Below are positions 1 to 32,000 of a DNA stretch of 32,000 bases, piece by piece. Both the position numbers and the translations under genes were made by a program. Every line of letters starts with the position of its first letter. The first letter of the stretch is position 1. The stretch is from the NCBI GenBank assembly GCA_004563595.2, contig CP042461.1, positions 1,290,001 to 1,322,000 on the forward strand, written 5' to 3'. The notes beneath the pieces were generated by a model. It did not search any database. It was not told the origin of the DNA and saw nothing but the letters and a program-made list of their open reading frames with translations. This DNA comes from Candidatus Saccharimonadota bacterium (GTDB lineage Bacteria; Patescibacteriota; Gracilibacteria; BD1-5; UBA6164).

Positions 1-1214
1 ATAAGGTATTTTGCTATATTTGAAAATATCAGAGAAAATATAAGGGAAAATATAAGCTCTATTGGAAAGTTAATAATTAAATTTGTAGTATGAATGACAA
101 TAAAAGGAAATATTATTATAAAAAGAGAAAAAACTGCAATATTACTCAAAATAAGTATATATCATGAGCGACTTAAATTAAAATATACTGAAACAATAAT
201 AAGTAAAAATATCAAAACCCATTCTAGTTTTGTATCAAAATATCTTAAATAATTTTTATTCAATATGGTATTAATCATATTCACATGAGTATAAACTCAA
301 TAATCAATACCATTAGGAGTGTAAAATACATCTTTTATTCAAGTAGCTGTTGCTCAAATCAAAATAATTTTATCTTTAAAATCAATATGGTTTTTAAGTT
401 CTTCAAATTTTTTTGAGTCATATACATCTATAAATGACACTGTTTTTTTCTCTTTTTGAAAATCAGAATATTTTATATAATTTATAAGGATTTCCTTTTC
501 TCAACTTCTTGCAAGTGGTATCTTTTTATTAGGTATGAGGTGATAAAAATTATCATCAACAAATGACTCTTTTGTAATAAAGTCTCTTTTATAAAATAAT
601 GAATAATATGTTTTTAATACTGCGAGACTAAAGTGGTCAAAATATTCTCATTTTTTTGTTTTGGTAAAAGGTGTAATTCAGTATACCACATGATTTACAT
701 CATCAATATCGGGACTATAGTAACCCGTCGCTTTAATAACATCCGAAAAAATAGATTTTTGAAAGATTCAGTTTTTCGAAAAATATGATCATATCAATAT
801 ATTTCATGCCTGTTGTATAGATGCTCTAAACGCGGTATCTGATTCCTTTTTAAGAGACTCTTCTGCAAAAATAATATCAAACGCTATCAGAGTAGCTCAC
901 GCATCATTTAAATGCTCTATAACAGGAATATAGGCCTTTCTATCAAAAGGGAACCTTCAAAGCTTTATATTACTATTATTTCCTTGTTCTAATGTCTTAT
1001 CATCAATCTCGACTATTAAAATATTATCGTTTATTTTTGATTGTTTGGCTTTATTTTTGATTGTATAATATGTATTTTGAATTTTTTTATCTAAAATATA
1101 AAATACTCAGGTTGAGCTCAAGATCACAACAAGTATCAGTATTATCAAGGATAATCATACTGATAAGATATTTTTTCATTCTAATGAAAAAATGTTTTTT
1201 ATATTAAAATGCAT
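1..1214 (-). CDS. CHASE2-domain membrane sensor protein, N-terminal part (effector domain lies beyond window start)
   Basis: ATG at 1212-1214. The frame is open to position 1 when TGA=Gly (all codons checked, no TAA/TAG). Translation: MHFNIKNIFSLEGKNILSVGLSLIILILVVIL (N-terminal TM) ... ILIVEIDDKTL..KLGRFPFDRKAYIPVIEHLNDAGATLIAFDIIFAEES...ILIGATATGIKDVFYTPNG..., followed by C-terminal TM helices. This is the typical CHASE2 layout. Confidence 0.8.
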
Positions 1215-1224
1215 TAAAACAAAA

Positions 1225-2475
1225 TTATTTATTAATCAAAGAGTCCAACACTCAGTGTATTACCTTATCCGTATTATTTTTAATAGAATTATATCTACTC
1301 TTAATATCATCAACTGATATATTTTTAAATTTTGTAAGATCGACGCTTTGCCCAAATATATTTTTTAGACTCTCCAGGTTATTTAGCATAATTTGTTTCA
1401 GATCATCTGGAAGAATGTTAAAGTCAAAATAATCAGAAAATTTAATATCTAATTCCTTTAATATGTCGCTATGATTTTTCAAAATAGGAAGTATAGAATC
1501 TAGGTGATTAAAGTTTTTAGATTGAATAGTTTCCTTAAAGTCAAACATAATACTTTGAATGAGTACTTTTTTATTATCGTTTGATGCTGTAGCAAGTAAT
1601 ACTTCTTTTAATTTAATCTTATTGAGAAATAACATTCAATCATCTGAAGATTTTATAAAATTAATTTTTTGGTATTCAATAAGAAGTTTGTTATAGAGTT
1701 CTTGTTTTTCACTCTCTGACATTGTTCATATCAATTTTTCTAAATCTTCAGATTGTATAACTTCATCAAATTTCTTTAATATAATATTCTCTTTAAATTT
1801 CTCTAAAGCTTCTTGTTTTAATATCTCTAGGTACTCGGTATCATATTTATCATTTAAAGCTTCCCAAGCTTGATTTTTTATATCTCTAATAAACTTTTCA
1901 AGTTGTATAAAAGAAAATGTTTTTAATGAAAAAGGGTCTCTTTCTCAAATAATAAAAGACTTGTCATTTGTTGTAAGTGTAACTTCATGGTCTAAAACAT
2001 ATATATATTCATTTTCTAAGTCAACATCAAAAACTGTTCCTCTCACTGAGGCTTCGCTATCCATAAAGTATTCTTTGAAATATGAATCCTCTCAAAAGAA
2101 ACTTATAACATTTGACCAACTTTTTCATGATAATAATTCAAATGATATATTCATCATTGATAAATCATGTGTAATAAAAAGTTCTTTTATCTCAATAGTA
2201 CTATTTCAACCAAGTCTTGTCAGACTCCCATCTCACCATTCAATTATAACTAAACTATTATCTCCCTGAGTTGAGATAATATCTCAAATATATAAATTTT
2301 CTCTTTTCTCTACTTCTAATACTTGCTCATTTAGTAACCCAGCTCCTTCAATAAGTAATACAAATGAGTCTCTATCTGAATTTTTGAATAAATATGAGCT
2401 ATATAATCAAGCACCAATTACTCATAATATTAACAAAATAATAAAAGTAATAAATTTATTTTTCATTTTCTTCAT
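1225..2475 (-). CDS. FecR-domain protein (signal-anchor, 416 aa)
   Basis: ATG at 2473-2475, TAA at 1225-1227. The track ORF 1252-1635 is only its C-terminal fragment. N-terminal TM MKKMKNKFITFIILLILGVIGAG, then a FecR-like beta segment GDIISTQGDNSLVIIEWGDGSLTRLGGNSTIEIKEL. Frame verified free of TAA/TAG. Confidence 0.75.
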
Positions 2476-2542
2476 TCTTGGGTATTATAAAACTGATAAA
2501 ATTTATGTCTATTATATAAATAATAAATAATTTTCAAAAGAT

Positions 2543-2947
2543 ATGAAAAAACAATATATTTTCCTTATTATGATTGCTATAATTTTATACATATTATACT
2601 TGATTGGTACTTTTACATATAAAGAATATAAAATTAACTGAAGTATAGAATATATATCAAAGCTAAATATTGAAATTAAAGAAAGAAATAAATTAGCACT
2701 TGAGATTATTGAGTACAAAAAATCAAAGGCATACAGAAATATGATCCTAAAGCAGCAGCTTTCATTCAAGAACAAATGAGAAAAAGTTGTATACCTTACA
2801 AGTGAACAAAAATACAATAAATATGTAAATGAGGTTCTCCCTGAGGAAATAGATAGTCTTGAGACCAATATAGAAGATAATATTGTAAATGGGATGACTA
2901 TATTTGAAAAATGGATTTACTTTTTATTTAAAATAGATACTCGATAA
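2543..2947 (+). CDS. small bitopic membrane protein, FtsB/DivIC (septum formation initiator)-like
   Basis: ATG at 2543, TAA at 2945-2947, two in-frame TGA. MKKQYIFLIMIAIILYILYLIG (TM), then coiled coil KLNIEIKERNKLALEIIEYKKSKAYRNMILKQQLSFKNKGEKVVYL, which resembles the FtsB/DivIC C-terminal motif. The functional call is tentative. Confidence 0.5.
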
Positions 2948-2950
2948 TAA

Positions 2951-2980
2951 AAAACACCTGAATAGATCAGGTGTTTTTTT
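2951..2980. terminator. bidirectional rho-independent terminator
   Basis: aaaaCACCTGAatagaTCAGGTGttttttt. 7-bp GC-containing stem flanked by an A-run and a T-run. It sits between convergent genes and overlaps the stop codon of the minus-strand gene (2979-2981). Confidence 0.7.
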
Positions 2981-3413
2981 ATAAGTCAGAAAAATCTGCG
3001 GGGATATCATCTAAATCATTGAGATCTAGGTTTCATGGATCATAACTGGTTTTATTTCCAAATATTTTATTTCCAAGTTCTTCAATTTTTTCAAAAATCC
3101 TTTTTGGTTCAGCATACTTTTCTACATCTAAACCTAATAATCTTCCAAATATCGGAAATACAAATATTGTTAACACTGTTATAATAATACCTACTATAGC
3201 ATACCTAATAGTATTGATTGCTGGTTTTATTTTATCATCTTTTCACCCTGACAAGATAAGTAAAAGCCCTCACCATAAAATAAAAACTATTGAGAAAATT
3301 CCAGCAGCTAATACAAAAAGAGAAATAGCTAAAAGAATAAAGTCACCAAACTCAATCTGATCTCAAAATATAGATCATGTTTGATTTACGGCGTGAACAG
3401 TTTCTATAAACAT
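2979..3413 (-). CDS. small two-TM protein resembling CPR TrbC/VirB2-type (T4SS) pilin-like proteins
   Basis: ATG at 3411-3413, TAA at 2979-2981, 144 aa with several TGA=Gly. ...FILLAISLFVLAAGIFSIVFILWGGLLLILSGGKDDKIKPAINTIRYAIVGIIITVLTIFVFPIF... The TM / GG..SGG / KxxK / TM pattern is typical of the pilin-like family. Acidic C-terminal tail. Confidence 0.5.
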
Positions 3414-3430
3414 ATTATTTTACTTATCAA

Positions 3431-3667
3431 CTAATCTAAAACTTTTAAGTTTAATCTTTTTGAATTTTTCATTCAAAATAGTCTTAATATTGATCTAATA
3501 GAATTTATAGTATTTCATCATTTTCAGATAATAATCCCCATATCTTCTTTATTGACAGATAAAGTAAGTAAAATACCTAATTCATCTTCTGTCCTTTCAA
3601 TTTTTATATCATCTTTATTTTCAACTAAATTTTCTATTATAAACTGTAAGAAATCTACTTCTGTCAT
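3431..3667 (-). CDS. KH-domain RNA-binding protein (YlqC/UPF0109 family)
   Basis: MTEVDFLQFIIENLVENKDDIKIERTEDELGILLTLSVNKEDMGIIIGKGGNTINSIRSILRLFG... The GxxG motif (GKGG) is encoded by three TGA. TAG stop at 3431-3433. Canonical position directly downstream of rpsP. Confidence 0.8.
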
Positions 3668-3700
3668 AATATTGTAGTTAAGATATAATATAAAAATAAT

Positions 3701-3725
3701 ATCCTTCAATTTAAAATTGAAGGAT
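3701..3725 (-). terminator. perfect 11-bp palindromic hairpin between rpsP and the KH gene (attenuator/terminator)
   Basis: ATCCTTCAATTtaaAATTGAAGGAT, followed on the minus strand by a U-rich tract. Confidence 0.45.
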
Positions 3726-3736
3726 TATTATTATTC

Positions 3737-3976
3737 TTATATAGATATATTATTCACTTTTATAAGTTTTTCAACTCTCGGTGAAAATTGGACTCAGTTT
3801 GAAAGATATTTTTTGATTTTTTCAACATCTTTTATTTTAAATTCTTTCGTTAATGGATTATAGAATCCTAGAACTTCTTTATATCCATGTTGAGAAGCTT
3901 TAGTATGTTCAGTTAAAACTATTCTAAAAAAAGGCATATTTCTTTTTCCAGCTCTTGCTAATCTTATTTTTAACAT
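3737..3976 (-). CDS. rpsP: 30S ribosomal protein S16
   Basis: MLKIRLARAGKRNMPFFRIVLTEHTKASQHGYKEVLGFYNPLTKEFKIKDVEKIKKYLSNGVQFSPRVEKLIK... One TGA=Gly extends the track ORF to the TAA at 3737-3739. Confidence 0.9.
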
Positions 3977-4085
3977 ATTTAGTAAGTTTATAATTAAATA
4001 TTGTATTCGTATTACGAATTACGAATCAAATGTTATTTCATAAATAACAGCTCATTATAATTCGTAAGTTTTTTTATTTGTAAAA

Positions 4086-4170
4086 TGGTGCCCAGACCGG
4101 GAATTGAACCCGGACTTCCGAAGAAACGAGATTTTAAGTCTCGCGTGTCTACCAATTCCACCATCTGGGC
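4086..4170 (-). tRNA. tRNA-Leu (anticodon UAA), long variable arm, CCA encoded
   Basis: Reverse complement GCCCAGATGGTGGAATTGGTAGACACGCGAGACTTAAAATCTCG-TTTCTTCGGAAGT-CCGGGTTCAATTCCCGGTCTGGGCACCA. The cloverleaf folds by hand and is very similar to E. coli tRNA-Leu(UAA). Confidence 0.9.
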
Positions 4171-4189
4171 AAAGAGTTTAGTATGATAA

Positions 4190-4387
4190 CTAAACTATTC
4201 AGTGCTTTCTTAGTGTTCTGAGACCTTTTGCAGATACTCTAATCTTATAGACTAAACCTGTTTCTGGATCTTTTATTTTTTTGTAAAACAGATTTGGATA
4301 GAATTTTCTCTTTGTTGCTCTTAATGAGTGACTTCTATTATTTCAACTTGCAGTTTTTTTTCAAGTTATTTCACAAACTCTAGACAT
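4190..4387 (-). CDS. rpmB: 50S ribosomal protein L28
   Basis: MSRVCEITGKKTASGNNRSHSLRATKRKFYPNLFYKKIKDPETGLVYKIRVSAKGLRTLRKHGIV. Three TGA=Gly. TAG stop at 4190-4192. Confidence 0.9.
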
Positions 4388-4430
4388 AATTCTTATTATA
4401 AATTTTAAAATATTTGAAAAGCAAAAGTGA

Positions 4431-4751
4431 TTATGCTTTAATTTCAACCCCTACACCACTTGGTATGCTTAAGTTTTGTAACATTTCCATAGTTTTTGGA
4501 GTAGGTTCTAGGATATCAATAAGTCTACTATGTCTTCTAATTTCGAATTGTTCTCTTGCATCTTTGTTAACAAAAGTAGATCTATTTACAGTAATTTTTT
4601 CAATTTTAGTTGGTAATGGTATTGGTCCGACAACTTGTGCACCAGAATCATTTGCAATTAAAACAATTTTTTTAACAGCATCATCTAATAATCTATGATC
4701 AAAAGATTTTACACTTATTCTTATTTTTGCAGTACTTTTTTTTGCAGACAT
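4431..4751 (-). CDS. rpsJ: 30S ribosomal protein S10
   Basis: The track ORF is intact: ...IRISVKSFDHRLLDDAVKKIVLIANDSGAQVVGPIPLPTKIEKITVNRSTFVNKDAREQFEIRRHSRLIDI... No TGA codons. Confidence 0.97.
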   Translation of the reverse strand: MSAKKSTAKIRISVKSFDHRLLDDAVKKIVLIANDSGAQVVGPIPLPTKIEKITVNRSTFVNKDAREQFEIRRHSRLIDILEPTPKTMEMLQNLSIPSGVGVEIKA

Positions 4752-4794
4752 TTATCTAAAATAAATAATTAAATTTTCAATATAATTTAATTCC

Positions 4795-4822
4795 CCAACA
4801 TTAACTTTACAGTTAATGTTGG
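4795..4822 (-). terminator. 12-bp perfect hairpin in the tuf-rpsJ spacer (terminator/attenuator or processing site)
   Basis: CCAACATTAACTttacAGTTAATGTTGG, located between the tuf stop (4849) and the rpsJ start (4751). Confidence 0.5.
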
Positions 4823-4848
4823 ACATATTAAACTATATGAGAGTGGGA

Positions 4849-6039
4849 TTATGCTTTAATTTTAGCAACAACTCCTGAACCAACAGTTCTACCTCCTTCT
4901 CTTATTGCAAATTTTAGACCTTCAGTCATCGCAATAGGTTGTTGTAATTTAACTGTGAAATCAATATTATCACCAGGCATAACCATTTCAACTCCAGCAG
5001 GTAATTCAATATCACCAGTTACATCAGTAGTTCTGAAGTAGAATTGAGGTTTATAACCTTTGAAGAAAGGAGTATGTCTCCCACCTTCATCTTTTGAAAG
5101 TACATATACTGTTGCTTCAAATTCAGTATGTGGAGTAATTGATCCTGGTTTAGCAAGAACTTGTCCTCTTTCAATATCTTCTCTATCTATACCTCTTAGT
5201 AAGATACCAGCATTATCACCAGCTTGACCTTGATCTAATAGTTTATGGAACATTTCAACTCCAGTAACTGTAGATTTAACAGTGTCTTTGATACCAACGA
5301 TTTCAATTTCTTCACCTACTTTAACGATACCAGTTTCAATTTTACCAGTAACAACAGTACCTCTCCCTTTAATTGAGAATACATCTTCAATAGGCATAAG
5401 GAAATCTTTATCAGTTGGTCTGTCAGGAACAGGAACAAATTCTTCAATTGCGTCAAATAATTCAACGATTGATTTTGCACCGTATTCTTTATCCATATCA
5501 GCTGGATTTTCAAGAGCAACAAGTCCAGAACCTTTGATAACTGGAGTGTCATCACCTGGGAAGTCATATTTAGTTAATAAGTCTCTGATTTCCATTTCTA
5601 CTAATTCAAGCATTTCTTCATCATCAACCATATCACATTTATTCATATAAACAACGATGTAAGGTACACCTACTTGTCTAGATAATAATATATGTTCTCT
5701 TGTTTGTGCCATAGGCCCATCAGTAGCAGCAACAATTAAGATTGCAGCATCCATTTGAGCAGCACCAGTAATCATGTTTTTTACATAATCGGCATGACCA
5801 GGACAATCCACGTGAGCGTAATGTCTGCTAGCTGTTTCGTATTCAACATGTGAAGTATTAATAGTAATACCTCTTGCTCTTTCTTCAGGAGCGTTATCTA
5901 TAGAAGCGAAATCTCTTACTTCACCACCTCCAAGAGTAGTTAATACAGCAGAGATACCTGCAGTAGTAGTAGTTTTACCATGATCAACGTGACCAATAGT
6001 ACCAATATTCATATGTGGTTTAGATCTATCAAAAGCCAT
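4849..6039 (-). CDS. tuf: elongation factor Tu
   Basis: Intact 396-aa ORF with [17 protein letters not shown] and NKCD motifs. No TGA codon in the whole gene. Confidence 0.99.
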
Positions 6040-6111
6040 AACATCAAAGTTATAAAAATATAAAGTAGTGTATTAAAAATTTAATAATTTATTAAAGAAA
6101 ATCAAGCTATT

Positions 6112-6198
6112 TTATTTCCTTGTTTTCTTTACCTTTTTTTCAATAAGAACAAGTGCTCTTCTTAATTTTCTGTGTGTGTGTCCTGTTAATCTAGGCAT
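6112..6198 (-). CDS. hypothetical 28-aa highly basic peptide
   Basis: ATG at 6196-6198, TAA at 6112-6114. MPRLTGHTHRKLRRALVLIEKKVKKTRK. Starts 1 nt after the stop of the upstream small ORF. No family recognised and it may not be translated. Confidence 0.25.
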   Translation of the reverse strand: MPRLTGHTHRKLRRALVLIEKKVKKTRK

Positions 6199-6199
6199 A

Positions 6200-6409
6200 C
6201 TATATTTTGTTAAGATTTATTTGGTATTTTTTTAGTTTCGTACATACTATTGCCATAGCATTTTGAAGCCATTTTGTTTCACCTTCAAATGCAATTCTTT
6301 TCTCTAATTTTTTATAGTGGACAATTGCTTTTCCTACCTTTCATCATGATTTCGGTCCTTTTTTATTTACCGAATAGTTTACTTTTCTCGGTCTTTTATT
6401 TGCAGGCAT
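6200..6409 (-). CDS. hypothetical 69-aa basic protein
   Basis: ATG at 6407-6409, TAG at 6200-6202. MPANKRPRKVNYSVNKKGPKSGGKVGKAIVHYKKLEKRIAFEGETKWLQNAMAIVCTKLKKYQINLNKI. Two TGA=Gly. Lies between the tRNAs and tuf. No family recognised. Confidence 0.4.
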
Positions 6410-6500
6410 CTTCTATGAATTAAAATTATAAATCTTTTACAAAAATACAGAAAACTGAGAAGAATAATCATTCTTAATCTTTTTGTGTATTGTATTTAAA

Positions 6501-6577
6501 TGGTGGAGCCTAGGAGAGTCGAACTCCTGACCTCCTGCGTGCAAGGCAGGCGCTCTAGCCAACTGAGCTAAGGCCCC
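6501..6577 (-). tRNA. tRNA-Ala (anticodon UGC), CCA encoded
   Basis: Reverse complement GGGGCCTTAGCTCAGTTGGCTAGAGCGCCTGCCTTGCACGCAGGAGGTCAGGAGTTCGACTCTCCTAGGCTCCACCA. G3:U70 identity pair present. Confidence 0.9.
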
Positions 6578-6682
6578 AGATAATTATGAGCAATTATCAA
6601 AAGGAAATACAGAGGCAAATTATTTAAAATTTGTTTTCAACTCTCTATTCGTTAAGCAATATTTGCTGTGCATCTTATATAA

Positions 6683-6761
6683 TGGCGGGAGCGACGGGAC
6701 TCGAACCCGCGACCTCTTGCGTGACAGGCAGGCGCTCTAACCAAAGCTGAGCTACGCCCCC
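6683..6761 (-). tRNA. tRNA-Asp (anticodon GUC), CCA encoded
   Basis: Reverse complement GGGGGCGTAGCTCAGCTTTGGTTAGAGCGCCTGCCTGTCACGCAAGAGGTCGCGGGTTCGAGTCCCGTCGCTCCCGCCA. The anticodon and T arms nearly match E. coli tRNA-Asp. There is one C:A mismatch in the anticodon stem. Confidence 0.85.
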
Positions 6762-6780
6762 ATTTGTAAATGCGTGCCGA

Positions 6781-6808
6781 ATTATATGAATAATTATATC
6801 TAATGCAA
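6781..6808 (-). promoter_or_regulatory. putative sigma70-type promoter for the tRNA-Asp/tRNA-Ala (possibly tuf) transcript
   Basis: On the minus strand: TTGCAT, 16 nt, TATAAT. The -10 element ends about 20 nt upstream of the tRNA-Asp 5' end. Confidence 0.35.
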
Positions 6809-6895
6809 ATGTTTTTTTAAGTTTTTTTGTAAAAAATAGAAAAATAGCTTATACCGATACTTTTAAAGAAGTACATCATCTCTGCATAGGGTGAT

Positions 6896-7777
6896 TTATT
6901 TTAAATACTTTCTTGATGAAAGAAACCCACTCAATCCTCATACAAACACAAAGACTAACATTTCAATCAAGAATGTATTGTATGAAAAATCAAAAAAGTA
7001 TATATCTGAAAATGCAGCATTTATATTTTGTAATATAAAGACAAATATAATAAGGCTGAGAAGAAATGAAACAAAGGAATAAAAACTTCACTGTAAAACA
7101 AATGGACCATAAATAAATTTTTTACTTCATCATACTAATCTTGTGATATATATTTCATCTTTATAGTAATAGATAAAATTTCCAATAATAGAATACGTGA
7201 TTACAAATATAGAAAGCAAAAATGTTATAATAATTATGTATAAACCTATACTTAATATATCAAGTACGTGAATCACTTGATTTATTTTTTTGTACTGAGT
7301 TGTATAATTTGAAAAATGCTCTATATCAGATTCATCTTTTGATAGTATATATAATTTATTTTCAATAAAGCTATTCATTTCTTCATACTCTTCTAGCTGA
7401 ATCTGAGAAAGAATGATCGTATCGGGAAGGGGATTTGTCCTCTCAAGTATTTTTGCTAAATCTGGTTCTTTCAAACGTATGTCCTCTAGAATTACCTCCT
7501 TTGTTTTATATTCAACCTTTATTTTTCATCAGATTTTCTTGATATCTTCTATAAGTCAAATTACTTCTGTTGAACCTTTATCATATTCTTCATCTAAATA
7601 AAGTGAAATAGTAAGCTTTGAATTAATCGAGCTTATTAATTTAAAACTTACATCATGAAGAAGAATAAGGATGTTTATGAAGAACATAAGGAGTGTGAGA
7701 ACCAGAACAGATGAAAAACTCAGAAATTTATTTCTGAATATATTTTTGATAGAATATTTTGCGATACGAAATAGCAT
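6896..7777 (-). CDS. ftsX: cell division permease-like protein FtsX
   Basis: Track ORFs 7556-7777 and 7130-7474 are joined, and the frame extended to the TAA at 6896-6898, by reading TGA as Gly. MLFRIAKYSIKNIFRNKFLSFSSVLVLTLLMFF...KDEIYITRLVGGSKKFIYGPFVLQGSFYSF...VGGLSGFLSSRKYLK. This is the classic FtsX topology and motif. No ftsE is adjacent. Confidence 0.85.
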
Positions 7778-7854
7778 GGTACTAGTGATTTACATATTTA
7801 ATTTGAGGTAAGTATATGAAAATTTGTGGATTTTCAAATCCAAAAAACTGAAAA

Positions 7855-7885
7855 AATAAAAAAGCATATTTTATTATGCTTTTTT
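7855..7885 (-). terminator. rho-independent terminator of the 771-aa gene
   Basis: aaaaaaGCATAttttatTATGCtttttt. On the minus strand the hairpin is followed by a long U-run. The stop codon (7874-7876) lies in the loop. Confidence 0.6.
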
Positions 7886-10189
7886 ACGAGTGAATGTTAT
7901 CGTATGCTTTCAATTTTGAAATTGATTTACTTCTTCATTATTAAAAACAGATTGGGCTAAAAATTCAATCCCCGTTATCTTGGAAGTACTTATTCTTTTT
8001 CATAATACATGAAATACTATACTTCATTCTGAAACTTCTATATCATTGAATTCTATATTACTTGAATTCGAAATAGCAAACGTTTGTTTATCTATTAACA
8101 ACTCTTGAGATTGTGTATTAAATTGTAATATTTTATCATTATTTACTCAAAAATTAATTCATTGAGATAAATTTCAAACTCCTACCTGATACAGCTCTCT
8201 TTTAAACAACTCAGGCTCAGGTATTGTTATATCTAATTTCAATAATTCCTTTTCTTTTGAGTCTATTTGTTTGCTTAAGATAATATTTTCATTTTCTATT
8301 TTTTGTTTTTCAGCATCTAAGTAGCTGAAAAAGTCATGTGTAACTCAGTCCATTTCCTCATAGAGGTCTCAGATAGTCGTCACCCCCTTAGGAACCTGGT
8401 TCTTTCAAAAATACCTTTTGATTTCATTACACAGTAGCCCAATTATTTCTTTATCTTCTGAGCGAAGTGTGTGTATTTCTTCTCAAATTTCTTTTTGAAC
8501 TATATTTTCATAATCATCTATACTTCCTTCTTTAATATCAGAAATCGTTACATCTGTAATATCTCCATAGTTTAACCAATCGTCCCATTCCTCTAACTCT
8601 TCCATTCTCCTAGTGCTAGAAATAGAGGTTATTCATTCTATTTTTATCTGCCCCTCCTTCTTTTCAACCTCTAGTTGTCACTTTTCTCCTGTTAATTCAC
8701 TAATTTTATTTTGCCTTATCTCTTCTTCTTTCATTCTTTCTGTATTTGCAGTTTCAAGCTCCAGTACTCATTTATCATTTTCAAATTGGATTATTCCAAG
8801 CTCTAATATTTCTTTGAGTTTTCAATTTTTTAACTTTCAATTCTCAAAATTATCTGGATCATTCAGTCATGAAAATTGTAATACTACACCACCTACTTGA
8901 TATCATTCTTCGGAAAATGTTTGTTGCCAAAAGATCTGTGATTTTTTTTGATCTAGGCTTCAAGAAATTTTCTGAATTTTTCATATATTCCCTTTATTAT
9001 CTTGAAAATCTTGCTCTCAGAAATCTATACTCTTAAAAACTCCATCTCATTCTATTATTTCCCCATTTTTATCCTCAGTTTTTCAACTTCATAGTAATGA
9101 ATCAAACATCTTGTACTGTGACGACATTATCTCAAGTGATAACATTGGATTTTCTCAATGAAATCAAAGAAATGATGCAATGATTTTTCAAATGAATGGA
9201 ATCTTAAATAAACCTGATAAAATTTTTTTAAATGTTGATCAAATATGTTCATTATTTATAAGCTGCAAAGTATATTCTTGCATTTTATCTCCATATTGTA
9301 GTTTTTCTGATAACTTCGATATATCTTCTCTTGATTTTAATACGTACTGCTTTAAGTCCTCTACATCAAAATCCTGAAGACTCCTTTCAGTTTTTGTAAA
9401 ATCAATTTCCTCAATAATAAGCCCCTCTACTCATTGCTCTATTTCTGATGGCTTTTGAAACCATTCAACATGAGAAATGATATTCTGTTTTTCTTCCTGA
9501 GATAAGTTTGGATAATTTATTTGTATATATTGATTTACTTCAGTAAATTTATCAACATATGGTTGAATAATATTTGCAAGACTCCCTTCTAACATACTTC
9601 CTTGTTCTACCACTTTTTCAGTATCATCAAACACATCAAGAATATTTTGATACTCTCAACTATTTACAATATCTTTTACCTTTACTATCTTACTTGAAAA
9701 TCCTTCCGTTATCTGTTGTGATAATCACATTAAATCCGAAGATAATAACCTATTTGCTAACCCTAATTTTAATAGCTCTTTTTGTGCTGGTGGCAAAAAA
9801 TCAAAGTTTTGAAATACAGATTCAAAGTGAGATTCAAAGTAACTTTTCATTTCTTCAAACCTCGCTGATTCAATTCACTTTGTTGCATTATCCAAAGTTA
9901 CTGCTTCAAAGCTTTTTTCATTTAATTGAGTCTCTAAATAGTCTTCATACACGTGTTTTCAAATTACCGAAAAATCCCCATCTTTTTGTCATGATAATTC
10001 TTTCTTCATGAGATCAAGCTCTTCTTGTGTAACGTCTAAGATCTCGTTTTCTGATTCTAATCAAAACTTTTCTTGGACATACCTATGGAATTGTTTTTCT
10101 TTTTCAGGGTCGTTGATAATACTCTTTGATAAATCCTCTACCGTTTTTATTGGTGGTGTTACAGCTTCACGTTGTATTATTTCACTCAT
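7874..10189 (-). CDS. large hypothetical protein (771 aa), acidic, coiled-coil rich
   Basis: ATG at 10187-10189, TAA at 7874-7876. Every codon of the frame was checked: no TAA/TAG and many TGA. It contains track ORF 9431-9634. Starts MSEIIQREAVTPPIKTVEDL and ends ...QNGKHTITFTRKKA. One hydrophobic stretch (FKKILSGLFKIPFIGKIIASFLGF). No family recognised. Confidence 0.8.
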
Positions 10190-10363
10190 GCGTAATAATT
10201 AAAATATACTATTATTATAACTGTATCATAGTCTTAATTATATTGCAAAATATTAAAAATACTGGGCCTATAAGTATTATTTAGTAATTGTCAATTTATA
10301 AATTTGAAATTACAGATATATATATGATATACTAACTAGGAATTTAAAAATTAATGCAAAATT

Positions 10364-13300
10364 ATGGCAGGTAGTACAGAAAATAATAACTATAGTTCTC
10401 TCGTTCAATCTATTGAACAAGCGACAAAGAATAAAAGTACTCTTGATGATGTAACTATACAAGTAGCTGAGGAGGCTCTTTTAAACACTGATATTGATGC
10501 AGGTCAAAAAGAGAAACTTTCATGATTATTAAATGAGTATAAAGCTCTTATTCAACAAACTCACACAGAAGTTGCTCAAACTCAAATTGATGTAGAAAAA
10601 AATCCTGATCAAATAATTACAGAATTAGTTGATGTAATAAAGTCAAAAAATATTTGAAAATTCACTGAGTCATTTTCTAAGTCTGTAATCAAACAACTTG
10701 ATTTTTCTGAAGAAAAACATCCTGAAAAATATACAAAAATGCTTTTATTATTAGCTGAAATAAGCAATATCTATGATAAACCTGAATCTACTCAAAATAC
10801 AGATTTAGAATGAGTGCTTAAGTCTGAATGAAAAAAACTTCAAATTATTATCACCGAAGCAAGCTTAGATTTAGAGAACAATACTCTTGAGAAAAATTTA
10901 GACTCGTATCATCAAGCAAAAACTTCAACAGTTCAAAAAATGATTTTGGATTATATTCATGAAACTGAAATTAAGAATAAAGGGTATACTATTAGGCATG
11001 ATGTAGATAATAGTTTCTTAGTAGTTAATAGGGATAATAGACAAATTCGTACTAATGCAATAACAACTATCCAAGATCAAGTTTCATCTCAAGAAATGAA
11101 AGATTACGTAGCTTTCCAAAAAACTGATGAGTATGAACTCATGAATTCTGTTCCTGTATTATGAGATTCAACTGTAAAGGATATTATAAGACAGGCTTCT
11201 GGTGAGACTCAAAAGGAAATAAAAAAATTTACTGAAACAACATGATTTAAAATGTTACTTCCATTAGCTGCTCTTGCATTTATATTTTGAATAGTTGGAG
11301 GCAAAATGAGTTTTTGAAAAAGGTTGTTAGTATTACTAGGATGAGGAGCTGCCTTATTTGCAGGAAATATTAGTGCGCAAGAAATGTGACATGGGAGTTT
11401 ATTTACACTTGTAAAGAATGGAATTAATGAAGCTACTGACGGTTTAGTAAAAACAGACGATTGGAAGCAAAAAACACGTCCTATGAATGTGTTTAATGAA
11501 ATTGAATTCCTCAATGATAATGCTGAATATCAACTCGGCAACAATATTCTTACATGATTATTTACAAACATATATTCAAATGATCATTTTAAAAATACAC
11601 ATATATCAGTAATTGAAAGATTTATTACAAACAAATGAGCTGTTGCAAAAGATGTTTTTGGGGAACCTCTTCCTAAAAAAGAAAATTGAAGCGATTATAC
11701 TACTGGAGAATTACAACAATTCCTGAGACTCACATTGTGAGCAAAGGATAGTGCCGATACTTATGGAGACCACTTATTACAAAGACGTGGCCATATTCCT
11801 GGAACATCTCCTCAAAGATCTCAAGAGCCTCATTCACTTATTCCTGGAACCGATCTTGAAAATACTCAAGAAGCTCGTTCACTTATTCCTGGAACTGATC
11901 TTGAAAATACTCAAGAAGCTCGTTCACTTATTCCTGGAACTGATCTTGAAAATACTCAAGAAGCTCGTTCACTTATTCCTGGAACTGATCTTGAAAATAC
12001 TCAAGAAGCTCGTTCACTTATTCCTGGAACTATTACGGCTGAAGAATTAGAAAACAATGAAATAATTCGTTATCAAACTATTTGATATTTTGAAAATGGT
12101 ACTCAGTATTTATTCTGAGAAGATGGAACAGATACGGCTCTTGATTATGACAGCCTTTCACCAAATTTTAAAGAAGCTTTCGACAATTATTATGGAGTTT
12201 CAGAACAAGCTGAAAATCTCTTATTTATATTAAATACGATTGGTTGAAAAACTGAAGAAATAGATACCCTTAATCAATCGCTTAATCAGGTCCATATATA
12301 TAAACTTGATGAAACTATACCACAACTCCAAACAACTATACAAAATATCGTTTGAGCACTTCCATGATCACTCGGTGATGTATCTGATAGAGTGGGTATT
12401 TTAGAATATCTCCGTGAAGAAGGACTTTACGATGCTGTTAGCAGAGAAATAGTTGAAAAGAATTTTGATGAAATAGTAAATCTTTCTGAAGAAGATTTAC
12501 AAAATTTTATCGAAAATGGGACTACAAACAACAAAATAGATCAACTAAAAAGAGAAGATTCTGATTTATATAATAAAGTAGTAGAAAAGAAAAATGAAAT
12601 AGAAGAATACATAGCAGAGTTTAGATCTGAAATTCTCTCACAACCAGAGTATGAATGACTTGATCAAAACGCTATCCTAAAATCAACAAAAAATATTTTC
12701 TTAACATGATTTACAAAACATTTATTATTTACCACTCAACGTGAATCAGAAATGGGGGTATTTGACGTAAATCAACAAGGATCAGCTGAGTTAAAACTTT
12801 TTTGAGAGATGGAATGAGTATGACTCTTAGATATCAGTGATAAAAACATAGATTTTTGGTGAAAAGAAGCTCTCATTATGGTATGAACTCAAGCTATTGC
12901 TATTGGAATATGAGCTCTTACTATGTGAGCCTGAACTATTGCAGTAAATGCTCTTGTACATGGAACAAGGTGAGTAAGAGGATTAAAACAGATGAGTAAT
13001 ATTTGAAAAATTGCAAATGGGACAATAAAATGATCATGAATAATGCCATGAACATGAGTTACAGCCGCTAAATTAGCAAGATGAGTTAGTACATGAGCAT
13101 TAGGATGAGTATCTTTTAATGCTTGATATACTCTTGTAAATAGTGGGTTTGCATGAGAAAACCTATATTCAAAAGAATGATTTATGGATGCTGCAAAATT
13201 TTGAATAGCATTAAAGTGATTTGAAGCATTTAAAAATATATATAGAGGTGTTGCATGAGTCTCAACAAAGTGAAACATACTAAAAGAAAGTTCTAAATTT

Positions 13301-13804
13301 GTTGTGAAACATGGGGTAAACATATGAGTTCCCGTTGCTATTGCGATGTGATTAGATTGATGAAAGTGAGCTCTTGATATAAGCTTTGATGAATGAGAAT
13401 GGACCTCAGAAGAAGTACTTCAAGCAATGACGATAGTTGCTAGTTATGCTCTCATTAGAAAATATGGATCAAAAGATATAGCATCAGCAAAAAAGTGATG
13501 AGAACAAGTTTGAGAGTTTGCAAGGGCAAATAGTGGGAAGGTTTGAGAGTTTGTAAAAAACTCATGAGAAACAATTCTTGGTACATGAAAAATTATCGGT
13601 TGAGTAATAAAAGTAAAAATGTGAAAAAAAGGAGTTGAAGTTCAACAAGGAACAAAAACCATGAAGGAAACATATAAAGATCTGAAACCAGGTCAAACAG
13701 CGAAAATGAATAATTGAATTAAAGTGAGAAAAAAAACTACCACACAAGTCATAAAAGATAAAATTCCAAAAGGACCTACTCTAAATAAACCTGGAATTCA
13801 ATAA
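10364..13804 (+). CDS. very large hypothetical protein (1146 aa) with central TM hairpin, 15-aa tandem repeats and a Gly(TGA)-rich hydrophobic C-terminal region
   Basis: ATG at 10364, TAA at 13802-13804. The frame was checked line by line with no TAA/TAG. It joins track ORFs 10940-11164 and 12392-12658. Starts MAGSTENNNYSSLVQSIEQ. TM region TTGFKMLLPLAALAFIFGIVGG...LLVLLGGGAALFAG. No family recognised. Confidence 0.85.
11834..12031 (+). repeat. 45-bp in-frame tandem repeat, about 4.4 copies
   Basis: Unit TCACTTATTCCTGGAACTGATCTTGAAAATACTCAAGAAGCTCGT at 11834, 11879, 11924 and 11969, plus a partial copy at 12014-12031. Copies 2-4 are identical and copy 1 differs by 1 nt. Encodes (SLIPGTDLENTQEAR)n. 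Confidence 0.95.
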
Positions 13805-13840
13805 ACAAAAGAATGTCAAGTATTTGACATTCTTTTGTTT
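13803..13840 (+). terminator. rho-independent terminator, 17-bp perfect stem
   Basis: AAACAAAAGAATGTCAAgtatTTGACATTCTTTTGTTT, immediately after the stop of the 1146-aa gene. Confidence 0.75.
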
Positions 13841-13928
13841 ATTTGGTATGATATATATACTGAGTATTATCGGTTATTAATTGTTTACACAAATAATCCC
13901 GATAATCTCGGGAAAAGGAGAATTTATT

Positions 13929-14387
13929 ATGAGTAATTCATTAGATGGTTTCACTGATCAAATAGTAGAAACTTTTTCGAAGATAACATTGATAAAAGCT
14001 GTTACATTTGTAGTATTTTTAATACTTACAAAAATCAATGCATTTTCTGATATACCTCTTCCTATTTACGTTGTAGCTGGAGGTATTGCCGCATTACTTG
14101 CATTCAAAAATGAAAAAGCTTATGGATGGGGAGTTGCAACATATATTGTTACACTCTTATGCATAATGCCCTATATAAATGAATGGAGTATTGCAATTAT
14201 TGCAACTGGTCTAGTAATGGCAGTTTCAATATGTGGAATCTATGCTATTCGGCAAAAAGCCGTCTATCTTGGAATTGTATCTGCATTTATACTCGCTTGT
14301 TCCATCAATCAAGTGTCTCAATTCACACTTGAGCAGATAAATGATGTCAACATCGAAAATTTTGATCACAGAAACCGAGGTATCTAA
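13929..14387 (+). CDS. hypothetical 4-TM membrane protein (152 aa), TGA-free, preceded by a Shine-Dalgarno motif
   Basis: ATG at 13929 preceded by AGGAG (13916-13920) with an 8-nt spacer. TAA stop at 14385-14387. MSNSLDGFTDQIVETFSKITLIKAVTFVVFLILTK... All 9 Gly are GGN. The track starts this ORF at a TTG (13881), which I consider less likely. Confidence 0.75.
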   Translation: MSNSLDGFTDQIVETFSKITLIKAVTFVVFLILTKINAFSDIPLPIYVVAGGIAALLAFKNEKAYGWGVATYIVTLLCIMPYINEWSIAIIATGLVMAVSICGIYAIRQKAVYLGIVSAFILACSINQVSQFTLEQINDVNIENFDHRNRGI

Positions 14388-14395
14388 GTTACTCA

Positions 14396-14427
14396 AAAAG
14401 AAAAAACCGAGCTATGCTCGGTTTTTT
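14396..14427. terminator. bidirectional rho-independent terminator between convergent membrane-protein genes
   Basis: aaaaaaaaaaaCCGAGCtatGCTCGGtttttt. Confidence 0.75.
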
Positions 14428-14435
14428 GTTGTATA

Positions 14436-15017
14436 TTACCCTCTTCTGATTGTATCCATTTGAAAGAGCTTATTCATAGCTCCGGTTAATGAAACATCAA
14501 AATCATCTTGGGCAATAGCTTCAGCATATTTCGTCATTTCAATTACCAAATAGTTACAAGGTAATAATAAGAGAAAAGCGTTCACTATAGCAGGTAAATC
14601 AGTAAATAACGTCAAAGTAAGTATTATCATCATCACAATAATTGAGAAGATAAAACATGCTTGAGCCCATACTACAATTATTGCTGTTAATTTAATATAA
14701 TCTTTATCCTCACGAATATCTACAGAGAATTCATCAATAGTTTCTGGTTCATATGCCCCTTTCGACACCATTTGATTCACAGTTGCATTTGCTGCATTTG
14801 CTTGACTGACAAGATACAATCGCAAAACTACCAATGCAACAACATAGCAGATAAAAACAAGGAACATAGCAATATTTGAAAACGATAAAATCATCATAAT
14901 CAAAACGGATACAAACCCCGCAACTACAGGAAATCTGGCTAATTTCAAGGTAAACCACACAAAGTATCGTGGTGAATTTAAATCAGAAACTACCTTTTGT
15001 CCAAATAACTCACTCAT
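14436..15017 (-). CDS. hypothetical multi-TM membrane protein (193 aa), TGA-free, SD-like motif upstream
   Basis: Intact track ORF with a TAA stop. Upstream on the minus strand: AAAGGAataaaatATG. MSELFGQKVVSDLNSPRYFVWFTLKLARFPVVAGFVSVLIMMILSF... All 5 Gly are GGN. No family recognised. Confidence 0.75.
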   Translation of the reverse strand: MSELFGQKVVSDLNSPRYFVWFTLKLARFPVVAGFVSVLIMMILSFSNIAMFLVFICYVVALVVLRLYLVSQANAANATVNQMVSKGAYEPETIDEFSVDIREDKDYIKLTAIIVVWAQACFIFSIIVMMIILTLTLFTDLPAIVNAFLLLLPCNYLVIEMTKYAEAIAQDDFDVSLTGAMNKLFQMDTIRRG

Positions 15018-15196
15018 ATTTTATTCCTTTAGCATATAGCTAATGTTGTAAATTTAGTATTCAAAGAAAATAAAGTAAATATAGCTTACCACTAAATAGT
15101 TAATTGTCAATATATATTTATTTTTTTTCTCTCTCATTTTTCGTCAAAATCTCTTTTTTATGGTAAAATAAAGGAAATATAAATAATAAAACACAT

Positions 15197-16909
15197 ATGG
15201 CTTGAAAATTTGAACAAATACTTTCAACACACTTTGAACAAGATGAAATACAACAATTAGAAAGTATGCCTGACTATGAGGCTACAAAAAAAAGAATCGA
15301 ACAAATCCATGCAGATGACATGCTTGCACACTTAGAAGCAAAAGTAAATGCTGAAATTATAGATAAGAAATTATCTCTTAATGAAAGATTCCAAAAATTT
15401 CAACAAAGTATTGGAGAAATTACAGATTCCGCAGAGAGTAAGTCATCAGCAACTCAGTTGAATCCTGAAGTATATATTGCAAGTCAAAAAAAAGAGATGA
15501 GAGAAGAGTTTCTTACAACTCTTTCTGGTTGAAGTAACCCCGATATCACAGATACAAAAACATGGACTTGAATGCTTGGAGTATGGGCATTCGAACAAAT
15601 AGAAAACTGAGAAAAATTAGATAAAAATTCATCATTTGTTGATAAAATTACCACTTGATTTATGTCAAAAATTTGAATTACTCTCCTATCATTTTTATGA
15701 CTCTGAAAAGCCTTTTCAGCATATAAAAATTGAAGTGAAAATATACAATTACCTGTAGAGGAAGAAAAAGAAAGAACTATTAGTACTAACTCTGAACAAA
15801 GAGAAGCAAGAAGGTATAGCTGAGCGACGTTGATATTCCTTAATATTATTAATAGGGAAAATAATACTGAAGTATTTGATAATCTTAATTTTCAAAACCT
15901 AACATTTGCTCAGCTTCTTGAATTCAAAGAAGCAAGTTATCATAACCAAAAATTCAATGATTTTTTTAACTCACTCCCTGAACATAGTTATAGTAGGAGA
16001 GAGATTACTTGAGCAATTGATACATTAATTGATTGAAAATGACGTACACTTATAGATGATATTTTTTCTAAAAGTGAGTATAAAAATGACTACAAAACAT
16101 TTTCAGTAAAAAAACTCTTCTTATTAATGTGAGAAAATATTGAGCTCTTAGGCTCTGTTCAAACTCAAAGCATATTAACACAAGCATCAACTTGAGACTT
16201 TAAAAATATGGATGAGGAAACAAAAAATTATCTCAATAAAAGAGCTCTATCAGAAAATATTTTTTCACTTGCAAGAGATGAGAGTAATTATACCTTTGAT
16301 AACAAAAAAAATATTCTAGCTAAACTAGACTGAACTGAATGAATTAAGGATTGAATGGAAAAAGAAAGAGTTACCGAGCTAGTAGAATATTGATTTGATA
16401 TACAAAGTAATTTATTTCAAAAAGAAGATGGTGCATTTCAGATATATGAGGGATGAAAAAAAATCTCTGATATTTTTATAGCTGATCCTCTTTCGCTTAG
16501 AGAAGTAATAACATTGAGAATAATTACAGGTGAAGTTACTGAATTTAATAAGATGAACTCTATACAACAATCTGCACTTTATTTATCACTCATCTGATTT
16601 TTAAAAGAAAGGTGAGAAAACGAAACATTCTGAAATTATCTTGTATGACTATGAAAATGATCTGCTGATATAGCTAATGAGACATGAGATGAGTTGTCTT
16701 GAAAAATACCGCAATGAGTTAAAAATATAATTTGAGATGCTTTCAAGGTAATTGCAGACACATCGGCAGAACAGGCATGAAATATGCTTGAAACAACTAT
16801 TTGAATGGTAAAAGAATCTCCATTATTATGAATATGAGCCTGAGCACTCTTACTATTCTGACCATGGTTTGTAAAAAGACAAAATGTATTCCAAGTAATA
16901 ACAAGATAA
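15197..16909 (+). CDS. large hypothetical protein (570 aa) with TM segment and Gly(TGA)-rich hydrophobic C-terminus
   Basis: ATG at 15197 (in-frame TAA 33 nt upstream), TAA at 16907-16909. Frame checked line by line. It joins track ORFs 15266-15532 and 15830-16012. Starts MAGKFEQILSTHFEQDE. ...ITTGFMSKIGITLLSFLGLGKAF... ends ...LLGIGAGALLLFGPWFVKRQNVFQVITR. Confidence 0.8.
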
Positions 16910-16925
16910 ATAACATTTGAAAAAA

Positions 16926-16961
16926 AATAATTTCTCCTACAATAAGAGAAATTATTTTTTT
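16926..16961 (+). terminator. rho-independent terminator
   Basis: AAATAATTTCTCctacaataaGAGAAATTATTTttt. Confidence 0.65.
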
Positions 16962-16972
16962 ATATTTAATAA

Positions 16973-18013
16973 ATGAAACTTTCAGACTTCAATTACGAAC
17001 TCCCAGATGAACTCATCGCACAAACACCAATAAGTCCACGTGATCATTCTCGACTGCTAAAGCTAGAAAAAGAGACCGGTCATATAGAAGAAGCGAAATT
17101 CTATAACATCCTCGATGAACTATGAGAGAATGATGTCCTGGTTCTTAATAAAACAAAAGTTATCAATGCAAGGCTCCATGGATACATAGAATGAAATGAG
17201 AAACCCGTAGAAATATTTCTGCATAAGCAACTCTCAAATAATACTTGGGATTGTTTAGTTTATCCAGGGAAAAAGCTCAAACTAGGGAGAAAAGTAGAAT
17301 TTAAAAGTAATAATTCTGGACCGGTCATGCTGATTGCAGAAATAAAAGATATTTCAGAATCAGGAAGAATTATAGAGTTTAGTAAATGAGGAATAGATTT
17401 CTTAGAAATAATTGAAAGACTTTGAGAAATACCACTCCCACCGTATATCAAAGAGAAGCTAGAGAACTCAAGTAGATACCAAACCGTATTTAATGAAGTA
17501 TCATGATCAGTAGCAGCTCCAACTGCAGGACTACATTTCACACCCGAACTTATTGAAAAACTTGAAAAAAAATGAGTAAAAATTGAAAAAGTACTTCTTC
17601 ATGTATGACTTGGAACTTTTAAATGAGTAGAAACAGAAAATATCATTGACCATACTATGCATCATGAATATATCGAACTAGATGAAGGAACGGCAAATAA
17701 ACTCAATACATATAAATCAGAATGAAAAAGAATTATTGCAGTATGAACAACATCTATACGTGTGCTTGAAAGTTTCTCTGATGATAACGGATTACTCAGA
17801 CACTGAAATATGGAAACAAATATTTTCATCTACCCATGATATACTTGGAAATTTATTGATGCGATGATTACGAACTTTCACTTACCAAAATCAACTCTTC
17901 TGATGCTTATTTCTAGCTTTGCATGAAAGAAGAATATAGATATGGCATATCAGTATGCTATTGATAATAAGTTCCGTTTTTTCTCATTTTGAGATGCCCT
18001 TTTTATTAAATAA
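16973..18013 (+). CDS. queA: S-adenosylmethionine:tRNA ribosyltransferase-isomerase
   Basis: [31 protein letters not shown]...[16 protein letters not shown]...[26 protein letters not shown]...FRFFSFGDALFIK. 346 aa, with many conserved Gly encoded by TGA. Confidence 0.93.
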
Positions 18014-18023
18014 GTTCTATTTA

Positions 18024-18090
18024 CTCTCCCTTTAGTATTAAAGGGCACCCTCACTTCGTTGGGGCATACTAAGTACCCGTTGGGGGAGGG
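18024..18090. repeat. GC-rich structured intergenic element (nested hairpins)
   Basis: CTCTCCCTTTAGTATTAAAGGGCACCCTCACTTCGTTGGGGCATACTAAGTACCCGTTGGGGGAGGG. Inner hairpin CCCTTTAgtatTAAAGGG, outer pairing CTCCC...GGGAG. It shares a CCTCAC core with the repeats at 24593 and 25972, and it contrasts sharply with the AT-rich surroundings. Confidence 0.4.
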
Positions 18091-18255
18091 ATTATTATTT
18101 CTTTTAGGTTATTTTAAGATATAAATTATACCTCATTATCGCTATAAATAAAGGTCAGTTCTACATTTAAACTTTTACTTTTAAATTAAAAAAATATAAT
18201 CATGAACATAGGTGAATACACCTAATACTTTATTATCTCTAAAACCTTACAAGCT

Positions 18256-19278
18256 ATGAGCCATAAAAAAGAGAAAAACACAAGTACTTTATTACTTGCA
18301 GTTATCATTATATTGTTACTAATTATCGCTGTTTGAGGTTTCTTCTTAGGAAAAAACATGAATTCAAGCAATGTAATCGCTCCTCAAATTGTTGCACCAG
18401 AAGATATAACAGTAACTGTCATAGATGACAAAAGATGTACTGCTTGTCAAACAAGCGGACTGATCTCTCAGTTAAAAACACTACCCGCTCTTGCATCTGC
18501 AACTTTTGAAGTAAAAGACTTTTCAGATAAATGAGTTGAAGAATTCTTAACAGATAATAACATAAAAGTTCTTCCAGCTATAATGTTTAATACAAATGCT
18601 GTTGATCCAGGAATAAACACATACCTAACTCCAATATCATCTGGAGAATATTCTCTTCAAGTTGGGGCAAGTTTTGATCCTTTTGCACAAAGAAGTGATA
18701 AAGGTTTTCTACTCTTAGATATAGAAAAACTGAATTCAATAAAAAAAGAATCGTATATCAAATGAAATACTGACGCAAAAGTCACTTGGATAGAATATTC
18801 TGATTTAGAATGTCCATATTGTGCAAAGCTTCATAATTCAGATACACCAAAAGAATTACAAGAAAAATATAATGATACAATGAATATTGCATTCAATCAT
18901 TTTCCTCTTACTCAGATTCATAAAAATGCTCAAATATGAGCTGAGATCCTTGAATGTGTATGAGAAGAAAAATGAAGTGATACATTTTACACACTTATGG
19001 AAACTGCTTTTGCCGAAGAAAAAAGTACAAAATCATTCTTAATAAGTGAAGCTGTAAAACTATGAGCAAATGAAGAAAATCTTAACAAATGTTTAGATGA
19101 ATGAAGATATACTGATAAAGTAACCAATCAAATGAATACTTGAAATGCTACTTTTGGAGTTACTGGTACACCTTGAAATGTTCTTATAAATAATGAAACT
19201 TGAGAATACGAAGTAATCTCATGAGCATATCCAACGGATGCATTTGAAACTATAATTGATAAACTATTAGCAGAGTAA
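18256..19278 (+). CDS. membrane-anchored DsbA-family thiol:disulfide oxidoreductase with an extra N-terminal CxxC domain
   Basis: MSHKKEKNTSTLLLAVIIILLLIIAVGGFF (anchor), CTAC motif at about 18436, then ...KVTWIEYSDLECPYCAKLH... and ...FGVTGTPGNVLINNETGE..., which is the DsbA/thioredoxin signature. 340 aa, TAA at 19276-19278. Confidence 0.8.
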
Positions 19279-19287
19279 GCTATATAT

Positions 19288-19327
19288 AAAAAAGACATCT
19301 ATTATTCATAATAGATGTCTTTTTTTG
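19288..19327. terminator. bidirectional rho-independent terminator (12-bp perfect stem)
   Basis: aaaaaAGACATCTATTAttcaTAATAGATGTCTttttttt, between the convergent dsbA-like gene and era. Confidence 0.8.
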
Positions 19328-19337
19328 ACTTATGTTT

Positions 19338-20234
19338 TTATTGTAATATATTTTTAATCAACCTTTCATCTTTTCTCCAATTTTTCTTTACCTTAACTCT
19401 CAGAGCTAAAAATACTTTTTTTCAGAACACTTTCTCTAAATCTTTTCTTGCCTGTGTTCACATCTTTGTAATCAAGCTTCAAGCTTTTCAAATAAGAACA
19501 TATTTTTGAGAATCTGACTCAGCATATATATATGCTACAATTTTTAAAATCTCTTCTTTGTCCTCTATTTCATCAACTCAAATATACGTGCTATGTGGGA
19601 TTTCTTCTTTTGTATTTTCAAATACTTTTTCTCTAATTATCTCAGAAATTCTGAAATAAATATCTTGTTTTGTATATACATCTTCAGGAAAAAAAGTTGG
19701 TCCAAATGGTAAATAGGTCTTAATTTTTGATAATAAAGTATCAAAGCCATTCTTTGAAACAGAAGAAATTTGAAATACATTATCTCACTCTGGAATACTT
19801 ATTTTTGAAGATAAATCACTCTTAGTATATACCTTTAAAACTGGAGCTTTGACTTGTGAAACTATTTCTCCTATATATCTTTCTTCTTCTCATCATTCTC
19901 TAGATGAATCAATAAAGTATAAGATTAATTCTGCATCATTGAGAGATGATATAGCTTGGGAATTTATTGATTCATTAAATAATTTATTTGATTTGTGTAT
20001 TCATGGAGTATCAAAAAAAATGATTTGCGAATCATCATCATTATAAATAGCCAATACTTTTCTCCTGGTAGTTTGAGGAACATTCGTTGTTATTGATATT
20101 TTTTCTCCTATCAAAGCATTCACAAAAGTTGATTTTCAAGTATTTGGTCTCCCTATAATAGAAACATACCCTGTTTGTTTCTCTTTTAAATCAGATGTAT
20201 TTGCTAATATATCTTCTAATTTTAATTCTTTCAT
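19338..20234 (-). CDS. era: GTPase Era
   Basis: [57 protein letters not shown]...FFDTPGI...TKSD... plus a C-terminal KH domain (...[41 protein letters not shown]). 298 aa. The P-loop Gly is encoded by TGA (20136-20138). Confidence 0.93.
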
Positions 20235-20243
20235 ATATGTATT

Positions 20244-20786
20244 TTAGTTATGGATATCATCTGATGGGTCTTGAGTTTTCCCCATCATTGCATTTTGTTT
20301 ATCTCTATAGTCGTCTACAATATTTAGTATTTTCCTTGCTTCTTGCATTGAATCTGGGGCAAAATCCATTTTTAAATTTTGTTGACTTCATGCAGTTTGA
20401 ATAAATAATGTCCCATAATTGAGAAGATTTGAAAACACTCACTTCGTACTTGAATTTACTTCTTGAACTTGTCAGAGATTTGTTTCAGATACTTTTCTAT
20501 CTAAAAATGATTTTTGCTCTACTCATATGATCCTATTATTTGTGATGATATAAAGATCAAGTTCATGATTTAACCATTTTATATACAGGACAAGTAAAAA
20601 AAATAACCAGAATGTAATATTCAACATCATTGATAAAAAAGTAACTCAAAGTATAACAAATAATATAATACTTATTATAACCCCTGTTACAAAAATAGCC
20701 CCCAACATAACAAAAATAATCCAGTGTCTTCTTACTGCCATTTCTAAATGTTCGCCTTTTTTTAAATTTTTAATTTTCAACATCAT
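20244..20786 (-). CDS. bacterial PH-domain (bPH_2 / YdbT-like) membrane protein
   Basis: MMLKIKNLKKGEHLEMAVRRHWIIFVMLGAIFV..(2 TM)..LDLYIITNNRIIGVEQKSFLDRKVSETNLGQVQEV...GTLFIQTAG... 180 aa, TAA at 20244-20246. Confidence 0.7.
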
Positions 20787-20792
20787 TCGGTA

Positions 20793-21362
20793 TTATGATA
20801 TATTTGGCTTTTTTATATAGAGGGGTTTCAGTTGCTTATTACTTTCAAAATTAATTTTCTGTATTATACTCCAATAGTTGATATTATCAAGTATTTCAGT
20901 TTCATTTCAAACTTCCAATCTGGCTTCTCAATAGAGCTCTCTAATATTATTCTTCTCGCAATACTCCACTATTTTGTCATTAGGCATTATTTCAATTTCA
21001 GAATCTTTATGTTTCTGAAAAAAACAATCTCTTTTTGATGAAGATTTAATAATTGGATATCGATTAAATAGCTGAAAGTAACTTAATGAAGTCATATTTT
21101 TTTGAGTAAGATAGTTGATTGCATTTACCATAAGAACAATAGTTCTTACTCATGTGAAGCTGCCTGGTCAATTCACTACAATTATATTTTCTAGATCAAA
21201 AAAGGTAAGAGTATTATATTTTAAAAACTCTTCTAATTTTGGGATCAAAACTGAAGATTCGTTTCCTTTTATATTCCATGAGGCTTTTCCTTGCATTTGC
21301 CTCTTATCATCAAATAATATCAAAGTACAGGGGGATGAAAGAGCATCTATAAATAAGTTCAT
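20793..21362 (-). CDS. tsaB: tRNA threonylcarbamoyladenosine biosynthesis protein TsaB (YeaZ-like)
   Basis: Track ORFs 21168-21362 and 20928-21131 are joined by TGA. MNLFIDALSSPCTLILFDD...LENIIVVNGPGSFTGVRTIVLMVNAI... 189 aa, TAA at 20793-20795. Confidence 0.8.
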
Positions 21363-21492
21363 TATGGATAGGATTACTTTTAATATTTTCTTTTATAAGT
21401 GTACTTCTGTTGTTATTTTTGTAAAGAACTTTCTTTATTTTTTTAGATTTTTCTTTATAATCAAGCAAATATTAAAAAATAAAATAACCTAC

Positions 21493-24400
21493 GTGAAATC
21501 TCTAGAAATAAATAAAAGCTATATAAACAGTTGAAATACTTTTTCAAAACTTCTCTTACTTCAAAGATGGCTGGAAAATAACTCTCAAAAACTTGATGGA
21601 AGTATTATGGTCGTTCAGAATGAGAAAGATATACAAAGTTACCTAAAAATATCACTTTTCTTAGGTATAAAAATGTCAAAGTTGAACAATATATCTGAGC
21701 TTGTTGACCTTATATATAATAAGATCTGAAATTATATAGTGAGTACAGATTTTTTTGAAATTCAAATACCCAACACCAATCATTTAGAAAAAAAGTTTAT
21801 TATTACTCTGAAAAAAGGTCAAAATATAGCTCCTGAAGAAATAAGTAAACAGCTCAATGATTTTTGATACAAACATTCTGAACATAACACAAAGTGAAGC
21901 TTTAAAGTAAATGGAGATATATTGAGTATTACAAACTCAACATGAGAAGTTGAATTCAAAATTAGTTTTTGGGGAAATACTATTGAAGAGATTCTTTTAA
22001 TAGAAGAATCATCCAATAATACTAAAAACCTAGAGACAGTTTCTATTTGAAAAAGAGAAACTATTCATAACTTCCAAGTAACAGACACCTTTCATCTTGA
22101 TTTAAAAAATAAACTTCATTCTGAGAATATATTTCATATTTTAGACTCTCTTGATTTTTCAGGTTATTTTGATGAATTTAATACAGATCTTAATAACTAT
22201 ATTCAATTTAATTCTCTCACACATATTCAAAATAAAGAAGCTCAAATCAACCTATGAATAAATGACCTTTATTTAGAAAAAATTGAAGACTTAAAACATA
22301 TTTTAGAAGAGAACTGAATTTCAAAGAAAACTATTTATACAAAAAGTATCTGAGCAATAAAAAATTTTATCGAATATAATAACCTTCAGAGTATTGAAAT
22401 TATTGAAACAAAACTAAATAATTTAAAAAGTTTTCGTTCAGCAACTGAAATTGTAATTTGTGATGACAATATTTCAAGAATTTTTGTTAAAAAGAGAATT
22501 AAAAGAAATCTCAGTAAAAGCTTAGACTTACTCCTACAAATTAAGCCTTGAGATTTCATTGTCCATGTTGATCATGGAATATGAGTTTTTAAACAAATAC
22601 TCGAAAAAGAACTCCCTGTTCAAAATGGACAAATCATAAAAAAAGAATACATAGAGCTTGAATACAAGAATAATGATAAGCTATTTGTTCCTATTACAGA
22701 AGTATCAAGGGTCAATAAATATGTCTGATCTGAGAATCCAAAGTTGACAGGGTTATCGACAAAAGAATGGGAGAAAAAACTATCTAAAGCCAAAGGTGAT
22801 ATTGAAAGTATTGCCTGAGAACTCTTAGAGGTATTTGCCAAAAGGAAGCTCCAAAAATGATATAGTTTTACAAGTTACCCAACAGAGGAAGCAAGATTTT
22901 CAAACTCTTTTGAATATACCTATACAGATGACCAATTCAACATCATTCGTGAAATAAATGAAGATATGGAATCTTCTCAACCAATGGATAGACTTGTTTC
23001 GTGAGATGTCTGATTTTGAAAAACAGAAATTGCATTTCATGCTATGTATAAAGCTATGATAAATAATAAACAAGCGGCCCTTATCTCTCCTCTTATTGTA
23101 CTTGCTTATGAGCATTATGAAAAAGCGAAAGAAAGGTTTGCTCTGTTTCCATTTAATATATGAGTAATAACGAGGTTTGAAAAACCTGCCATAGTCAAAA
23201 ATACTCTCGAAAAACTCAAAAATGGAAAAATTGACCTTATCATTTGAACTCATAGGTTACTCAGCGAAGATATAGAATTCAAAAATTTATGAATCCTTGT
23301 AATTGATGAAGAACATAAGTTTTGAGTAAAAGACAAAGAAAAAATCAAGAAATTCAAATGAAATATAGACATGTTGTCTCTCTCAGCAACACCAATCCCT
23401 AGAAGTCTAAATATGGCATTAAATGGTATAAAAAGCATGAGTATGCTTACCACTCCTCCTATATGAAGAATGCCAATCGAGACACTGGTGTCTAAGTTTG
23501 ACGATAATATTATTGCTGAAGCCTGAAAAAGAGAGTTTGAAAGATGATGACAGTTATTTTTCATACATAATAGGGTCGGGACTATTGAAACTATGAGAGA
23601 TACTCTCTGAAAAATTTTTAAGAATAAGAAAATCATTATTGCTCACGGCCAACTTCCATGAGATACTCTTGAAAAAAGAATACTCTCATTTAAAAGAAAA
23701 GAATATGATATATTATTATCTACAACTGTGATAGAAAATGGTATCGATTTCCCAAATGTAAATACTATCATTATCAATGATGCTTATAACTTTTGAATAT
23801 CGCAAATTCATCAACTCAGATGAAGAGTGTGAAGAAGTGATAAACAATGACATTGTTATCTCTTATTTAATAAAGATAAGATCAAAGATGATGCAGCAAA
23901 GAGACTCAAAACCATTGTCGACTATAGCCACCTCTGAGCATGATTTGAATTAGCAATCAAAGACTTGGAAATCAGATGAGGTTGAGACCTCCTATGAATA
24001 AAACAAAGTGGACAGTCTAGTGAGATCTGAGTAAATCTATTTTTAGAAATGCTTGAAAATAAAATTGAAGAACTGAAGAGGACCGGTCTTGATACTAACT
24101 CTAAAAATTCAGTAGAAAGAAATATATCTAGAATTAATACAACAATAGACTTAAATATTTCAGCCTTTATTCCTGATTACTTTTTTAGCTCAGAGCTTGA
24201 TAAAATAAATTTTTATAGAGAAATAGAGAGCCTCGAGACCTGAGAAGACTTAGAAAATATAATAACTGATTTCAAAGAAATTAATAGTGACATACCAAGT
24301 GAAACAAATAATTTTTTTACTTTACTTGAGTTAAAACTTATTGCTTCTCAGTATAAAATCAAACATATCAAAAAAGTCTGAATTAACTACCAAATAGATT

Positions 24401-24594
24401 TTGATACAGAAATAAGCCTTGATGAGTTAAAATTATTTTTGAAGTTAGATAGCGAAGTAAAGCTTGAGGTAACCACTATTCATAGACTCAGATCAAAGGT
24501 AAAAAACTTTGGGACTGATTATGATTTTATGAAATATGTTTTAGATATAATGAAAGGAACAATGAAGAAAAGGAAAGTGAAGCTGAAAAGGTAA
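21493..24594 (+). CDS. mfd: transcription-repair coupling factor Mfd (start codon uncertain)
   Basis: Frame verified open from 21115 to the TAA at 24592-24594. ...[13 protein letters not shown]...(CarD-like)...[17 protein letters not shown]...[11 protein letters not shown]...SATPIPRSL...HGQLPG...QLRGRVGRSDKQGHCYLLF... Candidate starts are GTG 21493 (chosen because it keeps the N-terminal UvrB-like region), ATG 21607 and ATG 21364. Confidence 0.88.
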
Positions 24595-24697
24595 CCTCAC
24601 CCTAAATTCCCTCTCCTTTGGAGGAGAAGGAAGCTACATTTTTTTTGAGGCTATCTTTTCCCCTCTCCTCCAAAGGAGAGGGGTTAGGGGTGAGGTT
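24593..24697. repeat. inverted pair of GC-rich REP-like elements (long imperfect hairpin) after mfd
   Basis: 24593-24630 is AACCTCACCCTAAATTCCCTCTCCTTTGGAGGAGAAGG. 24660-24697 is CCCCTCTCCTCCAAAGGAGAGGGGTTAGGGGTGAGGTT, the reverse complement of a near-identical unit. The 29-nt spacer contains a T-run. Confidence 0.85.
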
Positions 24698-24775
24698 ATT
24701 TTCAAATTAAAGTTGAATTTTTAGACTTTAATCATATATTAGATGCACAAATTTTACAAAATAAATACGAAAAAT

Positions 24776-25969
24776 ATGAAGTTTACAAAAATATTTTTGA
24801 TACTCTTAATGCTAAGTCTATCACTCGCAAGTTGTACAAACAAAGAATGAAATACAATTACTAAAGACAAAAGTCAAACGGGGACACAAGCTATTTTAGA
24901 TGATAATAAAACAAAGATTATGGATAACTACCAAACAAAAAAACTCGAAGATGGAGATATTGTTGCTGTTATGAAAACAACAAATGGTACTATACAAATA
25001 AAACTATTCACTGAGGATGTTCCAAAAACAACTCTGAACTTTATGTGACTTGCTCAACAAGGATACTATGATGGGATTATTTTTCATAGAGTTATAAAAG
25101 GATTTATGATCCAAGGAGGTGATCCAGACGGAACAGGACAAGGTTGAAAGAGTATTTATGGAGCAAAGTTTGATGATGAATTTTCTGATAAACTCAGTAA
25201 CATAACTGGTTCAATTTCCATGGCAAACTCTGGACCAAATACAAATGGAAGCCAATTCTTTATTAATCAAGCTGATAATACAAATCTAGATTTTAATAAA
25301 GGTGATACAAGATCAAAACACTCTGTTTTTGGACAAGTTGTTGAAGGAATGGATAACGTAGATAAAATAGCAAAAGTACAAACGGCTGAACAAGATAGAC
25401 CAGTAAAAGAAGTAAAAATTATATCGCTTGTAATCAAACAATATAAGAACGGTACCCTAAAAGATTATAGCTTTGATCTTGAAGCGGAAAAAGAAAAAGT
25501 AGAAACTGAAATGAAAAAAGCTGCTGAAGCAAAGAAAGAGGCTGATAAAAATAAAGCAGTAGAAGCATGAAATAAAATCGCTGTTCACTATACACTTACT
25601 CTTGAGAATGGAGACAAAGTAGATAGTAGTATAGACAGATGAGACGCTTTTGAATTTACTGTTGGAGCTTGAATGACAATCAAATGATTTGATGATGGTG
25701 TAATCTGAATGAAAATCGGAGATAAAAAGACTCTTACACTTGATCCAAAAGATGCGTATGGTGAAGCTGAAATATCTCTCCCTAAAGCACAATTTAAATC
25801 ATTTGAAGATGCTGGTATTAAGCTAGAAAAAGGAGCGAAACTTCCAACTCAAATGTGAGAAATCAATGTACTTGAAGTAAGTGATGATACTGTAACAATT
25901 GAAAACAACCATGACTTAGCATGAAAGACTCTTATATTTGATGTTGAAATGATTGAATTTAAGGATTAA
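24776..25969 (+). CDS. dual-family peptidyl-prolyl isomerase lipoprotein: cyclophilin domain fused to SlyD-like FKBP domain
   Basis: [20 protein letters not shown] (lipobox). Cyclophilin part: ...[27 protein letters not shown]...[17 protein letters not shown]... A Lys/Glu linker follows, then FKBP: ...[19 protein letters not shown]...FEFTVGAGMTIKGFDDGVIGMKIGDKK...[18 protein letters not shown]. 397 aa. An alternative in-frame ATG exists at 24743. Confidence 0.88.
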
Positions 25970-25971
25970 GA

Positions 25972-26010
25972 AACCTCACCCCTAAACTCCCTCTTCTTTG
26001 GAGGAGAAGG
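25972..26010 (+). repeat. third copy of the GC-rich REP-like element
   Basis: AACCTCACCCCTAAACTCCCTCTTCTTTGGAGGAGAAGG. Starts 3 nt after the PPIase stop, in the same orientation as the copy at 24593. Confidence 0.8.
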
Positions 26011-26026
26011 AGCAGCAAGTAAGATA

Positions 26027-26064
26027 AAAAAGACTGGAAAATTATATTTTTCAGTCTTTTTTAT
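26027..26064 (+). terminator. rho-independent terminator
   Basis: aaaaaAGACTGGAAAAttatatTTTTCAGTCTtttttt (one bulged G). Confidence 0.6.
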
Positions 26065-26196
26065 TACACAATTTTTTAGCCAAATAGTCAACTCAATTTA
26101 AAATTTTATTCCAAATATTAATATCCTGTTAATGTCTCATATGTATACTGTTCTATGTAAAAAGGAGGAATTTTATATTTTTAAATTTATAATTTA

Positions 26197-27099
26197 ATGT
26201 GAAAGGTTATATGTTCATTATTTCTGTTTATTTTTTTGTTTTGATCAACATCTGCTTATACAGCAACTCAAAACGATAAAGATACTGTGGATGTTCTTAC
26301 GTCTAAAATAAATAAAATAATAGAAAAAAAATGAGAAAAACTACGTACGATTTTTATAAAAAAATTATCTACACTAAAACATAAAATCAAAAAAAATGAG
26401 AAAATTACTTACATTATTTGAGAATTAGTAAACAACTTGAACAACTCTACTCAAGCCATTGAAGACTTGATTAAAGAAGTAGAGAATCACAGTAATAATA
26501 CTAATAAAAACAGCGATAAATTATCATCTTTATTATTACTACAAGAATATGGTTCAATGTATAATAAATTGATTGACAACGATATATATTGAAAAAATTG
26601 AAAATTTGATTTAGGATGTTGAAACTATGCAATTAAATGGAATGAAATATATAAAGATCAATTTCAAAATATATATAACAAATCAAATCTTATAAATAAT
26701 ATTTTTCTAATGGATTTAATGAAATATGATATTGAAAAATTCAACAAATATTTTAAAAAAACATGTAAAAATGATGCAAAAATTGATTCCATGCTGTTTA
26801 CTACAACAAGTATCTCCCGTAACCTAGATAGCTTTGATAATTCCTACTATACAGAAATATATATATTTTATAATAATTGGTACAATACACTATATAAATA
26901 TCTGAAGGATTCTAAACCATGAGAAACTTGTAATACAGTCTGGGAAGATTGGGATGGATTTACTTATGACAAAATGGAGTATTTAAAAACATATACAAAA
27001 AATACCAACTCTGATATATACCTAAAATACTTCTCTGAACTTCAAGATAAATTTAGAAAAATGATGAAAGAAGAATGTAATGGTCTTAAAATAAAATAA
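26197..27099 (+). CDS. secreted hypothetical protein (300 aa), Asn/Lys/Tyr-rich with 5 Cys in the mature part
   Basis: ATG at 26197, TAA at 27097-27099, frame checked. Signal peptide MGKVICSLFLFIFLFGSTSAYTATQ. Contains track ORF 26710-26922. No family recognised. Confidence 0.7.
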
Positions 27100-27113
27100 C
27101 ATTAACAATAGAA

Positions 27114-27147
27114 ATAAAAAAAGGCAGCTTTAAAACTGCCTTTTTTT
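27114..27147. terminator. bidirectional rho-independent terminator
   Basis: aaaaaaaAGGCAGctttaaaaCTGCCTttttttt. Overlaps the stop codon of the transposase-like gene (27146-27148). Confidence 0.65.
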
Positions 27148-27664
27148 ATTTCCCATACTCTAACTCATCCAAACTCAACTCCTTATTATCCAAGTACTTC
27201 TTTGGACCAGTCTTTAAAAGTCTATGAATAGATGTATACTTATAATCTTTAATATCCTCAACGAGCTTATACTTAAGTGGATTATAATTCACAAAGCTCA
27301 TACATTTATGTAAGTATTCTTCTGAATCAATACGAGTGCTTTTAAATCTCCCTTTAAAAACAGGCTGTTTTAGCTCTGAGGGGTATTTCTTCCTATAAGA
27401 GGTTGCATATGCTCATTGAAGTCTTTTCATGAATTCTGAGAGCCTATGTCATGTTTTGATATTTTTTACTATAAGATGAAAATGGTTTGGTAAAAATGAA
27501 TATGAAACGAGCTTTATATCAGAATAATCTTTGAGATATCGAAGAAGGAGTTCATAAAACTTATCAAATTCTTGATCGTCGTGAAAGAGTGGCTCAGTTG
27601 AGAGTCACTTGTTATAGATATGGTAATAACTATTTTCTAGAAATTCTAGTCTGGAATTTCACAT
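27146..27664 (-). CDS. HUH/Y1 tyrosine transposase-like protein (IS200/IS605 TnpA superfamily, RAYT-like)
   Basis: MGNSRLEFLENSYYHIYNKGLSTEPLFHDDQEFDKFYELLLRYL...VSYSFLPNHFHLIVKN (HUH motif)...FKGRFKSTRIDSEEYLHKCMSFVNYNPLKYKLV (catalytic Tyr region). 172 aa. Single gene with no tnpB partner and no obvious IS ends. Confidence 0.8.
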
Positions 27665-27760
27665 AAACTTTTTCTTATATATTAATATAAGTATTCTACA
27701 TTATATAGATTTAAAAGTCAAATATGTGGACCGGTCTCAAATTATAATCAACAAAAAACC

Positions 27761-28321
27761 TTACTTTACGTAAGGCATTGCATGAGTAGAAAGATATACT
27801 TTATTAAACTCTGTCATTTTATCGAGTAATTCTTGACTGACGTCATTTCATTCAACATTCAAGTATTGAAGCTTATTTAACTTTGTAAGTCATTTAATAT
27901 CTTCTTCGTCTAGATTATTATAAGACACATCAAGTGTTTTGAGTTTTTCTAACCCTGAGAATCATTCTAAGTTTGTGAGCTTATTATTACTCACATTTAT
28001 GTGTCTAATATTAGCTGGAAGCTTTAAGTCTGAGCCAAACCTTAAGTTATTATTACCCAGATCTATTCTTCAGAGTTTATTATATCCCGATATATCAAGT
28101 AATTCTATCTCATTATTTCATAGATAAATATTATTAACTTCTGTACCTGTTAAATAGAGGTTTAAATTGATAAAACCTTTTATTTCTTTCCCTACTAAGT
28201 TTATACTTCTATCTGGTGTTTCATAACTTGCTAAAAGGCTTTTATTTGATAATTCAAATGCTGTTTTTCAACATGAAGCAAGTAGAAGAATCGAAACTAT
28301 AGCTATAAGTACTTTTTTCAT
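27761..28321 (-). CDS. leucine-rich-repeat lipoprotein
   Basis: MKKVLIAIVSILLLASC (lipobox), followed by LRR units: LGNNEIELLDISGYNKLGRIDLGNNNL...HINVSNNKLTNLEGFSGLEKLKTLDVSYNNL...KLNKLQYLNVEGNDV. 186 aa, TAA at 27761-27763, followed by hairpin CCTTACtttacGTAAGG and a U-run. Confidence 0.8.
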
Positions 28322-28426
28322 ATTTATATAATTTAGTGAGTAATTTCTTGGATTATATGATTTTTCTGATTTAAAACAAATTTTATACAATATAAAAGAC
28401 CTATATTCTTATAGGCCGTTTATATA

Positions 28427-29761
28427 TTAATAACTTTTTGATCATAAGTCTAGCTCGTCTTCCATATTAATATGAAGGTCCTCTGATCATGTAATTCATA
28501 GAATTGTATAATCTATTCATGACTTTACAAGATTTAATGTAATTACGGTACTTGAAGTTGTTCCAGCAATAACTATTTTATAGTCCTCTCCTCTTGTGGA
28601 ATTTGACAGTGTTCTATTTGTCTGTAGTAGTGCTGACATATTAAACTCTAATACATCACCACTCATGACTCATACTACTCTATTTGATGAACTTTCACTA
28701 TTATAAATAGAATAAACAACATCGGCATCTCAACTTGATCATAGCGTTGATAAGCGAAGTTTTTCAAGCTCTATAGTAGGAGAATTATTTCAATTTTCAA
28801 TAGTATTATTCCCAAACATAGCTCTGATATTCAACTCTGGAATGTTACTTGAAAGATTTTGCTCTACCTTTACTTCTAATACACCGGGAACAATAGAAAA
28901 AAGTTCTCATGGTTCAGTAACAGTATACATAGCTATATCATTTCCTGATGAGATTCCTTTTACATCATCAAATCAAACTTTACTTACATAGATATCCTTG
29001 ATAGTTTTCCCTGCTTTTTCCCTCCCTATTGGTGCTGTTTTTATCTTAAGGCGTGCTTGTCTAATATTTTGAGTGATTATAAAATCATTAAGATTATCAA
29101 AGGTAATTTTTGCTTGGGTAGAACTAATAATATCTAGCTTTGATGATCATACTGAATCTATTACACTTCATTCAAGATATAACGTAGCTGTTTCGATCGA
29201 ACTCTTTATATCTGTTAGGTCTTCTGGCCCCGAAATATAAAAGATAACTTTCCCTACGTCAGACGCTTCGTATAACGAGCTAAAGCTTTGTTTATATATA
29301 AATACTTCCTCTCAAGCTAAAAGAGTTTTCTCTTCTTCATTATAACTATCTGAGAATCCTGGATACACTGTCATTTCTTTCTCTTCTATTATTTTTTCGT
29401 CTTCAGTGATTTCATTATCTTTTATGATTATTGCTTGCTCTGATTTTAAAGCAGCTAATGTATATGAAGTTTTTAGAGTTAAATAATTGAGTATTAATTT
29501 TAATTTTTTTGATCTCACATCAGTTCTATATTTTAATTTTTTTTCAAGAGAGGTCAGTTTGTTTGTAAGAAGATTCAAAAAGATTTCATTTTCTTTCTTT
29601 TTTTCTAGAAGACTATCAATAGCTTTGATGTATTTACTTCAATTTGTAATAATTGAAAGTCTTTCTGCTGATTCAGAAATATCATTTTCTAGGTTTGCAT
29701 GTACTCAACTTTGAGAGAATACAAATAGAAAAGATAGTAACAATGTAATAATTTTTTTCAT
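28427..29761 (-). CDS. secreted hypothetical protein (444 aa)
   Basis: ATG at 29759-29761, TAA at 28427-28429, frame checked. Signal peptide MKKIITLLLSFLFVFSQSGVHA, a coiled-coil N-terminal part, then a beta-rich C-terminal part. Contains track ORF 29312-29578. Confidence 0.75.
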
Positions 29762-29828
29762 GATCATAATATTAAAAAATTAAATATAATTCTATTATAT
29801 ACAATCCTAAATTTTACACAACAAAAAA

Positions 29829-29852
29829 CCCACTCTTTCGAGTGGGTTTTTT
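29829..29852 (-). terminator. rho-independent terminator of the surface-protein gene
   Basis: CCCACTCtttcGAGTGGG, flanked by A- and T-runs. A second hairpin, ACTTACaaaaGTAAGT, lies at 29855-29870. Confidence 0.7.
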
Positions 29853-29907
29853 GTACTTACAAAAGTAAGTTTTTTTAACTAATCGTATAGATTAATTACG
29901 ATTGAGA

Positions 29908-32000
29908 CTAGTAAGATCTAGTACCCATATCTAATTCATCAGACATATTGTTAGTTAATGAAGTAGCACCAGTATTGTCAGCAACACTGTATGTAACCCC
30001 AGTTTCTAATAATTGTAGAGATGAAGTATCACCATCTGCAGTACCAGTAATAGTGATTTTGAATGTTTCACTAGAACCAGCTGAGATTGTTTGATTTGTA
30101 TCAGTCATACCAGCAAGAGTAAATGTAACTATATCAGGACTAGTAGTAATTACTCATGTGATAGTATCACTTGAGTCATCAGTATTAGATATAGTATATA
30201 CTTCAGCACCTGCGATAGAAGTACCAAGAGTAGAGAACACTAATACGTCAACTAATGTGTTAGCAGTAGAGTTATCATTATCTTTAGTATTGTCTCCAGC
30301 AGTAGAAGTTAATTTTAATTCTGGTGTAGTACTAGAATTAAGAGAAGCTTCTACAGAAGCTGTAAGAAGAATAGGAACTATAGCAGTATCTTTAGAAGAA
30401 CTAGAGATAGCTAATGTTTCATTCGTAGCATCTTTACCAGAATCAACACCTTGAACATCATTTAATGCAATATTAGTTATGTTAATACCTGTAACTGTAG
30501 CACCATTTTTTTGGTAACCAATAGTTTCAGTATTTAATACTAATTTAAGTTCAGCAGTAGACTCTTCAACTATTAAATTATCTAAATCATCAAAAGTAAT
30601 AGTAGTAGCAGTAACATCACCGATATTATTCGTATCAATTAATGTATCATCTAAGTATAGAGATGCATTAACTATTTTTTCTGTTAAATCAGTATCAACA
30701 GTGAAAACAACAGTTTCAACATCCATAGATTCATTAATAGATTGAACATCAACTGAGAATACAGTTTCAGAAGAACCAGCTAAAATAGTTTTAGCATCTT
30801 CATTGTCTTCATTATTAGCATCAGCAGTTATAGTAAGTTCACCGAATCCAGTAATAGAGATTTGTCTATTAGAAAGGATATTAGTAGTAACAGTAACATC
30901 ATCTTTATCATCATCTTCAACACTTAAAGAAGTAAGAGTTGTTTCGATAAATCTTTGATCTACTGCATCTTGTCCATCAACGATAGAAAGAACAACAATA
31001 AATGTTTCAGTAGCGTTAGATTCTATTTTAACGTCTGTAAAGTCGTTAAATGTAACAGTACCATCAGAAGCAATTTTAGAACCAGATTCTTGGTCTAATA
31101 AATTAGCCTCAGAAACAGAACCTACGTATAATCTTGCTTCAGAGATAGTTTGACTTGGTAAGTTAGTTGAACTAAATATAAATACTTCAGCTTGAGCAGT
31201 AACAGCAACAACATTAGCAGTTGTAGCAACATTTGAACCAGCTAAATCACCAGTAGCATTAGCAGCAGAAGGGCTAGTGAAAGCAGTTCCTGCAACAGCA
31301 GCAGTTAAAACAAGATCAGCACCAGCGCTTGTTAATGTTATACCAGCTGTAGCGTAAGCAGCAGCATTAGCAGTAACAAAATTAGCTGCAGTAGTAGTAA
31401 GATCAGTAGCAAAAGTAGAAGTTAATGGACTACCTGTAACACCAGCTGTAGTAATAGCTGCAGTACCTGAAGTACCAGTAATAGTAAGAGTATCTACTTG
31501 AGCAACTGCAGTAACAGCAACAACAGCAGCAGCAGCAGTTGGGTTAATTTTAGCAATTACTTCATCAACAGTTACGTAAGAAGATTCTTCAGCTTCAACT
31601 TCCCATTGTAAAGCAACAATATCTTTTGCTCCTCTAACAACAGTAATATCAGATAAATTAACTTCAGAAGCAGTAGCTCCAGATTCAGAACCATCAATAG
31701 AGTTAAAAGAAACACTAGAAGGAGTGATATCAGTAACTTCTTTATCATCTTCAGTTTCTTCAACATAGAAAGCACCTGCAGTTAATATATTAGTATTACC
31801 AGTAACAAAAGAGATTTCAAATGAAGCACTATCAAATAAATTGATATCTTCACCAGTATCAGCTCTAATAGACCAATTAGTTGATCCTTGAGGAATAATA
31901 ACATCTATACTATCTTCAGAATAGATATCAGAACTTGTACCTCCTAATTGTAATTCATACGAAGAACCTGTTTCTTCATTATATAATTCAACATCATCAA
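29908..32000 (-). CDS. large acidic Thr/Ser/Ala-rich surface (S-layer-like) protein, C-terminal >697 aa (5' end beyond window)
   Basis: TAG at 29908-29910. The frame was checked to position 32000 with no TAA/TAG. It joins track ORFs 29908-30108 and 30154-30726 through a single TGA (30154-30156). It shows repeated beta-sandwich-like modules (e.g. TVTFNDFTDVKIESNATETFIVVLSIVDG and TITFDDLDNLIVEESTAELKLVLNTETIG) and an Ala/Thr-rich segment. Confidence 0.8.

Follow-up and report, generated by a model that had tools for sequence, protein, structure and literature searches.

A rapidly evolving cluster of membrane-associated proteins next to ftsX in Gracilibacteria that read UGA as glycine

The coiled-coil partners associated with FtsEX (EnvC, PcsB, CwlO with SweC/SweD, and RipC) are long helical proteins that work at the membrane. 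ZipA and the N-terminal region of FtsK consist of a membrane anchor, a low-complexity variable linker and a folded domain. Pore-forming colicin loci pair the gene of a large, helical protein that contains a hydrophobic helical stretch with a small immunity gene, which lies on the opposite strand and has its own promoter. A hypervariable PTD-repeat gene, whose product has an N-terminal TM segment and is predicted to be extracellular, is described in part of a study of a closed 1.34-Mbp Gracilibacteria BD1-5 genome (Sieber et al., 2019; PMC6851277).

We analysed a 32,000-nucleotide window (the whole stretch GCA_004563595.2 CP042461.1:1290001-1322000, with positions counted from its first letter) that contains the large genes A, B and C and the small genes s168 and s193. 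The proteins of this cluster resemble nothing of known function. The position beside ftsX recalls the partners of FtsEX: A is the gene immediately upstream of ftsX, in the same orientation, and B is divergent. Unlike those partners, A, B and C show no visible signal peptide, lack any LytM, CHAP or NlpC/P60 domain (Pfam, NCBIfam) and gave no fold match; ftsE was not adjacent to ftsX in the loci examined, and A is missing from the ftsX-side position in the distant lineages L011 and L013. The anchor-linker-domain architecture in a division-gene neighbourhood is analogous to that of ZipA and the FtsK N-terminal region, but neither is similar to the cluster proteins in sequence or structure, and no domain for FtsZ binding or motor activity could be detected. 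The PTD-repeat gene comes from what is apparently the same organism and, as in B, its repeat region varies within the population; it lies at another locus, however, and is made up of PTD 9-mers rather than the 15-aa SLIPGTDLENTQEAR of B (PMC6851277). Term searches of that article returned no mention of FtsX and no passage on the present cluster.

Under translation table 11, no long ORF spans 7874-16909. The total covered by long ORFs in the window is 38 kb when UGA is taken as sense, compared with 4.7 kb otherwise. UGA codons fall on invariant glycines of Era (G1 GRPNTxKST, and DTPxI) and of Mfd (Walker A xDVxFxKTE and motif VI RxRVxR), and the genetic code is therefore code 25 (UGA=Gly). A, B and C are real genes only when UGA is read as glycine; their code-25 ORFs contain 34, 60 and 36 UGA codons, respectively. 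A preliminary description had placed three giant genes of 771, 1146 and 570 aa in 7874-16909. All three are present at these lengths, but only under code 25, and two small genes between B and C had been overlooked. The peptides it quoted were all recovered (FTETTGFKMLLPLAALAF at B 289-306, KITTGFMSKIGITLLSF at C 150-166, NVFNEIEFLNDN at B 375-386 and EVFDNLNFQNLT at C 225-236), and its account of A, B and C as uncharacterised, lineage-specific, membrane-associated proteins was borne out; the bacterium is a member of the CPR (Gracilibacteria) with UGA=Gly.

The ftsX gene (6896..7777, minus strand; 293 aa) is a recurrent neighbour of the cluster. Its product aligned over its full length to NCBIfam cell-division FtsX models with E-values of 2.5e-28 and 4.4e-28, below the curated cut-offs. 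Gene A (7874..10189, minus strand; 771 aa) lies upstream of it on the same strand with a gap of 96 bp. The A protein has a single conserved hydrophobic segment at aa 323-341, which by hydropathy could serve as a signal anchor in mid-protein, and a C-terminal part that is helical plus beta-rich. The AF2 model of A had a mean pLDDT of 53 and exceeded 70 only at aa ~490-770; within this part, the C-terminal beta-domain (aa ~670-768, pLDDT 70-88) found no fold match in the PDB. Orthologs of A are 36-37% identical in L002, L004 and L005, and one was also detected in L009 (phmmer E 2.6e-136), while the A profile matched none of the genes of L011 and L013; A was found only in the window's clade. The divergent intergenic region separating A from B (10190..10363, no strand assigned) measures 174 bp from its coordinates, as previously described. 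It contains a sigma-70-like site on the plus strand (10304..10333; 10/12 matches, extended TG); the promoter scan as a whole showed no enrichment over shuffles.

Gene B (10364..13804, plus strand) encodes a 1146-aa protein in which domain D1 (aa 1-290), a TM hairpin (291-340), domain D2 (341-475), a repeat linker (476-572), domain D3 (573-825), a Gly-rich membrane region (826-1040) and a basic tail (1041-1146) follow one another. AF2 assigned pLDDT values of 70-95 at roughly aa 30-280, 365-470 and 590-820, that is, to D1, D2 and D3, and low values elsewhere; the confidently modelled domains are acidic helical bundles. D1, D3 and the tail carry charges of -14, -30 and +15. The short loop of the hairpin has a charge of +3, which argues against the topology inferred below. 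Orthologs of B are 32-41% identical, with peaks of conservation in the TM hairpin (35-46%) and in the Gly-rich membrane region (28-43%), which is Gly-zipper-like, and a minimum in the linker (13-25%). In the linker, a 45-bp tandem repeat encoding SLIPGTDLENTQEAR occurs in 5.3 copies (11794..12031, plus strand; TRF score 397, 94% matches). Each ortholog has a different low-complexity repeat at this position, and database copies otherwise identical to B have 3 repeats or a 5-aa deletion. Rapid divergence together with a repeat that varies within a population is also typical of surface or conflict proteins.

An exhaustive phmmer search revealed that the B family is rare, with about 20 clusters among 1.84 billion representatives, nearly all of them translated from UGA=Gly lineages. 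The matches (E 1e-127 to 1e-16) covered query aa ~560-1060 and lay in proteins of 836-1679 aa, which share a ~480-aa module that combines a helical domain with a Gly-rich membrane region. This B-module, the part common to the wider family, corresponds to D3 plus the Gly-rich membrane region of B (~aa 556-1040; 12029..13483, plus strand). From an alignment of 18 sequences (aa 556-1040 of the window's B and 17 others), we extracted the motifs GY..G..YIIG.DG.P, DL.DR..VL.YIR, IS.EEL..FI.NP and LF.DI.GIG..D.SDK, followed by GTE..AI.AGA.TMGAG..AVNAAVYGTRG, SFY.GYG, EG.NMYS.EGL and EPGEW.AE..QA. The window's B fits the module, with several motifs in divergent form (for example, DEGEW for EPGEW). No Pfam domain passed threshold in 17 members of the family, the sole hits being SH3_3 (E 1e-3, below the gathering score) and DUF4131 (E 0.0046). 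On these alignments, the B-module is defined here as a new family, to which the window's B belongs.

The two genes that had been overlooked encode small membrane proteins. Gene s168 (13929..14387, plus strand) encodes a polytopic membrane protein, as judged by hydropathy, of 152 aa from its ATG, or of 168 aa if a TTG at 13881 is used as the start; orthologs align from the ATG. Its profile matched a 146-aa gene of L011 (E 5.5e-6). Gene s193 (14436..15017, minus strand) encodes a 193-aa membrane protein with two regions of strong hydropathy; its orthologs are 82% (L003) and 36% (L002) identical, and a 227-aa gene in the same position and strand of L011 matched it with a phmmer E-value of 3.8e-11. 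UGA accounts for none of the 9 glycine codons of s168 and is absent from s193 altogether, and the summed counts for both genes over five lineages gave 0/94. Upstream of s168 lies a promoter-like site on the plus strand, TTGACA-17-TATGAT with extended TG (13824..13852; 11/12 matches), the top site in the scanned region, identified by consensus matching only. The convergent genes s168 and s193 are separated by a hairpin resembling a bidirectional intrinsic terminator (14401..14427, no strand assigned); 5 of the 12 base pairs in its stem are GC, and T-runs occur on either strand. Taken together, the absence of UGA among 94 glycine codons, the near-consensus promoter and the strong terminator hint at high expression, and the output of s168 and s193 probably far exceeds that of A, B and C.

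Conservation of the gene set in related genomes was checked, and both order and position are kept in divergent Gracilibacteria. The term accessory block, used in the preliminary description, does not suit a cluster whose gene order between ftsX and queA is the same in several divergent genomes of this group. Between the window and L002, the cluster proteins are 36% (A), 32% (B), 35% (C) and 36% (s193) identical, against 92% for EF-Tu, 77% for Era, 72% for QueA and 68% for FtsX; the rate at which the cluster evolves is thus about double that of its neighbours (32-36% vs 68-92% identity). L009/L010 have the layout of the window without s193, no gene occupying its position there. In L011, a much more distant Gracilibacteria assembly, homologs of B, s168, s193 and C lie beside ftsX: ftsX is divergent from B, followed by the s168-like, s193-like and C-like genes, and both flanks differ. 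L016 has a B-like gene and then a C-like gene, with no gene at the s193 position, while in L013, L014 and L015 the B-like gene is followed by a large gene of ~915-942 aa that is unrelated to C. In L013, L014 and L016, the B-like gene is not followed by any gene resembling s168 or s193. The most widely recurring unit seen in these loci is a B-like gene and then a large gene; in most of the lineages sampled, the latter is detectably homologous to C. The cluster adjoins ftsX in the window and in L002, L009, L011 and L013, whereas it does not in L018, and this adjacency could be residual macro-synteny.

Searches for known families and folds were uniformly negative, in agreement with the earlier statement that A, B and C match no recognised family. 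Against Pfam-A, NCBIfam, PHROGs and PADLOC, the five proteins had best E-values of 0.0057-0.3, far below the cut-offs. Profiles of A, B, the B-module and C searched against PDB sequences by hmmsearch gave best E-values of 0.068-0.56 or no hit, and Foldseek against PDB structures, run on models that are only partly confident, returned nothing better than 0.9 for A and 0.75 for B. Phage proteins deserve separate mention, since B resembles tail tape-measure proteins in its size (>1000 aa), its mostly helical prediction, its tandem repeats and its Gly-rich hydrophobic segments. It is conceivable that the cluster is a degraded remnant of a prophage or mobile element in which B would act like a tape measure; tape-measure proteins predominate among the BFVD matches, none of them significant, and the top ones (best E 0.006) also include minor tail proteins, while PHROG hits below threshold range from E 0.006 to 0.1. 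The TM-scores of those BFVD matches, however, are 0.06-0.1 with rmsd above 30 Angstrom, which for long helices is noise, and no tape-measure match in PHROG or Pfam is significant. There is no tail gene module and no other phage gene in the cluster, EF-Tu, ftsX, queA and era flank it in several divergent lineages, no relatives were found on viral contigs, and it does not differ from the rest of the genome in GC content or UGA usage. A prophage remnant is thus largely refuted, and we consider it very improbable.

Gene C (15197..16909, plus strand; 570 aa) ends 63 bp before the start of queA. In its product, a weakly hydrophobic segment lies at aa 151-169 and a TM segment near the C-terminus at aa 541-559; with these two hydrophobic segments, the protein could expose a 370-aa ectodomain. 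Orthologs are 67% (L003) and 35% (L002) identical, and the C profile matched a 642-aa protein of L011 (E 1.2e-14) and a 639-aa protein of L016 (E 1e-30). B and C had been suggested to be distant paralogs sharing a TTGF motif, which was not substantiated: by BLASTP, the motif resemblance is at chance level (E=8.5 for the TTGF segment pair), and the best pair (E=0.11) is not collinear. In jackhmmer searches from the B or the C side, the other family was never recruited. Profile comparisons are harder to read. The two proteins could be ancient paralogs, each with a helical N-terminus, a membrane segment and a common juxtamembrane domain, that form a hetero-oligomer; their genes are adjacent in most sampled lineages with a detectable C homolog, and the top hhalign segment (B 403-461 / C 226-281) lies just past the membrane segment in both proteins, inside the confidently folded D2 of B. 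Deeper profiles improved the hhalign E-value from 0.2 to 0.0058, but one extra C ortholog weakened it to 0.064 (probability 0.9%), and across runs the probability varied between 0.3% and 16% and the register of the alignment shifted as orthologs were added. A region-restricted score of 28.4 was reached by 0/150 column shuffles (12.9 +/- 2.0); the region had been picked post hoc, and this significance is overstated because shuffling destroys hydrophobic periodicity. Overall, resemblance by profile methods is marginal and unstable, and common ancestry of B and C seems distinctly unlikely.

An unlikely, but more substantial, alternative is a system for host interaction or conflict. In such a system, the membrane of a host or competitor would be the place to which B (perhaps along with A and C) is delivered, or into which it inserts, via the Gly-rich hydrophobic region, while s168 and s193 would protect the producer like the immunity proteins for pore-forming colicins. 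Several features are consistent with such a role: the twofold divergence relative to neighbouring genes, the hypervariable linker with its differing copy number, the conserved Gly-zipper-like region, the codon usage of s168 and s193, which is like that of abundant proteins, and the promoter and terminator of the small genes, one of which lies on the opposite strand downstream of B. Gracilibacteria are also predicted to live as symbionts, and a passage on this genome notes large putative toxin-like proteins (PMC6851277). The likeness to colicin/immunity pairs, however, is confined to cluster layout, with a small polytopic membrane gene on the opposite strand. No colicin pore domain was detected (Pfam), and the colicin matches for A are noise (E 0.9, TM below 0.1). 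The cluster is chromosomal and syntenic rather than plasmid-borne, its position is fixed across lineages without cassette variation of the polymorphic-toxin type, and the small genes are absent from several lineages, as described above. A signal peptide is not visible either, no domain typical of secretion, toxins, adhesins or defence could be recognised, and the confidently folded domains of B are acidic helical bundles. Going by the models, these domains and the lack of a visible signal peptide would fit the cytoplasmic face better than a surface adhesin.

The best explanation, though a tentative one that may well prove wrong, is that this is a vertically inherited, fast-evolving, Gracilibacteria-specific cluster encoding a scaffold on the cell's own membrane for the envelope or division, with its bulk facing the cytoplasm. 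It would comprise five membrane-associated proteins expressed from at least four transcription units (A+ftsX, B, s168, s193 and C+queA). The recurring unit would be the B-like giant gene and the large gene after it, with A added in the window's clade only and s168 and s193 present in some lineages. The N-termini of A, B and C show no hydrophobic signal; since D1 and D3 are strongly acidic and the tail is strongly basic, the bulk of these proteins most probably faces the cytoplasm, a topology derived from hydropathy and charge only. Hairpins or tail anchors would pin A, B and C to the cell's own membrane, and the resulting membrane-bound scaffold may serve the machinery of the envelope or of division, perhaps in concert with FtsX. 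With low confidence, on the basis of layout, composition and neighbourhood only, we favour such a role over a secreted adhesin, a toxin or a mobile element.

A, s168 and s193 are each missing in some lineages, so that a single five-part machine is not established. It is nevertheless imaginable, if improbable, that B and C, joined in this clade by A, s168 and s193, form an undescribed Gracilibacteria-specific membrane machine whose folds have no known relatives. If so, the machine might take the place of missing divisome or envelope components around FtsX or extend them, or it might instead mediate the contact or feeding interface of an episymbiont; in either case, the abundant small subunits encoded without UGA would be its membrane core.

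With the standard bacterial code (table 11), no long ORF was found within 7874-16909. With UGA read as a sense codon, long ORFs in the window grew from 4.7 kb to 38 kb in total, and UGA was found at invariant Gly positions of conserved neighbouring genes, in Era (G1 GRPNTxKST and DTPxI) and in Mfd (Walker A xDVxFxKTE and motif VI RxRVxR). Because UGA sits on invariant Gly residues of both proteins, the genetic code was assigned as code 25 (UGA=Gly). Under this code the interval holds three large ORFs, A (771 aa; 7874..10189, minus strand), B (1146 aa; 10364..13804, plus strand) and C (570 aa; 15197..16909, plus strand), exactly the sizes given in the preliminary description, which was also correct in its 174-bp A/B spacer and in its four quoted peptides, every one of which was located. 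That description of a three-protein block overlooked two small membrane genes between B and C, s168/152 (hereafter s168; 13929..14387, plus strand), with 4-5 hydrophobic helices, and s193 (14436..15017, minus strand), with two strongly hydrophobic regions. A bidirectional terminator with a 12-bp stem (14401..14427) separates s168 from s193, and a promoter-like site (13824..13852; near-consensus TTGACA-17-TATGAT with an extended TG) is found upstream of s168. The interval thus comprises five genes, arranged as no fewer than four transcription units. A pseudogene or non-coding reading was ruled out by conserved full-length orthologs without TAA or TAG stops.

The two small genes are set apart by codon usage. 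UGA makes up 48% of Gly codons in the window overall, 54-84% in A, B, C and FtsX, and 45-84% in neighbouring genes. It is absent from s168 (0/9 Gly codons) and s193 (0/5), and from their orthologs in four homologous loci from other contigs (L002, L003, L009 and L011). Summing the per-gene counts over the five lineages gave no UGA among 94 Gly codons; were the UGA fraction 0.55, the probability of this outcome would be about 1e-33. The only other nearly UGA-free genes in the window encode EF-Tu (0/40) and a surface-layer-like protein at 29908..31998 (1/43); UGA is used in L28, S16 and KhpA. Taken with the promoter-like site and terminator, UGA avoidance suggests that s168 and s193 are produced at levels far above those of A, B and C.

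Gene order was compared with that of the sea-ice genome 'Candidatus Gracilibacteria bacterium HBSea_ice_MAG768' (L002), which reads era, trx, queA, C' (578 aa), s196, s157, B' (1119 aa), divergent A' (771 aa), ftsX, EF-Tu, S10, L28, S16. Identities between window and HBSea_ice_MAG768 were 36% for A, 32% for B, 35% for C and 36% for s193 among the cluster genes, and 92% for EF-Tu, 77% for Era, 72% for QueA and 68% for FtsX among the neighbours; the s168 counterpart was recognised only by position, TM pattern and, later, profile. Five fragments (L003, L004, L005, L009 and L010) have the same layout, L009 and L010 without s193. A, B and C resemble the rest of the genome in GC content (0.28-0.34) and UGA usage. 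Neither an integrase nor any other mobility gene adjoins the cluster, and the window's sole transposase-like gene is some 10 kb distant. The cluster had been described as an accessory block; it is instead conserved, syntenic and fast-evolving across divergent Gracilibacteria, and its genes are real and vertically inherited.

More distant loci define the part of the cluster that recurs. In L011, a distant Gracilibacteria assembly with both flanks unlike those of the window, ftsX is divergent from B (1387 aa), which is followed by genes of 146, 227 and 642 aa, with no A. The 146-aa gene matches the s168 profile (E 5.5e-6), the 227-aa gene, on the opposite strand, matches s193 (E 3.8e-11), and the 642-aa gene matches the C profile (E 1.2e-14). 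Further unannotated genes follow the L011 cluster (12672..16682 and 10792..12541, both plus strand), among them one for a 1336-aa protein without detectable relation to B. L013 has EF-Tu, ftsX divergent from a B-like gene (1382 aa), two short non-membrane ORFs, a gene for a 942-aa protein and queA; in L014 and L015 a B-like gene is followed by one for a ~915-aa protein, with queA next in L014. In L016 the B-like gene precedes a C-like gene (E 1e-30), and in L018, which is without ftsX, it precedes a gene for a large protein of C-like architecture with no profile match. All hhalign probabilities were below 1% for the ~915-942-aa downstream proteins against A, B and C, and likewise for the C-terminal extensions of the long B-like proteins against A. 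What recurs is a B-like gene with a large gene next downstream; in most sampled lineages this large gene is a detectable C homolog. The cluster often, but not always, adjoins ftsX, A is restricted to the window's clade, and s168 and s193 are facultative across lineages.

The proposal that B and C are themselves distant paralogs was not supported. BLASTP of B against C gave a best E of 0.11 without collinearity, and the shared TTGF segments alone gave E 8.5. With four B and three C sequences, hhalign returned a probability of 0.3% (E 0.2), and a region-restricted score of 20.0 compared with 13.3 +/- 2.4 for column shuffles was reached by 2 of 150 shuffles. Nine against five sequences gave E 0.0058 and a probability of 6%, with a restricted score of 28.4 (12.9 +/- 2.0 for shuffles; 0/150) in a register unlike that of the earlier run; nine against six gave E 0.064 and a probability of 0.9%. 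Iterated jackhmmer searches from B D2 (the second helical domain) or from C aa 170-330 converged inside their own families with no bridge.

Relatives of B were difficult to retrieve, and the manner in which such sequences are stored bears on this. Exact copies of the window proteins were also located on two contigs, one from a JGI metagenome (493 kb) and one from NCBI. The public protein collection stores the lineage with a UGA=Trp translation, and the stored translations for these lineages contain 4-9% Trp; from their W and G content, about 87% of Gly codons are estimated to be UGA in some lineages. Because public translations use UGA=Trp, Gly/Trp ambiguity was allowed for in all searches. 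B was queried as the database W-version (P0001) and later as the Gly version (P0044, via cluster lookup). A word-prefiltered homology search with B alone returned only the self-match; it missed a 32% ortholog, encoded on an NCBI contig, whose neighbour gene's product was present in the same database. B relatives were recovered only by exhaustive phmmer search, and back-translated DNA pattern scans were effective only after masking all G/W positions. With these positions masked as X, a metagenome scan for a closer B subfamily yielded four loci. A GTDB genome scan yielded a single locus, one already collected. Families of this kind are systematically under-detected, because stored UGA=Trp defeats back-translated searches unless Gly/Trp is masked.

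The exhaustive search with B, against 1.84 billion representatives, gave 36 matches, about 20 of them real; matches confined to B aa ~461-581 were repeat-driven. P0009 and P0010 are full-length orthologs, and P0011, P0017 and P0024 have the N-terminal part (D1, TM hairpin and D2) in common with B. The remaining members have only aa ~560-1040 in common, inside proteins of 836-1679 aa that differ elsewhere. This B-module is well conserved, with motifs GY..G..YIIG.DG.P, DL.DR..VL.YIR, IS.EEL..FI.NP, LF.DI.GIG..D.SDK, GTE..AI.AGA.TMGAG..AVNAAVYGTRG, SFY.GYG, EG.NMYS.EGL and EPGEW.AE..QA. All members except one are W-rich, being code-4 translations of UGA=Gly organisms; the sole named member, from 'Candidatus Gracilibacteria bacterium', is a hypothetical protein, and none of 17 members has a Pfam match above threshold. 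Clustering at 90% identity leaves 1-3 members per cluster, on one or two contigs, which makes the family rare in public data. B is a member of a new module family of ~480 aa, which appears limited to UGA=Gly lineages.

As the preliminary description had noted for A, B and C, no recognised family was matched. Searches of all five proteins against Pfam, PHROGs, NCBIfam and PADLOC gave no significant match, nor did profiles of A, B, the B-module and C against all PDB sequences (best E 0.068). The AlphaFold2 model of A (4-sequence alignment; mean pLDDT 53) is confident only at aa ~490-770, which form long helices and a ~100-aa beta-domain. That of B (18-sequence alignment; mean pLDDT 59.8) is confident for three helical domains, D1 (aa ~30-280), D2 (~365-470) and D3 (~590-820), and of low confidence in the TM hairpin, repeat linker and Gly-rich C-terminal region. 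Foldseek searches against PDB gave noise for both A (best E 0.9) and B (best E 0.75). Against BFVD, the best match of B (E 0.006, TM 0.08, rmsd 38 Angstrom) was also noise; the list was dominated by tape-measure proteins, at noise level only. No B-family relatives were found on viral contigs, and a prophage or tape-measure reading was ruled out by synteny, composition and this absence of viral relatives. These searches linked the cluster to no known family, structure, phage or defence system, and by all tests applied it lies as far as possible from known systems. The claim of novelty rests on the failure to detect a relative rather than on any new mechanism having been demonstrated, and this distance reflects ignorance as much as novelty; hypothetical-gene clusters of this type are common in CPR genomes. 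A closed 1.34-Mbp Gracilibacteria (BD1-5) genome has been described from a Deepwater Horizon oil-degradation microcosm (PMC6851277); in that paper, a term search gave neither a mention of FtsX nor a passage on the cluster. Literature searches on Gracilibacteria with FtsX or hypervariable genes likewise found nothing on the cluster.

Conservation along B is uneven. Identity to orthologs is 18-35% in D1 (residues 1-290; acidic, net -14), 35-46% in the TM hairpin (291-340), the best-conserved part, 24-31% in D2 (341-475), 13-25% in the repeat linker (476-572), the least-conserved part, 24-38% in D3 (573-825; acidic, net -30), 28-43% in the Gly-rich membrane region (826-1040; 36 Gly) and 23-26% in the tail (1041-1146; basic, net +15). 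The linker contains a tandem repeat (11794..12031, plus strand; 45 bp, 5.3 copies), and a different repeat occupies this position in every ortholog. Database copies of B that match it in all other respects have 3 repeat copies (P0045) or a 5-aa deletion (P0046), which reflects either population variation or assembly collapse. C has a weak first hydrophobic segment and a C-terminal segment followed by a +3 charge, and A has a single mid-protein hydrophobic segment with Lys and Pro. No signal peptide was visible in any of the cluster's proteins. On the simplest reading, A, B and C would mostly face the cytoplasm, pinned to the cell's own membrane.

The adjacent ftsX gene (6896..7777, minus strand) encodes a full-length protein of the cell-division type (E 1e-28 to NCBIfam models, below curated cut-offs). 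No ftsE adjoins ftsX in the window, L002, L011 or L013; either the customary ftsEX operon has been broken up or ftsE is located elsewhere. The topology of the proteins, a link to FtsX and high expression of the small genes are inferences. We tentatively propose that the cluster would be a self-membrane scaffold tied to envelope or division machinery. The main rival, a role in host interaction or conflict, is favoured by the fast divergence of the cluster, by its variable repeat and by the placing of the small genes, which resembles that of immunity genes; it appears less likely, since export signals are absent and the position on the chromosome is fixed.

Several other features of the window were recorded. 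A CHASE2 sensor (3..1214) has its cyclase part off the window edge, the full CHASE2 and guanylate cyclase protein being present in L002 and L013; it is followed by a weak FecR-like protein (1225..2475) and a small protein that matches T4SS_pilin below threshold (2979..3413; E 2e-5), all on the minus strand, and this neighbourhood is also found upstream of ribosomal genes in L002 and L013. Genes for tRNA-Leu(UAA) (4086..4170) and, between EF-Tu and ftsX, tRNA-Ala(UGC) (6501..6577) and tRNA-Asp(GUC) (6683..6761) are likewise on the minus strand; no tRNA-Gly(UCA) was found within the window. An IS200-like Y1 transposase homolog (27146..27664, minus strand; 172 aa; PF01797, E 7e-9) is isolated, with a hypothetical secreted protein on one side and an LRR lipoprotein on the other, and might be domesticated or REP-associated. 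Neighbouring genes at 28427..29767 and 29908..31998 (minus strand) encode two large proteins, rich in Ser, Thr and Ala and without a Pfam match, that end in nearly identical C-terminal peptides, NMEDELDLGSKSY and NMSDELDMGTRSY, which could be a lineage-specific sorting or anchoring signal.

The original finding is real and now better defined, although two of its three interpretive claims, accessory status and paralogy, fail. A vague observation of three ORFans has become a searchable object: a syntenic cluster beside ftsX, with a B-module family, a recurrent B-like gene with a large gene, often a C homolog, next downstream, and small membrane proteins, s168 and s193, whose codon usage resembles that of the cell's most abundant proteins. 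Gracilibacteria and their relatives are uncultured, recoded and probably symbiotic, and their distinctive envelope and cell-cycle traits are mostly hidden in 'hypothetical' genes.

Follow-up and report, generated by a model that had tools for sequence, protein, structure and literature searches.

Two convergent membrane-protein genes conserved as TGA-free, Shine-Dalgarno-led expression cassettes in TGA-recoded Gracilibacteria

Two small convergent genes, geneA and geneB, in a 32,000-nucleotide stretch of contig CP042461.1 (the window) form an ancient, lineage-specific module that has been inherited vertically within a Gracilibacteria clade and in which purifying selection keeps both proteins and the signals that express them. 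The window comes from "Ca. Gracilibacteria bacterium 28_42_T64," which uses genetic code 25 and reads TGA as glycine. TGA makes up 3.5% of all codons, is missing from few genes, and accounts for 302 of the 579 Gly codons (52%) in the window outside the pair. The pair encodes two small polytopic membrane proteins that always co-occur in convergent orientation, and both genes are self-contained, monocistronic expression cassettes (Table 1). Our preferred reading, held tentatively and at a little short of an even chance, is that these cassettes are kept independent of UGA decoding. The comparison covered approximately 57 kb of recoded genome sequence, with the pair family represented in nine lineages and with 15 pair genes scored for Shine-Dalgarno (SD) sites against 34 other genes; related recoded loci are labelled L001, L003, L005, L008, L010, and so on.

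Table 1. Genes and expression signals of the pair (positions in the window)
Feature	Position	Strand	Details
Intrinsic terminator of upstream 1146-aa gene	13800..13843	+	perfect 20-bp inverted repeat
geneA promoter	13824..13852	+	TTGACA-17-TATGAT; extended -10 TG; 11/12 matches; then atatatACT
5' leader stem-loop of geneA	13860..13911	+	MFE -18.8 kcal/mol; z = -2.72 vs shuffles; SD unpaired
geneA SD	13916..13920	+	AGGAG; 8 nt to ATG; anti-SD duplex -8.7 kcal/mol
geneA (A9Q91_06020)	13929..14387	+	152 aa; ~5 transmembrane helices; TGA 0/9 Gly codons
Bidirectional intrinsic terminator between the convergent genes	14401..14427		12-bp stem; T-runs on both strands
geneB (A9Q91_06025)	14436..15017	-	193 aa; TGA 0/5 Gly codons
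geneB SD	15025..15029	-	AAGGA; 7 nt to ATG; anti-SD duplex -5.6 kcal/mol
Small hairpin before geneB SD	15030-15042	-	UAGC-uauau-GCUA
geneB promoter	15083..15110	-	perfect TTGACA at 15110-15105; 16-nt spacer; degenerate -10 TAAGCT; then atatttACT

The gene coordinates in a preliminary description of this DNA held, as did its reading of both products as small membrane proteins; the geneB protein has four transmembrane helices plus long helical extensions. Both genes are under constraint, with dN/dS values of 0.157 for geneA (against L001) and 0.207 for geneB, whose dS was 0.43. Positional homologs of geneA in L003, L005, L008, and L010 share 15 to 34% identity. The geneB family (members P0002, P0005 to P0009, P0011, and P0014) conserves D100, D104, and a C-terminal DFxxSLxGA..DTI motif. 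The AlphaFold2 model of the geneA protein was unusably poor (pLDDT 50), while the geneB protein was modelled as a long-helix bundle (pLDDT 83.5), with nonsignificant resemblance to ExbB and alpha-pore-forming toxins. The two proteins probably assemble into a joint membrane complex.

Every homolog detected among 1.84 billion representative proteins lay on a TGA-recoded contig, whereas searches of phages, plasmids, viral contigs, GTDB genomes, and standard-code contexts yielded none. Searches of Pfam, PHROGs, NCBIfam, and PADLOC returned nothing significant for either protein (PHROGs E values of 0.1 or worse), tblastn against phages and plasmids gave no match, and family-alignment scans of viral, genome, and metagenome contigs added no further loci. 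Foldseek hits to the geneB model were likewise not significant (best E = 0.75 in PDB and 0.5 in BFVD), and Rfam, searched permissively with the region, yielded sub-threshold chance matches alone. The PADLOC defence models did not match A, B, P0007, or P0011, and a GajB match of P0005 (E = 0.013, 12.5 bits) was nonsignificant and treated as chance. A holin cassette was rejected: Phage_holin_3_6 scored E = 2.2 and 8.8 bits against a cut-off of 28.4, and no lysin gene lies nearby. The pair defines two new membrane-protein families without detectable relatives.

Seen in the window alone, a pair that is TGA-free, SD-led, and flanked by terminators resembles DNA recently inserted from a bacterium or phage that uses the standard code, and the preliminary description took it mainly as such. 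That reading was refuted by syntenic code-25 orthologs, native composition, and the absence of donor homologs, and we regard it as extremely improbable. A synteny check in related genomes found the pair at the same chromosomal position in L001, with 76 to 82% protein identity, and in L010, where the geneB protein is about 29% identical and the full order giant gene - A - B - 597 aa - queA - thioredoxin-like - era - tsaB is shared. The dS of geneA (approximately 1.0) equals that of the flanking genes. The impression that the pair is slightly GC-rich was correct for the genes themselves (0.333 and 0.335, versus 0.293 for the window), but the region does not deviate (z = +0.75; 29% of windows of the same size match or exceed its GC content). 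Tetranucleotide distance (z = -0.09) and codons also showed no departure from the flanks, with non-Gly codon usage inside the bulk range. The neighborhood consists of housekeeping genes (queA, era, tsaB, ftsX, and tuf) without mobility features, and no flanking direct repeats or insertion scars were found around the pair. Taken as a genomic island, the pair showed neither deviant composition nor absence from the orthologous site, and no scars, mobility genes, or donor homologs. An assembly chimera was rejected because independent assemblies have the same arrangement. The case cautions against taking TGA-free frames combined with SD sites as a sign of foreign origin in recoded genomes.

The 14 Gly codons of the pair were all GGN, as described, an outcome with a chance of about 3e-5 at the window's average rate of TGA use. 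Across the nine lineages of the family, 2 of 148 Gly codons were TGA, compared with 522 of 1000 in neighboring genes (Fisher p ~1e-39). Within the family, TGA occurred 0.7 times per 1000 codons in frame versus 30 and 37 times in the other frames; this abundance out of frame ruled out avoidance of a TGA trinucleotide motif or of a nuclease. Glycine was confined to a single lineage in 52 of the 84 Gly-bearing alignment columns, and 64 GGA codons stand one synonymous step from TGA. Bias from gene calling under code 11 was rejected, since gene calls for the neighbors on these contigs ran through 19 to 33 TGAs, and a general membrane-protein effect was rejected because TGA encodes Gly in other membrane proteins of the window (7/13 in ftsX, 5/14 in a 144-aa protein, and 5/10 in a 180-aa protein).

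Low TGA content is not unique to the pair: tuf (0/40), rpsJ (0/4), and a 272-aa surface-like gene (1/17) also have little or none, and rpmB, rpsP, and a KH-domain gene use it. The pair differs in its other codons. GGT made up 39% of its GGN codons, within the 26 to 47% of bulk genes (p = 0.74) and unlike the 72 to 88% of tuf and the surface-like protein (p = 0.001), and GGA was tolerated (44%). Log-likelihood ratios for non-Gly codon usage were bulk-like for the pair (-0.12 and -0.24), compared with +0.13 for tuf. These patterns suggest selection specifically against in-frame TGA and not toward generally optimal codons; synthesis of both proteins would therefore be independent of decoding by tRNA-Gly(UCA).

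The same patterns bear on two further explanations. The first is that the genes are a neutral relic, descended from an ancient phage moron or another standard-code donor, whose hallmarks have yet to decay. TGA-free phages have been predicted for Gracilibacteria (PMC10746230), a small membrane-protein gene with its own promoter and terminator recalls a moron, and interconversion between codon classes is slow, with approximately 5 of 47 conserved Gly columns in flanking genes switching between TGA and GGN at a dS of about 1. However, the proteins have diverged to 15 to 25% identity and the lineage-specific Gly columns are still GGN, both the SD and the -35 box have been retained amid diverged leader sequence, and in its other codons the pair is entirely native. 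Neither sequence nor structure searches turned up a phage homolog, and the shared order of housekeeping genes contradicts the idea that the related loci are recent transfers of a single element. We disfavor this explanation and consider it highly unlikely. The second is that occasional stalling, termination, or misincorporation at UGA would yield poisonous truncated or mis-made copies of these small, oligomeric, perhaps pore-like proteins, so that TGA was purged for accuracy. The specific, in-frame exclusion without general optimization fits this idea, as do the small polytopic proteins and the helix-bundle model of geneB with its nonsignificant resemblance to ExbB and pore-forming toxins, but it leaves the conserved SD and promoter unexplained, and TGA is frequent in the other membrane proteins of the window. 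We hold it to be unlikely.

The SD motifs and their spacings agreed with the preliminary description, and both are purine-rich motifs 5 to 10 nt before the start, as is expected for SD-dependent initiation. Duplex energies were computed with an anti-SD inferred from the literature, in which solely some of the Parcubacteria are reported to have lost it (PMC9297842). Of the 98 ORFs that are 40 aa or longer, geneA had the best duplex and geneB the fifth best, and the three ORFs ranked between them were out-of-frame or antisense artefacts. The claim that comparable sites are missing elsewhere also stood, with no other real gene of the window or the related loci below -1.5 kcal/mol. All 15 pair genes ranged from -5.0 to -13.1 kcal/mol, whereas all 34 others were at -1.5 kcal/mol or weaker (Mann-Whitney p = 1.6e-8). 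Thus, the pair appears to be initiated through SD/anti-SD pairing, while the rest of the genome would use an SD-less route.

The strongest consensus promoters in the window are those of the pair. In the orthologs, the geneA-type promoter scored 12/12 in L001 and L010 and 11/12 in L003 and L008, with TTGACA and the -10 box invariant in the alignment, and geneB promoters matched at 10 to 12 of 12 positions. A perfect TTGACA was found upstream of 13 of 14 pair genes versus 2 of 37 others. The canonical promoter also drives ordinary TGA-containing, SD-less genes (in L071 and L066, and the 771-aa gene) and is therefore no specific hallmark of the pair. Most matches in a scan for the extended form of the promoter were unrelated, AT-rich sequences, and two of the three recoded matches drive ordinary TGA-containing genes. 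The upstream motif said to be shared by the two giant flanking genes was confirmed (TAATTGTCAAT). It corresponds, as their reverse complement, to the TTGACA -35 boxes of two divergently transcribed genes, geneB and the 771-aa gene.

Leaders of the pair genes are 35 to 114 nt long, often with a stem-loop that exposes the ribosome-binding site. The 6-bp hairpin noted at 13897-13913 exists in the sequence (TCCCGA/TCGGGA), but in the minimum free energy fold its 3' arm joins the longer stem-loop at 13860-13911. Hairpins directly 5' of the SD recur with other paired bases in L003 (TCCGGA/CCGGA) and L005 (TGCGGA/CCGCA). Strong terminators had been described on both sides of the pair; this was true on the left (13800-13843), but the right side (15018-15196) has no terminator and is a divergent promoter region. 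The descending arm of the left terminator contains the -35 box of geneA, and the same TGTCA-N4-TTGACA arrangement occurs in L001, L010, and L008. The terminator between the convergent genes is conserved in L001.

Strong promoters and exposed SD sites would also suit plain optimization for high expression, in which the proteins are abundant membrane components and the strong promoter, stabilizing leader, SD, and avoidance of slower TGA codons all maximize output, as in tuf. The near absence of TGA from tuf and the surface-like gene, the near-total avoidance of TGA by the pair in the window and the family as in an optimized gene of the tuf type, the promoter strength, the structured leader with its exposed SD, and the low dS of geneB all favor this explanation. 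However, the pair shows no overall shift to preferred codons, its choice among GGN codons lacks the GGT preference of tuf, ribosomal protein genes contain TGA, and neither SD nor TTGACA precedes the genome's own highly expressed genes (tuf, rpsJ, rpsP, rpmB, and tRNAs). We consider this explanation possible but clearly less probable than independence from UGA decoding.

Each cassette combines a canonical -35/-10 promoter, a leader, a strong SD, a TGA-free frame, and the shared bidirectional terminator. Under that preferred explanation, its most likely purpose would be to guarantee full-length proteins at times of limiting, error-prone, or subverted UGA decoding. Such a situation might arise during takeover by a predicted TGA-free, "code-11-compatible" Gracilibacteria phage or, alternatively, during starvation away from the host. 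The preliminary description had offered, as an alternative to insertion, that the genes must remain translatable without TGA being read as Gly, and this idea gains support because TGA exclusion and SD were kept by selection across deep divergence and because the exclusion targets TGA specifically instead of reflecting general codon optimization. Several observations weigh against the preferred explanation: tuf shows that ordinary translational selection can remove TGA, the low dS of geneB would suit a highly expressed gene, and the canonical promoter form is shared with ordinary TGA-containing, SD-less genes.

The cassettes could instead be built for expression in a standard-code host or prey cell after DNA transfer, which would account for the consensus sigma-70 promoter, the SD, the lack of TGA, and the intrinsic terminator. 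Every signal that a typical bacterium needs is present and conserved in a pair whose native genome mostly lacks them, and Gracilibacteria are thought to depend on hosts (PMC6851277, PMC11452946). Genes for a VirD4-type coupling protein and type IV secretion system (T4SS) pilin-like proteins lie approximately 15 kb from the pair. However, no homolog was found in standard-code genomes, plasmids, or phages, the pair sits among housekeeping genes without mobility features, the T4SS genes are themselves TGA-rich, and the majority of T4SS clusters in Patescibacteria have no relaxase and are believed to be nonconjugative (PMC12102498). We judge cross-organism expression very unlikely.

The pair resembles several known systems in part. 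TGA-free "code-11-compatible" phages have been predicted for Gracilibacteria and Absconditabacteria (Liu et al. 2023, mBio, PMC10746230); they lack in-frame TGA and so are translatable whether or not UGA means Gly, and prophages in these bacteria are reported to be TGA-rich (PMC10746230). Like such phages, the pair is material of code-25 bacteria that systematically lacks in-frame TGA; unlike these whole phage genomes, it consists of two native chromosomal genes with native composition and no phage homologs. In stop-codon-recoded phages, a code-neutral subset of genes likewise avoids the reassigned codon, so that its translation is independent of the state of the decoding machinery; there the partition separates early from late genes and involves phage suppressor tRNAs and release factors (bioRxiv 10.1101/2021.08.26.457843), whereas the pair is cellular.

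The pair is nearly devoid of TGA despite many Gly codons, as is tuf of the same genome, but tuf has 72% GGT, codons of the highly expressed type, no SD, and no -35 TTGACA. In the bldA/TTA system of Streptomyces, a few regulated genes carry a rare codon and thereby depend on one tRNA. There, as here, the presence or absence of one codon sets which genes depend on a particular tRNA, but the situation is inverted, with a very common codon missing from a few genes. Phage morons and the superinfection-exclusion or abortive-infection membrane proteins RexB, Imm, and Sie are small, polytopic, and autonomous. The pair likewise consists of small polytopic membrane proteins in promoter-gene-terminator units between larger genes; in contrast to those systems, it has no prophage context and no similarity to them, with nothing significant in PADLOC, PHROGs, or BFVD. 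Neither Pfam nor PHROGs has a family for the giant flanking proteins, which thus give no prophage setting. Of the marks of a phage moron we found the autonomous promoter and terminator but neither a prophage location nor phage homology.

The same cassette layout was found on unrelated small membrane proteins of recoded contigs (L003 2425-3063 and L143 955-1347), which may be further candidates for such cassettes. More speculatively, and with a good deal of doubt, the pair could belong to a class of code-neutral host cassettes that are translatable when UGA is a stop or undecodable, for defence or for expression in a host or prey cell. If so, the class may hold membrane effectors that can be expressed while a TGA-free phage subverts decoding, a defence or abortive-infection logic resting on the genetic code itself, or it may alternatively serve expression in a standard-code host or prey.

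Codon reassignment is usually regarded as applying to a whole genome. In this recoded bacterium, selection lasting through very deep divergence has kept a few conserved native genes outside both the reassignment and SD-less initiation. Overall, the pair gives a handle on the cost and reliability of UGA-to-Gly decoding in uncultivated, host-dependent Gracilibacteria, on the use of the anti-SD by their ribosomes, and on whether genetic-code conflict with phages or hosts shapes cellular genes.

Calling ORFs in the window with TGA treated as a sense codon confirmed genetic code 25: outside the convergent pair, TGA made up 302 of 579 glycine codons (52%) and 3.5% of all codons. The window belongs to Candidatus Gracilibacteria bacterium 28_42_T64, which has a closed genome of 1.34 Mb (Sieber et al. 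2019, PMC6851277). Both members of the pair, A9Q91_06020 (geneA) and A9Q91_06025 (geneB), are annotated as hypothetical proteins. As the preliminary description had stated, all of their glycine codons are GGN (9/9 in geneA and 5/5 in geneB), Shine-Dalgarno (SD) motifs stand before both ATGs (AGGAG at 8 nt for geneA and AAGGA at 7 nt for geneB), and terminators lie nearby. The impression that the pair is GC rich was not significant (GC z = +0.75; tetranucleotide z = -0.09). An upstream motif attributed to the giant genes does exist, but it is the reverse complement of the -35 regions of the divergent genes.

The pair had also been read as a recent insertion from a standard-code bacterium or phage. 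Among 5.8 billion proteins searched by word index, each protein of the pair had a single close relative (76% and 82% identity), both on the TGA-recoded contig L001, where the gene order (end of a giant gene, A, B, a 574-aa gene, and queA) matches the window exactly. Between the window and L001, dN/dS was 0.157 for geneA and 0.207 for geneB, while dS was the same for geneA (0.97) as for the flanks (1.0 to 1.20) and about half as high for geneB (0.43), a sign that the nucleotide sequence of geneB may be under additional constraint. Searching 1.84 billion representative proteins in full with a HMMER profile added a small group of geneB homologs, full length and 22 to 32% identical, all on TGA-recoded contigs. 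One of these, L010 (10.8 kb), repeats the entire neighbourhood (giant gene, 153 aa, 193 aa, 597 aa, queA, thioredoxin-like, era, 191 aa, and tsaB) with a geneB homolog only ~29% identical. In each lineage with enough sequence, the gene converging on the geneB homolog encodes a multi-TM protein of 148 to 183 aa, alignable with geneA at 15 to 34% identity. Relatives were absent from the phages, plasmids, IMG/VR, and GTDB genomes searched, no insertion scars were seen around the pair, and its codon usage outside glycine is like that of the bulk of native genes. Because of the syntenic orthologs, the native codon usage, and the lack of scars and outside relatives, some of which the description itself had named as contrary to its reading, recent insertion is ruled out. 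The pair is old and native, and we give its recent transfer next to no chance.

Across nine independent geneB lineages and six geneA lineages, TGA accounted for 2 of 148 glycine codons, versus 522 of 1000 in neighbours on the same contigs (Fisher p ~1e-39). Gene calling can have introduced little ascertainment bias, because these neighbours were called through 19 to 33 TGAs. Most of the glycine codons arose independently, since 52 of the 84 glycine-bearing alignment columns are limited to one lineage. The family has 64 GGA codons, each of which a single synonymous G-to-T change would turn into TGA, in a genome of 29% GC. The depletion affects the reading frame only (0.7 TGA per 1000 codons in frame; 30 and 37 in the other two frames), and thus it is translation that is constrained, rather than a motif in DNA or RNA.

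When anti-SD pairing energy was scored for all 98 window ORFs of at least 40 aa, the best value belonged to geneA (-8.7 kcal/mol); geneB came fifth (-5.6), and the three ORFs ranked in between are antisense or out-of-frame artefacts. All 15 pair genes had energies of -5.0 to -13.1 kcal/mol versus -1.5 or weaker for 34 of 34 others, a complete separation (p = 1.6e-8). A perfect TTGACA -35 box was found upstream of 13 of 14 pair genes versus 2 of 37 others, in the layout TTGACA, 16 to 17 nt, a good -10 box, and (a/t)tatatACT. This canonical promoter is not counted as a specific hallmark, because ordinary TGA-containing, SD-less genes carry the same form (on the recoded contigs L071 and L066 and at the 771-aa gene of the window). 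The pair leaders measure 35 to 114 nt, often with a stem-loop directly 5' of the unpaired SD; the paired bases of these stem-loops differ between lineages. Conservation of the hallmarks across lineages indicates that they are under selection; a neutral relic is a very improbable reading of the pair.

Several other window genes have -10-like boxes 7 to 30 nt from the start codon, which points to leaders that are very short, or missing, as the norm in this genome. Upstream of a 300-aa gene with no in-frame alternative start, AAAGGAGGAA stands ~32 nt from the ATG, too far for a normal SD.

The simplest account of the TGA avoidance is plain optimization for high expression, as in tuf, which we consider possible but rather unlikely. 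The pair is not unique in this respect (TGA, 0/40 glycine codons in tuf, 0/4 in rpsJ, and 1/17 in a 272-aa surface-like gene). However, the log-likelihood ratio outside glycine was bulk-like for the pair (-0.12 and -0.24) versus +0.13 for tuf, and GGT supplied 72 to 88% of GGN codons in tuf and the surface-like protein versus 39% in the pair (GGA, 44%), whose GGN proportions gave p = 0.74 against bulk and p = 0.001 against tuf. Moreover, the native, highly expressed tuf, rpsJ, rpsP, rpmB, and tRNA genes are without an SD and a TTGACA box. TGA is used by rpmB (3/5 glycine codons), rpsP (1/4), and a KH-domain gene (4/6). Membrane location was rejected as a cause, as other membrane proteins of the window readily use TGA. 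Nonoptimal GGA is tolerated in the pair and TGA is not, which argues that selection acts against reliance on UGA decoding itself. That TGA is avoided owing to toxicity of mis-made products is an unlikely explanation.

Expression in a standard-code host would account for all of the signals together, but no homolog was found outside recoded contigs, most Patescibacteria T4SS clusters are without a relaxase (PMC12102498), and we regard this explanation as very unlikely. In the same genome, ~2 to 5 kb past the window start and ~15 kb from the pair, three TGA-rich genes have weak or faint T4SS_pilin Pfam matches, and a VirD4/TraG-type coupling protein (T4SS-DNA_transf, DUF8128) is encoded; all T4SS-type genes there lack an SD and a TTGACA box.

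A third gene with the pair hallmarks lies between two giant genes on the recoded contig L003. Its 212-aa product combines a transmembrane helix at the N terminus with an acidic coiled coil, none of its 4 glycine codons is TGA, its SD is TGGAGG, and its promoter matches the consensus at 12/12 positions. On L143, an unrelated TGA-recoded metagenome contig, the pair's promoter form (TTGACA-17-TATAAT-ATATATACT), the SD AAAGGAGGA, and a terminator accompany a TGA-free multi-TM ORF of 130 aa, which adjoins a gene with TGA at 8/12 glycine codons and encodes a protein with no relation to A or B.

In the geneB model, which is a confident one (pLDDT 83.5), a beta-hairpin stands at the N terminus, and four transmembrane helices extend into long helices, which probably form a cytoplasmic bundle bearing the conserved acidic residues D100, D104, D172, and D188; the model had no significant structural neighbour in the PDB and BFVD libraries. 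The geneA protein has ~5 transmembrane helices, and its structure model is unreliable. Both products are orphans, and the genes represent two new protein families. Their strict co-occurrence suggests that the two proteins act together.

Coordinates of the pair and of other features in the window and on further TGA-recoded sequences
Sequence	Positions (strand)	Feature
Window	1225-2475	416-aa gene
Window	2484-2511 (-)	11/12 promoter TAGACA-16-TATAAT, ending only 8 nt from ATG of 416-aa gene
Window	4849-6039	tuf; strong GGT preference
Window	6682-7038 (+)	118-aa ORF, almost certainly spurious; overlaps tRNA-Asp (6683-6761, -) and ftsX end
Window	10283-10294, 15099-15110	TAATTGTCAAT, reverse complement of TTGACAATTA -35 regions (771-aa gene and geneB)
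Window	11794-12031	45-nt unit, 5.3 tandem copies, 94% matches, in 1146-aa giant gene; encodes repeat SLIPGTDLENTQEAR
Window	13800-13843	Upstream perfect 20-bp inverted repeat (terminator)
Window	13929-14387 (+)	geneA
Window	14401-14427	Shared bidirectional terminator
Window	14436-15017 (-)	geneB
Window	15067-15083, 15165-15181	Direct repeat AAAATAAAG(T/G)AAATATA, 98 nt apart, geneB/570-aa divergent intergenic region; second copy just upstream of 570-aa gene start
Window	26155-26196	AAAGGAGGAA
Window	26197-27099	300-aa gene
Window	28427-29767	Putative surface protein, C terminus ..LGSKSY
Window	29908-30726	Neighbouring Thr/Ser-rich 272-aa putative surface protein; strong GGT preference; C terminus ..MGTRSY (the two alike C termini may be a common sorting or anchoring signal)
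L014	17321-21191	T4SS-type genes
L003	2425-3063 (-)	212-aa gene
L143	884-1347 (+)	Promoter, SD, and 130-aa ORF (955-1347)

Codon-specific gene partitioning, code-neutral gene sets, and moron-like cassettes are already known. The full-text literature searched describes the phenomenon at the phage level; in it we found no account of native genes of code-25 bacteria that are TGA free and SD led. Many Gracilibacteria phages are predicted to be without in-frame TGA (Liu et al. 2023, PMC10746230), which supplies a precedent and makes these phages a possible antagonist. The reading that we tentatively prefer is that the pair consists of self-contained, SD-started cassettes, independent of tRNA-Gly(UCA), for times when the decoding of UGA becomes limiting or unreliable or is subverted. 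The absence of TGA would free their protein synthesis from tRNA-Gly(UCA), translation would start at both cassettes through the SD, and both proteins would still be made under such conditions.
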